DNA of 63,663 nt, counting the filler, from Salisapilia sapeloensis CBS 127946 (lineage: Eukaryota; Protista; Oomycota), in the NCBI GenBank assembly GCA_023334545.1. It is 5 parts of 5 records of this genome, joined end to end, with 100 filler letters (N's around TTAATTAATTAA, not from the genome) between each part and the next. Parts side by side here need not be neighbours in the genome. Positions count along the whole stretch, not along the records: positions 45,621 to 62,323 come from JAADVB010000350.1; 4 more parts are not named here. One strand, given 5' to 3'. Both the position numbers and the translations under genes were made by a program. Below the pieces are notes generated by a model. It worked only from the letters and a program-made list of their open reading frames with translations, did no database searches and had not been told where the DNA came from. Position 1 is the stretch's first letter; each line of letters begins with the position of its first letter. Shown piece by piece: positions 1 through 63,663 of the stretch.

Positions 1-708
1 ACTGTTAGCCGTTAAATTATCACGTTTGGCAGTTTTTGATTGATCATTTTCTTCACTACAGAAAACCTCTGTTTAAAAACGGATATAAAATCGGTCAATT
101 TTGATCATTTATTGCATCATATCATTTGTTGGGGGTGCATCGTTGGGAGGGTAGACTGTACTTCGATGAGCTATTTCGAACGAACGCAGTATCAAATGTG
201 TCTTGCAAAGATGCGACTTTATCCTAATCTGTCAAAAGTCGCGCATGGTACGACGAGGTCACACGTCTCATTGCCTTCTAGCCAGCTAGCACAAAATTAG
301 ATTCTTCATTGAACGCATGATCGCATTGAAACGACCCTTGCCATTTTGTTCTTCTCTGTTTAATCCTACAAACGATCGCATGTTTTACGGATATAATTAG
401 AGACCCGTCCATTCTTTGAGCTTTAGTAGACGCATCCATTTCGTCCTATCTCACACAGGAACTGAGATGGTCGACGGTTTTGCTATGAAGGACGCAATAG
501 TCAGTATATAAATATACTTGTGAGAAAAGTGATAAAGAATGTTATTGTAGCAATGCTTGAGTATTTCAAGCGAAAAGCAGCCAACTGAGACTGTGATGTA
601 TATGCATGACTTCCTGCCTGCTAAAATACCTGCCACAACAGAGCTCATTCCTCAATTACCTTCCAGCTACACAAGCAACTGACTACTTCGTCTACGATAC
701 TACTTAAG

Positions 709-2253
709 ATGCGCATTAATTCCGCCATCGCTTCCGTTCCAATCACCCTGGCTATCACTAGTCAATTCCTTTCCTCAGCCTTTGCCAATATTGAAGATAT
801 TGATGACTGCACTCTTTTCATGACTGAAGATGAAGAAGATACAGGAGTCACGGCTGTATATGACCGACTGTGTACTCAGGGCTCTGATGACCTTGGGTGC
901 TTTGAAGGTAGCTGTCGCCGTTGTCTCTTCATTGATTTAGCGGAAGATCAGCCAGATTACTACAAGTGTGAGGACATCTTCAGCCGACAGGATCAAGAAT
1001 GCAGCATAAATGTATCGCCGAACGATAAAGAGGTTGGCATATCAGCTCAATTCGATGAAGGATGTGGTGAGTTTGGAGGCATTGGATGCTTCCCACCTCA
1101 AAACAACACCAACTGCCGCTTCTGTGCCACAGAGCTGACACGTCAAAGCCAGCACCTCTTTTTCTGCGATGACGTCGAGTTCAACATGACGAATAGCACA
1201 TCAAGTCGATGGCAAGGGGATGAGCAAGCAATCTGTCCCGATCTTTTGTCGGAGGGTGACCGAAACAATGGCATCTTCTCCTACTTTGACGAAGAGTGCT
1301 TGCTTAAAGGAGGATTAGGATGCGCCGAGTCGATGGCAAGTGCCGGATGCCGTTTTTGCAAGACGGAGGAAACCAAGGAGAGTAAGCATCTATACTCATG
1401 TAACCGCCAGACGCAATCCAATTCCACTGGCATCCCCGAAGACGCGTGTGGAGCTCAAGTGTCCTTGTACGGTAAAAGTGTCGGTGTCTCGGCAAAGATC
1501 GACGAGACTTGCTTCAGTGAAATGAATGTCGGCTGCTTTGAGGGAGCTGGTAACGGCACGAATGGAAGCCTCACTTGCCGCTATTGCCAATATAAAGACA
1601 CACACCAGAGCTCCCACTTGGAACCTTGCAGTGAAATAAGCAACTATGACACATACTGCACAGACAGTGTTGGCGAAGGTGAGAGGAGTCTGGGCGTCAA
1701 CGCGTACCTCGACTTGAGCTGCGAAGACGGCGGATCAGGATGTTTTGCTAATGGAAACTGCCGCTACTGCCGTGATGGAATGGAGAACGAAGTTAACAGT
1801 CATTTGCCAGAGTGTCCGACGGAGTGCATGCAGTACGTTGAAAACTACGACGTAAAAGGAGTGTTGTATGCGATCGACGAGCAATGCTTGGAGGACGATG
1901 GAAGCAATAACCTTGGTTGCCAAGCAGGAACGTCGTGCCGTTTGTGTAAATGGTGGATGACTCGAGATGCTGATCTGCCTTACTGCTACGATTTGGAAGG
2001 ACTTGAGGAACCAACTAGTCAATCATTCGATGTCGACGTGGCCAATACAGCCACTGGTGACGTTGGCAATCAGGACAGCAGCACCAGTGGTGTAATGTAC
2101 TGGACACTTGGCGCTGTATTTGTCGTCGCCCTTGTCGTTGCTGTCGCTACAATCGTGAAGCTCATGAAAAAGCGGTCGGAACCGGAGATCATGACACCAC
2201 AAGAATCCTGCTTTGCAACGAAGCTCGACACAAACGGCATCGCTCGCATTTAG
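709..2253 (+). CDS. Secreted/type I membrane protein with six Cys-rich repeats (oomycete-type 'D..C..GC..CR[FY]C..HL..C' unit)
   Basis: Single 514-aa ATG ORF. Hydrophobic N-terminal signal (MRINSAIASVPITLAITSQFLSSAFA), six ~55-70-aa Cys repeats, C-terminal TM helix (VMYWTLGAVFVVALVVAVATIV) followed by a basic KLMKKR stop-transfer. Confidence 0.85.
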   Translation: MRINSAIASVPITLAITSQFLSSAFANIEDIDDCTLFMTEDEEDTGVTAVYDRLCTQGSDDLGCFEGSCRRCLFIDLAEDQPDYYKCEDIFSRQDQECSINVSPNDKEVGISAQFDEGCGEFGGIGCFPPQNNTNCRFCATELTRQSQHLFFCDDVEFNMTNSTSSRWQGDEQAICPDLLSEGDRNNGIFSYFDEECLLKGGLGCAESMASAGCRFCKTEETKESKHLYSCNRQTQSNSTGIPEDACGAQVSLYGKSVGVSAKIDETCFSEMNVGCFEGAGNGTNGSLTCRYCQYKDTHQSSHLEPCSEISNYDTYCTDSVGEGERSLGVNAYLDLSCEDGGSGCFANGNCRYCRDGMENEVNSHLPECPTECMQYVENYDVKGVLYAIDEQCLEDDGSNNLGCQAGTSCRLCKWWMTRDADLPYCYDLEGLEEPTSQSFDVDVANTATGDVGNQDSSTSGVMYWTLGAVFVVALVVAVATIVKLMKKRSEPEIMTPQESCFATKLDTNGIARI

Positions 2254-2680
2254 ACCGTACTATCCCAAACATGACAATTGGAGTTGCAAATTACTTTGTT
2301 TATACTTGCTATCTGATTGAGGAGAGTGCGCGCTAAGCACGCTTACACGTAAGAGTTCGCTGGCACTCTGATTGGTATAGTTGTTTCTAATCGCACATCT
2401 AATGGCACCAATTAGAGGCTATTCGGGTGGTAAAGCATGAAGGTATATTTGAAAGGTTCTTAATGATGACTTGCATACCACGGTAATTTTACCTCCAGCT
2501 AAATCCACTAGTACAAAATACAGACTAGACTAGTGGACTATAGCTTGTCAGTTAAGTGTCCCTCATCAACTAAATCGATATATACTACACGAAGGATGGA
2601 AAACTCATGATTTCATTTGTACTTTAAGCTCTTGAAGCGTATTATTGCTCGTAAGGTATGACATACAGCATGTCTTCATG

Positions 2681-3523
2681 CTAATCCATGTCCAGGTCCG
2701 ATACAATATCTTTCCAATCTTCAGCCTCCTGCATCCGTTCCTTGAGAGCTTGAGAGAGCATGTCGATTGAATTTGCAGCAAGTGGCAAACGAACAGGAAG
2801 CTTAAGACCTTCGCAACGGCCAGTTTTAGTCAATATCTCAACAAGAACTTTTGCACCTTTCACTGGATCTCCCAAAGTACTAGAAGACTTTCTTCCGAGC
2901 TGTGAAAGACGCTCTTGGGTGGAGGGTGAATATCCATAAACAGTAGTAGTAGCAAGCATAACACGAGTGCCAAAGTTTGTGGCAAGCATGCCAAGGTCTA
3001 CTGTCGTCACTTCATTTCCAAGCGGCTCTACTTCGACTTTAAGACCCTGCATCACAGCTGTGATGGCTGCCTTGGAAGAGAAGTAGATTGAAATGCAAGA
3101 AAGTCCGACTATGGAGCCAACGGAACCGATAGTGCATATCACGCCAGACTTTTGTTCGCGCATATACGGTAGCACAACTCGCGTCAGAGCAATTATCCCA
3201 ATGACATTTGTCGTATACTGAGTGATTATATCTTCACAACTGTGCTCTTCCAGTAACCCAAGATGAGTGTATCCAGCGTTGTTCACGAGGTAGTCAATCC
3301 TACCAGTCTCTTTGATGACGCTGGCGACAGATTTTCTCAAAACCTTTTTAGGGGAGTTTACGTCGAGCTCCAATGCCGTAGCTCCTTGCTTCTTGAGCTC
3401 ATCAAGCGTCGAGCCGTTTCGAGCCGTTGCAACAACCTTGTCACCATGGGCGAGAGCAGCACGAGCAATTTCCTTGCCGAGACTCGAAGAACATCCAGTG
3501 ATGAGCCATACTTTCGGAAGCAT
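2681..3523 (-). CDS. Short-chain dehydrogenase/reductase (classical SDR), intronless
   Basis: From ATG 3523: VWLITGCSSSLG (Rossmann motif, second Gly is Ser), LVNNAG, catalytic YFSSK (YxxxK). The track's extra 101 N-terminal residues come from a non-ATG start. Confidence 0.85.
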   Translation of the reverse strand: MLPKVWLITGCSSSLGKEIARAALAHGDKVVATARNGSTLDELKKQGATALELDVNSPKKVLRKSVASVIKETGRIDYLVNNAGYTHLGLLEEHSCEDIITQYTTNVIGIIALTRVVLPYMREQKSGVICTIGSVGSIVGLSCISIYFSSKAAITAVMQGLKVEVEPLGNEVTTVDLGMLATNFGTRVMLATTTVYGYSPSTQERLSQLGRKSSSTLGDPVKGAKVLVEILTKTGRCEGLKLPVRLPLAANSIDMLSQALKERMQEAEDWKDIVSDLDMD

Positions 3524-4759
3524 ATTTCTTGGTAGTTGAGACTTGTAAGACTTGCGTCTAAGATGATAAATTCCAGAATAAAAAGAGTTTATGAAAATGG
3601 GAAGAAATGTTCGCCTCAATGAATTTGTATGGTTGACATCATCACAATCCTCTGGAGCATTAATGCATGCTATTGAGTAGTGGATGGTGGTTTGTCTGCG
3701 CATCGGACTGACTAAGGCTCGAATGGTCTGCTCCAAGTTTCCACGTTCTGCATAATCCTCACGTTTAATTGATCTACATTTGCATATACGAATTTCCGAC
3801 AATTGACGCATAATCGAAGTGGTCACCGGTGAGTGATGGTGGACCAGCTAATTAGATGTGTGTGCTTGATAGAGAATGCACTAAGAGCTAAAGGTACCAG
3901 ATGAACGGTTCATGATTGATACAGAAGATGCGAATGAAGTTCTGCTAGTGTTTGCCACAAAACTAATATTGCAATTAATTACGTTATAGAACGCTCGTTG
4001 CGCTTATAGCAGAGTACTTCCATAACAGCGGTAGAGGAGCAGCTACATGGACGTGATCTAAAACACCAGAAAACTGTTGCTTTCATGAGGGAAGCTAGGA
4101 ACGCGTTCATGAACAATATGGATCCTTTCGAAGCGACTATGGCGGATTTCGAGTGAAGATTTTTGTCACGAGGAGTTTGCTTAAGCCCAAAAGCTGTCCA
4201 ATTAAGCATCTTCTAAAGCCTCCTCTTGTTAAATGTTGTTTTAATGCAGGCATTTGGTCTATTAGTTAATAAACATATATCTAACTTTTATTTGGTTATA
4301 TCTATTATTTGCTTTCTTTGTTATAGCACGCACAGCCTTCAGAGAGAGATCTTCATAATAACTTATATGAAACAATTATTTAATGTCCTTCAGTAATTTA
4401 TGCTGGCCATAGGTGCTTACCGAGGCAAAATCTCAAAGAAAGCTACACTCTCCGGCCATACTATGATAGCGTTTTCTGAGTTCCAACGTAAATCTCCAAG
4501 CCTCTGTACTGCCTGCACATGAACATATCGAGCATCCGCAGTGAAGCACAACCAAAAGAATCAAATTCGAAAAGATAGACACGAAATTTGCGCTTAAAGG
4601 TGCGTCTATCTCATCCGAAATCACAACCACCTCTTCCACTGTGTACAACAGTGCAAGTAAAGCACTTGACCACCTTTCCATTAAACATACGCTGTACAGG
4701 CTACAATTTCATGAGCCTTCCTGTATACCTTTTCAACGGCAGAGTTACTACGTTTTACC

Positions 4760-4951
4760 ATGAACGAAGCAATCGACAACCATTTTAACTTCGCAGAGTA
4801 CGCAAGTCTAGAATCTCAGGCACATCACGATGACCAACCAACAGACACTTCCAAAATGAACACGTATGAGAAGTATCTCCATCTGGACAACACCAACGTC
4901 CTTTACAACTATCGATCCTACGATTACACGGACGTCATGTGTGGGATCTAG
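4760..4951 (+). CDS. Candidate 63-aa small protein, function unknown
   Basis: ATG-to-TAG ORF rich in C-ending codons (AAC, CAC, TAC, GAC) in otherwise AT-rich intergenic DNA. No recognisable domain. Confidence 0.35.
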   Translation: MNEAIDNHFNFAEYASLESQAHHDDQPTDTSKMNTYEKYLHLDNTNVLYNYRSYDYTDVMCGI

Positions 4952-5188
4952 TAACGTACCATGATTCATACCACTCGCGAGTACTCGATCTCGTATCATT
5001 TTCATGTTCATGACAACATATCTGCCTGTACTTCAACTTGCATTAAGATCATTTATATAAGCAAACGAACAAGTACCAGCATCTATTCAAAGTACAAGGC
5101 AAAAACTGCATCGACTTGTCTCCATTACTCGAAACGTTGACATCCTCCACGCCATCTTGAGCTTTCCAAATAGTATCTTAGTCCCATC

Positions 5189-6804
5189 TTACGATTTATC
5201 CGTTTGCGTATTCCGCATGTCTGAGTCCGTGGACAATCTCGAGAATCGAGAGAACGCAGAGTCTCTTGAACTGAACGACGCAGAGTCCAGCATTGCATAG
5301 CTGTCATTTGTATCGCGCATACCGTCATCCATTGCGTCCATCCAATGAGAGTTCCCATTGTCATTATTCGCTTCCGATGCTCGCTGTCCATGCGACAACG
5401 CAGACGACCTGTCATTCATACTAGACCCTTCCTGGTCGTCCATGCCCTGGACGTACGAGTTCATGAATGGCCGTTCGGACGCAAAGGAATCGCTATACGA
5501 GTTCTTGCCATACGACGCGAACGATTCACTGTACGAGTTCTTGCCGTACGAAGCGAAGGACTCACTATACGAGTTCTTGCCATAAGATTCGGCAAACGAA
5601 GGCTTGGACGACACGAATGACGAGTCCGCGTGCTCCTGGAACTCGGACATTGGGCCTTGATCCATCGTCGACTCCGCCATGTACGAGTGCTCGGTCTCGG
5701 CCGCAGCTGCTTCAAAGCCTGGGGAAGGACTTTGCTGAGACGCCTTAGGCGATTCATGGAAAGACGAGACACGGGATTGACGAGGTGAGTCAGGTGCAGA
5801 CGCATTGGACTGTCCGCTCTGTCGCTGGGTCGTTGCAGGCACGACACCGCCGTCGTCGTACGAGAACTTGTCGGCGGATGGTTGGTTCATCATGGCGATG
5901 GACGAAACGGATTGCTCTTGTATCTCTGCCATGGAAGACGATCGCCGTCCTTCTTCCATCGTCTGGAAGTTGTTATGCGGCGTCGTCTGGTTCTGCTCTT
6001 CCTCTAGAATCGTCACTTCAGGAGAGTTGGACGGGTAGTCGATACTATCCTGCTGCTCTTTGCTTGGATTCATGACATTAAATTGCGTCTGCTCTTGCTG
6101 CTGACGAGTACGCATGAAAAAGTAGGCGGCAGCACCGATTAAAGCGACACCGGCAATACATCCGATGATGATGCCGGCAATGGCACCACCACCAAGGCCA
6201 CCAGATTCCTCCTCCTCACCGTTCGTGGTGGTCGAAACGTCCTCTGACTTTTCACCTTCCTTATCCTTACTTTCATTTTTGTCCTTTGACGAAGTGGCCA
6301 ACTTATCAGAGATATTGGTGTCACTCGCAACGCTCGAAAAGTCTGTCATGGATGATGCTGAGCCGGAGCTACTAGAAGGCGTCTGACCGTCTCCTGAGGC
6401 TGGTGCGTCCGAAGGAGGCTGTCCGTCTCCTGACGGAGCTTGGCCATCTCCCGAAGGGGCCTGACCGTCACCTGAAGGAGCTTGTCCGTCTGGTGGAGCT
6501 TGGCCATCTCCCTGCGGAGGCTGTCCGTCTTGTGGAGGCTGACCGTCTCCTTGTGGCGGCTGTCCATCTGCAGGTGGAGCAGGCGTGTCTCCTGGTGGAG
6601 GCGTGTTCCCCTGTGCAAGAGCCTGCTCCTGAGCTTCTTGCGCGGCCACGGCGGCAGGAACGTCCTGTGCATGCACTACTGCATGTATGAATTAGCAATC
6701 GAGATGACTGGCGTGCAGTAACCTAGAAATATTCTACCGGAGAGGGAGTTGGTGGAGCATGCCACGGCAATTGCAGCAGCGTAATAGAGTGTATGCAGTC
6801 TCAT
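5189..6804 (-). CDS. Mucin-like single-pass membrane protein (signal peptide, GDGQ(A/P)P repeats, TM, long Ser-rich cytoplasmic tail); 2 exons
   Basis: Exon 1 6804-6738 encodes MRLHTLYYAAAIAVACSTNSLS. Intron 6737-6679 (GTAGAA...CTAAT...ATGCAG) joins in frame to VVHAQDVP. TM: GAIAGIIIGCIAGVALIGAAAYFFM. Confidence 0.85.
5481..5592 (-). repeat. Three ~36-nt coding tandem repeats (SYGKNSYSESFA)
   Basis: Unit containing tacgagttcttgcc occurs three times at 36-nt period inside the CDS. Confidence 0.85.
6383..6612 (-). repeat. Coding 18-21-nt tandem repeats (GDGQPPQ/GDGQAPS)
   Basis: About ten degenerate units visible in both DNA and protein. Confidence 0.85.
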
Positions 6805-7417
6805 GACCTATCTCGAAAGTGTCTGCTAGTGCCAGAGCGAACGCAAGAGTGTCGTCTATACGCTCAAGTACTTGTAAAGAGTCGGATATCAGTTGGTCCG
6901 GTCGTAACCCGACAAGGTTTCTATAGAATAAAGTATACTTTTTGTCGTTGGATTGTGAAAAGATGGAACCGAGTTCGTACCACCATGAGATGTTGGCATT
7001 GATCGAATGGACGCAATCGACATGATTCGAAAGATATATACTCTTGTACATGACATGCATGAAGATGAGGTGAAGGAGTAGGAGTAGGAAATGCATGCAC
7101 ACCGAAGGGATTGATTGTAAAGATGAGATCATTGTCTTGACGAAAGGGAAGTAATGATAGAAAAAAGTGTGGGTTGTGGGGTTGATGTTGTCTTTCCTCC
7201 TACAGCTTCTTTCCTTCCAGGTGGATGCGACGAGTTGAGCCCGCGTGAGTACTTGTCAATTGATCACTACTGTTCTTGCGTTAGTGCGCTCGAGTACGTC
7301 CAGATACATTCCAAGACTTCTGTACCATGCTCGCGACGTTACAAGATGCAATACACTAAATTTCCGTATATACATTTAAATAGTAAATTTAGCCTCGATA
7401 CACAAACGCATAACAAA

Positions 7418-8511
7418 ATGGCCATGCAGCCGCAGAGACACCTCGAGCGGCTCCAGCGCGGTGAGATACTTGACATCACGTCCATCCTAGCTCTATGTGA
7501 ACGCGTCAAGGATATCCTCGTGGAAGAATCCAATGTTGTGTCTGTATCTTCACCCGTTACAGTTTGCGGCGACCTCCATGGTCAGTTCCACGATCTACTC
7601 GAACTCTTTCGCCTCGGAGGCGATGCTCCAGACACATCTTATATATTCCTCGGAGACTTTGTCGATCGTGGCGCCATGAGCGTCGAAGTCATCTCTCTCC
7701 TATGCGTTTTAAAAGTCTGCTACCCCGAACGAGTAACTCTCCTTCGAGGCAATCATGAATCCAGACAAACTACCACAGTGTACGGTTTCCAAATGGAGTG
7801 CATGAAGAAATACGATGGCGACGCTCGTGTCTACAAGGCATTCACGGAAGTATTTGACTTTCTACCGCTCGGAGCTCTCGTCGACAACAGTCTCCTCTGT
7901 CTCCACGGCGGATTGAGCCCTGCAATCCACCACATCGATCAACTACGTCTACTCGATCGCTTCATGGAAATCCCACCGGACGGTGCTTTCGCCGGTACAT
8001 CTCTCCTTTCATATACAAAAATATAGATACTCATACATATACAGACATCGTTTGGTCCGATCCGGATCCAAAGCAACTAGGCTTCCACATGGTACAACCT
8101 GCTACTCTACTTCTCTAGTCTCCATCTAAGTCTTCCTAGTCTCCACGTGGTGCAGGATACATCTTCGGCTCCGACGTAGTTGAAAAGTTTCTCCACGTGA
8201 ACAAACTATCGCACATGAGTCGCGCACATCAACTGTGTATGGAAGGCTACCAAGTGCTCTTCCGAGACGCTTTCTCCACCGTTTGGTCCGCCCCCAACTA
8301 CTGCCACCGATTCGGGAACTTGGCCTCCATCATGGCCGTAGACGACCATCTCCAAGTACATAATTCATTACATCTACCCACTACTTCTACTAACACCAAG
8401 CTCTAGCGTGATTATAAAGTGTTTAAAGAAGCTTCGTCATCTAAATTCGTCGGTGTCGTCGACAACAAGTCAACTTCCACCGACGTCATTGACGCCGGGT
8501 ACTTTACCTAA
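7418..8511 (+). CDS. PP2A-like (PP4/PP6/Ppg1 group) Ser/Thr protein phosphatase catalytic subunit; 4 exons
   Basis: GDLHGQ, GDFVDRG, RGNHE, HGGLSP, D-IVWSDP and SPRGAG (across introns), SAPNYC. Three short GT-AG introns give the C-terminus DAGYFT*. Confidence 0.9.
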
Positions 8512-8530
8512 GAAAAAGAAAGAAAATGTA

Positions 8531-11500
8531 TTACCGTCTCGCTCGCTTCCGTTCTCGTCTCGCCTTAGCACGTTTCTTATGCTCTTGTCGCGCGACTTCA
8601 TACTCGTTCATCAATTCCTCCTCACTCTTACTCTTCACTTGCATCATCTTCTCTTGCACAAATGTCCAAATGACTTGCGAATCGACATAGACGAGCGAGT
8701 CTGGATGATTATATGTCTGTGCATTCTCGACCATCAACGCAATATCTTGCTCAAATGCTTCATGACTAGAGTACTTATGACGATCCACTCGACTCTTAAT
8801 CGTCAGTAAATCCATCGGATCTTGGATAATACGATAATAATCCGGATACAATTGCGCCGACGGTTTTTCCATATACAATTCACATCGAGCTCGACCATCC
8901 TCATCCTGGAGCTTGACAATGCCGTCATAAATCTTCCGATAAAAGTAGTTGAGCATCTTCTCTCGTTTATCCTCACTCTTGCGTTTCTTCCCAACCTCCT
9001 CGCCTTCACACATACGCAGGAAATCCGCTTCACTCTGCTCTTTATACGACACAGGCTTCTTGACACGTCCCTTAGCTTCTTGCGTGATATCCAAGACAGA
9101 CGAATCCGTCCGCTCTTGCATCCGTGCATTCGCTTCTCGTAGCCACTCCGGAGCATCCAACTCGGTCATCAACCTCGGCTCCTCCCCACGCTCATCATCC
9201 ATACGTTGGTACAACGCGAGCTCTTCGTCTGTCAAGGCCATCATGTGGTTAATCTCTTCATCCACTTGCACTTTGTCTGTATCCTCCTCCTTCTCTTCCT
9301 CATCATTCTTTAATAAACTCTCGAGCATCGCACGACGCTCCTCTTCCTTACTCTTGTTATTAAACTTTCCTGCTTCCACGACCAAGTTATTCATCGTCAT
9401 CTTGTCCGTCGCACGCGCGAGGATCTTTTCTTCAACCGGTGAGTTCGACACAAGACGAAAGACACGCACTTCGTTCTTCTGGCCGATACGATGCGCACGA
9501 TCCTGGGCTTGCGCGTCCATCGCAGGGTTCCAATCGCTATCAAAGATGATGACCGTGTCGGCCGTTGCTAAATTCAGGCCGAGACCTCCTGCACGAGTGC
9601 TTAGGAGAAAAATAAAGTACGGACTATCCGGTGCGTTGAATTGGAACATCCGCTGCTCGCGTTCATCGGCACTCGTGCTTCCGTCTAGTCGCAAGTGCCG
9701 AAAGCCACGATAGCGAAAGTAATCTTCCAAAACATGCATGAGCTGTGTCATTTGGCTGAACAAGAGGACGCGATGTCCCGCGCGTTGGAGCTTCGGCAGC
9801 ATACGATCGAGTAGCTCGAACTTGCCACTGGATCGGACCATGTCAAAGTTGAGCAAATAGCCTTGTTCCATGAACAAGTACGGATGGTTACAGACTTTAC
9901 GGAGCTGCATGAGGACGTTCGAGAGACCTCGAGACGTGTACTTAGTCTTGGTCTTCCCACTCTCATCGGTCGAATCAAGCAGTAGCGCACCATCCTTCTG
10001 GATGCGACGATACAGGATCTTTTGCCAGCCACTGAGTTCGCACTTGAGAACCTTCTCGACCTTGTCTGGTAGTTGGTTGAGCACAGACGTCTTGAGTCGA
10101 CGGAGAAGGAACGGACGAAGCACTTGATGTAGTCGATTGATGATTAGCATGCGTTCTTCATCAGACAAAGCGTCCGATTCGCCAGAGCCACCGAATTGCG
10201 CGAATGGTTGGCTAAACCACTGTTCGAACGAGTCGACGCTTTCAAAGATTGTAGGTAGGAGGAAGTTTAATAGAGACCAGAGCTCTGGGAGAGAGTTCTG
10301 GAGAGGGGTACCGGTGAGTAGGAGACGGTTGCGACTACGGTAGACGCTTCCTAACGTCGTTGCAAACTTACTCTGCGCATTCTTCATTCGATGACCTTCA
10401 TCCACGACAATGTACTGCCAGTCAAACTTACGCAGCACATGCTTGTCTTTCATAATGTACTCGTACGTCGTTAAGAGGACGTTGAACTGCGTCGATGCCA
10501 TCTCAGACTTTTGAAGTTCCTTCCGGACGTGAGGAGGACCCTTGTACGTCACTAAGACAAGGTCTGGTGCCCACTTGGCAAACTCATTCGACCAATTCGA
10601 CAGCGTTGACAGTGGTACGACCACGAGAAAAGGGCCGTGGTTGTGCTTTACCTCAGCAACGTACGTTAGCAGTGCAATCGTTTGGATGGTCTTGCCTAGT
10701 CCCATCTCGTCTGCCAAAATGCCGTTGAGATGGTTGTCGTAGAGAGATACCATCCACTGCAGTCCTCGTAACTGATACTCCTTCAAGTCTCCTCCGACAA
10801 GCATCCGAGGCTGTCGAGGCAGCTCACCTTCAGCCGCCACAGAGAGTAGATTCAAATCATCTTCCACTTCTTGTGCGTTGGAGAACGTGTCTGCATCAAC
10901 AACGTGATGCTTGCGTTTATGTTCACTAACGAGTGCACGAATCCGATCCAAGTACTCGTTTGTTTGAGATAATAGAAACGTCAGACGTTCGTTCTTGGCT
11001 TCCGCAACGAGCTGCGAATACGCTTCCATGTCGTTCATCTTCAATGCCTTCAGACGTAGTTTTTCCTGCTTATCCTCCTCTCGTTCGATCCTCTGTAGTT
11101 TCTGCTCGACATGGGTCTTTGCACTACGAGCTGATCGAGATACGAGTGCCTTTGCGTTCTTCTGGAAGATGAAAAAGTCACGAGCATGGTTCATGACAGC
11201 CTTGAGATACATTTGCCGTTCCGCACGCTGTTGCTTTTGCTTCGTAATCACCGATTGCGTCGCTTGGCGCTCTTGCTCTTGCAGTTCCGTTCGTGTCTGT
11301 GGCCGATGACGACGAAAGTGACGACGATCGACGCTCAGAGGCTCTCCAAGCATTGTCAAGCGCCGTGTCTGAACCTTCGAAAGCTGACTACGCAGACGCT
11401 GCTGTAACAGAGCGCATCTCAAGTCTCGCAGCGTCTCCAGTTCGTCCGTCGACAGCTCCGACTCGCGACTTTCAAGCGCCGAGAGACTACTTGTCAAGAA

Positions 11501-12067
11501 TTGTTGAAGTGTTTGCATATAACGAAGCTTGACAGTCGCATCATTAAGTGCTAGATGAGGCGAATTAATGTACCACTGACCAAAAGACTTGCCTGCACCT
11601 TTGGTAAAGTGTAGATTGCTGCCATCGGATGACGATGGTCCGAGATACGCTAGATTCTTACTCTCTCGTGTCCACGCAGTAGGTTCCGGCGTATCATTCG
11701 ACGTCAACCGCTGATCCATGGACTGACACAGCGCTTTATATGCTCGAATTTGCTTATGCAGATCTTGCAGTTGCGTTGCGGAAAACAAGAGCGAGGCCAT
11801 TGGATTCTGTTGCAGTTGCGTCGCCGCATCTGTCGGTGCGCGGGAGGCATTCGTCGCATTCGAAGAGTTCGCAACAGGCTGTTGTGCTTGTTTCCGTTGC
11901 TGTTGCTGTCGCTGGTACTCGCGCAAAAGTAGCATGAGCTGCGCGTACTTTGGTTGGTGCGTCTGCTGATTGTTCTTCAGCTCAAGTGCCATGGACATGA
12001 GTTTCCGAGCCTCTTGGACAGTCATTCGTGCCACCCGTGCTTGGATCTCTTCCTTGGATAACGTCAT
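8531..12067 (-). CDS. SNF2: SWI/SNF chromatin-remodelling ATPase (SNF2/BRM/Sth1 type) with QLQ, HSA, helicase and bromodomain
   Basis: QLQDLHKQIRAYK (QLQ), NGILADEMGLGKTIQ, DEGH, LLTGTPLQN, QAQDRAHRIGQ, bromodomain YPDYYRII..PMDL..I..YN. Intronless 1178 aa. Confidence 0.95.
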   Translation of the reverse strand: MTLSKEEIQARVARMTVQEARKLMSMALELKNNQQTHQPKYAQLMLLLREYQRQQQQRKQAQQPVANSSNATNASRAPTDAATQLQQNPMASLLFSATQLQDLHKQIRAYKALCQSMDQRLTSNDTPEPTAWTRESKNLAYLGPSSSDGSNLHFTKGAGKSFGQWYINSPHLALNDATVKLRYMQTLQQFLTSSLSALESRESELSTDELETLRDLRCALLQQRLRSQLSKVQTRRLTMLGEPLSVDRRHFRRHRPQTRTELQEQERQATQSVITKQKQQRAERQMYLKAVMNHARDFFIFQKNAKALVSRSARSAKTHVEQKLQRIEREEDKQEKLRLKALKMNDMEAYSQLVAEAKNERLTFLLSQTNEYLDRIRALVSEHKRKHHVVDADTFSNAQEVEDDLNLLSVAAEGELPRQPRMLVGGDLKEYQLRGLQWMVSLYDNHLNGILADEMGLGKTIQTIALLTYVAEVKHNHGPFLVVVPLSTLSNWSNEFAKWAPDLVLVTYKGPPHVRKELQKSEMASTQFNVLLTTYEYIMKDKHVLRKFDWQYIVVDEGHRMKNAQSKFATTLGSVYRSRNRLLLTGTPLQNSLPELWSLLNFLLPTIFESVDSFEQWFSQPFAQFGGSGESDALSDEERMLIINRLHQVLRPFLLRRLKTSVLNQLPDKVEKVLKCELSGWQKILYRRIQKDGALLLDSTDESGKTKTKYTSRGLSNVLMQLRKVCNHPYLFMEQGYLLNFDMVRSSGKFELLDRMLPKLQRAGHRVLLFSQMTQLMHVLEDYFRYRGFRHLRLDGSTSADEREQRMFQFNAPDSPYFIFLLSTRAGGLGLNLATADTVIIFDSDWNPAMDAQAQDRAHRIGQKNEVRVFRLVSNSPVEEKILARATDKMTMNNLVVEAGKFNNKSKEEERRAMLESLLKNDEEEKEEDTDKVQVDEEINHMMALTDEELALYQRMDDERGEEPRLMTELDAPEWLREANARMQERTDSSVLDITQEAKGRVKKPVSYKEQSEADFLRMCEGEEVGKKRKSEDKREKMLNYFYRKIYDGIVKLQDEDGRARCELYMEKPSAQLYPDYYRIIQDPMDLLTIKSRVDRHKYSSHEAFEQDIALMVENAQTYNHPDSLVYVDSQVIWTFVQEKMMQVKSKSEEELMNEYEVARQEHKKRAKARRERKRARR

Positions 12068-12257
12068 GACCGACGAAAAAATGCGCGAGAGGAAACAAAA
12101 TCCGACTTGTGTCTTTCGTTACTTTTTGACTTGTGCGGACGCGTTCAAAGTCAACGCTTTGTAGTATACTTTAATCAAGTGATTCTAAACCACAGGAAGA
12201 AACAAAAGAATATCACCCTGGAAGAAAAAGACTTGTAAGAAAGAGTTTTCTTTTGTT

Positions 12258-13758
12258 TTACGAGATCGTCGCGCGATCAAAGACTGCAAGTGGATTGCCC
12301 TTCGTCATCAATCGGAAGTACGCACGTTCCGAATCATCCATCGTATCTATTCGTAAGCGATATTGTGTTAGAGACGAAAAGGAAACGGCAACTTGTACGG
12401 AAATGTTGAAGAGAGCAAAGGATACCTGATACGAAGCGGACGTGATTGTAATACTCGAGGACCTTAGCCAATTCTTCCGATGAATACGGTCGAACGGTCT
12501 TGCGGACTTGACGGAAGTCAACTTGTTCCTTGAATGTCGGTCTTCGAGGGAAATTCTCCGTCGTCGCCGCGACAAAGAGACCGTTCGCGAGCTTACGATC
12601 GGTCTGGAAACCCTCTTCTTTGACATCCGATAGCGCATCAATGGGTGCAATCTCCTGTGGCTTGACATCTTTCCCTTCGTACCCAAAGATTGTATCGGCA
12701 AACCACGTATTGTAGTCGTCAACGGCAATAAGGACCTTGGTTTCCGTCAATTGTCCCAACTCTGTTCGGAGATCCACCACCGCCGTGGATGACAAGTCGT
12801 CGTCACGCATTCCACACTCGACCAAATCCTTGAGCGTAAGACCAGAGGTATCGAAAGATTCTTTCGGCTTAGCCTCATAAGTCGACGTAGGGTAGTATCG
12901 CGTGCCATAGTCATTCTTTAGAGGAATGGAAGCAAGTTGGTCTGCGTGGGCTTTGTGGAACGACGACAGGAGCTCAGCACCGACAACGTCAACGTCAAAT
13001 TTGCCAGGGAAAGTTTCCGAGCGAGTAACGAACGGAGCTTCGTAGCACCACGAACGAGGGTTCGGAACATACAGGACCAACCATCCGTCCTCACGAGCGT
13101 ACTGGACGATCTGCTGGAGCGCGACACTACAAGAATAAATAAGATATAATTCGAAAGAGAGTCAGGATCAGAAGTAGTGTACGTCTTGCCACTGCCGCGT
13201 TCGCCGTCGAGCACGAAGGCAGGGGTCATGCCCGAGTCACGCTGGTCCCAGTTCTGCATGACCGACAGGATGTCGAGGGTCGGATCGCGTAGCATCAAAT
13301 GACGTTGGCCCACAAGATCGAATGTATCTTCCAATCGGGTATTGATGCTGCATTTGATAAAGACATTGTAAGCACGAGTACGATTAGATTGCATAGTAAA
13401 AGTAGAGTCGTAGATACCCTTCAGGGAATAATTGTTGCTCGACCTCTTTTGCCAATGAAAAGAATTTCAACCGGTCGGAAGCAGCAGCCTATCGAATCCA
13501 CATAAGCATGTTGCACAAACCCTAGAAAGCAACACATTTGCATACTTCCTTCAATGACGTCTTGGCAATCAATTCGCTCGATTCGACTTCCTCTGCAGTC
13601 ATCTGGACCACGACATCCTCTTCATCAAGTGGTGCATCATCAACACCATTCTGACTATCTCCAGTTTTGGAGGAGAATGCATTGCAAAGGAAATTCGAAG
13701 TCACAGCCACATGCTGCCGTCTCGCCACGCAGGCAGCTAGGCTTCGTACTCGTAGCAT
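12258..13758 (-). CDS. DAP3: Mitochondrial small-subunit ribosomal protein mS29/DAP3; multi-exon
   Basis: Mitochondrial presequence-like MLRVRSLAACVARRQ, P-loop FVLDGERGSGKT, VLIAVDDYN. Exons spread over track ORFs 13522-13860, 12918-13394, 12334-13080 and 12258-12728. Confidence 0.8.
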
Positions 13759-13930
13759 TCCGTCCGTCGATCGTGTTGTATGGCGGCAAAAGGCTCTCCG
13801 AATATAGTGTGGTCCACCTATATTTCGGTTCTTCCCCCTCTTACTAGGATATGCCGCCATTCCTCACAAAGCACCAAATAATACAAGACCAAAGAAAAAG
13901 AAAAAGAAACCCCCTCCAAGTGCAAGAAAT

Positions 13931-15528
13931 TTAATTGCCATGCGCTGTCAATCCTTCTTCTACGCCTTCCAACAAGTGCTGTAGAAACTGTTCCGTCACG
14001 CGCGTATAGTTGATGACTTCCGATCGATCCATTTTATCCAACGGTGCTTCCGATAAACCAGTCAGATGCTCCGTATTCTTTTCCAAATTCTCTTGCAAGT
14101 ACTCGAACAAATTCTTTTCTTTCCCCGGAGGCAAGTAGTACCCAAACACGTACGTGTACTTGAGTACGCGACGACAGCGAATCAAGAGCTCCGTTGCTGC
14201 ATTGAGAAATTGAACGTCAATCCAACTCGAGTCACCATTCTTTGACTGTAACTCGACCATCCGGGCTTCCGTCCCTTCACGCATGCGCTGGGCAAATTTC
14301 CCAGCTTCGGCATGATTGGCAAAGCGTTGATAATAGTGCAGATACCTATCCAATTCCGCTTTTGCTCTTGCTGCATCAGAATTGCCTTCTACCGTCGGAT
14401 CATAGCGATTACACTTATAGTACCCGCCGGTACTTGATCCGTGCTTGTGCCAATCGGCCATACAGATCCAACAGAATTCATACGCGCACTTTCGACAGGT
14501 CATGTGGTTGCAGCCTTGATTCTTTTCGATACGTACATTGCACTTTGGACATTTCTTGGTATTCGCGAGAATCCAATTCGCCGTCTCGCTTTCGTTTCGA
14601 CACTTTTCTTGCCAAGAAGAAAGTTGGTCGCAAGACGACGGCGCGTGCGTTTCTTCACCGCATCGAGGACAAAAGATACAGCCGCATTGGCATTGGACTT
14701 GGGATAAACCACCGGCGTTTGTGACAGCGTGGTTGCAGCCTGGTGATGGACACCAGACAATGTTACGATTGATGTCGGCGAATGAACGCAAGACGAAGCG
14801 CATGAAGCGATTAAACGTATCGACATCTAAGAGACGCTGGAAGATATCGTCCGGTACGACCTGTCATTACGATTAGATAGAACACCAACTAGCTATAAAA
14901 TGCACATAAATACCTCGTTACATCCATGTGCAGGGCATCTCGTCGTGACACAAGTCGGTCCTTCCGCCACTTTCAGCGCCAAATACGGTTTCCAGCACTC
15001 AAAACAGAAAAAGTGGCCGCATCCCATCGCAAAAGCTTCTTCCGGAGCATACTCGTCGCAGCAAATGTTGCACATGACACGTCCGCTTTGTGGTACTTGT
15101 GGCGATATGTTCGCAAACGCTACACCAGCATCTTGACTTGCTTGAACAGGATCGGCGTAATAACCTTCAAACAGCTTTTCCTTGTTCCACTGGAAATGAC
15201 GGAGTAGGATCGATGCGACAGGTACAGAAACCTCCACGACTTGTGCAATATCTTCCACGAGCGCATTCATCTCCTGCTTCAATTCGTCTTCGTCAATAAC
15301 ACGGTAGTTCTGTGTCTCTTCATTCATGCTATGCGCAAGCACAGTACTACCGGACGCTAACCGTTTCTTCTTGGCGGCACCTGGCGGCGACAGGACCGAG
15401 TCGGCAGCACGTGCGGACGGGATATTAGAGCTATTATCAACCTCGTCGTCGTCGTCGTCATCAATGTCACTGTACCGGTACTCGTCATCCGAGTCAAGTA
15501 ATAGATCGTCGTCGTACTCTACGCTCAT
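13931..15528 (-). CDS. ARI1: Ariadne-type RBR E3 ubiquitin ligase; 2 exons
   Basis: Acidic N-terminus, RING1 CNICCDE...CGHFFCFECW, IBR WCPSPGC, RING2 CPKC...GCNHMTC, Ariadne domain ELDRYLHYYQRFANH. Confidence 0.92.
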
Positions 15529-16232
15529 TCTTCTCTCGCTCTTCTTCCGATCTGCTCGGGTGCAACGGAAGAAGAAAAAATGTGCGGAAAAGGAAATATA
15601 GACTTGTGTTTAGAAATGGAACTAGTACATGGGATACTCGAGTGCAGATAGAACACGAACGTACTTGTGTGATGTGAAAAAGATCAAGATAGGTGGCGCG
15701 TACAGAGCTAGGAGAAGACGATGGCAGCTTCCTCCGAGATAGAAATATAAAAGTGGCACTTTGGGAAGGATGCGTGTGAAATACCATATTTCCTTCGTAT
15801 TGGAGAATAAGTGTACAGCGATTGGATGGGATAAGAGTACTGGAGGACTGCATCATCGACCTTCTACCGGATATGACAAAAGATGACCTGAAAAGAAAAA
15901 TTGTGCAGAAAAGGATCATAAGTCGTTTGAACACGCGGGAAGAAGCATGAAGAGTGGGATACATGACAGAAAATCTCGATGGAGCGCTTTTTACTAGGGC
16001 TGTTAAGAAATGTAGTTTCATGTATACCTCTTAGTAGAAGCGAATTTTTGCACCGAAGAACGTGTGCGTTAATTTTAATAGAGAGATTTCACAACGCATT
16101 ATTTATCTTTACCTTCACAAAAACCTCTCATCAGAAATGTTTCTGGTTTGGTGTATAAGAAGCTAAAGGTAAAGTGCTGCAGAATCGGCCCGATATGAAG
16201 AAAGCGTTCTTTGTCTTCACATATAATCTACA

Positions 16233-16332
16233 NNNNNNNNNNNNNNNNNNNNNNNNNNNNNNNNNNNNNNNNNNNNTTAATTAATTAANNNNNNNNNNNN
16301 NNNNNNNNNNNNNNNNNNNNNNNNNNNNNNNN
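16233..16332. other. Assembly gap with artificial six-frame-stop linker
   Basis: 44 N + TTAATTAATTAA + 44 N, identical at all four gaps. Confidence 0.98.
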
Positions 16333-16605
16333 AGTGTTCTGTACTGCCGATGAAGATGTGGCTTTATTTTCTTGGTCTATCTCTATCTTCGTCTCTGATG
16401 TAATCAGGAGGAAACGATCTTGGAGAAGACTTCAAGTCACGCCTTTTGCTCGAAATGTGCAAATTTGTAAAAGCGCGCGAAAGACTCGGTGAGCTCTTCG
16501 CTTTACTTGCGTTATTGCGTTCTTCGCTATTATTTCGGAACATACACAGTACAATGACAGACAAAATAACTGGGCTATATCTCCGACTCACGCTGTAGTG
16601 CATCT

Positions 16606-16619
16606 CATTGAAATGACGA
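16606..16619. repeat. Left copy of 14-bp target-site duplication (CATTGAAATGACGA)
   Basis: Exact match to 25236-25249 and directly abuts the element's A-rich tail. Confidence 0.9.
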
Positions 16620-16632
16620 TTTTTTGTTGTTG

Positions 16633-16660
16633 CAAAGAGTATATTAGCAGCTACTCTTTG
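16633..16660 (-). other. 3'-UTR stem-loop of the retrotransposon
   Basis: CAAAGAGTA-(10-nt loop)-TACTCTTTG, a perfect 9-bp stem between the ORF2 stop (16667) and the tail. Confidence 0.75.
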
Positions 16661-16666
16661 AGACCG

Positions 16667-19600
16667 CTAAGAGTCCTGTCGTCTAAAAACGGTCTGAGGT
16701 TGTTGACTCGCGATGGATTCGGGCGGTGGATCGGGTGGGACAACTACAAATGGCGGTTGTCGGATAGTCCAGGTGACGTCTCGATAACAGGCCGCCGCAT
16801 ACGGATCCTGTCCGTTCCAGCGAGGACTACGTCCGGTTGCGTCTAACTGTGAAAGTGTCTTGTTCCAGATCGCCTTAATGGCACGGGAGCTGCTCCAGTC
16901 GTTCGTGGTGTACACTGCCTCATTCCATCTCACTAAACAGTGCGCTGCGATAATTGTGGTTCCCGCCTGCCAGACTGCTTTAAGCGTCTGATAGTGTTGG
17001 TCTGTTAGCACGCCAGCACAGTAGCGTACGGTGTCCAGTAACTTTTGAGGTTTCGATGGTAGTTGGTGCCGGCCTATAATGGACAGAGGAGGGTCTTGAG
17101 CTAATGCGTCTGCCGGTTTGATGCCCCAGATCTGCAGTCAGTGTTGCCAGATCGCCGAGGTGACGGGGCAAATCCGGAGCAAGTGGTCTAGGGATTTATA
17201 GCTGCGTGAGCAGCTACCATAACGACACAATGTGGGCTGGGCTTCGTCTTGCTCATACATATGTGGACAGTTGACAGCGAGACGGAACCAGAACCAGTTC
17301 TGAAAACTGGTGACTCCTTTGGGCGGTTGCCACATCATAGACGGTTCCTGGGTTCTTAGGGAGGTGAGAAGCGGGGACTTCCAACTGCTCGCTTGATGGC
17401 GTCGATTCCGATTCTCTAGCTGGGTTCTTATCCGGCGTGTTAGAAAGAACTCCAGATCCCTGGCGTAGGGGTCTTTTGTTCGTCTTCGCCGTCTTGCTAC
17501 GAGAGGAAAAGTGGGAGCGGAGTGCAGTTCGGAATCTAGCATAGTCGTACAGGTGTGTGTCTGGTCTTTCCCAGACATCCTCCACTTGCCAAGTCATGAT
17601 TGCCACGTGAGGCTAATGCTGCCTGACTCTAGCTTACCCATGACTAAGCGGCCCGTCAGAGTACCGTCTTCAGCCTGGCTCCAGCGAAGAGTTGCCCATT
17701 CCTTAGGCGATGTCGTCCAGAGCTCCTCCGTTGTCCACGAAGTCACGCTGTCGGGGTGCGTACCGTACGTCCGCGGAAGTTAGCTGATCAGGAGGCTTGC
17801 CCAGCGCCCTATCCTTAATGCACTGATACGGCTCGGTGGTTCCTGATGCGGAACGTTTATCTTAAAAGTCGTGTTGTTGACGCGGCAAATGCAGAGCTCC
17901 GCGAGAGTACACGGCTGGAGGACCGGAGAATCGCGTGTCCGCAGTCTTTGTCCATGTGTCGTTAGGAGGAGAGGGTTGTCGTGCCAGGTGAAGCGGTGAC
18001 AGTTGCGTCTCAGAGCAGGCCTATGGGCGGGCTGTTGCCACGCGGTGAGCCATTGATATGTTAATGAGACGCCGTCGTAGTCTATGACTTCTGCCTTGGG
18101 CGGGCCCCATCGTTTATTGAGGTGCTTCACTGGCCAATGATCTTGGGCGCAGAGCCGAGTATATGACATTTGACCGACTAGAGCGACGCCCATGGCGTGT
18201 GCCAGCCCCGGTTGGATCAAGCGGTTGATGGGGATATCCATCGTCGAGCGCGGTTAGACCAGAAGCGGGTGAGCAGTGGTGGGTGACAGGATGCCACATA
18301 GCTCGAGCCAACAGCGTTTGTAGATATCATCCGGTTGAGCGATCCAGCTGAGAGCGTCGTGGGCAGCTTAAGCTTGGATGGCTACTGCGATTGATCGAAG
18401 CCCTGCTTCTCCAGCCCACCTGGGTGAGAATAGCACAGCAAGGGGATCTAATGCCTACCTGGGGTGGTATCTGTTCGCAGCTCCCACAGCAAATTCTTTT
18501 GAGGTTGCAGAGTTGTCCGGTGTGAGCCTTGGATGGTCGCTCCCATTTCGCCATGTAGAGGAGGCTGGGGATAGAGATACTATTCAGGATGGCTATCCTG
18601 CCTGGGATGCTATTTGTGACCCTGCCAGCACAGTTCAGCCGTTTACGAAGGCGCTCGACACGAGTGGACCAGTTGGTCTCAGCCGTCCCACCTACGCCCA
18701 CTTGGATCTTCAGATAGCGGGCGGTTTGCGATGCTTGGAGTCGTGGAATGCCTTTGTATTCGGTGCCTGCGGCTGCCTTATTGAAAGGTATGTACACAGT
18801 TTAGACGGCTGGACTTGCAGACCGGCCAGCTTGGCAAACTTTGCCAGATCACGTCCGTGCTCGAGGGAGATAGCGGTGTCATCCACAACGGAGGGGACCG
18901 TGTGGCGTTCCTGGCATTTTTGCGTGACGTATATCCCTTTACTGGAATGGTCGTTCGAGATCGCTTGACCGAGCATCTCTACCACAAGGAGGAAGAGCAG
19001 GGGGACTAAGGGAAAGCCCTGCTTTATTCCGGACGTGATTGGGATGGAGGTGGACAGGCAGCGATTGACCTTAAAGACTGCTGACGTATTATGATGCATG
19101 GCGTGGACGACGTCTCGAAAAGCTTCGGGCAGTCCGACATGCTGCATTGCCGATGCGAGGAAGGGGCGATTGACGGAATCGTATGCCTTCCTAAAGTCGA
19201 GAAGTGTCACACTCGCGCTATCATATAAGCTCTTGGAGGCGTCCGCTTCCGCCATCTGAATGACCTTCTGCATGAGAATAAGCGACCGGCCTGTTTTCCT
19301 ACTCCGCACAAATCCTTGCTGTCTCGGATGGACTATGGTGTCAAGAACATTCTGTAGGCGCTCCGCATAGATCGTTGCGTAAATCTTGTAAACAGATTGG
19401 AGGAGCGATATGGGGCGATAGTCCATTGCATTCGAAGAGTCACCATCTTTCCGCAAGGTTAAGATCATGGCCTCCTGGAGACTTGCTGGAAGCTGTTTGG
19501 TCTGTGTCCAGTGCCAAAAGTAGGCAAGGAGCACAGGTCCTAATGGCTCTGCAAAATCTTTGTAAAAGTCGTTCGGCAGTCCATCAGTACCGGCAGCTTT

Positions 19601-21010
19601 ATGACTAGACAACCGCCGAACGACAGCGTGGACTTCCGGGAGCTCGATGGCTATGGTGAGCGCAGCCGTTGCTGATGGAGGGAGAGTCCGGGCTGGGGTT
19701 TCGAGCCAATGTTCTAGTTCGTATTGCAGTTTTGCCTGGCTGAGACGATATGGTTGGTGGTTGAGGATTGGTGTCCAGGCTTCGGCCATGAGATTCGCGA
19801 TGGCGGCACTTTTCGTCGCAACCTTGAATACAGACTGTAGGGTCGAGACACGTTGATTACTTGCCCATGCCGAGATCCGTTGATCGAAATGGTGGATATC
19901 CCGTGAGAATTGGGTCAGATAATCGCCGAAGCGCGCCTGCGCTATAGCTCGTCGAGGGCGGTCTTGACTTTGAACGTGCTTCTTCCAAGTTTGGGCCTTG
20001 GTGTGGAAAAGAGCTCGCCGTTTCTGTTGTTTTCGTCTCCGTTATTTTGCTGCACAGGCCTCCTGGCGTAATATCCGGTGGAGTTTTTCCTCTGTGCTCC
20101 CAATCAGGTAGTTGGTTAGCATGTAGAGTAATGCTTGCCCACTCCTCCAGCTGGGCGGTGAGACGACTGTGCGTAGTGGTTGCATTGGGGCTACGGATCG
20201 GATAGAGCACCGTTGTGGTCCGTCCTGCCGTTGTTGAAATTCCGGCTCAGCTATTTGGAGCAGTACCATCGCATGATCTGTTGGTACTCGTGGGGCTGCC
20301 GTATGGAGGCTCTGTACCTCCCAGTGAGGTGGAAGGCGGCAGTAAAAGCGATCCAAACGTCTGGCACTGGCTCAATGCCAATAGGTGTAGCGGTGGACCG
20401 GATCGTTGTGGTCTTGAAAGCCGTTGTCTGGGACTGACTGAAGGGCATCTGCGAACTCGTGATGCTGAAGCCGGTGATCCAGGAAGGGACTTTCGGAGGG
20501 ACCGTGAATGATGTAACCATGTTTTTGGCGATCCATGGCTGGGTTGAAAACCCAATTGAAGTCACCTTCCCTTAGTCAAGGAACCGCGCGTGCGAGAAGC
20601 GCTGTGAGCGCAGAGGTGGTTCTGTCGTTGCCCCTGTTGCGGAGCATACACATTCACGATGAGGAATGAATATTGCCTGATGGCGAGGACATGGCCTGGA
20701 ATGGTGAGCGACGTCTCCAGGTGCGCTGGTGAACCCAGGAGAGGCGAGAGCAAGATGCCTGCCCCTGGTATTTGGAGAAGAACGATGCCGGGCATCTGGG
20801 TGCTGGGCGTATCCTTCCATGCTTGCACCCATCGAGCTCGGGAGTTCTGGGTGAAGTCCCGGACGTTTTGGGCGGGTAAGTTTGAGGCGAGTTTTGCTGT
20901 GTTTAATGGGTGTGGGAATCGTCGTGTCGGGGTCGTAGAAATCTTTGTTGAGGGCAAGGTACTGAGCGAAGAGGCCCTCGGGTTCCCCGCTCGTGGTCGT
21001 GGAAGAGACT
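16667..21010 (-). pseudogene. LINE ORF2 (APE endonuclease + reverse transcriptase + C-terminal zinc motif), disrupted
   Basis: EN: NVYAP, GDFN (~20560), YTYWH*ASARRLDRFY, PTDH. RT 18710-19789: KAAGTDGLP, YRPISLL, LLDFRKAYDSV, GIKQGFPLVPLLF, VVDD. C-terminal DHLLRICP. The 5' boundary is approximate. Confidence 0.9.
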
Positions 21011-21016
21011 ATTAAT

Positions 21017-24000
21017 CTAGAAGGCGGACTGATCATCCTGAGGCTGTGCCCCAAGTTGGCCCCACATCCAGGCATCTAGACTGCTCCAGGAGTAGCTGAG
21101 TTCTGGATGTTGTAGCGCGGTGTGAAGCTCCTGCACATTGGCCCCGAGACGATGGCACTTTACCAACGCATCCCATGGGGAATGTGCATAATGCAGGCCG
21201 CTGTCGTAAAGTCTGTTGAGATCCGCTTCGTAGACAGTCAAGGTGAGCAAACAGAAAGCTAGATTTTCTGGCTCCTGGCGACCACATCACTTCACAATGT
21301 CGCTATTAGGGAAGTGCTGGGCAGAGTCTAGCGGACAGACACTGCGGAGAATCCCAAATGGTTCGGGTTGAGGTTTTGTCTCATCGATATACACTGCCAT
21401 TTTTCCATGTGTTGCTTCAGGTCCGACGACACGAAATCCGCCTCACGTTGCGTGAGTAGATCGGCGAGGAGATATTGTCGCAGCTTATGACTGCTGTGGG
21501 CCTGTTGAACTTTGTTCAGCCGATTCAGGATGATGGCTGGTTGCGGAAACGCCTTTAGTAGTTGGAGGTGCGGACTTGCCTCTTGTAGGGCGAATACTAG
21601 ACTGTCCGGTGGGGCTGCCACGAGCGGAAAAGTGACGCCGCTCCCGGGGGCCCAGAGCGTCTGATGGGAGTCTCAGAACTGAACCAGAGCTTCCCAGGAG
21701 GCTGTGCCTTGTATGTGTGGGTCGTTGCCTTCAACCAGTCCTCGACGCCAGTCGGTTGGATATTGGAGAAGTGTACCGGAAGTGTCCGGCGGGGTTGGCG
21801 ATGCTGGCGGAGTAAAGTTACTTTCTGTTTCGCCAGTCATAGCATCATCGTGAGACGAGACGGTGGGCGTGAAGCGACTGGTGGCTGTTAGAAGGTGTTG
21901 ACAAGCGATGAGTAGGTCTTTATCGAGATTAAGTTGATAGACCAGCGCGGCTGCAGCTTGAGAATCGGTGAGGTTGGTGCCCCAAATGAGCTCCGTTTTT
22001 TCCATGGAGACTCGGTTGAGAGTCTACTCCGTGGGTAGTTTCGCTGTCTCCCTGTCCACATAAACGTCTTGGTCATTAGTGTTGGTAGCGTTGTGATCGT
22101 CGTCAGAGTCGTCATCGTACCCCCTATGGTCTTCATAAGAGTCTTCCGAGGAAGCGTCCGCTAGAACGGAGGGTATCACCGCCGGTGGGCCGAAGCGCAT
22201 CTAGATCATGCCAGTAAAGTTACCGGTATCGAAGACGAGTACGAGAGGAGAAGCCTGCTTGCTCGTTTGACTGAGAGCATATTCGATTTCCAAGAGCGTG
22301 GGCAATTTAGTGAGAGGAAGGATTTTCTCTTTGTCGAAGCGGAAGAAGTGCCCGTCGATGGCGACCATACTGGGGAGCATCTCTTCGCAAGTTAAAGCTT
22401 TATCCGTGGAGGCATTCAACAGGAAGATCGGACGATTGAGCAGCTTAGCCGCCATCAGCAGGAAATCATTATTACCCCAAAAGTGTTCTGGAAGGGTCGC
22501 GTGGAGCTGGATCGTAGAGCGTTCGAAGTCCGCGACGTAGGTGCTAAACGCTTGCAGGGAGTATTCCGGTGTGGGCATGTCCGCCTCATATCCTTGGCTG
22601 GTGAGGAAGGCTTTCCGTATCCCATGGGGGAATTTTAGAGTTTGGTTGCGGTGGATGCTTGCTGCTATCCCACTTTTTAGATCGTGTAGACGGCGTTCTA
22701 GATGGGGTTTATCTTTTTTGTCAAAGTACTTCAGCGGTTGAGGAACTGGATGAACGCTGTGTACTGGCAATTCCCATTCCGAGGGGTATCGACCAGAAAG
22801 AGACCGACCGCCTGAAGGACTTCGCGGAGTGAGCTATCGGCGGTCACAGTCTCTTGCGCATTGATCGGGCCTTGAGGAGAGTAACCCGTCGAGATCCAAG
22901 GGTCCTCCTCTTCGGTAAGAGAACGGTATAGGCGATCGGCTTTATCGCTAGCCTGTAGTTCGCGGGCTTTTCGGTCAGGGTCGAGGGGAGGAGATGGGGT
23001 GTCGGGCCTACAGATGGCATTGAGGCCTTAGCCTGCGGTGTGGGAGTGGTAGCGGTGAATCCATTTGTGGGCTTCGCGTCGGGTTGCACCTTCATTTGAA
23101 GCACTTTAGCATGAGCCTTCTGGGTTTTCTGGGGTTTACCCGCCGTCTTTCATTCTGTTGCCCCTTGGCGAGGAGTTGTTACTAACTGGGTTGGAGGTGG
23201 GGGCGATGGTGGCGACTGGAAATAGAGTCGGCTGATCCTGGAGACGAGCTGGAGGTGGTGTCGGAGCTTGGTGATGCGGCAGCAGATCCCACCGCGGCTG
23301 GGTTGGGCCCATCCGGTGTGGGCTTGTTCGCTGGGAGTGCAGCCAGGGCGGCTGCGAACGAATGAAGGTTTGGTCGTAGGAATTGACGTCTTGAAGATGA
23401 GCGGCCTTGACGGTCATGGTAAGCTCGTCATCTGCCGGAATAGTCTCGTAGTGGCATTGCTTCACCACCTATTCCGGATCGCCGCAAACGAGACAAAGAC
23501 CGCAATGATTGCTGCGGATGTGGTGGACGAAAAGGACTATGCTGAGGAAGTTGATGCGCCAGATGTCGTTCAGAAAGCTAGGGCACACGGCTGATCGAAA
23601 CAGCACGTCCCATTGCATGAATGTCGAATCCTTGCGATCTAAAAGGTCAAGGGGAATGGCATTGAAGAGCTGCCCGTCTTCCTTGCGCCGGAACGGGTTG
23701 AGAAGTTGCGTGACATCCATGAATCTGTCCACATTCATCAACTGTATGTGATAGACCTGCGGATTGTAGAGATTGGCCTGACCGTCGCTTCCCTTCTGTC
23801 GCTTCCAGACCTCAGCCGCGGGTTGATAAGCCTCGCTAGGGTCGTGGAGGTTCTTGAGATACAGCTGGTGGTGCCAAAACAGTGTCTAGAACCCTGCCCA
23901 TTTGACCGCCTCTTGCCGCGTTGGGAAGATGAAGTGCAGTTGGTGAGCAGCTCAGTTGTACGTGATGAACTTCACCATGTTCATCGGCTCACCGAGCTCT

Positions 24001-25151
24001 GCCGTGGACCAACCCTTTGCCGTGCGTGAATTATGGACTAATTCGGCTAGACGTTCCGTATGTTGATGGGCTTTGTAAAGCTTCAACGTGGACGGTAGAA
24101 CGGCAATGAGTTCGCCTTCGACCTGGCGTTGCAGAGTGGCGCGATATTGACTGATGAACTGGAAGTCGCCAATACGCTTGAAGAAGTGGGGTAGGGAGGT
24201 CGCCTGGATATCTCCAGTCATGACCCCTTTCCATTATCATGCTCTCCAAGTCAGTGGGTTGGCGAAGTTCCGTTGGATACGTGAATTTGCGGCGACAGTA
24301 GTCTAGGATGCGGTCTTTATCCTCTTGGGAATAAGAGGCATGGGGCGGAATTCGGAATTGCGACTGCGAGGCCGGGTCGGTGCTTGTTTTCGGTGTCAGT
24401 GGCGTGAGCCTCGACCAGACAGTTTGAGAAGCTGGTTTGGGTGTCGTATCCTTGAGGGCGGTGGTTGGAATCTTTTCAATGGTCCATTCGGAACGTTGAA
24501 GTTTGCGAATCAGACCGATCCCGTATGTCCATCAACCTTCTGGGGAATAGCCTCGCTGATTGACGATGACATCAACAAGAGCTTGGAAGGTGAGGAGGAC
24601 CGTTGAGTCCAAAGAGGGTTGCTGCTTACGCTTGAAGTGCTGCAGGGGCGGCGAGCGTTGCCAAAGACGATCGTACAGCTCCTGCGTTTCGGACAGAAGG
24701 CTGTCCGTTGGCGTTGGCAGGCTTTGAACTTCCAGGATGTAGGCATGAAGAAAAGCGTCGTCGGAGGAGCCCGACGCGATGGGAGTGGTTGAGGGTGATG
24801 AGGCGGGTACAGGCGTGGCGGGGGCGGAGTGTTGATTTTCCGTTGGCAGCTGGGTCGCGTGAGAGGTTGAGGCGGGCGATCCAGATAGTGGTATGGAATC
24901 AGAGGATGTAGAAACCGGGCCGTCTCTAGGAGGAGGTGATTGGTCCAGTTCGGGATGGGCAGGTTGCGTGTCAACGTCTTGGAGCTCGTCTGCCTCGAAT
25001 TTCGTTGATGATATTGCAACTTGAACTTGGGAGAGAGCGCGTGTCTCTCCGGTGGGGGCGGGCGGAGACTAGCCCTCCGACACAGGGGTTCGCTCTGCGG
25101 TGTAGGTGCTCGTGAGGAATCGCCTGGGGGCGGCGTTCCGGGTGAGGGCAT
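21017..25151 (-). pseudogene. LINE ORF1, ~4.1 kb, disrupted
   Basis: ATG 25151 starts a Pro-rich region. CLVCGDPE*VVKQC is a CX2CX4HX4C knuckle with a stop at the His position (~23450-23495). OTU-like domain at ~22200-22800. Further coding-like fragments run to TAG 21017. Confidence 0.75.
22201..22800 (-). pseudogene. OTU-like cysteine protease/deubiquitinase domain inside ORF1
   Basis: VDTPRNGNCQYTA (Cys codon 22769-22767), then a frameshift into FWGNNDFLLMAAKLLNRPIFLL and LVLVFDTGNF (Asn at the expected His position, 22221-22219). Confidence 0.7.
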
Positions 25152-25235
25152 GGCTCAGGGGACTGGACGGTAAGTTGACCGGGCTGGGGCAAGTACCGTT
25201 GTAGTTCGAAGGTAGTACAAAACCTCATACGCTTC

Positions 25236-25249
25236 CATTGAAATGACGA
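25236..25249. repeat. Right copy of 14-bp target-site duplication
   Basis: CATTGAAATGACGA, identical to 16606-16619. Confidence 0.9.
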
Positions 25250-25619
25250 AGAGCTCAATGTTGCAAGTAAATCGAATACAGCTTCAACCTGAAGGGCTTC
25301 TGATGATACGCTCGACACGATTCTCCGCCAAGACATGACACAGTAGCATACGATACATGTAGATAGGAATAGAAAGGCTCATAGCAACGTAAGACTTGGA
25401 AGAACCGCCACAGACTTGGCCAGTGATCCAAATTACATTGTTGGCGTGCTTGTTTTCATAACACTGGATAATCCGCTAAACAAACACGGTCTTAGTCTGT
25501 TCATTTGTAGGTGCCATCCAACTGACACCCATCGTGTATTTCTACTCGGTTCGCAGCTATGGCCTGCTTGAAACTAAAGATTGCTATTAAACTTCCATCC
25601 CCAAACGAACGCCTATTTA

Positions 25620-25719
25620 NNNNNNNNNNNNNNNNNNNNNNNNNNNNNNNNNNNNNNNNNNNNTTAATTAATTAANNNNNNNNNNNNNNNNNNNNNNNNN
25701 NNNNNNNNNNNNNNNNNNN
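25620..25719. other. Assembly gap with six-frame-stop linker
   Basis: 44 N + TTAATTAATTAA + 44 N. Confidence 0.98.
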
Positions 25720-26313
25720 ATTGGAGCGTTGGGCAAGACCGGTCGAGGTATCTGCGAGTACAGTGGTGTGGACCCGAGTGAAGTCGACATCCTCATGGGC
25801 ACCTTTACCAAAAGCTTTGGTGGCATCGGAGGATACATTGCTGCCTCTCACGAGATCATTTCTGCTATCCGCAATTCAAGCGCAGGTGCCCACTACGCCA
25901 CTGCCTTATCTCCTGTGATCGCCAAGCAAGTGCTGACGGCGCTGCGTATTATCTGGGGTAAAGAAGGAGGTGATTTGGGCGCAAGAAAGTTGTCGCAACT
26001 ACGAGAAAACAGCAATTACTTCCGCCAGAGACTCCAAGAAATGGGTGTCACGACGCTCGGCGACTTTGATTCGCCTGTGATCCCGGTCATGATGTACTAC
26101 ATTTCGAAAGTTGGTGAGTTTAGTCGAGAAGCCTTGAAGCGAGACTTGGCAGTGGTAACTGTTGGTTTCCCCGCGACGCCGTTGCTCTTGTCTCGCGTCC
26201 GTTTCTGTATTTCAGCAGCACACTCGCGAGAGGATTTAGACCGTGCGTTGGACAAACTCGAGGAAGTGAGTCGCGTGTGCCATATCCGTTACCAGAAACA
26301 CGCCTTCGGATAG
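25720..26313 (+). CDS. LCB2: Serine palmitoyltransferase subunit 2 (LCB2), 5'-truncated by the gap
   Basis: PLP-binding GTFTKSFG, GFPATPLLLSRVRFCISAAH. Confidence 0.9.
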   Translation: MGALGKTGRGICEYSGVDPSEVDILMGTFTKSFGGIGGYIAASHEIISAIRNSSAGAHYATALSPVIAKQVLTALRIIWGKEGGDLGARKLSQLRENSNYFRQRLQEMGVTTLGDFDSPVIPVMMYYISKVGEFSREALKRDLAVVTVGFPATPLLLSRVRFCISAAHSREDLDRALDKLEEVSRVCHIRYQKHAFG

Positions 26314-26953
26314 GTCCTTTGTACGAAAGTACGCGTGGTCTGTACTTGTAAGAAAGAGAATACAGGAAGCGAATACCAAAACTTTTGAATTTGATGCTAC
26401 ATAGACTCTACATTGTAGTTCAGTTGTAGCTGTACTCAGACAAATCATTGGATCTGGCCCATGCCAAATACCTTTTCTAGACTTATCTCCACGATATTTA
26501 AGCAGGTTTCGAAGAGCCTCATCTGTATATCCATTGGGATGGGAAAGAGTTAGGGAGGTTGGTGGTGGATATGCTTAGTCTCGTTGGTGTAGTTGAAGTT
26601 TGTTCATTGTGACTGTATCTAAGCACGATGCCTACGATTAATTTAGTAAATACTTGTTCGATTTAATTATAATATCCGGGTTGAAGGTGCAGTTCTCGGT
26701 ATGACAAGGGGGAAAAGTAGAATGCGAAAATATTTGTTCATTGAAGTATAGGAGCTAGCGATCCAGCATCCGTGCTTGTTGTGAACACTATTCAGTGAAA
26801 CGCAGATCGGTTGGGATTAAAATCCGTCGATTAAATAATAGAAGATGTCCAACGTTAGACAAACACTGCTGCCTCGAACCGAGCATCGACCTTGCTCATT
26901 CCTAAAAACACCAAGCAGTACTCAAGTACAAGTTCGAACCAACCAAACTTGCA

Positions 26954-27806
26954 ATGAAGCTTCGTCTCGTCATTGGATGCATCGCTGGTGCTTCTGTCGC
27001 CATGGCTAGTCCACTGCAAACAACATCTTGTGTATCTTCCGAGGTGCCTGATAGGTGCGTTAAGAATGACGGTGCGGACTGGTCATGCGCGAGCGAATGC
27101 CGATCTTACTATGATGATGAAGATGATCATTTCTCGGACCAGTGCGAAGTCAAACCAAAATCGAATGTCTCGTACAGGCAAGTCGCGGACGAAATGTCGG
27201 ACTATTGCGAAGGCAAAGACTCATCGACTACGGTGAATATGAAGGATGATTGGGGTGCGTTCGCTTCATTTTCTACATTAATTTCTATGTGGAAACAAAC
27301 GACATATCTATTTTACTGTAGATGCTTTAAAGTTGGACTCACGGGGCCATGACAGCGACGATGGTCCGGATGGCCCAGATAGCAATGATCGTCCAGACAG
27401 CCCGGACGGGCCTGACAGCGACGATCGCCAGAACAGACCGGATGGGCCTGGTGGACCTGACGGCAAGAAGGGACCCGGTGGGCCTGATGGGCCTGGTGGT
27501 AAAAAGGGACCCGGTGGGCCTGATGGGCCTGGTGATAAAAAGGGACCCGGTGGACCTGATAGCAATGATCGCCCAGATAGCCCAGACGGACCCGACAGCA
27601 ATGATCGCCCTGACAGTCCCGATGGGCGTGATTCCAGCGACACAAATGATAGCGACGATATTCGTGGCGATAAAACCTCGTTAAGAAACGTCAACAACGC
27701 AAACACTGAAGCTACAGACAGCAATGGTGGTGGCAAGGCCCAAGTTACCACAGTTGCCCAGCTCGTCACAGTCGTCGCTTTATCTGCTATCACTCTCAAC
27801 TCTTAA
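26954..27806 (+). CDS. Secreted 6-Cys protein with PDGPG/PDSND repeats and a probable GPI-anchor signal; 2 exons
   Basis: Signal [18 protein letters not shown]; Cys at 26, 35, 45, 49, 64, 85. A phase-1 intron (GTGCGT...CTGTAG, ending 27321) joins the repeat exon. Hydrophobic C-terminus [16 protein letters not shown]. Confidence 0.8.
27350..27665 (+). repeat. Coding low-complexity tandem repeats (GPDGPGGKK / [12 protein letters not shown])
   Basis: Repeated gggcctgatgggcctggt and agcaatgatcgccc units. Confidence 0.85.
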
Positions 27807-27980
27807 GTTGACGTGCACATATACGTCGACCACGCAGTTGGATGCGTCTACCATCTCGCTGTAGGAAGCAACGTCTACATAACATGCATCCAATCTTTGC
27901 TTATCACGAATTGTTCTTTCTTTTTATCACTATGTATCATAAGAATGATGTCAAATCGATAATTGTGGGAATAAGAGCTC

Positions 27981-29751
27981 TCAGTGCTGCGTGACCGGGC
28001 GAGGCCGCCCTCCAAATATCGGCTTCAAATGCTTTTCGTCAAAGTCGGCCCATATATCATGGAACCAGCCTTTATCTTCCTTAGCTCCGAGCAATGGTGT
28101 GTGCTCTAATAGTTGCTCGATATGCTCTTCCTGCTGCACCGATGGATCGCGACTCAGATGCAAGACTCGAAGGAGCGGTCCAGTTCCCATTCCAAATACC
28201 TGAAGAAGTAAGTATGAGCATATATCAAAGAATAAGAGTGAGTACTGACAGCTTACCACTGTAGTCAAAATGACAGTAAATAGCGTAGATGCTCGGAGCA
28301 CAGCCGCATGATCCTCATTTTCTTTTACAGTACGAATGTTCAATGCCAGTGCAAAGGCGATGGAACCCCGAAGACCAGAAAACCACATCACCAGCATGTA
28401 AGTACATGGGATCGGATGCTTTCGTCTAATATTGGCAATGAAGCAAAGTGGGAAGATGTTTGCTGCACGAGCAACCATACAAGCAGCAAAGCTTGTTAAA
28501 ATGAATGTCCAATCCCATTTGAACACACCGGAGTCTGTTCATGCCGGCATTAGTATGAATGAAATCTTTAGGACAATAGATATAGCTTACACGCGACGAG
28601 GCTCGCACCGAGGTAGAGGTAGATAAAGTTCTCTGATAAGAATGCTAACGTTTCAAGCAAGTGCGCGAATCCAGCTTTACTCGCTCGAGAGATGTTGTAC
28701 GAATGGTAGTGGCGGATGAGAACACCGCTCAAGAAAATTGCCAGCAGGCCACTTAGATGCAATCCGATCCCAGCTACATAAGTCGCATAGGCTGAAAGTA
28801 AGAGCACTGAGACCTCGTATACTGGATAGTTCTTTAGTGCTTGACCGAAACGCTAGTCATGACAAGTCGATCAGTGCACATGAAAGCCGAACCGAGAGTA
28901 TATACGTACGAGTAATAGAAAAGCAGATGAGTAACAGATAACGACTGCTAGCAGAATCGATCCGAGGGTAATTCCAAGTAGCTCAAATGCAACCATAGAA
29001 ATGTACTTCCAGTTCCACGTATCCGGAGTTTCTTTCAGAGCTGCTTTCTGGAAAACATCAAACAGAACGATCGCGATTGCATCATTCAATACGCTTTCTC
29101 CAAAAAGTAGATTAAACAACATCGATGAAACACGACTCTTCTTGAGTACGATTAGTGTAGCAACGGGATCGATGGCGGAAATAAGAGCTCCATACATCAT
29201 TGCTTCAGCCAAGCTCAGTTCGGTGATCCAGTGCTTGACAACGCCATAGTACCACAGAATGGCACCTGTCACCATCGTAGCAATCAAGGTTCCAATCGTT
29301 GCTAGGCCAACGATGGTCCCGAAGTTGTCAAAAAACTTCTTACGCTGCGTATTATATCCGGCCTCTAAGATAATAGGAGGTAACAGCGCAAAGAAGAGGA
29401 TATTTGGTTCCAGCCCAGGTCCATTGCCAGGCTACAAAAGTACAAGGTTAGCATGCATATTAGCACCAACAAAGGTGTTGGTGTCTCTATGTGTATTGTC
29501 TTACCGAGTCTGACATCCATGATAGGAGTGCGCCAAACTTTATGACAAGATAGGTCAGATCTACTTATGCTAGAAACGTGATTAGATAGACTTACGATAA
29601 TGCCAAGGAAGATTGCCCAGGAAGAAGTTGATAGGTAAGGTGGCGTCTTCTGCGTGTTGATCCTGTAGGCAATGAACACTAGCACGAGTTGAAGTAATGC
29701 AGCGACGAATAGTGTTAGGCCAGTCCACTCTTGCCTAGCTTCTGGATCCAT
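27981..29751 (-). CDS. Na+/H+ exchanger (CPA1; NHE8/NHX-like); multi-exon
   Basis: YGALISAIDPVATL, LLFGESVLNDAIAIVLF, LSGLLAIFLSG, WFSGLRGSIAFALA, plus several short introns. Confidence 0.9.
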
Positions 29752-30509
29752 CTTTATCTTTCCCAATAGTGCGGTCAACGGATCAAATTCTCGAATGAAG
29801 GAAAAGGGAGATGGTTATTGATCCTTGACCTTGTCCCAAGTAGAATATCGGAGTTCCATAAAAGTATCATGTCCTTACCAAGCAGCTTGTTACTGTTATT
29901 CGCCGGTATAGGCGAGTATGTGGCGGTCAACTACAACAAATCCGCTTCATGAGCTCGAAGAAGAATATGCAGGGCGTCTTCTTGCTTTGCTACTTCGTGA
30001 ACAACAGGTATTGGCAAAAGAAATCTGCAGGAAGGAGTCAAATAAGACCGATGGAGACGTTGCGAACAAGTCAGGCACCGTTTAGAGCTGAGAACCGCAC
30101 GCTGGAGTAAGTCGAGTCACATGTAGCAATTCGCTAAGTCTATCCGCTAAAACTAAATTTGTATTCGACCTGATCCCATTATTTCACACACAAGGTCTAC
30201 GTGATATGCCCACGGGCACGAAGGTCCTACTGGTTGCTTACTTAGCTGGCATGGAGTAGTGAAAACAACTAAATGGCTTTCAAAGGTGCATCTATTCGAA
30301 TGATCTGCTTCAACAACTTGGCTTCGGATGAGATTGATTTCTGCTTGATGATACCTCATTGTATCATCGCGAATGACATTACCTACTTAAATCGGCGTGC
30401 CTCTTCTCGAATACCCTGTTATCAAATAGCAGAACACGACTTGCGTAGAGAAATCCGGTCTTTTTCTAGGGCTACTCATCATCCTTTCAGTCGAATGTTT
30501 TGGCATAGC

Positions 30510-30837
30510 CTTGCAGCCGTTGTAGTAGTAACCACAGTAGTGGTACTAGTCGCCGTAGAGGCACTACGGAGAGCACCCAACATTCTTGTAACCAAAGTGA
30601 TACTTATAGTCATAGTACTCGGAGTATCCACACCTATATCCGTAGCGCTTATAATGTTAGTCATAGTCTTTGGGTAACCATTCTCTTTATACAATCCTTG
30701 TAGCTGTAGCCACAACGCTTTACACATTAGCCACCGTTCTCTTAGCCTTCCTTCTCCTCTGTATCTTTAAGACGACCACAGGAGACTCAGGATGCTAGCA
30801 CTATCGTATAAACCGTACTGAGAAAAGCTATGCCTAT
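30510..30837 (-). pseudogene. Probable pseudogene of a secreted Tyr/Gly/Cys-rich protein
   Basis: Frame from 30665: YD*HYKRYGYRCGYSEYYDYKYHFGYKNVGCSP*CLYGD*YHYCGYYYNGCK (16 of 52 codons Tyr). Preceded across two frameshifts by a signal-like IGIAFLSTVYTIVLAS and CVKRCGYSYKDC. Confidence 0.5.
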
Positions 30838-31517
30838 TCATCATATGAAGCAAACCAAAGCCAACGTCAGCATCTTGGCTATAGATACTTTAACACCAAG
30901 GAGAATATGTTCTAAGCGCTCATGATGTAGCAAAAGTGGTCCAGCAATAGAAAACGGAGAAGCAAATGAATCAAGTTTGAAGCTGAAATGATTAGAGCGA
31001 AATCCACCACAGCACTATAGTTGACTTCGACTGAAAAAGCTTCATGCTTGATATATATCCCTGGCAAATACCAAGCACGCATTTTCATCACACGCATGTG
31101 TATATGCACCCTTTCAGCTTGTTGTTTCACGGGATCGATTAATGAATTTCAAGTCGGGTGGATAGTATGTCTGTTTTTCACCTTGGAAAATTAGAGTACA
31201 TGGTGAAATGATTGAGCTCGTGCAGTAGCTGTGCAAGTCTTTTGCATACAAATTCTTCTGCTAAATATATAAAAAGCGGAGAACCGGTTGCATCAGTTCG
31301 TTTCGTACAGTTTCGCATGGTAATCTGGGACTGTGTTGATGTAGCATGCATAATTCTAATGAGGAAGAACCGAGGAACACCGCCTTCGCGCTTCTCCCAC
31401 ATTCATGAAATCTCCACATACGTGCACACAGTCTACCGTGTAGGCCCATTTCGCAACGGTGATATTAGATCCTTTCACGACCCTCTACAGTGCGCTGTTG
31501 AATAACCTTGAAAGCCT

Positions 31518-32738
31518 ATGGTGGCATTGCGCAGAGGCTCTACTCAAGCATTTGCATCCTTGTGTTTGATTGCAGTCTTGCTTCAGGCATCATGCTTTCA
31601 ATCAGCCTATAGTAATACCCATCGCGAGCGTGCTTGGCAAAAGTCGAAGCCTTTAGATGGAGAAAAGCAAATGTTTGTCTGCTGTGAGCGTATGATAATT
31701 CAACCGGAGTGGTATCTGCTGCGAATTGACAGTTGGCCAGAGCAGGTCGAATACGTTTATGTGGATGGGCACTTGGCCTCGATAGCAGAAGAGAATTTGG
31801 ATAACGTTTCCATGTTTTGGCTACCTGGCAAAAGTGGTCGAGACGATCAATGGAAACTTCGGCTGCAATTTCCAACCGCCATCATTGACATGAACCTATC
31901 GAGTCGTGATAGTGTATGCCCACGTGATGAAGAGAACAAGCTAAACAAGGTCTCGTGGACGACAGATGAAGACAGGAATATCATTCGAACGACACCACCA
32001 AAATTAAAACCGCCAGTGAAAGGTAGCTCTTCAGGGCGTCAAGAGCTACATGAGGACTACACTAATGTCACTTTCAAGCCACCATTTGAGAAGCAAAAAT
32101 CTCCGTTAAATTCAACAACAACTAGGAGCAGTCGGGTAAAAGAGGATATTGAAGTAGGCGCTGACGATACCACCGATAACCTCTTAGTAATCGGTGTTCC
32201 CCACGATTCGGATGAAGATCTAGACACAGCTCCAACACCCGCACCTACACCTCGAACAACAGTCTTCAGTCTCATCACAACAATTGATGACCCATACAGT
32301 CAAAGTGAATCATCTGAAGACTCTACTAGTTCATCATCATACTACGACGCTCGAGATGCTAATAGTACAAACAGTCCATCCAACACAATACCAGTGACGT
32401 ATGATCCAACACCCTATCCATCAGAATCAAGCAATAGTAGCCTAGAAGACGCAATCGAGGTGTCGAATGAAAAAGCAGAAGTCTTTCGAGCGCCAATGGC
32501 GATTGGAGCGGTGTCTCTTGCGATTATCGGTGCTGTAGGTGTCATCATTGGAGCACGAGCAAAGCAGGGCCAAAGAAGAAATGTGCGAATGAGAGCCATG
32601 TCATCGATTGCTGCAGCTGCTGTAGCCGCCAGTGGACCGCAGCCAGTTATGAGGGCACCATTAGTAGAACGCTCTGCGCCATCTGAGGCGAGTAGTCTTT
32701 CCATCTCAGATGTCTTTCGCGATTCGGAGATTGCTTAG
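31518..32738 (+). CDS. Secreted/single-pass Ser/Thr/Pro-rich membrane protein of unknown function
   Basis: Signal-like N-terminus (FASLCLIAVLLQASC), S/T/P/D-rich stalk, TM MAIGAVSLAIIGAVGVIIGA. A small in-frame intron near 31670-31730 is possible. Confidence 0.75.
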   Translation: MVALRRGSTQAFASLCLIAVLLQASCFQSAYSNTHRERAWQKSKPLDGEKQMFVCCERMIIQPEWYLLRIDSWPEQVEYVYVDGHLASIAEENLDNVSMFWLPGKSGRDDQWKLRLQFPTAIIDMNLSSRDSVCPRDEENKLNKVSWTTDEDRNIIRTTPPKLKPPVKGSSSGRQELHEDYTNVTFKPPFEKQKSPLNSTTTRSSRVKEDIEVGADDTTDNLLVIGVPHDSDEDLDTAPTPAPTPRTTVFSLITTIDDPYSQSESSEDSTSSSSYYDARDANSTNSPSNTIPVTYDPTPYPSESSNSSLEDAIEVSNEKAEVFRAPMAIGAVSLAIIGAVGVIIGARAKQGQRRNVRMRAMSSIAAAAVAASGPQPVMRAPLVERSAPSEASSLSISDVFRDSEIA

Positions 32739-34107
32739 TCCACTATAATACTTAATATTATGCAAACTATGCATGTTCGTGCTAGTACAATAGCTTTGGT
32801 TGTGTCATAAGTGCTTGTGGTATTTGTTGAACTGCTACTCAAGTATTTATATCATCTTCATAGTAAGCTAATTAATAAGGTATGCAATGTAGAACTGTTT
32901 GGCTGACTTTCGATTGCGAAGAAATATATATAATTGTGCTCAAACTCAGGCAGACTTTAAACTTTCGCGTTCCTATCAGATACAATGTGCTCTTTGTCTT
33001 TCGCAACAATTTGGCTGCATTCACAGAAAGGTATTTGCGAAAATGAAGCAGTTGCAACCACTACTATTGACAGTTGATGGAGTACAGTGAATTACTTTTC
33101 CCGACGTATATCATTGGAAGAATACCACGGCAAATTGTCTTATCGAGAATAATTAAGGCCAGTACTGCTAAATCGGTTTGCTTTAATTTCAAACTTTCAA
33201 CACACATCGGCTACCATCTTTATATCAATATGCTTATTTTATCCAGACGTGTAAACGGAGCAAAGCTGAACATACAGATATATATGTCAACAGAAGATTG
33301 ACAAAGTTGCGTAGCGGTATGAGTCGACTTCGTTGCGATATTTACCATCAATGCGAACAGGCTTGTGCATTTGTAAATGCACATCGTGGAAACTAACAAA
33401 TATAATCGAAAGCAAAATGGATAAACGAAGGTCTTCGACAAATCAATGATGCAATATAAATGTGATTTTAAGCCGTAAACATGATAAGTGAAAGGAGCAA
33501 AGTAAGCTTCGAGCAACAAAGAACAGATACATGTTGGGGCAAATGGGAGAATACCAGCAACACAATTGCGGATGAGGCGCGTTTCACGTCCACTTAAATC
33601 GTTGGATGAAGGCCGACTCGCGACGTAGCTAGGTATAAAGTCTCTTACTGCTATACGGTTGATACTATGAATAAAAGAATACTTGTAAAGACCTTCAAAG
33701 AAATATCCGGGAATCCTACATTCGCAACTTGCATGTATTCTGTCTAGTCAATTTGTCGCAATAATTCGCACTTTCGCTTAAAAAAGGAATCTTTACTCAC
33801 AACGAGCATTTTTCGTGATGTTTCTATCGCCTGTAGGACTTAGACCGATGCCATATCACCCTCGACCTTGTACAAGATACTTTTATCTCAATCAAGACGT
33901 GGCGTTGAGCTATACCATAAACATTTTCATTCTAATGCAGTCCTATCGCTTGATTATGCAGATCCAAGTTCCAAAAGCATTGAAACTTTCCTATGGTATG
34001 CATGCCAAAGCCTTATGCATGTCGCTATCGAGTACAGCTAGACAAATCGATTTCCATATATGTACCATATATGTACCACTGACTGCATCATCCGTCGCAA
34101 TAGCGCT

Positions 34108-34721
34108 ATGGCATCCAAGGATGATGCCCAACTTCCGCTTGGAGCTGTGCGTACGGAGGATGGAGAGGTAGTCATACCTGCTTCCCGTCGTCCCGATGGC
34201 TCTTTAAGGAAACCCGTTCGTATCCGTAAGGGTTACGTACCACAGGACGAGATTGGGAAATACAAACCCATCGGCCAACGCGTATGTGCTTGCACTCCTT
34301 TGTTTGCATGAACTAGAGATTAATCGTACGATTTTAATAGCGTCGAGAGCAAGCAGCAAAGGAGAAGGAGCAAAAGTCTACACAGGATGAAGAATTAGTG
34401 ACCGCAGTGAGCAATCTGTCCATCCAAACTCCAAAGGAGGAGCGCCAGACTGCACAAGCTGAAGAGTCAAAGATGGCAGTCGAAAAATCCTCGGGCCAAT
34501 CTTCCACGCACCAACCTTCCGATACACAGGATTCTCCTTCTGCATGGAAGCAAGAGATCTCTCGTATTAATAAGAACCTCAAGCGTATTCAAAAGGTCGA
34601 GGCAAAGCAGAGTGAATCGACGTCCCTCAACCATCATGAATCACGTTTGCTGGGTAAGAAAGAGAGCTTGACAAAACGACGCGAAGAGCTTATTTCGAAA
34701 CTTGACGCGAAAAATGAATGA
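34108..34721 (+). CDS. PYM1: Partner of Y14 and Mago (PYM/WIBG); 2 exons
   Basis: IPASRRPDGSLRKPVRIRKGYVPQDE Mago-binding motif. C-terminal KNLKRIQKVE coiled coil. GTATGT...AATAG intron. Confidence 0.88.
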
Positions 34722-34736
34722 TTTCAGTATGTCTTT

Positions 34737-35774
34737 TTATTTGTCATCAGAATGCTCCACCGTCCGTTGAGCCTCCTGCATGCCGTCAATCCATCCCCAT
34801 GCAATCACAGATATACGACCTTCATCTTTCACCGGCACATCTTGCAGAATACCATGACGCCAAATCACGTTCGTATCTTTGGCAAAAGCATAGATACACC
34901 CGTCTGGCTGCGGCACACTCACGACAGTCTTCGTTTCCGCGTGTTCAAAAGCTGCTTCACGCGTCGCACCAAAAGAGATACCGACGGTAAAGTTCTGCAA
35001 CGCGGCAATATTCGGTTTCACGGCGGCCGCATCAAAGTGGAAAGGCTTCCACTGACTCGTGTCTTTATACCAGTTAAACCTCGTGGCGCGGACGTTTAGA
35101 TCGAAGAAGGAAGTCACGCGGTCGATGACGAGTTGGAAAGTCGGACATTCCTGTTTCCACTTAGTCTTGTCGTCAGCGATCAAGTGGGTGCCTTCGATCT
35201 TATCATTTCCGTGCCATAGTTTTAAAAGACGATCGGACGGAATGCCGCAGGCCTCTACTTCCTTTGTCAGTTTCGTATACAATTCTCCTTTCTTGAAATC
35301 CGAAAAGAGATTCGGCACGAGGAGCACGTCTCGAGCAGTCAGATCTGTCGTCATCTTGTCATCCTTACCGCCCAGATCGTACGTGATACGTAGATCCACC
35401 GGTTTAGCTAATGGCGTAAAGCTTTCGGTGTTTTTCTTGGTCGGACGATTATTCTTTTTCTTGGAGGCTTTCTTGTCTTTCGTGGAAGACTTTGCCTTGG
35501 GTTCGGCTGCAGGGGTGGCATCAGCACTGTCAGCTTTTGTTACTGCTGCTGTCGGCTGTGCACTCGAGACACGGACGTGGTGATTCCGTTTGCATTCGTC
35601 GCCGAATTTGCACTCGCCATGTTTCCAGTAGTAAAAGCACAGTTTGCGGTCGTGGATCAAAGGACAGTCATTGCCTTTCTTGCACTTTCGGTGCATAAAG
35701 GCACGACAGACATTCGTAAACTTGTCTTCCTGGTCTTGGGGCGGTAGCGGAGAGTTCTCCGGATCGGTCTCCAT
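34737..35774 (-). CDS. Tandem CCCH zinc finger + AlkB-like 2OG-Fe(II) dioxygenase
   Basis: C-x7-C-x5-C-x3-H and C-x8-C-x5-C-x3-H fingers. Then RFNWY, PFHFD (HxD), ISFGATR, WRHGI (distal His), GRISVIAW (2OG Arg). Confidence 0.85.
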   Translation of the reverse strand: METDPENSPLPPQDQEDKFTNVCRAFMHRKCKKGNDCPLIHDRKLCFYYWKHGECKFGDECKRNHHVRVSSAQPTAAVTKADSADATPAAEPKAKSSTKDKKASKKKNNRPTKKNTESFTPLAKPVDLRITYDLGGKDDKMTTDLTARDVLLVPNLFSDFKKGELYTKLTKEVEACGIPSDRLLKLWHGNDKIEGTHLIADDKTKWKQECPTFQLVIDRVTSFFDLNVRATRFNWYKDTSQWKPFHFDAAAVKPNIAALQNFTVGISFGATREAAFEHAETKTVVSVPQPDGCIYAFAKDTNVIWRHGILQDVPVKDEGRISVIAWGWIDGMQEAQRTVEHSDDK

Positions 35775-36226
35775 TCTTATTCTTTGACTCGACTTTTGTA
35801 TTATGACTTGCCAAGTGATTCAAACGACAAGATCTATGATTCAAACTTTTGGCGGGATTCCTAGTTGACTACTTTTGCGACTTCAATTGACTACTTGCAG
35901 CGTTTTTGTCAAAAACTTCCATTCCGACGGATATATCAGTCCTTTTCAACATAGTCGACGACCACTTTGGCGATGACCCAGAAAAGTGCTCGCCTCCGTT
36001 TCTTGTCGCTTTTCAAAAATAGACACCAGGAGCTGACTCTGTGTGTCGTTTGTCTTGGTTTTTGTATCCGAAGCGAGTCTGGCGCAACTCCCGCTTGATA
36101 CAGTCAAGCTCCCCTTTCAGTATAAAAAGCCGAGCCGAGCCCCCAAGTCGCCTCAAACGGGAAACGTCCATACAAAAAAACTCTCCCATCGCGCGCGCAT
36201 TTCAAACCAAAAGTAAACACTTCAAG

Positions 36227-36987
36227 ATGCCGCCTGGAAGACCTCGTAAGAACCCGGATGCCCCGACCACGCGCAAGCCACGTCGAAAGAAGGATAAGAA
36301 CGCGCCCAAGCGTGCCCTCTCCGCCTTCATGTTCTTCAGCAACGACATTCGCGAGACCATCAAGCGTGAAATGCCCGGTAAGCTTCATGTTGCGATGATT
36401 AGCATCCATTCCGCATGTGTGCCATTGTACGTGCATCACTGACGCCAATGATCTTGTAGAGTTGACGTTTTTGCAGATCTCGTCCGAGGTCGGACGTCGC
36501 TGGAAGCAGATCACACCAGAGGATCGCAAGCCGTATGAAGAGCTTGCTGCTGCGGACAAGAAGCGGTATCAAGAGGAGAAAGAGGACTACGTCCCAGATC
36601 CGTCCATTGAGGTATGCAAAAGCTATGAAAGACGATGGTAGTCTTTGCTAATGATATGCACATGACTAGTCTTCCACAAAGACGAGGAAGAAGAAGGACC
36701 CGAATGCTCCGAAGCGTGCGCTCTCGGCATACTTTTTCTACTGTAACGAGATTCGTGCTGGCGTAAGAGATGAGAATCCGGACAAGAAAGTCACGGAAAT
36801 TGCTTCGCTGCTCGCTGAAAAGTGGCGTGCTCTTCCGGAAAAGAAGCGTGTCAAGTACCAAGAGATGCACGAGAAAGACAAGGAACGATACCAGCGAGAG
36901 ATGGCGGCATACAACGCCGGCAAGAGTCTGAAGGAGGAGGAACAGGAGGAAGAGGAGGAGGAAGAAGAGGACGATGATGACGAGTAA
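36227..36987 (+). CDS. HMGB-type protein with two HMG boxes and an acidic tail; 3 exons
   Basis: KDKNAPKRALSAFMFF and KDPNAPKRALSAYFFY boxes, poly-Glu/Asp tail, TAA at 36985-36987. Confidence 0.92.
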
Positions 36988-37120
36988 GTCTCCTCGTCAC
37001 TGCCTATAAGATCTCTCCTTTCTCGTGGATGTCCTTTGCCATTTGCATCTTTCATTTTCAATCATGGGTAGTGAAGCGAACAACCTCTTTTCTTTTTTCT
37101 TTCGTCCACCCTCGTTCTAG

Positions 37121-38329
37121 TTATTGCAGCAACGCATCGTAGTCCGGTGTCACGACCAAGTGCCGATCGACTTTGCCGAGGTCGTACAAGGTCTTCTCTT
37201 CCGTATCGATCGAGTACACTTGTTCCTGAAATGACGGCGTCGGGGCTGGAGCTACTTCAAACTGCTTGTCTCCTACCACAAGGACCGTCTTACCAGACTT
37301 GTGGATCCGGAGCTTACCCAAATAGCCGCCTGGAGCTGTCATCAGTCCGTTGTCATACACTTCTCCCTTGTCTACCTCCTTTCTGCCCGCCTTGACCTCG
37401 GACTTGACCTCAGACTTGTCCATGTCTTCATCATTGTCATCCGGAGCCTGTTGGACGGCACCAGCAAGTGGGAGAGTCGTTGGGAACTGCATGAAGAGCA
37501 GCGTATCGTCTTCCAATGTCGCTTGTCCAGCCTACAACCCTCTAAGCTACTAGTCGATATGATAATAACAAGAAAGAGTACGTTGTCGCAGAAGACAGCT
37601 CCAGCATGCTCTGGTTCCGGACGACGTGCAAAAGGTAGTGTGAGTGGTTGCATCTCCGATACGATCGTTGGAGGCCACTAGCAAGTACATGAGTAAGTTG
37701 CATTGTTGACGGAGATACTAGACGATGTACCTGTTCCTCCATTTCCATATCCTCCGCCTTGTTCATTTGATCATCCACGACACTGATACCCAGCCCGTCT
37801 GCCGCAGACTGGGCGTTGGATGTGCGTGGAGTGACGGAAGGACCCGTGTCGTACCCTCCTGATCCTCCGCCAGTACCTCCAACGAATGCAACTTTCCCGG
37901 ATGGAAGTGCCGCACCTCGACCTCGACCACGGCCACGACCACGGCCTCTGCCCCTGAATTTGAAGTCATTCCGATTGCGGTTATTATCTTTATTCCCCTC
38001 CTTTTTTGCTTCATGCTGGTTGGAGATGCCAGGAGCTTCCGAAGACGTCTTATCTGTACGTCGACGAGCTCCTTTCGGAACGAACTGAGGCAAGAATTAG
38101 ATGAAGATGTAGTAGCATGATGATGCATAAGTGTACTTTGGGCTTGCGAGAAGCATTTCCGCGGTTTTCCGTGGCCGTAGTACGCGGCAAAGACCTAATA
38201 GAACGTATATGAGCTACTATAGAGATGCTGACGGTCGATTGGAAACTTATCATACGTCAAACGGGAGCCTGATAGGTCTACGCGTTGGCGTGCATTCGCT
38301 TGTTCGTTGCTTTGACCATTGCTGGACAT
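37121..38329 (-). CDS. RPC4: RNA polymerase III subunit RPC4 (RPC53/POLR3D); multi-exon
   Basis: C-terminal LFMQFPTTLP...GYLGKLRIHKSGKTVLVVG. N-terminus rebuilt through two introns from ATG 38329 (MSSNG...RLTSLP...KPKFVPK). RG-rich tract. Confidence 0.85.
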
Positions 38330-39143
38330 GATGCGACGTACAGCGGCAGAAGAAGCTACTCCAGCGAAATGCGTCGGTACTTGTCCTGATATTGGTTATA
38401 AGAGGCTCTGTAGCCATTTGGAGTTGGAGATCGAATACGACAGGTTTTGAGACTTCATGTCGCAATCTGAGTATAACTACGAGATGGCTATCTGCTCACG
38501 AAATAGGACGTTCATTCCAAGGAATCTTGCATTCGTTTCTAGTGCAATACATATTTTGAATGCGATTGTGCATAGTCTAGATGAAGCACTGCGCAAAAGG
38601 GTTCTGTACACATCCCACATTTCGGTTATCACGCGATCTCTCTGCCCGAATATACGGAAAGTTCAAACGTCAGCAAGCTATCTATCTCATGCGTCCTGCC
38701 AGACACATTGCAGTACATTCGCATCTTTCGTGTAATAGACACAAACGAAGTTGTTCTTGTGCGCTCTATCGGCTGCAGTCGCTCGCTTCCTTCTCCCATC
38801 TTCCGCTTCGTCAGATTTTTAGCTCGAGAGACGCCCATAAAAAGGAACAGGCCAGTCTCTTAACGGCTCCCTCGTGCAAAAACATAACGGTTTCAATTCA
38901 CTTGACTTTTGTATGGATCCTGCTCTATTGGTGAGCATCAAGTGCTGGCTTTTCATTTCCGAACTTGACCTGTAAAAGATACCTTCCCGTCCCGAATGGA
39001 ACCCTCTGCGAAGAAACCCAAGGCACGGGACGCTTACGAGACGCCACTCGACCGACTTGGTAATGGAAATCCACGGACAATATGGTTTCGATATTGCCCT
39101 AATCTGTAAATTTGTATGGTTCTGAATAGTACAAGTCCTTGGA

Positions 39144-40511
39144 ATGGCTTCATCTTTGCTATCTCCAACAGGTGCCAAGTCGGACGTGGAGAACCCGTTG
39201 GCGCAATTGGCGACCATCTTTGCCACGTTGCAAGCTAGTGACTCGAAGGAACTTGCCACTCGGCTCGCGGACCTGCTCACATATCAAAGTCAAGTCAAGA
39301 CGTTAGAAGAGGCAGCCAAACGCGCCTACTCGATCTTGGAAAGTCGCAACGCAGCCACCTCCCCCGCTCACAGTGAAGCCTCCAGTCATGAGGAAGTCGC
39401 AGCCCATGCCCTCACCGGCCTTCGTCAGCAAGCTTCTCCGACAGGAAATGATACTCCTGTCGTTAAGCAAGAGCTCCACACCTTCGAAACGTTCTCGTGG
39501 GCTGACGCTGGTAACCACGTGAGTACGCCACGCAGTCAATCCCCTCTGCATGCGCCTTCGTTTCGACCAAGCATCCCGATCCGACCATCCCCAACTAAGT
39601 CTGATGCTCCAAAGAAGCCCATTCCACGCCGCTCCTTGACTCCTCTTTCTGCTACTTCCGACGCCTTGTCCTACCACTCCTCTCCTATGCCAACGCAAGT
39701 CGATACATCCTTGCCAACCTCTTCTCCTATGATCATCACGCCTATATCCTCCGTCCCATTCCATGGAAATGCTCAAGCTTCTCCAGTAAAACATAAACGC
39801 ATCGCATCTTCCAATCCACCAACATGCAAGATCCCGCCTAAGAAAACGTATGAGAGTGGAAAGCAGACGAAGAAAGCACCCCCGCGTCGATGGACGTGCG
39901 ATGAAGACAATGCATTGCGTCGAGCTGTGGCAAATCATCGTGAAAAGAACTGGAAAGCGATCGCGTCGCGAGTGCCAGGTCGCAACCATACGCAATGTCT
40001 TCAGCGATGGACCAAAGTGCTTGCGCCTGGCTTGGTCAAGGGGCACTGGTCACCGCATGAAGATGCGTTGCTGTGTGACTTGGTCACGTCCGAGTCCAAA
40101 AACTGGGGCGAAGTCGCCGCACTGATCCCTGGACGCACGTCCAAGCAGTGTCGTGAGAGATGGCATAATCACTTGGATCCCAACATCGTTCGTGGTGCAT
40201 ATACCCCAGAAGAAGATCGGATTATCGTGGAGGCTCAGGCGAGGCTCGGAAACCGATGGTCTGTGATCGCAGCCATGCTTCCTGGACGGACGGAAGATGC
40301 TGTGAAGATCCGGTGGAAATCCCATTGCCGCGTCTGGTCTCGAAAGCGAAGTGCTGCGAGCATGTTGGAGGAAGAGCAGTCTCCAACGGAGGAAGTTGCT
40401 ACCCCATCGACATCTGATTTGACGAACTTGACACAGCGGAAGAAAGAAAGTCGAGCATCAAAAGAACGGAAGGCATTTAGCTGGAAAGATGCGAGTGAAG
40501 TTTCGACTTGA
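39144..40511 (+). CDS. R1R2R3 (3R) MYB transcription factor
   Basis: Three MYB repeats: RRWTCDED...QCLQRW, KGHWSPHED...QCRERWHNHL, RGAYTPEED...NRWSVIA...RTEDAVKIRW. Confidence 0.92.
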   Translation: MASSLLSPTGAKSDVENPLAQLATIFATLQASDSKELATRLADLLTYQSQVKTLEEAAKRAYSILESRNAATSPAHSEASSHEEVAAHALTGLRQQASPTGNDTPVVKQELHTFETFSWADAGNHVSTPRSQSPLHAPSFRPSIPIRPSPTKSDAPKKPIPRRSLTPLSATSDALSYHSSPMPTQVDTSLPTSSPMIITPISSVPFHGNAQASPVKHKRIASSNPPTCKIPPKKTYESGKQTKKAPPRRWTCDEDNALRRAVANHREKNWKAIASRVPGRNHTQCLQRWTKVLAPGLVKGHWSPHEDALLCDLVTSESKNWGEVAALIPGRTSKQCRERWHNHLDPNIVRGAYTPEEDRIIVEAQARLGNRWSVIAAMLPGRTEDAVKIRWKSHCRVWSRKRSAASMLEEEQSPTEEVATPSTSDLTNLTQRKKESRASKERKAFSWKDASEVST

Positions 40512-40620
40512 GAGTCTTTTTTAATTTTTTGATATAAAATGAATTTAGTGAGTACTGGAGTGTTTCGAGTATCTTGGGGGTTACATCTCATCGTGACTTT
40601 TCGTGTGCAGTCAACAAAGC

Positions 40621-42098
40621 ATGGCTGAAGACGGTGAGAGTAAAGTTGCTGAGGTAGCAACTAAAGAAGGACCGAACAGAGATGTAGGACGTGATGTTAT
40701 ACTTTCACTGGTAACCTTCTTACCATTTGTGCGTAGGACGTCAGTGTTTCGATCATGGGGAACGTCCTGGAAAAGCTTCGTGTGCTAAGCTATGAGCGTG
40801 AGCTGGGAAAGAAGAAGGCGTTTACACCTTACTCTGACACTCAATTTGTCTACTTGTCTGGCAATGCGAGCTCTCAATTCAAGAGCTTCCTCGAGCTAGT
40901 ACTGTTCCTCATGAAGCAGTGCAAACAAGAGTTTGTTGTAGATAAATACGACGACCCAAACACAAGTGTGAACAAGTTAATCTTGACACTGAAAGTCATG
41001 GGATCTCAGCTTGATTATCCAGCATCGAAACTAAAGCTTGGGTATGGTGAAGCTGCCTGTGCTACGCTAGACTTTCTATGTGACCAGGCACTCAACACTG
41101 CCAACATTACGTGGGCACGTCCGTCCTATCCACGAGAGGACTTTGCAGATGAAGCAGAGGTAGATGAAGATGCAGAAGTCGACTCGGCAGATGAAGACCC
41201 TGTGGTGGAGGAAGAAGAAGAGGAGATTTATAGTGATCTAGTTAAGACGCAAGTACCCACAGAAGAAGACGAACTGGATAAATCTATGCAGCAGATGATC
41301 ATTAGCCAGGTACTGACTGGGCAATTGATATCAGTTGCATCAAATTATAGACATTTATCGATTGTGACTACAGGTAGATCCTTTGATGTGGAAGACCGAG
41401 CTTGAGCGAGTTGGACCGAGACTGAAAGTCAATGCCAAGGTGGACGATGGTCGTGAATGGCACACGCATATCGAGCGTGCCAAGAAGCATGATGCCGTAA
41501 TTTATTTATGTTATTATGCAATTATCGACCAAATGTATTCATCAGTTATGGTAGATTATGGAGGGACTGCTTCCGCATGTCCAAACACAACTAAAACTCA
41601 TTTCCTCTCAGCTTGCTGAAATCGGAGAGCGAATGGGAACGAAAGAAAAGGTCTTAAACAACCAATTTGAGGAGCTTCGACAAGATTACCATCAATTGCA
41701 GACAAAGCTGCAGTCCATTTCGGACAAGTGTAAAGAGAGTTCGGATAAAGTGAATACCATGACCACGGAGCATGCTGAGGTTACTGAACAGCTTCGCGAT
41801 CTTAAAAATACCATGGACGAGCGTGGCAGCAAGATGACCGACACTTCCCCACTTGTTCAAATCAAAGAGGCACTCAAGTCAATTGGTGCTGAAATTAAGA
41901 CGTTTGACCTTCGCATCGGCGTTGTTAGGTCAGTATTCATCTTCCTCTAGCTGCATAGTATTCTGATCACATACATTTGCTTGTAGTCACACTCTTCTGG
42001 CTGTCAAGAACCGCCAACTAGTGGCCGCTCGACAGAGGAAGGCAGGAACTGGGTATGAAGATCCGGAATACGATCAAAGCGATGAAGACTCGAGCTAA
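40621..42098 (+). CDS. IFT57: Intraflagellar transport protein 57 (IFT57/HIPPI); multi-exon
   Basis: EKLRVLSYE, YDDPN, KLKLGYGEAACATLDFL, WKTELERVGPRLKV, C-terminal coiled coil ending DTSPLVQIKEAL..IKTFDLRIGVV. Confidence 0.9.
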
Positions 42099-42215
42099 GG
42101 AGAGAGTGTACGAAGTTGAAAGGATAGATTCTATTGTATATCCTCCAGTCTACATCAATGCAACTTGACTATGCTTCCTACTGAATACTCTGACGAGTTC
42201 ACCCGCTTTCATTTC

Positions 42216-42809
42216 CTAGTGAATCACTTCGTTCGACTCGTACAAGTCGTCACTTGGATACTCATTGTACTGCTTCGGGTAGTAGTCGTATTCACTTCTC
42301 AAATACTGCTTGTCAGACGGATCGTACTTGTCATCACGTTTCTTCAAGAAATGTAGCAGCTTCTCGACGAAAAACAGGAGCTTGTCATCGTTGTTTAGGC
42401 TGTCCAGATTGCTAAAGTCGAAGCCCAAAACTAGGAGCTTCTTGAACAATGCTTTGATCAGAAACTTGAGCAATACAGCGTTGTTCCGGCATCCACCTCC
42501 AATCGCATTTGGGATGCAGCCCTGAGTTCCCACATTTTCGTCTTGATCAATAACTTCGTCATCTAGCTGCAGGTCAAGACCAGCAAGCAAGTCTTCAATT
42601 ACCACTTCCTCATCACCAATGCCGTCGTTCATGTCGATTGGACCTGCTTCACTACTCTCAGCAGATTCCATCACCTCCGATGCAAACTCGCTGCTGTCAA
42701 ATACATCCAGTACCATGGAGGCAGTCGATTCTTGAGCCACTACAATGGTATCCATCGAAGAAAAGAAAGTGAATGCTGTCATAGCGAGAGCGTAAGGGAT
42801 GATCTTCAT
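42216..42809 (-). CDS. Orphan secreted protein (197 aa): acidic N-terminal half, amphipathic Leu/Lys helices, Tyr-rich tail
   Basis: ATG 42809, signal MKIIPYALAMTAFTFFSSMDTIVVA, no recognisable family. Confidence 0.7.
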   Translation of the reverse strand: MKIIPYALAMTAFTFFSSMDTIVVAQESTASMVLDVFDSSEFASEVMESAESSEAGPIDMNDGIGDEEVVIEDLLAGLDLQLDDEVIDQDENVGTQGCIPNAIGGGCRNNAVLLKFLIKALFKKLLVLGFDFSNLDSLNNDDKLLFFVEKLLHFLKKRDDKYDPSDKQYLRSEYDYYPKQYNEYPSDDLYESNEVIH

Positions 42810-43162
42810 TGCTTTCCTTTGAAAAGTTTGATTAAGTAGCTTGAGTCCTGCAAAGCAAATGGCGGTATGAGCAGAGGTGCTGCTTTGATCACTGTCCAAC
42901 GCACATCAAATGGATGACTATGGTCAAGAGAGACCAGCGCAATTTCTCATACGAGTCACTAGATCATGGACATCAATCTACTCCGAGACGAAAGTTTGTT
43001 TCTCTAGTATCATTCTGATGAACTAATGGGTAGTGTACTTTTATTCCTACCTCTACATCCACGTACTCTTACAAGAAATAAAAACCCAGTAGCCCATTCA
43101 GAGTAGTCACCATTCCAAAGTCCGATATGAGTGCTAGCCCACCTACTGCTTCGTCACATCGT

Positions 43163-45040
43163 CTAGTACAGACCGTCTGAATCTTCCGATGAAGCATCCG
43201 ACTGCGCTCTCGTACGCTTCCCAACAGACGCGTGTGCATTTATGTCCGTGGGTGGAACACCATACTCCTTCTTCGCATACGACGCTTTCATCCCGGCCAT
43301 GCATTTCTTTAAAGCGATCTTATGGTCGACAATCGGGAACGGGTAGTCCTTCCCAATTAAGCACCCAGCAGCACGTTGCACTGTCATGGGCGACTTCCAA
43401 GGCTCATAAATGTACTTGACAGGCATCTTCTGCAGTGCTGGGATGTACTTGCGGATGAATTTTCCATCCGGATCCCACTTCTTACCAAACGTCGAAGGGG
43501 AGTAGACGCGAAAGTAGGCAGAAAAGTAGGCACTGCTACTAAGCCACAACCAGTTGCCACAGTTAATGCACCAGTCATGATCGATCAGACGCTCTTGGAA
43601 GACCTCGAGCCCTCGAACCCATGAAATGTACAAGTCGCCTCTCGTAAGGAAACAAGCGGCGGAATGACGTGCCAAGTGATGCATCCACCCTTCTTCTTTC
43701 AACTGGATCATAATAGCGTCAATCCAAGGATACCCCGTCCGTCCTTCCTTCCACGCTTCAAAGTGTTCTCGACTAAGGCGATCTTCATCTGTCATTTCTT
43801 CTTCCGTATCGGGAATTGTATGCCAACGCCAGTCAATCTGAAGACACACAGGGTTCTCTTCCATCTTGTCAAAGTACGGATTATTCCGACCGTTGCAATG
43901 GAAGAATTCGCGCCAGAGGAGCTGTCCGTCTAAGGACACAGGAGGAGCAGACGACGCCATCTTATGACGCTCTTGGATGTCGCGAACGCGGTAGTAGAAC
44001 TTTCGAGGACTCATGCAACCGAAGAAAAGGTACGGGCTGAGGCTTGTCGTGGAAGACGACGGAGACGTCTCTGCTGGCGACGTCTTGGGCTTTTCGAACC
44101 GAACGACTCGACCTTCGTTCTTTGTGTACTCGTCCAATATCGTCAGTGCAATTGCCTCGCCACCGTAGATGAACGAGTGAGACGTCGGCGGATCGAATCC
44201 GAACTCGGTTACATTAGGCACCGTAAAGCGTTCGTTTCTACCTGCGAGTACCAATGCTTTTTCCTTCCCATCCGAGTGGACGGTTGATAGGAATTGCACG
44301 AGCTGGTCATATAAAGAAGATAGAGGCATGTGGAGAGATGGTAGCTCGGACGGAGGGTCTAGTGGTAGTGGAGGCAATGGAAAGGTAGAGATAGTCTTTA
44401 GAAACGACGTGTACGTCTTGGGCGCACGTCCGCCATGCTCTTGAATGACACGATCGTGGTCAAAGAGGGTGCATCCCTTGGTTGTTTCAACTTGGACGCC
44501 CAGTCGTTCAGCCATCTGACGCACACGAGCGTCGCGTTCGATCCCGAATGGTTCGCTCACTTCATCGAAGAAGAGGTGGGTGACGTTCCACGCCTGAAAG
44601 AGTTGTTCCAGCACGGTTTCTGCTTCTCCACGCGTCACGAGAAGTCTCGAGCCCCTCGACGACAGAGCTGTGGCGAGTCCTGACACGCTCTCGATCAAGA
44701 ATTGGAAGCGATTGACACCACAAAGCATGATCTCTGGACGCTTGAAGATGTAGATAGGTAGTAGAGACATACCAGACTTTGTATGCTCCAAGGCAGCATG
44801 GAGCGCCAAGTTGTCATGGATCCGAAGATCTCGACGAAACCAAACGATGCCAACGGGAGCCTTCGCATCGACGTCTTGCTCCGATTTCGTCCGATTCTCA
44901 CTCCGTTCCGTCGCTTTTAACGAAGCATCGTTAGCAGCGAGGGCACTGGCGAGCATATCGTCCGCCTCAGTGGAACTGCCGAGCAGGATGTCGCTCGGCA
45001 AGCCATCTAGAGGGAGCAGCTCCTCTCGATCGTCCGCCAT
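43163..45040 (-). CDS. (6-4) photolyase / animal-like cryptochrome
   Basis: WFRRDLRIHDN, SLSPYLFFGC, GQLLWREFF, GRTGYPWIDA, GWMHHLARH, FLTRGDLYISW. ATG 45040 preferred over the track's upstream non-ATG start. Confidence 0.93.
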   Translation of the reverse strand: MADDREELLPLDGLPSDILLGSSTEADDMLASALAANDASLKATERSENRTKSEQDVDAKAPVGIVWFRRDLRIHDNLALHAALEHTKSGMSLLPIYIFKRPEIMLCGVNRFQFLIESVSGLATALSSRGSRLLVTRGEAETVLEQLFQAWNVTHLFFDEVSEPFGIERDARVRQMAERLGVQVETTKGCTLFDHDRVIQEHGGRAPKTYTSFLKTISTFPLPPLPLDPPSELPSLHMPLSSLYDQLVQFLSTVHSDGKEKALVLAGRNERFTVPNVTEFGFDPPTSHSFIYGGEAIALTILDEYTKNEGRVVRFEKPKTSPAETSPSSSTTSLSPYLFFGCMSPRKFYYRVRDIQERHKMASSAPPVSLDGQLLWREFFHCNGRNNPYFDKMEENPVCLQIDWRWHTIPDTEEEMTDEDRLSREHFEAWKEGRTGYPWIDAIMIQLKEEGWMHHLARHSAACFLTRGDLYISWVRGLEVFQERLIDHDWCINCGNWLWLSSSAYFSAYFRVYSPSTFGKKWDPDGKFIRKYIPALQKMPVKYIYEPWKSPMTVQRAAGCLIGKDYPFPIVDHKIALKKCMAGMKASYAKKEYGVPPTDINAHASVGKRTRAQSDASSEDSDGLY

Positions 45041-45520
45041 GACGTCTCTCGTTGCCAAAAATTGGAATGGACAGCAGCTGGACGCTAGACAGAAATTTCG
45101 AGTACGAGGTGTCCAAAAGCGTACGAGCATATACGCGCCCCGCTTCCTTCCTGCCTGATTTATGGAACCTCTCGAGCGCTAGCGAACTCGCGATTGTCGT
45201 TCGAGCCACGAGCTTGGTCGCAAATACAGTCGAGAAGGATGGGGAGTCGTCTAGCTATGTTATAGCTATAGATAACATTTAGCCAGATGGAAACTAGAAG
45301 AAGCTATGCGAAGTTGCAAACTATGCTGGAGTTTTCATGCCTTGGAGGGAAATGTAGGAAGGAGGAGAACAAAAGCTTGGAAAGATGATGTCTATGATGT
45401 GTCGGTATCTCGTACGGTATCAGAAACCATGCGTGGAGTTTCGTGGAAACCAGGCTGCAGAAATCCCTGATATATCCGTCTTATGTAAAGGAGCATCCGT
45501 CGTACCATAGGTGCAGTTAC

Positions 45521-45620
45521 NNNNNNNNNNNNNNNNNNNNNNNNNNNNNNNNNNNNNNNNNNNNTTAATTAATTAANNNNNNNNNNNNNNNNNNNNNNNN
45601 NNNNNNNNNNNNNNNNNNNN
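45521..45620. other. Assembly gap with six-frame-stop linker
   Basis: 44 N + TTAATTAATTAA + 44 N. Confidence 0.98.
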
Positions 45621-47661
45621 GGACAGCTGGATGATGTGATATAATTATGTGACAAGATTCACTTATGTCATGGGTACAACTCGGCCGAGTAGCTTTATGG
45701 GAACCACCATCAATAAACAATGGTACCATAATGGATGGAGTCGAAAACACAAGCATCTATCTATTCTGTATGATTCTTTTCCAAACACTGGTGGTATTGC
45801 AAGTTTCATTTAAAATGTCATAGTTCGATCTGTGGAATCGATCCAGCCAAATAAATCCGATACATTTTTCAAGAGTTCTTTTAACCATGCCCCAACAACA
45901 GACACTCTTTTTAAATATCATGATTGGTGAAAAATACGTAAAAAGATTGAGTTTTGGCGAATGTTTGACTTGCATATCCTTGTATTTTGTAGCTTGATAA
46001 GCCACACTGACTGCAAATTACTGTACTTTTTTAATGAAAAAGCAAATCAAATAGAAACTTATCGTTGGATGAAATTCTAGAAAATGATCTATTTTAAACG
46101 AATGAGAGGATCGGATCGATTGTGAGCTCGATTTACCCACCAAGATGAAACTAGCCCGATTATGGAAATTTGGCCGAGAAGCACAATATATGCCATGAAT
46201 AAAGATACATTCACGGTGGTATACACTTGAATATGTGATGCATTATCATAAATTCGGCAGAGTAGCGAGTCTTGCTGCAACTTGTTTACCTGATAGCCAG
46301 AATTGAATCCAACACCAAAAATTGCACCTTGATTACAGAAGTTTAATCAGCGTAGTCCGACGCATAGCTCTTCGTCAAGGATGAACCCATGGCACTCCTA
46401 TGGGTGCAACTCATCTCATGTGTGAGTCGGTGGTTTGGCAACTGCCATCATAAATATGACTGTCGGATGTTTTGCGATCGGAGCACCAAACGTCGTGCGA
46501 TCCGTCGCATACTTAAAAGCGTCTTCTGAGTCTCGACTAGCGGAAGCAACTTTCCTGCTGGAGACAAGTGGGTGACATTAAACGTCTGCATCGCGATCTT
46601 AAAACCATCAAGTGATATGCAAGAATAATTTCGATAGCATGTTACAGATAGTTTCATGAGTATCAAGTCTTTTGTTGACCCATGGCGATCTCCCAGTTAA
46701 TGTCTATATGAGCGAAGTCCATATCAATATTGAACCTTTATAAATCTGTCTGCTTTTAATGAACACGCCTCGAGATACATCCAAGTCGATGGAAGCTGTG
46801 TTTGTGCTATCGTATATCAATACAAGTTGGCTACATCAACTTAGGTTCATGGATAGTTTCTGACAGGGAAAGAGGAACGTGATGGTTGATGCATGCGGGA
46901 ATCATGGTTATCGTAATCTCTAGGCAAAGAGTTCATGTATCGCCCAAGCTCATGTCAAGTGGTGTAGTAACTGTACCAGTGTCCTTATGGAAACCTGGAA
47001 GTTTAGTGAAGTAGTCAGATTGAAATTGATGCGGTATGGACTTGCAAATCATAGTGGTCTCTTTTCTGGATCGTATAAGCTTTCACTAGTTGGATATTAT
47101 CTGTATTCATAAACACCAAGCAGCTTGCTATAACTATAGAGATGTAGTGATGAATCATATTAAACAGGAGTGCAAAAGAATACTTTGCGCTTTTCAGGAA
47201 ACAGGTTCCGGTCCCTGTCATGGTCCGAAATGGTCAGTAGCTGTCAGATCGGTCTTGCAAATCGTCTACGCGCATCATGTCAATAATAGGTAGTGTGTCC
47301 AGGTAATTTCGGTGACACGAACCTATTCAGACTCTCGATAGCTTTGCGGTGCTCAATGCATGCTATAGCGTCGAATAATCAAAGCTGGTAAAAGAGAAGA
47401 GTCCGGTTTGCAGAAATGAATACTTGTGTGTAATCTGGTCGAGGAGATGGCTAAATCTTCATTTGCGATATGCACTAACTGTCTGGAAAACGGTAGACGA
47501 AAAGGTCTCGTCGCATCTGTGCGACGATGGGAAGAGCCTCCTTCAAAATTCCGACTTAGCATCGACGCGAGTCTCAGGTGGAGTTTCATTCCCGAATTTG
47601 CTTCTTCCAGCAACAGTCGAAAGCTAAGAATCAAGTACATCTCAACTCTTCGCTCTTCAAA

Positions 47662-48480
47662 ATGAAGAATCAACTCCAACAGACACTACTTGCTCTTGCT
47701 GTCTGCTTCATGAGCATGAATCTTGCTGCAGCAGACAACAGTCCCAAGACAATTCTAAGTTCAGCTGGTGACATCCAGATCGCGCCTGCCGTTGCTGCTG
47801 GCCTTGCCATCGTTCTCGGAACAATCGTGGCTGTCGCTGGATATAAACTACTCCGGCCGGTCATTTTTGTATGTGGATTCCTCGCTGGAGGTATCATCAC
47901 ATCCTTAATTATCGAAAAGGCTTTCGACTCGTATTCGTGGATGGATGTCGCTTCTTGGATTGGCTTTGTAGTTGGTGGCTTCATCATTGGCACGCTTGCG
48001 GCTGTGTTATACCCTGTCGGTGTCTTCATCGTCGGAATGGTCGGCGGAATCATTCTTGCCTTCATGTTGAACTCATCATTTGGCTACCTCATCTACCCTT
48101 CGCATCCGGACGTCATTTTAATCATCTTTATCGTTGTACTCGCAGTCCTTGGTGGTATCCTGACACTGTTTTTGGAGAAACCGATTCTCATCGTGGCGAC
48201 CAGCTGGATTGGAGCCTCGGCGTTAGTGTGGGGCATCGGATACTTTGCTGGAGACTACCCGAGTGGATCTAATATCAAGCACTATTACCGCGAAGCTAGG
48301 GATGGCAATTTCCACTACCACATTCCGGATGCGTGGTGGGCTTACTTGGCTGCTACAGTTGTCGCCTTCGCGTTAGCCATGTTCATTCAATTCCGTAAGA
48401 CTGCTCGCGAAGTTGAACATCGTCGTGCACGCGCTCCTCGTGAAGAGAATGACTTCACTGAGAATGTATCGCCGGCATAA
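47662..48480 (+). CDS. TMEM198/DUF4203-family multi-pass membrane protein
   Basis: Signal peptide and ~7 Gly-rich TM segments. GYKLLRPVIFVCGFLAG and EKPILIVATSWIGA match the family pattern. Confidence 0.8.
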   Translation: MKNQLQQTLLALAVCFMSMNLAAADNSPKTILSSAGDIQIAPAVAAGLAIVLGTIVAVAGYKLLRPVIFVCGFLAGGIITSLIIEKAFDSYSWMDVASWIGFVVGGFIIGTLAAVLYPVGVFIVGMVGGIILAFMLNSSFGYLIYPSHPDVILIIFIVVLAVLGGILTLFLEKPILIVATSWIGASALVWGIGYFAGDYPSGSNIKHYYREARDGNFHYHIPDAWWAYLAATVVAFALAMFIQFRKTAREVEHRRARAPREENDFTENVSPA

Positions 48481-48656
48481 AGCCCAAGAAGGTCAACCGT
48501 AAGATCCATCCAGAGCCTCGAAACCACATCGAAAGTATTAGCAAACGACAGTAGCTTATATTCGATAGAAAAGGTTATGGAGAGAAAATAAGTTAATTTC
48601 AGAAGGAAAGTGTGCCCAAGCTACGTGAACTCGTCCCTCTTTTATCAAAATGGCAG

Positions 48657-49403
48657 CTACTTGCAGCTAGCTTTTACTTCTTCCGTGTCTCTTGATCGTT
48701 CAGTTTTAGCTGGCAATTTGATGACAATGCTTTCTTCTTTTCGACAATAAGAAAACTGCTTGACGAACTTCTTGGCTCTGTTGACATCGCCGTTCCACCC
48801 AGAAACATACTCATTCACTTTTTCCTCTGAGAAATCATATTGGAATTGTTCTACCCGCTCTATATCGTAGATGTGTACACGGACATTCTCATTCCCGTCT
48901 TCCAATGGCCGAATAAAGGAGGATACGATCACATACGAGCCACACGGCAGCCTCATACCTTCCTTCCGTAGTAACTGAGCTTTCTGAACAATAGCATTTG
49001 CTTCCTTCGTTTCTTCTGCATCAGAAGATGGTCGAATTGGAGTTGCAACTACAAAGTCTGCCCATTCAAAGTCAATTCGAACTGGTTCATAATTAAATGC
49101 AGGCTGCGTTCGAGTCTGGATGGACTTGCGTCGGTAGTCATACGCCATCGCCTTCTTTTTCACCACGATCTCATCTTTAGACAGATCATACTTATTCAAC
49201 TTGATGTGTTTTGGATCGTTGTGGATTTTATAAATTCCGTCGTCGAGATCTGCCCATGGTCGACTCTCGTGTTGAGCGTCGTATGCTTCTAACGTCTTGG
49301 CGTTCGCAGCGTCACGTTTCCGTGTCTCTGATTCGCTCACCTGGGTATTCGCCCCTTTTTCTTGTCTTGATGGCATATTTTGCATCGAAGTTTTTGCTTC
49401 CAT
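48657..49403 (-). CDS. Hypothetical protein (248 aa)
   Basis: ATG-to-stop ORF with normal coding composition, divergent from UTP6. No domain recognised. Confidence 0.65.
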   Translation of the reverse strand: MEAKTSMQNMPSRQEKGANTQVSESETRKRDAANAKTLEAYDAQHESRPWADLDDGIYKIHNDPKHIKLNKYDLSKDEIVVKKKAMAYDYRRKSIQTRTQPAFNYEPVRIDFEWADFVVATPIRPSSDAEETKEANAIVQKAQLLRKEGMRLPCGSYVIVSSFIRPLEDGNENVRVHIYDIERVEQFQYDFSEEKVNEYVSGWNGDVNRAKKFVKQFSYCRKEESIVIKLPAKTERSRDTEEVKASCK

Positions 49404-49671
49404 TACGGATGAACCTCACTACTTCTAGGATTGAGATCAAATGTATCTCTATTCAGTCCGACGTAGGAGTTTCATCATTGCATCCCTTGAAGATCGCAAC
49501 TTCAACTTGCGGTGGATAGGGCTACTATTCGTTCAAGTGCGAAGCATCCGAACCAATAAACGCGACATCACTCAATTGGGCACTTCGTCTACGACTCGAG
49601 GCTCTTTATCTTCACCTGTCTACTTGGTTTCGAACAACTTGTAGTTGCATTGCAAAGCCAATTGAACTAGG

Positions 49672-51677
49672 ATGGCGGACACGGTACAATTGATGATGGA
49701 ACGTATGGTTCCGGAGCTGGAAGAGCTCCAGAAGACGAACATCTTCACGCCGGTATGGCACATTTGTTATTTCACAAGTATAGAAAGCATATTGAAAGTA
49801 CTCTGTTGCTTGGATGATTCCAGGATGAGATTAGACAGATTGTGGACAAGCGAAGGAACTTTGAATACATGATGAAGCGCACACCACTGCGCATTATTGA
49901 TGCCCTTCGCTATATCGAATACGAGATCAATCTTGATGCTCTCCGTATCAAACGCAAGCAGCGTTTCGGTACGCCATCTACTCTGCATTGATTCTATGCA
50001 TGCATCCTCACTGTTTCTGTAGGTATTACCAAGTCCCAAGTCAGCGATGTTGCAGGCATTAAACGCATTCATAAGATTTTTGATCGTGTGTTGCAACGTC
50101 ATCGCGGCAATCTCAACCTTTGGCTGCAATATATTGCCTTTTGTAAAGCGCAAGGTAGCTCTAAGGTTCTCGCTGGTGTCTTCTCCAAAGCCCTGCAGTC
50201 GCTTCCTCGATCGCCTGAACTCTGGATTGAAGCTGCTTCATACGAGTTTTCAGAAAACCTCAATGTCAATTCCGCTCGTCTCCTCATGCAACGCGCTCTT
50301 CGGGTCAACAAACACAGTCAAAAGCTCTGGCTTGAATACTTCCGTCTCGAGCTCCTGTACATCCAAAAGCTGACCATTCGAAGAGAAGTGTTACAACTAG
50401 ATGAAAAAGAGGAAGAGCCTCAGAGTCTGGTCATGGACATGGACGACCTGCCAGGCGACCAGGCTGAGGACAGTGACTTTGTTCTTTCGACAAAGAAAAA
50501 AGCTCGTGATGCGGTCCTGAAAGGAGCCATTCCTCGTCTCATCTTTGAAGAAGCCATCTCGTCTATCCCGGAAGACGTCTCTTTCCGTCTCCAATTCGTT
50601 GACATTTGTGATCCTTTCGGCATTGAATGTGCCTCGGAGCTCTCTGAATCGATCCTACAGTCTTGCTTGCAAAGCTTCCCATCGAATGAGCTCGTGCTAC
50701 AGGTGTGGGCAGTGCGTCCGTTGATCGAGAATGACAATGAAGAAGGAGAGATGACTGTTTTGTCTCGATTCGAGCGGACCATCAAGTCAGTGGATAGTCT
50801 CTCGATACACGAGGCTGCTGCTAAGTGGCTTGTTCAGCGCTTGGCATCCGGAAACGCTTCGCACATGTTGAAATCAAATGCGAAATCAAAGTTGATGGAA
50901 CTGCTGCAAGCAGCCAGTGCCACGGACGTGTCTGGGCAGCAGACTGTCTACCTCGCATCTATCCTGTCCAAGTACCTCGATGTCGTCGTACGGACGGATG
51001 GAGTCAGCGAGGCACTGTCCTTTGTTCAAACACAACTAAAGCAGTCGACAGTGATGGCAAAGTCGGCAGATTGCTGGCTGCTATACGCTCAATTGACTGC
51101 ACGTAGCGTATCGCCTAATGATCGAAAGCAGGTGCTGTCGGTACTCGAGGAAGGTGTAAAGACGGTGGATGCTAGAGATAGATTCAAAGTATGGAGAAAG
51201 CTACTAGAACTGACGTCGTCTTCGCCGTCGGAAGGTATTAGTAAGGTGGATTCAATGTTCCAGGCTGCCATGCAAGAGTTAGAGCGTGGATCGGAAGGAT
51301 GGAATGAGATTCGTGCGATGTACCTAACGTGGTACTCGACGGTCTATCCGCTCGTGGACGTTCGAAAGTGTTATGTCAAGTTTATGCAGACGACGCAATT
51401 GCTACCGACGGACGCGACGTTTGGATTTTTAAAGCAGTGCATTGAGATGGAACAAGCTGTGGTACGAAAGGAGGATGTGGATGTACCTGCCGTTCGCAAG
51501 TTGTTTGAAAAGCTTGTGGACTTGTTCGGAGATGCGCAAGAGGATGTCTGGATTGACTATCTGCAGTTCTATCGATCGATGAACATGTTCCGAGAGGCCA
51601 CGAGTATCTACCAACGAGCTCGACGGGTATGGAAGAACTCGGTTCGCATTGCCGACTTCTCTCTAGCAACCAAGTAG
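49672..51677 (+). CDS. UTP6: U3 snoRNA-associated protein 6 (HAT repeats); 3 exons
   Basis: MADTVQLMMERMVPELEEL N-terminus, YIEYEINLDALR, HAT repeats (LWLQYIAF, LWIEAASYE, LWLEYFRLEL). Confidence 0.9.
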
Positions 51678-51851
51678 GATAGATAAGAAAATCAATTTCT
51701 GCTTTCATACTTTTTTTCAGGAATGAAAGGACTAGCTTTAATGAGTACGAGTACGCTTGGTTGACATAGTATTGTTTTGCTTCATTATCTCTTAGAAGCT
51801 ATCTGTACTAGTGAAAAATTGTGGACTGGGGTGTGACCGACTACTGTGCTT

Positions 51852-52064
51852 CTATCTCGCTTCGAATTGAATGAGTCGTTTCGTGCGTGCCTTGTACATG
51901 ATTCGGTAGCCGCAGGCACGGCAACGGATCGGATCACGCGCCGATAAATAGTTGACGATGCCGCAGTCTCCGCAAATGTACTTGATTTCTGGGTCCTTGA
52001 CGGCATCCCCCATTGCAGGGTCGCTCGTCGACATGCCAGGCGCTGGGGTCGCTCCTCCGTCCAT
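51852..52064 (-). CDS. RPB12: RNA polymerase I/II/III common subunit RPABC4 (RPB12)
   Basis: YICGDCG...[23 protein letters not shown]. Confidence 0.95.
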
Positions 52065-52330
52065 CGTTTTCTTGCGAGGAAAAGTTGCAAATATGGCTTC
52101 ACGCGATAAATTTCAAAGACGCTATTTGTATTTCCTTACGCTAAATATACTTACTATGACAAAGTATAAAGTGTATCGCTAGGATGAAAACTAGTAATTT
52201 ATATGCTTGTCGAGTAAACTACGGACACAAACTTGGACACAACGGAATAAAATCGCTGGCTGACAAGCGAAGCAGTCGATTGACTCCATTGACGTTGCAT
52301 ACTTGCTTCTTTTCACACTCCAGCAGCAAG

Positions 52331-53933
52331 ATGAGCATGGCAGAGCCCCAGATGCCCACAATGTAAACCAGACTCCATTCATAGTTTCTTTCATCAACCT
52401 CGTATCGTCTTGTGCTGACATGGCTACACTTTCTATCCTAGTCTCTGTTGCATGTGCGCAACGCCCATCGAGGCCAATGCCGCGAATATGTGTGCTCCGT
52501 GCCTCCGCAACCAAGTAGACATTACAGAGGGCATCACTAAGGAAATTACGATCCACCAATGTCGTGGATGTCTCCGTTGGCATCGACCACCATGGGTGGC
52601 GGCTGAGCTCGAGTCTCGAGAGCTCCTCGCTCTGTGCTTGAAGAAGATTCCTAATCTTAAGGGCGTTAAGCTAGTCGACGCCAACTGGATCTGGACAGAG
52701 CCTCACAGCAAGCGACTCCAGTTGAAACTCACTGTTCAGAAAGAAGTGATGACGCAGATGATCCTGCAGCAGTCCTTCGTCGTCACGTTCATCGTCCGTA
52801 ACGAGCAGTGTGAGGACTGTCAGGCTAGTTTTGCCAACCAAGCATGGCGTGCTGTCGTCCAAGTGCGTCAGCGTGTCGATCACAAGCGTACCTTTTACTT
52901 CCTCGAGCAGCTCATTCTCAAGCACAAAGCTCATGAGAAGACGACGAGTATTGAATCTCATCCGGACGGCATCGATTTCTTCTTCTCTGAACGTAGTCAT
53001 GCCATTCGTTTCGTCGACTTCTTACGTGAATGTGTGCCAGTAAAGGTCAAAACGGCTAAGAAACTCGTGTCGGCAGATAATCATAGCAATACGCACAACT
53101 ATAAGTTCACGTACGCTGCGGAGATTGCGCCCATTTGTAAAGACGATCTCGTGGCACTTCCCCTCAAGCTTGCGAGAAACCTCGGTAACATCTCGACTTT
53201 GTGTCTCGTCCAGTCGGTCGGGTCGACTATTCGTGTCTTGGATCCGACGACCACCCAGATCGCTGACATTGACAGTGATAAGTACTGGCGATACCCTTTC
53301 ACGGCTCTTCGATCGATGAAGCAACTGCAGTCGTTCACGGTCTTGGATTCGAATCCGATGTCCATTCCGATCGGAGGAGGCCGACCTGTGCGTACTAATC
53401 GCAAGACGAGATTGGGCGAGATGGATGTCGTTCGTGACAAGGACTTTGGTGTCAACGACACTCGTTTCTCGACGATTAGCCACCTCGGTATGCTGCTCAA
53501 GTCGGGCGATAGCGCGTTAGGATACGACTTGACGAGTGCTGTGGTGAATGAAGCGGACTTGGAACCTCTACGACAGGAAGGACGAGACATGCCAGACGTT
53601 GTGCTAGTGAAGAAGCACTATCCGGACCGTATGAGGAAACGGAATTGGAAGCTGAAGCAGATGGAAGGTGTGGAAGAGTACGAAGGCAATGGCAAGAGGG
53701 ACTTGAACAAGGATGAGATGGACTACGAGAACTTCTTGGACGAAGTCGAGGAGGATCAGGAGATGCGTGCGCAGATTAATGTCTACAAGGACGACAAAGC
53801 TAATGCGATGGAAGGCGAGACTAGTATTCCGTTGCACGAGTTACTGGATGATCTCAAGGTCGAGGAACAAGCTGCTGTCTTGAATCCGGCGGAAGCGGAG
53901 CAGATGCCGGCGTGGGAACTTGAAGAGCTGTAG
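52331..53933 (+). CDS. NMD3: 60S ribosomal export adaptor NMD3; 2 exons
   Basis: Exon 1 MSMAEPQMPT spliced to ILCCMCATPIEANAANMCAPC. WIWTEPHSKR, AVVQVRQRVDHKRTFYFLEQLILKH. Confidence 0.95.
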
Positions 53934-54001
53934 ATATGTTTGCAACAGAAAAAGCTTTTACTTTTTGTTTCCTTCGAATTTACTTTTCTTTCGTATCGAA
54001 T

Positions 54002-55874
54002 CTAAGTGGGCTTCGGGATCGTCCAGTCCTGCGGGACAGGACCGACGTCGTTAATAACCTCACGGTGGCATGACCAGACCATACGGATGGCTTCGATCGT
54101 ACCAATACCGCCGGCACGCGGGTCACCTGCCGGTCCGAACCAGTGGTTCTGAGGAGCACCAGTGGTACGGGCGCGGATACCGGCGTACGACGTGCCGTTG
54201 ACAGAGTTCGCGATGATGTGCTGCGTGAACTCCGGGTCGTTCGACACGACGGCGGCGGTCAAGTGGGCGTCCATCTTTTCCAAAAAGTTCAGAATGTCCT
54301 GCACCTGACTGTCGTCGTACTCGGTGATCACTTGGAACGGACCGAAGATCTCGGTCGTGACAAGTTCAAAGTTCTCCGGCTTGATGAGTTCCTTCATCGG
54401 GACGAAGACGGCAGTGGGCTCAATGGCACCGTACTGCTCCGGCACCTTATGGTCCTTGAGCTCCTTACCACCAAAGGCAATGCGAGCGCCAGGGAGAGCC
54501 AACAGGTTGTCACGGTGCTCGAGCATGCGCTTCGTCGAGACTGTGAGGACAGGTCCGATGGTCAAGTCCTCCATCGAGCGACGGGAAGCGAGTTCAGCCA
54601 GTTTCTTCTCAATACCAGCCTCGGTCCAGTTCTTGTGCATGAACAGAATGGACTCGGCGGAGCACTTTTGACCAGAGCAAGCGTACGCGTCCTGGTCGCA
54701 CGTGTAAGCGACGTAGTCAAAGTCTGAGACATCCGGACCAAGGATCTTCCAGTCGAAACCAGCGTCCTCAACCTTGATGCGTCCTTGCAAGTCCTTGGCG
54801 AGCTTTTCGGCGACAGTGGAAGAGCCCGTGAAGAGCGTGTTGCGTGGGTTCACTTGCATCAGCAAGTCGTTCATGACCGGACCGTCCGAGTGGATGAAGT
54901 CGACGTCTTCCATGGGCATGCCACAGTGGTGGAGCATGCGCAAGGTTTCGTTCATGACGATCGAGACCTTGGAGTCAACCTTCAACAGCACCTTGTTGCC
55001 CATGTAGAGAGCGCCCATGAGCTGCAGCACCGGGATCTCGAACGGGAAGTTGAACGGCGTGATAAGGGAGACGGGACCGTACGGCCAGCGGTGGCCGTGG
55101 CTCGTCTGACCAGTGTGGTCACCAGGCACACCAAACGAGCGCGCGAGGAAACGGACCTGGTCACCCGAAAAGTTCTCAAGGAACTGACGAGAAATCCTCA
55201 CTTCGGCCATTGCCTGCGTGTAGCTCTTGGGAGACACACGCTGGACGAGACGGGCAAAGTAGTCGGCGACCTCCGGGTCACGGAGCATGGCAGCAGCCTT
55301 CGCGGAAACCTCACCATACAGCAAGTAACTACAATAGTATATCGTTTAGTAAGTATCTGCTGTTCGCATGTAGACGAAAGAGTCCTGCCACGTTGCATCG
55401 TGTATATAAAAGATACATGATGTGGTAGCAGTTGATAAGAAGATGTGGCTCTACAATTACTTGGAAATGTGCAAGTGATAACGTACCGTTCAGGGTTTTT
55501 GTACGGGTTGTGGAGACCGTGCTTGGGGCAGCTCGTCATGCTTTCGACGAACGGCTCAAGATCGGACGTCTGGGTCAGCGGAAGGTTGATGAATCCTTCG
55601 CCGTTCATCGGGTCCGGGATGACCTCCGTCTTGCTGGCCTTCTTCCATTCACCCTTGACTGTGCATCGGATACAACAATAAGAATTGGCATGTATGAATG
55701 AAAAGTTGCAAAGGAAACTTTACCAAGGTTGTATCCTTCGGCAGGATTTTGGCCATTCATGCCATTGGGATCGACCGTCGCCCACGACAGGGACGACATG
55801 GAACGGGCAGACGCATTGAGTGCTTGCGCGCGCTTCGCGAAGGTCGCGATGCGTGCAGAGCTTTGGCGCAACAT
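54002..55874 (-). CDS. ALDH12A1: Mitochondrial delta-1-pyrroline-5-carboxylate dehydrogenase (plant/stramenopile ALDH12 type); multi-exon
   Basis: Presequence MLRQSSARIATFAKR, RWPYGPVSLITPFNFPFEIPVLQ, EDAGFDWKILGPD, AYACSGQKCSA, NGTSYAGIRARTTGAPQNHWFGP. Confidence 0.92.
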
Positions 55875-56290
55875 GAGACTAGAACGAATGGATCGACGTG
55901 TGTTTCTGACCGCAAAACTCGAAATGAAAAAATTTTGAAGATCAGGTAGTGATACCACCTCGTACAGTTCCATTGGTTTCTACCTGTTTATGGCTTATTA
56001 AGGGGTTTTGGTAGGCGTAAAGGGGTTTTTGAAGATTGTAAACGACAGTTGTATCGAGGATGACAATGTTGAAGGTGTGCCAGCATCGAAAGACGTGTCC
56101 AAGGATCGACCAGGTGGAAAAGTAGCTACGGCCCGATAGAGGCACACCTCCCATTGATACGTCCGGTTCCAATGGAGCGGCTGCCGTCATTGTGCAAACA
56201 TGGATGGCTGGGAGCGACAGGAATACAGCTCTAATCATCATGTGTATACTTTAGTTTACTTACATCTGTCTACCGCCACCGGCAAACGTT

Positions 56291-56476
56291 TTAATCTTTC
56301 TTGTCTTCTTCTTGGCGTGGCGTGCCAGACTTGACGGCAGCTTCTGCTACCTCGGGTGGGATGCTCGGGATGGCAAAGCGTCGACCGACTGCACCTTTAC
56401 GAGCAAGTTCTTTTCGATCGTCCTGATTGCTTGAGCCTGTCGTTGACTTGGTGCTATTCTTATCTCCACTTTCCAT
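56291..56476 (-). CDS. Candidate 61-aa small protein
   Basis: ATG ORF with hydrophilic, coding-like composition, followed by a GTAAGT donor-like site. No domain. Confidence 0.3.
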   Translation of the reverse strand: MESGDKNSTKSTTGSSNQDDRKELARKGAVGRRFAIPSIPPEVAEAAVKSGTPRQEEDKKD

Positions 56477-56795
56477 CTCTTGGCTTCGCGTGCTAAATTT
56501 GAAGTCGAGAATCCTTAAAGGTTGCGAATAGCTACTCGAGATCTAGGCAGCGCGCAACGGTTTTTCGATTATGACTAGCGTGCGCAGTCTTGGCTTCGAT
56601 GATCAACCTTATCCGTCGTCGTCCAGTTGATGGCGAAACGTAGTGACTGCTCACGTACCTCTGAGTATTCAGGTGTCAACGTCGCGAAACGCATTCATGC
56701 ATAAAACAATGTCGCTAGATTACTTCTCAATAGAAATCAAAGTTTCCACGTTTGCCTAGATACAGTCCGGTCATGTACGATTCTTTATTTCAAAT

Positions 56796-58440
56796 TTATG
56801 CTTGATGAACGACTTGGACGACGCCGTGTTGCGTACGCTCCGCAACTTTGTCGAGTTTCTGCTGTTGCTCATCGTCCCACGCAATCGACACGCGCGGGTC
56901 ATTCTTTGTTAACCGAAGTTTATGCAGCTCTTTCAGCTCTGTCGTGTCACCGCCCAAAATCAGGACCAAACAGCTTTTCGGTGGTAGATGATCTGTTATG
57001 GTCTTGGCATGTGCTTGAATCTCACTTCGAGACGCACCGCGGAATCTTGCCCATGTGAAATGAGGTGGTAGCCCAGACTCGAGCTGTCCTACCACCGTCT
57101 TCGCGATTTGTGCCGGGTCTTCCTGAATGACAGTTGATGCAACGCAACTGCCTGCGCCACTCGTGATCGACCGACAAGAGCGTGCGGCATCTACAATTAA
57201 TGCAGTCTTCTTCTTTCTACCTAACTCACGAAGAACATTCTTGTTCTGTGGTGTTTTCTCTACCTGCGGAAACGATGGTCCTTTCTTCACTTTGAGCTGG
57301 AGGAGATGCAGTGCCGCAAGAGCGTCTTCTTTACTATCATGCCCATTCTCACTGTCCTGAATCGTTTGGTTCAAATACGTTTTTGTTAGCACCCTCAATG
57401 CCGTTCGAAACGGTGGACCTTTCGGATGAGGATACAAAGCACAGGTGTCGACGACACGTCGATGTATCACTTTCATCGCGACGAGATCATTTTCAATCGA
57501 GTGTCCGACTAGAATCGCACTGGATGGTACAAGTGTCGCGATTTTATCGTGAACATCAGATAAACGTGTACTTGTATCCTCCATGATCTCTCTCGTGACA
57601 CCTGAGAAGCGAGTGCAGTAGTCGACGATTGGATTTAAAGGTCGAACGAATTCATCCAACAAGACTTTTTCATCCGAGTCGACGAGTGTGACACGAGTGA
57701 GTTCGCGGCCTTTAGTCGTAATACACATTTCACAATCCACAGCGATGATCTGGTTAGCTGGTGCATTCTCCACTGGCTTTGTGAACATATATCCTTCCTT
57801 CTTCGCAGCTTCTTCAGACGTTGGTAGACTAGACAAATGCTGGTCGAATTCTTCATCGCTGAGGATGTAGAACTCGACGCCCACTTGACCATCTCCATGT
57901 GACGATTTGAACTTTTTAATCTGCTTTTTGAGCGCTTTCTTAGCTGCTTTCTTTTCAGTATCGAGCTCTTCCTTGGTAATTGGAATACGAAGTAAAGTGG
58001 CATCACAACGGGGGATGCTGTCATCGCTTGATAGTTTTGTTTGGAATGTATAGCCAGTGATTGTGTCGATTGATGCGATGTCACTCGTAGCGTCTTGTGT
58101 AGAGTTTGATGGACGGAGGTCAGGTACATCTTCACAGACGAGCAAAACAGCATACTTCAAGTCGGGTGTGGAGTCATGCAATAGCGCATCGGTCAGTGCA
58201 TCTCGAATATCCTATCGTATGCATATCGAATGCATAAAGTTAGATAAGATTGATACATTTGCATGCTGCGATCGATGTGAATAGCTAGTATACCGGTAAA
58301 GGCGTCATTTTTTGCTTTTCTGCAACAAGGTCTTCCATGGATCCTTTAAAAGAAGTATCACTGGGTTCCTCATTGGCTTTACGCTTCGCTTTACGCAACG
58401 AGCCCGTTGTAGCGGCAGTTAAAAAGAACGGTGCAGCCAT
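56796..58440 (-). CDS. DEDDh RNA exonuclease (REX1/REXO5-like); 2 exons
   Basis: [36 protein letters not shown]. Upstream exon MAAPFF...MTPLP joined via GTATAC...GATAG. Confidence 0.88.
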
Positions 58441-59856
58441 CTTATGCTCGTCCAGCGATTTCTGTCCAAACTTCGTGACTAGCATACCTTTTCAACCAAT
58501 CATATATCGTTCATATGATTTTTAGCCAATATATATGCGGAGACCTATCCTAGCGAATACAACTGGAAATGACGATAAACACGTAAGTCGATCTGTGGTT
58601 TCGAGACCTCTTGCATTGCGTTTTAGATGCATGGAAGAGGAGGAGGATTGGAGATTTGTAGCACGGTCACCAACGGTTAGGCGAGCTGTTGTTTGGAGCC
58701 TTAATACCAACGTCTGTCAGAATCTTGATGGGGAGTATCGAGGCACTACCTCCTCGTTGTAAGGGCGGACGTACATTAACAAGAGTGTTTCGATATGACG
58801 CTAGCTTTGATTGCTAGTGTTCGTAATGGAATGCATTTGGCTATTTGCAGGCGTCTTCGGCGAAGCGCTTCCGTTGTGCGCAAAGGCAGCCAAGATATTA
58901 GCTTTCATATCTTGGGTCCTAGATTCAAGATAGGGAGCATGGGTTTCTATTATTTCTTTCTCCAGTGACCGCATGTGCTCTCATCTTTTAATTCTCCGTT
59001 CTTCTCGTGACTGTGGATATTATGAGACGTATAAATCTTTAGTAATCCGATCCAGTACATGTATATTGCCCGATACGAATAGATGAAGTAGCTATTCAAC
59101 TTGTTTTGTTTTTCGCGCTAGTACTCTATGTCGTGTTAAGCAGGATCAATGTAGAGCAGCGTGTAGGAATTACGTGCAATTGATTTCTGTTCATGTGTCT
59201 ACTGATACAGAGTGCACTTGGCCTTGTACGTGTTAGCTCTAGTAGGTTTCCTATGAAGAGATGCTCATTAATGTAGTAAGGAAACATGGAAGCGATCAGT
59301 TTGTACTTCATTCTAAGAATAAGACTGATACGTAGGTCATCCAAAGCGTACTTTGTTCGCTTTGCTTCTTGACTTCCAAATCTATGAAAGTAGATACTTG
59401 GACATGCTACACAGGATTTTTATTGCAACCACATATCAGAGAATCTAGACATTGTGTAATGGCTAGCTAATGCTCGGTTTGTCATTCTTACAAAATGGGT
59501 CACCCATCACAATCATCAATCGACTTGACTTATTTAGTGATAAGACTGTGTACAAACATATTCATCGCAAGCATTGGACCTTGGTATGCTCCAAGGATAG
59601 TATTGATATCGCATTTCGAAGTAGCATTCAAATGACATTCAAGAACTCCTTTGACATGAAAAGTAGCTTATATACTCGGTACTGCTTCAGTCTTAATAGT
59701 ATCGACTACTAAGTCAGACTGTAAACTACAAATACAAACAAATATAAGAGAAAGACGATTGATACTGCTAAGTAGAAGCAAATGTATTACTATGTCGTAC
59801 TTAGCCTATGTTGTCGTTGCTACCATTCACGACAAAAAAGTTGGGTAGTGAAACGC

Positions 59857-61104
59857 CTACTGTTTGTTCTGGTACCATTCCACCACCTTTGGATGCTCAT
59901 CCACTTGCTTAAAAATCTGGAAGACCTTGGGACAGTTCTCGTGCATCGTCATCGGTGCATCTTTCAAGAAACCGCAAATCATAAACTTGATGCAGCCGTA
60001 GATTGCCAAATCAGCGGTAGTGAGATGATCTGAAACCGCGAACTGCGTACCCCAGTGAGCAATACGATTGTCAAGTAGCTTCAGCGTCTTTGCCCAAACG
60101 TCCGACAAGGATTCTGACGAACTTTTGCGTTCGAAGTGAAAGTCTTCAATCGCTTCGTCGATTTCGTCCACGCGGAACTGGATGACAGGCTCGTTTTCCG
60201 GGTACAAGCCAGCAAGCATGCCAGCATAGTTGAGAAGAGCATTGGCTTGACACATGACATCGTCATTCACTTCCAACACTGGAAGCTGCTGATACGGGAA
60301 GGTTGGCTTCATCTGTGGCCAATCGGCCGGGTCGACACGAACGTCTTCAAACGGAATACCACCGATCGCAAGCGTCAAGCGAATGGACTCGACTCTACCA
60401 GGAATGCCAAAGTACGTCAACTTGAGCTTTGGGTATTCCGAGCGCTGGACAGCGTTCCACTGAGTGACCTTGGGATGGCTCGCGACCTTAGCGTGAGCAC
60501 GCTCAAAGGAATCAAATCCTTCCACAATCGTTGATGGTATACCATCCAAGTGTCCACTCGTAAGGATGCTATGTAGACTGTAAAGCATCAGCTCATGGAT
60601 AAAGACTTGTTCCGTCTGGAAGATCTCGAGCTTGTACATCTTGTGCAGACGTTTGTCCATCAAGGAGAGCTGCGATGGAAACTGTTCTTTTGCAAGCTCT
60701 TGAAGCTTCTCTTTCTTCTTCTCCGGGTCGGACTCGGTCATGGCTGGCTTCAAGCTGTTCGTAGCATCGTTCACGGCATTCATAATCTCCGTCACGAGGA
60801 TCGAGGCAAGCGGGTTATTGACTGGGTAGAGTCCACCAAGTCGTCCGATGTACTTGAGCTGTGCGGCGGATTGACCATAGACTTGGCCATCGACCTCGAG
60901 AATCGGCAGCTGACCAAAAGGTAGACTGTTCTTCTGCGCAGCAAACTCTTCAGGCGAAATACGGTTGTCCTCAAATGGAATGCCAGCGATGTGCATCGCT
61001 AGACGAATGGGCTCGGCACGTCCAGCTACATTGAAGTAGGTGAGTTTGATGGAGGGATACGTGGACATCTTGGCAAGTCGGAGAGCTTGAGCAGTACGAA
61101 GCAT
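59857..61104 (-). CDS. Tandem two-domain glutathione S-transferase (sigma-like)
   Basis: Two GST units: KLTYFNVAGRAEPIR...FGQLPILEVDG...QSAA and KLTYFGIPGRVESIR...YQQLPVLEVND...QANA. Short basic N-terminal extension MLRTAQALRLAK. Confidence 0.9.
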   Translation of the reverse strand: MLRTAQALRLAKMSTYPSIKLTYFNVAGRAEPIRLAMHIAGIPFEDNRISPEEFAAQKNSLPFGQLPILEVDGQVYGQSAAQLKYIGRLGGLYPVNNPLASILVTEIMNAVNDATNSLKPAMTESDPEKKKEKLQELAKEQFPSQLSLMDKRLHKMYKLEIFQTEQVFIHELMLYSLHSILTSGHLDGIPSTIVEGFDSFERAHAKVASHPKVTQWNAVQRSEYPKLKLTYFGIPGRVESIRLTLAIGGIPFEDVRVDPADWPQMKPTFPYQQLPVLEVNDDVMCQANALLNYAGMLAGLYPENEPVIQFRVDEIDEAIEDFHFERKSSSESLSDVWAKTLKLLDNRIAHWGTQFAVSDHLTTADLAIYGCIKFMICGFLKDAPMTMHENCPKVFQIFKQVDEHPKVVEWYQNKQ

Positions 61105-61815
61105 AATCGAAAATGAAGACAGAGAGGAATTGATACAGCTACGTTGTTTTTGTTGCAGAGATTTCGCAATACAGTAGTCTTGAAGCATAGTCTATGTCGA
61201 CCTTTGCAGCCTACCCCAAATAGGTTCAATCATTTCGAAGAATTATGGTACAGCTACCCATAAACACTCAAGATCTTAATGACTCATGTACAAAGTATAC
61301 CTTGTTCAAGTGAAATCCTTGATCTGATCTCGGGTTTCCATAGTCAAAAAGCAACTGTCAGTTTAGGCATGGAAACTTGGACGAAATGTTGGCTATGACA
61401 CGTCGCTGAACCCTTGATACCTTCCTTTTCTGTGTTTCTACTTATTTGGCTTGAATGTAGCCGAAATGATTAGATACGTGGAGAAGACTGACTAGAAGCT
61501 CTTGACTGCAATGAATTCTTCAATTCTCTGTATTGCCCACATCACGAAAGTTTGTAGAGCTCATAGCTTACACTTGCGCATGCAACAAAAGAATTAGTCA
61601 ACCAGCCTTCAGTCTCATGCTATACGATGAAATGTTAGGTTTTGCAAATTGCAGATCAAACCTAGCTTCAGACTGCATATTACTTTAGTCTAAGTCCACT
61701 GCGCAAAATGAGTCAAGTATAGGCTCTTTTCCACTATCTCCACTAGTGCTGCACCGTCCGCTGTCTTTAGTCTATGCAAACAATATAAATAAATAATAAT
61801 ACATACCTCCGCATT

Positions 61816-61959
61816 GTCTATCAAATAGACTTGGACCTTTAAAACGATCTCCAAACCAAAGCCAGGTAATCGCCGAGCTTCATGGGCATGGCCTCATTTA
61901 AAACTGAGGCGTTATTGCTCATCACTTGCATCCACGTTTGGAACACCAAAGTGACGATG
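61816..61959 (-). ncRNA. Candidate Fanzor omegaRNA scaffold
   Basis: Four adjacent hairpins (61929-61959, 61891-61910, 61831-61854, 61816-61830) overlapping and following the 3' end of the Fanzor ORF. Position inferred from TnpB/Fanzor biology; no expression data. Confidence 0.45.
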
Positions 61960-62322
61960 AAGGATGTAGTGCTTGATGTTCTTGTGTAGGGTGTTCTTGC
62001 TTGCGTACACATCGCGATCGCCTTTAAATCCGCAAGATGGACATTGGAAACCTTTGCTTCCACCTAGACTCTAATTGATTTATCCACAAGCGGAGCAAGT
62101 CTTAGACGTGTATTCTTTGGTGACGACTTAAAGACATCCGCCAACACGCTTCATTTTGTATTTGATCATCATCTTAAACTGTTAGTGCGACAGCGCTTTA
62201 TTCGCACGCGCGGTTGGCGGCTGGATGTTGCGCTTGCGATATCTGGGCTTCGCTTCAGTCTTGGTTACTTCATTGCTCTTACCTTTCGTGTACTTCACTA
62301 CCATGTTGGAAGTATCGAAGGA
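61912..62322 (-). pseudogene. Fanzor2-like / TnpB-family RNA-guided nuclease, C-terminal fragment (5' part lost in the gap), 4 in-frame stops
   Basis: Frame from 62322: SFDTSNMVVK...RKRNIQPPTARANKALSH*QFKMMIKYKMKRVGGCL*VVTKEYTSKTCSACG*IN*SLGGSKGFQCPSCGFKGDRDVYASKNTL. Not in the ORF track. Confidence 0.85.
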
Positions 62323-62323
62323 A

Positions 62324-62423
62324 NNNNNNNNNNNNNNNNNNNNNNNNNNNNNNNNNNNNNNNNNNNNTTAATTAATTAANNNNNNNNNNNNNNNNNNNNN
62401 NNNNNNNNNNNNNNNNNNNNNNN
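62324..62423. other. Assembly gap with six-frame-stop linker
   Basis: 44 N + TTAATTAATTAA + 44 N. Confidence 0.98.
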
Positions 62424-63663
62424 GAAAAGAAGGCTGACTGCAAGCGCATCGCGATGATACTTGTGCACGAAGCGCTCCGGCATTATAAAAAGTTTGACCA
62501 GTCAATACCTCGAAAAATGGACGAGAAACGTTGGAAAGCCATCAAGACATCCAATAATGTGACCATGTACCGTGAACGACACCCATCTCGGCGCGTGGTG
62601 AAAGATTCATACACTGACAGCGCTGGTTGGCAGATGCCTCGCGTCATCGTCGGTAATGGGACAATATCGAGCAGTATGGATGACCTCTTATTCGGTCTCG
62701 TCAATGGCGACGAGGCAGCAGGTTTACAAAGTGCGAGTTATGCCGGACAACCGGTGACAGATGCCCAGGTCTTAGCGGCAATCGAACAGCCAACTTTGGA
62801 ACATCCGTATCGTTGCACATTTCTCCAATGGCATGTTGGTAATCCAAGTCCAGCACTCCGAGGGGTTGTCAAAGACCGTGATTGCCTTTACATTCGAGCG
62901 ACTGGAGTTCTCCGAGTCAGTAAAGACGAGCGCATTGGGTACAACCTGGCGCATTCAATCGACTTACCGTCCACGCCACCGCTTGAAGGACAAGGCATCG
63001 TACGGGCTCGTTTATCGTCTTGTGTCCTTTTCAAGCCTACTTCGGATCAGTCGGTTGAAGTGTTCACCAAAGCATATTATGAAGTATTTGGAAACAAAGT
63101 TCTTGACTCTATTGCTGTTGTCACCGTGGCCAGTTCACTTATGGATACTTGGACATCCGCTCGTTGTGCAAAAATGAAGAAGCTCTCGTGGCTCCTTCAG
63201 AGGAAAAATGTGAACGAGAATGATGTCATAAGCATCATTGGCAACGGAGAAGCTCAAAACAAGTCGAACTGTCGGTCTTGCAACAAGAAGTTCGGGCCCT
63301 TACGCAAAGCTTACCCGTGCACTTTGTGTGAGTCGTCCGTCTGTAGCAAGTGCGTGATTGCTCTGGAGCTACTCGAGGTCATCCCTCAATTGAAGCTGAT
63401 GGCAAAGAAGGTTCACCTCTGTCCCATTTGTGATGAGTTCACTAACCAAGTCAGCTCGTATAAAGTAGCCCGACAGGAAATTCGAGCTGGGCGGTATGAA
63501 AAAGACTCTGCTGGATCTACAACCTGTGAGCCGTCTAGGATCTCACAGCTGACAGAAGAGTTTGATGCTTGGTCCGGCAGAGAATCTTGTGTAGGCGAAG
63601 TCTACGAGTTTGACTCTGATCAACGTAGCCCTTCGACAGAAGGTTCACTGAATGCTTTTGCCC
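62424..63663 (+). CDS. Oomycete START-like + degenerate FYVE-type zinc finger protein, truncated at both ends
   Basis: Open frame for all 413 codons: RWKAIKTSNNVTMYRER, GTISSSMDDLLFG, KDRDCLYIRATG, GYNLAHSIDLP, CRSC..F...CTLCESSVCSKC...CPIC. Missing from the ORF track. Confidence 0.85.

Follow-up and report, generated by a model that had tools for sequence, protein, structure and literature searches.

A probable decayed Fanzor2/pro-Fanzor-type TnpB gene beside host genes at a contig end of Salisapilia sapeloensis CBS 127946

The DNA analysed, hereafter the window, is a stretch of 63,663 nt from Salisapilia sapeloensis CBS 127946 (GCA_023334545.1), in which the 16.7-kb piece JAADVB010000350.1 occupies positions 45,621-62,323. 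This piece carries a host gene for a two-domain glutathione S-transferase (GST) on the minus strand (59857-61188), in which the Pfam domains GST_N and GST_C_3 were each found twice. TM7S3/TM198, a HAT-repeat UTP6-like protein, NMD3 and an aldehyde dehydrogenase, all of them ordinary eukaryotic proteins, are encoded in the same piece. The nearest Atlas cluster of the GST was a 435-aa double GST, mostly from Oomycota, which may point to an oomycete host group as a lead, not as proof. At the very end of the piece lies the feature studied here, the 3' remnant of a putative Fanzor2/pro-Fanzor-type TnpB gene (61915-62322, minus strand), which comprises 136 codons with four in-frame stops and is cut on its 5' side by the contig end.

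Translation of the minus strand from 61909 to 62322 gave SFDTSNMVVKYTKGKSNEVTKTEAKPRYRKRNIQPPTARANKALSH-stop-QFKMMIKYKMKRVGGCL-stop-VVTKEYTSKTCSACG-stop-IN-stop-SLGGSKGFQCPSCGFKGDRDVYASKNTLHKNIKHYILHRHFGVPNVDASDEQ-stop. The four internal stops were TAA at 62184-62182, TAA at 62130-62128, TAA at 62082-62080 and TAG at 62073-62071, and the terminal TAA was located at 61914-61912. Stop 1 (62182-62184) falls in the S-H-[Y/F]-x-F column of the family and stop 2 (62128-62130) in the hydrophobic strand that precedes V-T-E-E-Y. A frame with four stops, broken by the contig end inside the gene, had been described in the original prediction; the frame was reproduced exactly on the minus strand from 62322 to 61912, and it is indeed cut at 62322/62323, where the piece ends and beyond which only N and linker follow. 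A tblastn search of the 16.7-kb piece revealed no further copy of the relic. Since residues 29-119 of the relic aligned gap-free to the family HMM, no frameshift needed to be assumed. The GC content (45.6%) and GC3 (52.9%) of the relic were both inside the host range. A variant genetic code that would rescue the frame was considered and rejected, as the neighbouring genes are long open reading frames without in-frame TAA or TAG.

An extra segment of about 19 Lys-rich residues (KYTKGKSNEVTKTEAKPRY; 62239-62295, minus strand) was observed in frame between F-D-T-S-N-M-V-V and R-K-R-N-I-Q, at a place where the relatives have just 4-5 residues. This segment could be either a lineage-specific loop or an insertion.

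The order of motifs along the frame, F-D-T-S-N-M, the E-x-Y-T-S-K-T-C block, CxxC...CxxC and D-R-D, is that of the C-terminal part of TnpB/Fanzor, as originally proposed. The region of the ancestral (canonical) RuvC-II site, S-F-D-T-S-N-M-V, was placed at 62299-62322 (minus strand) by alignment to the relatives. It aligns with their L-P-x-F-E-T-x-x-M-V, for example H-F-E-T-S-N-M-V in P0061, and residue F2 of the relic sits in a column that is 91% Phe. The zinc ribbon CxxC...CxxC (62032-62097, minus strand) is formed by Cys76, Cys79, Cys94 and Cys97 and is interrupted by stops 3 (TAA 62082-62080) and 4 (TAG 62073-62071). All four of its Cys residues are kept, in columns that were 100% Cys in 247 relatives. 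Translation and column comparison showed that the RuvC-III D-R-D (62011-62019, minus strand) is also retained, with the Asn of D-R-D-x-N replaced by Tyr at 62007-62005. The motif [TS][TS]-x-x-C4...RD, which was defined for Fanzor/TnpB by Bao & Jurka 2013 (PMC3627910), was found in the relic as Y-T-S-K-T-C ... D-R-D between 62112 and 62011.

The shifted RuvC-II column, seven positions ahead of the first zinc-ribbon Cys, contained Glu in 130 of 131 and then in all 247 of 247 relatives. In the relic this column is occupied by Lys69 (AAA, 62116-62118, minus strand), so that the nearest relatives read V-T-E-E-Y-T-S-K-T-C and the relic V-T-K-E-Y-T-S-K-T-C, and the catalytic residue is lost. The block around the shifted Glu of Fanzor2/pro-Fanzor proteins, six residues before the zinc ribbon, is thus present in the relic and the Glu itself is absent. 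The Glu previously regarded as catalytic is Glu70 (GAA, 62113-62115, minus strand), which belongs to the variable column adjoining the catalytic one, where S, A, E, H or Y occurs among the relatives. Consequently, the statement that both visible catalytic residues survive held for the RuvC-III Asp of the retained D-R-D and failed for the Glu, whose invariant column holds Lys (62118-62116). The Lys in the Glu column is read here as a derived loss in a protein that belongs to the clade, rather than as the sign of another architecture.

Among the covered columns with at least 85% conservation, the relic keeps 20 of 26, and the six changes are L53I, E69K, N106Y, A108S, R109K and I111T. As judged from the sequence, decay of the relic is modest but decisive, with four stops present and an invariant catalytic residue gone. 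The four in-frame stops leave no functional open reading frame and, together with the change from Glu to Lys, indicate that this copy is dead as a nuclease.

Relatives were collected with a family seeded by the degenerate DNA motif S-K-x-[YF]-x-C-x-x-C-G-x3-D-R-D, which yielded 12 loci in giant-virus contigs (L001-L012). The open reading frames of these loci were 35-45% identical to the relic over 80-97 residues. Two profile searches with the giant-virus sequences and the relic pieces as seeds returned 530 and 4046 family members. An HMM was then built from the C-terminal 220 residues of the collected relatives, and the stop-repaired peptide of the relic, with X placed at each stop, scored 97.5 bits against it. 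Among 2000 shuffled versions of this peptide the highest score was 9.2 bits, and a chance open reading frame was accordingly rejected. The TnpB/Fanzor match expected for the repaired peptide was thus obtained, and it was accompanied by a Pfam match of the last uninterrupted piece (51 aa, 61912-62067) to PF07282 (Cas12f1-like TNB / OrfB zinc ribbon) with an E value of 1.7e-5. The score of this match, for which Pfam was run on the last 51 aa alone, was 25.4 bits and just below the cut-off of 26.3; the relic covered positions 40-59 of 60.

The same 51-aa piece matched NCBIfam guided_TnpB at its C-terminal end (positions 365-389 of 389), and PF07282 was carried by 97 of the 100 ESM-Atlas clusters nearest to it. 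The best blastp matches showed about 50% identity over 85-88 aa, with up to 86 bits, and were to P0103, P0084 and P0075. A phmmer search of 1.84 billion representatives with the 51-aa piece gave no match at E <= 0.001, since this query was too short. Searching viral contigs with the same piece provided no confirmed relative, and a scan of metagenome contigs found no close relative, the best match being 61% over 31 aa. Exact look-ups of pieces of the GST, NMD3 and the relic returned no record of any of them.

By its sequence, the relic is a true TnpB/Fanzor homologue of the Fanzor2/pro-Fanzor (IS607-lineage) clade. TnpB proteins of the Fanzor2/pro-Fanzor type are RNA-guided RuvC endonucleases of IS607-lineage mobile elements and giant viruses. 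The best PDB match of the 51-aa piece was 9b0l, the mimivirus TnpB-like protein L79 (E 0.0027). P0103, the nearest full-length relative, matched L79 with 78.8 bits (E 3.4e-21) vs at most 44 bits (1e-5 to 1e-10) for TnpB/Cas12f, and no other Fanzor-named PDB chain was listed for it at E <= 0.001. The relatives carry L-D-P-G-V-R-T-F in RuvC-I (DPG) and E-x-Y-T-S-x-T-C ahead of the zinc ribbon. This combined signature defines Fanzors and their cyanobacterial pro-Fanzor ancestors according to Yoon et al. 2023 (10.1101/2023.08.09.552727), and the shifted-Glu feature was described as a rearranged RuvC site by Jiang et al. (PMC10530073). In a tree of the C-terminal region the relic was placed on a long branch without a supported clade. 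P0103, P0117 and P0043 were located among eukaryote-type or giant-virus-type genes. Proteins from giant-virus contexts and from brown algae, besides a Microcoleus IS607 TnpB, made up the nearest relatives, at about 50% identity. The Microcoleus protein P0075 was the nearest named bacterial relative, with 49% identity over 88 residues. The Fanzor2-like, IS607-lineage affinity originally suggested was borne out by L79 as the nearest structure and by a Resolvase-type TnpA lying beside the IS607 TnpB of Microcoleus.

The Microcoleus IS607 element extends over 3442-5137 of its locus (L018, plus strand); its TnpA, with MerR/HTH_17 and Resolvase domains (3442-4059), overlaps the start of the TnpB gene of P0075 (4001-5137) by 59 nt. 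A TnpA partner was observed for this bacterial relative alone. At 49% identity, the Microcoleus pro-Fanzor was as near to the relic as any eukaryotic or viral protein found. The nearest giant-virus relative was an open reading frame on an 8.6-kb MAG contig (L004:3064-3576, plus strand), which encodes a 170-aa C-terminal TnpB-like half with 45% identity to the relic. As this open reading frame is without RuvC-I, it represents another truncated copy. Four proteins of Ectocarpus and Pylaiella annotated as "unnamed protein product" (P0169, P0170, P0182 and P0229; 370-568 aa) belonged to the same Fanzor2 subfamily as P0103 and were 55-60% identical to it. These brown-alga proteins may be encoded in integrated phaeovirus DNA.

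L79 of Acanthamoeba polyphaga mimivirus (ApmFNuc/ApmFz2) is a Fanzor2 encoded in an IS607-type element. The relic shares its order of blocks, namely the old RuvC-II, E-x-Y-T-S-x-T-C, the L-G-x-S-K-x-[FY]-x-C ribbon and the D-R-D-x-N region; unlike L79, it is a fragment of about 135 visible residues with four stops and with Lys in place of the shifted Glu. Motifs of the E-Y-T-S-K-T-C and L-G-G-x-K-x-F-x-C-P-S-C-G type are likewise shared with the Microcoleus pro-Fanzor P0075, from which the relic differs in being decayed and in lying in a eukaryotic genome beside eukaryotic genes. Canonical IS200/IS605 TnpB (ISDra2 TnpB, PDB 8exa/8h1j) and Cas12f belong to the same superfamily and have a split RuvC with an inserted PF07282 zinc ribbon. 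They are far more distant, however, as P0103 matched them at 1e-5 to 1e-10 in contrast to 3e-21 for L79. In canonical TnpB the RuvC-II Glu precedes the zinc ribbon by about 45-50 residues (10.1101/2023.08.09.552727, PMC10530073), whereas in the family of the relic it is located seven positions before the first Cys.

That Fanzors were already known from oomycetes, as the original prediction stated, is correct: Table 1 of Bao & Jurka 2013 (PMC3627910) contains Fanzor2 families from Phytophthora sojae, P. capsici and P. ramorum, and Fanzor1 was reported from Pythium and Albugo in the same study. In later surveys, the Fanzors detected in eukaryotes and viruses numbered in the thousands (PMC10530073). 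The Phytophthora Fanzor2 families represent the same gene class in the same organism group (PMC3627910). With the relic, a class known in oomycetes since 2013 gains a new member that is divergent and dead. The suggestion that its family may be new was not established; the relic is at most about 50% identical to the listed matches over the 85-90 residues that can be aligned, yet Fanzor2 families of Phytophthora were reported in 2013 (PMC3627910).

Linkage of the relic to the host genes was evaluated with contigs derived from sequencing runs. One DNA-run contig covered 60988-62021, from the interior of the GST gene to the D-R-D motif, with 0 differences from the window and a depth of 39.7, which is that of the unique flank. 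GST and relic are thus joined without mismatch by a single read-derived contig, as the proposed linkage demanded. The relic is physically linked to the GST, NMD3, UTP6-like and TM7S3 genes and consequently resides in a eukaryotic genome. Apart from the DNA run, sequence of the relic region occurred only in four RNA runs, likewise of this organism.

Contigs of different sequence were found over the same region. A second DNA contig over 61835-62021 had 21 differences and a depth of 77.5. Another contig, 1137 nt long and starting from 61992, had a depth of 105.7, showed 5 differences within 61992-62323 and extended 805 nt past 62323, where the piece ends. Its depth was about 2.7 times the 39.7 of the unique flank, and the contig depths together lay near 1x, 2x and 3x of about 38-40. 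These depth steps suggest three copies, contig depth not being a copy number in itself. Two unmatched flanks were detected among the copies, at 61748 and 61788. The flank at 61788 is an indel in an AT-rich run, where 20 of 29 bases match after a 1-nt shift, which leaves about 61748, a position 164 nt past the stop codon, as the true limit of homology. The unrelated sequence that follows directly past 61748 favours an insertion boundary.

According to these results, the relic belongs to a repeat of low copy number, of which the genome contains two or more further copies or variants; this explains why the contig breaks at this position. The guess that other copies exist was supported by the variant contigs, the two different flanks and the contig depth of about 2.7x. 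A segmental duplication, or divergent haplotypes with an indel at 61748, could mimic part of this picture of a repeat with a sharp end, given that a second, diverged copy of the GST is present.

The second GST copy was observed in the same DNA run as a mosaic of near-identical stretches (collapsed, about 70x) and stretches that were 87% identical (31 differences in 241 nt). The GST contig of the RNA run fitted this other copy and not the copy in the window, from which it had 83 differences over 1230 nt. Homology between the two GST copies ended at the ends of the coding sequence (59858 and 61080).

Transcripts similar to the relic were detected in the RNA data. An RNA-run contig of 1000 nt covered 61748-62323 with 37 differences and continued for 302 nt into another flank on one side and for 122 nt past 62323 on the other. 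RNA depth was zero in the unique stretch 61160-61669, indicating that the relic-like contig represents RNA and not DNA carry-over. In all four RNA runs, which came from two samples, a fraction of 0.40 of the words sampled from the relic region was recovered.

Taken together, the feature at 61915-62322 is very probably a decayed gene remnant, the 3' part of a TnpB gene of the Fanzor2/pro-Fanzor type, inserted next to genes of the host in an oomycete-like genome. When intact, the ancestral protein would have bound a guide RNA whose template is the gene's 3' terminus together with the right end of the element, and would have cut double-stranded DNA matching the guide next to a short motif; such cutting would help the element to persist. 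Three residues would have made up its split RuvC site: the Asp of RuvC-I, the shifted Glu, which lies six residues ahead of the zinc ribbon, and the Asp of RuvC-III. The present copy is incapable of such cutting, with its four stops, Lys in place of Glu and its 5' half outside the assembly. The end of homology between copies, about 164 nt past the stop, would coincide with the expected position of the right end of such an element. We also infer that the element was mobile and that it had an IS607-type partner.

The most serious alternative, which we nevertheless consider unlikely, is that the relic marks the edge of an endogenised giant-virus (NCLDV) fragment instead of a cellular IS607-like/Fanzor2 transposon, the gene having arrived with viral DNA and decayed in place. 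Many relatives do lie in giant-virus contigs (L001-L012) or in virus-like contexts with Evr1_Alr, RFC and collagen-like neighbours, the same subfamily includes proteins of Ectocarpus and Pylaiella, hosts known for integrated phaeoviruses, and Fanzor2 is enriched in viruses (PMC10530073). However, homology between the copies stops 164 nt past the stop codon and is directly followed by unique host sequence and the GST gene, viral genes are absent from the 16.7-kb piece, and the GC3 of the relic (0.53) is inside the host range. The viral and the transposon readings are not exclusive, as a virus may have delivered the element. Even less probable is contamination, in which the contig end would be prokaryotic or viral DNA wrongly joined to host sequence. 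In its favour, the relic lies at the very end of the contig and has a cyanobacterial protein as its closest named relative, but the identity to the cyanobacterial protein is only 49%. The independent contig over 60988-62021, free of mismatches and at the depth of the unique flank, and the presence of the sequence in runs of the same organism only, RNA libraries included, rule this explanation out for practical purposes.

It was also considered that the stops could be assembly or sequencing errors, or private to one copy, and that the locus or a sister would encode a working or domesticated protein. This possibility appears quite improbable, more so than a viral origin though less so than contamination. 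The collapsed 1137-nt contig differs from the window at 5 positions in 61992-62323, four RNA libraries contain a variant copy, and decay is modest, with 20 of 26 conserved columns kept. Set against this are four distinct stops, both TAA and TAG among them, the Lys in the Glu column, the Tyr in D-R-D-x-N and a standard code, as seen in neighbouring genes with long open reading frames free of in-frame TAA or TAG. Presence in an RNA contig does not show translation, and the contig in question runs 302 nt into an unrelated flank.

If the relic is a decayed Fanzor2/pro-Fanzor-type gene as proposed, it is one more decayed copy from an already known class of mobile RNA-guided nucleases and is of little importance as it stands. 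Its value for annotation is that the fragment should be masked as a transposon relic and not treated as a gene. Wider interest would come solely from an intact sister copy, which would be a compact eukaryotic RNA-guided nuclease of a divergent Fanzor2 branch. It is doubtful that an intact, transcribed sister persists, that is, a divergent Fanzor2 at most about 50% identical to the listed matches, with a guide RNA and perhaps an IS607-type serine recombinase. Were it present, an oomycete would harbour a transposon and RNA-guided nuclease that are still active. The candidates for such a copy are the variant detected in four RNA libraries and the 1137-nt contig that extends past the contig end.

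The 164-nt non-coding tail of the relic (61748-61911, minus strand), which is common to the other copies, is a candidate for the right end of the element and for an omegaRNA/reRNA scaffold. In intact elements the guide RNA is about 120-200 nt long and spans the gene's 3' terminus and the right end of the element. The tail had no Rfam match, and single-sequence folding gave an energy z of -0.2, thus no excess. No informative repeats were found in a repeat search around the tail, and its comparison with 98 related loci revealed no nucleotide similarity. Because no structure, no Rfam family and no similarity to the tails of relatives were found, a putative guide-RNA role of 61748-61911 is suggested by position only. 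A perfect 6-bp hairpin, GCCUCA-8 nt-UGAGGC, was observed directly after the stop codon (61890-61909, minus strand) and was present in the centroid fold.
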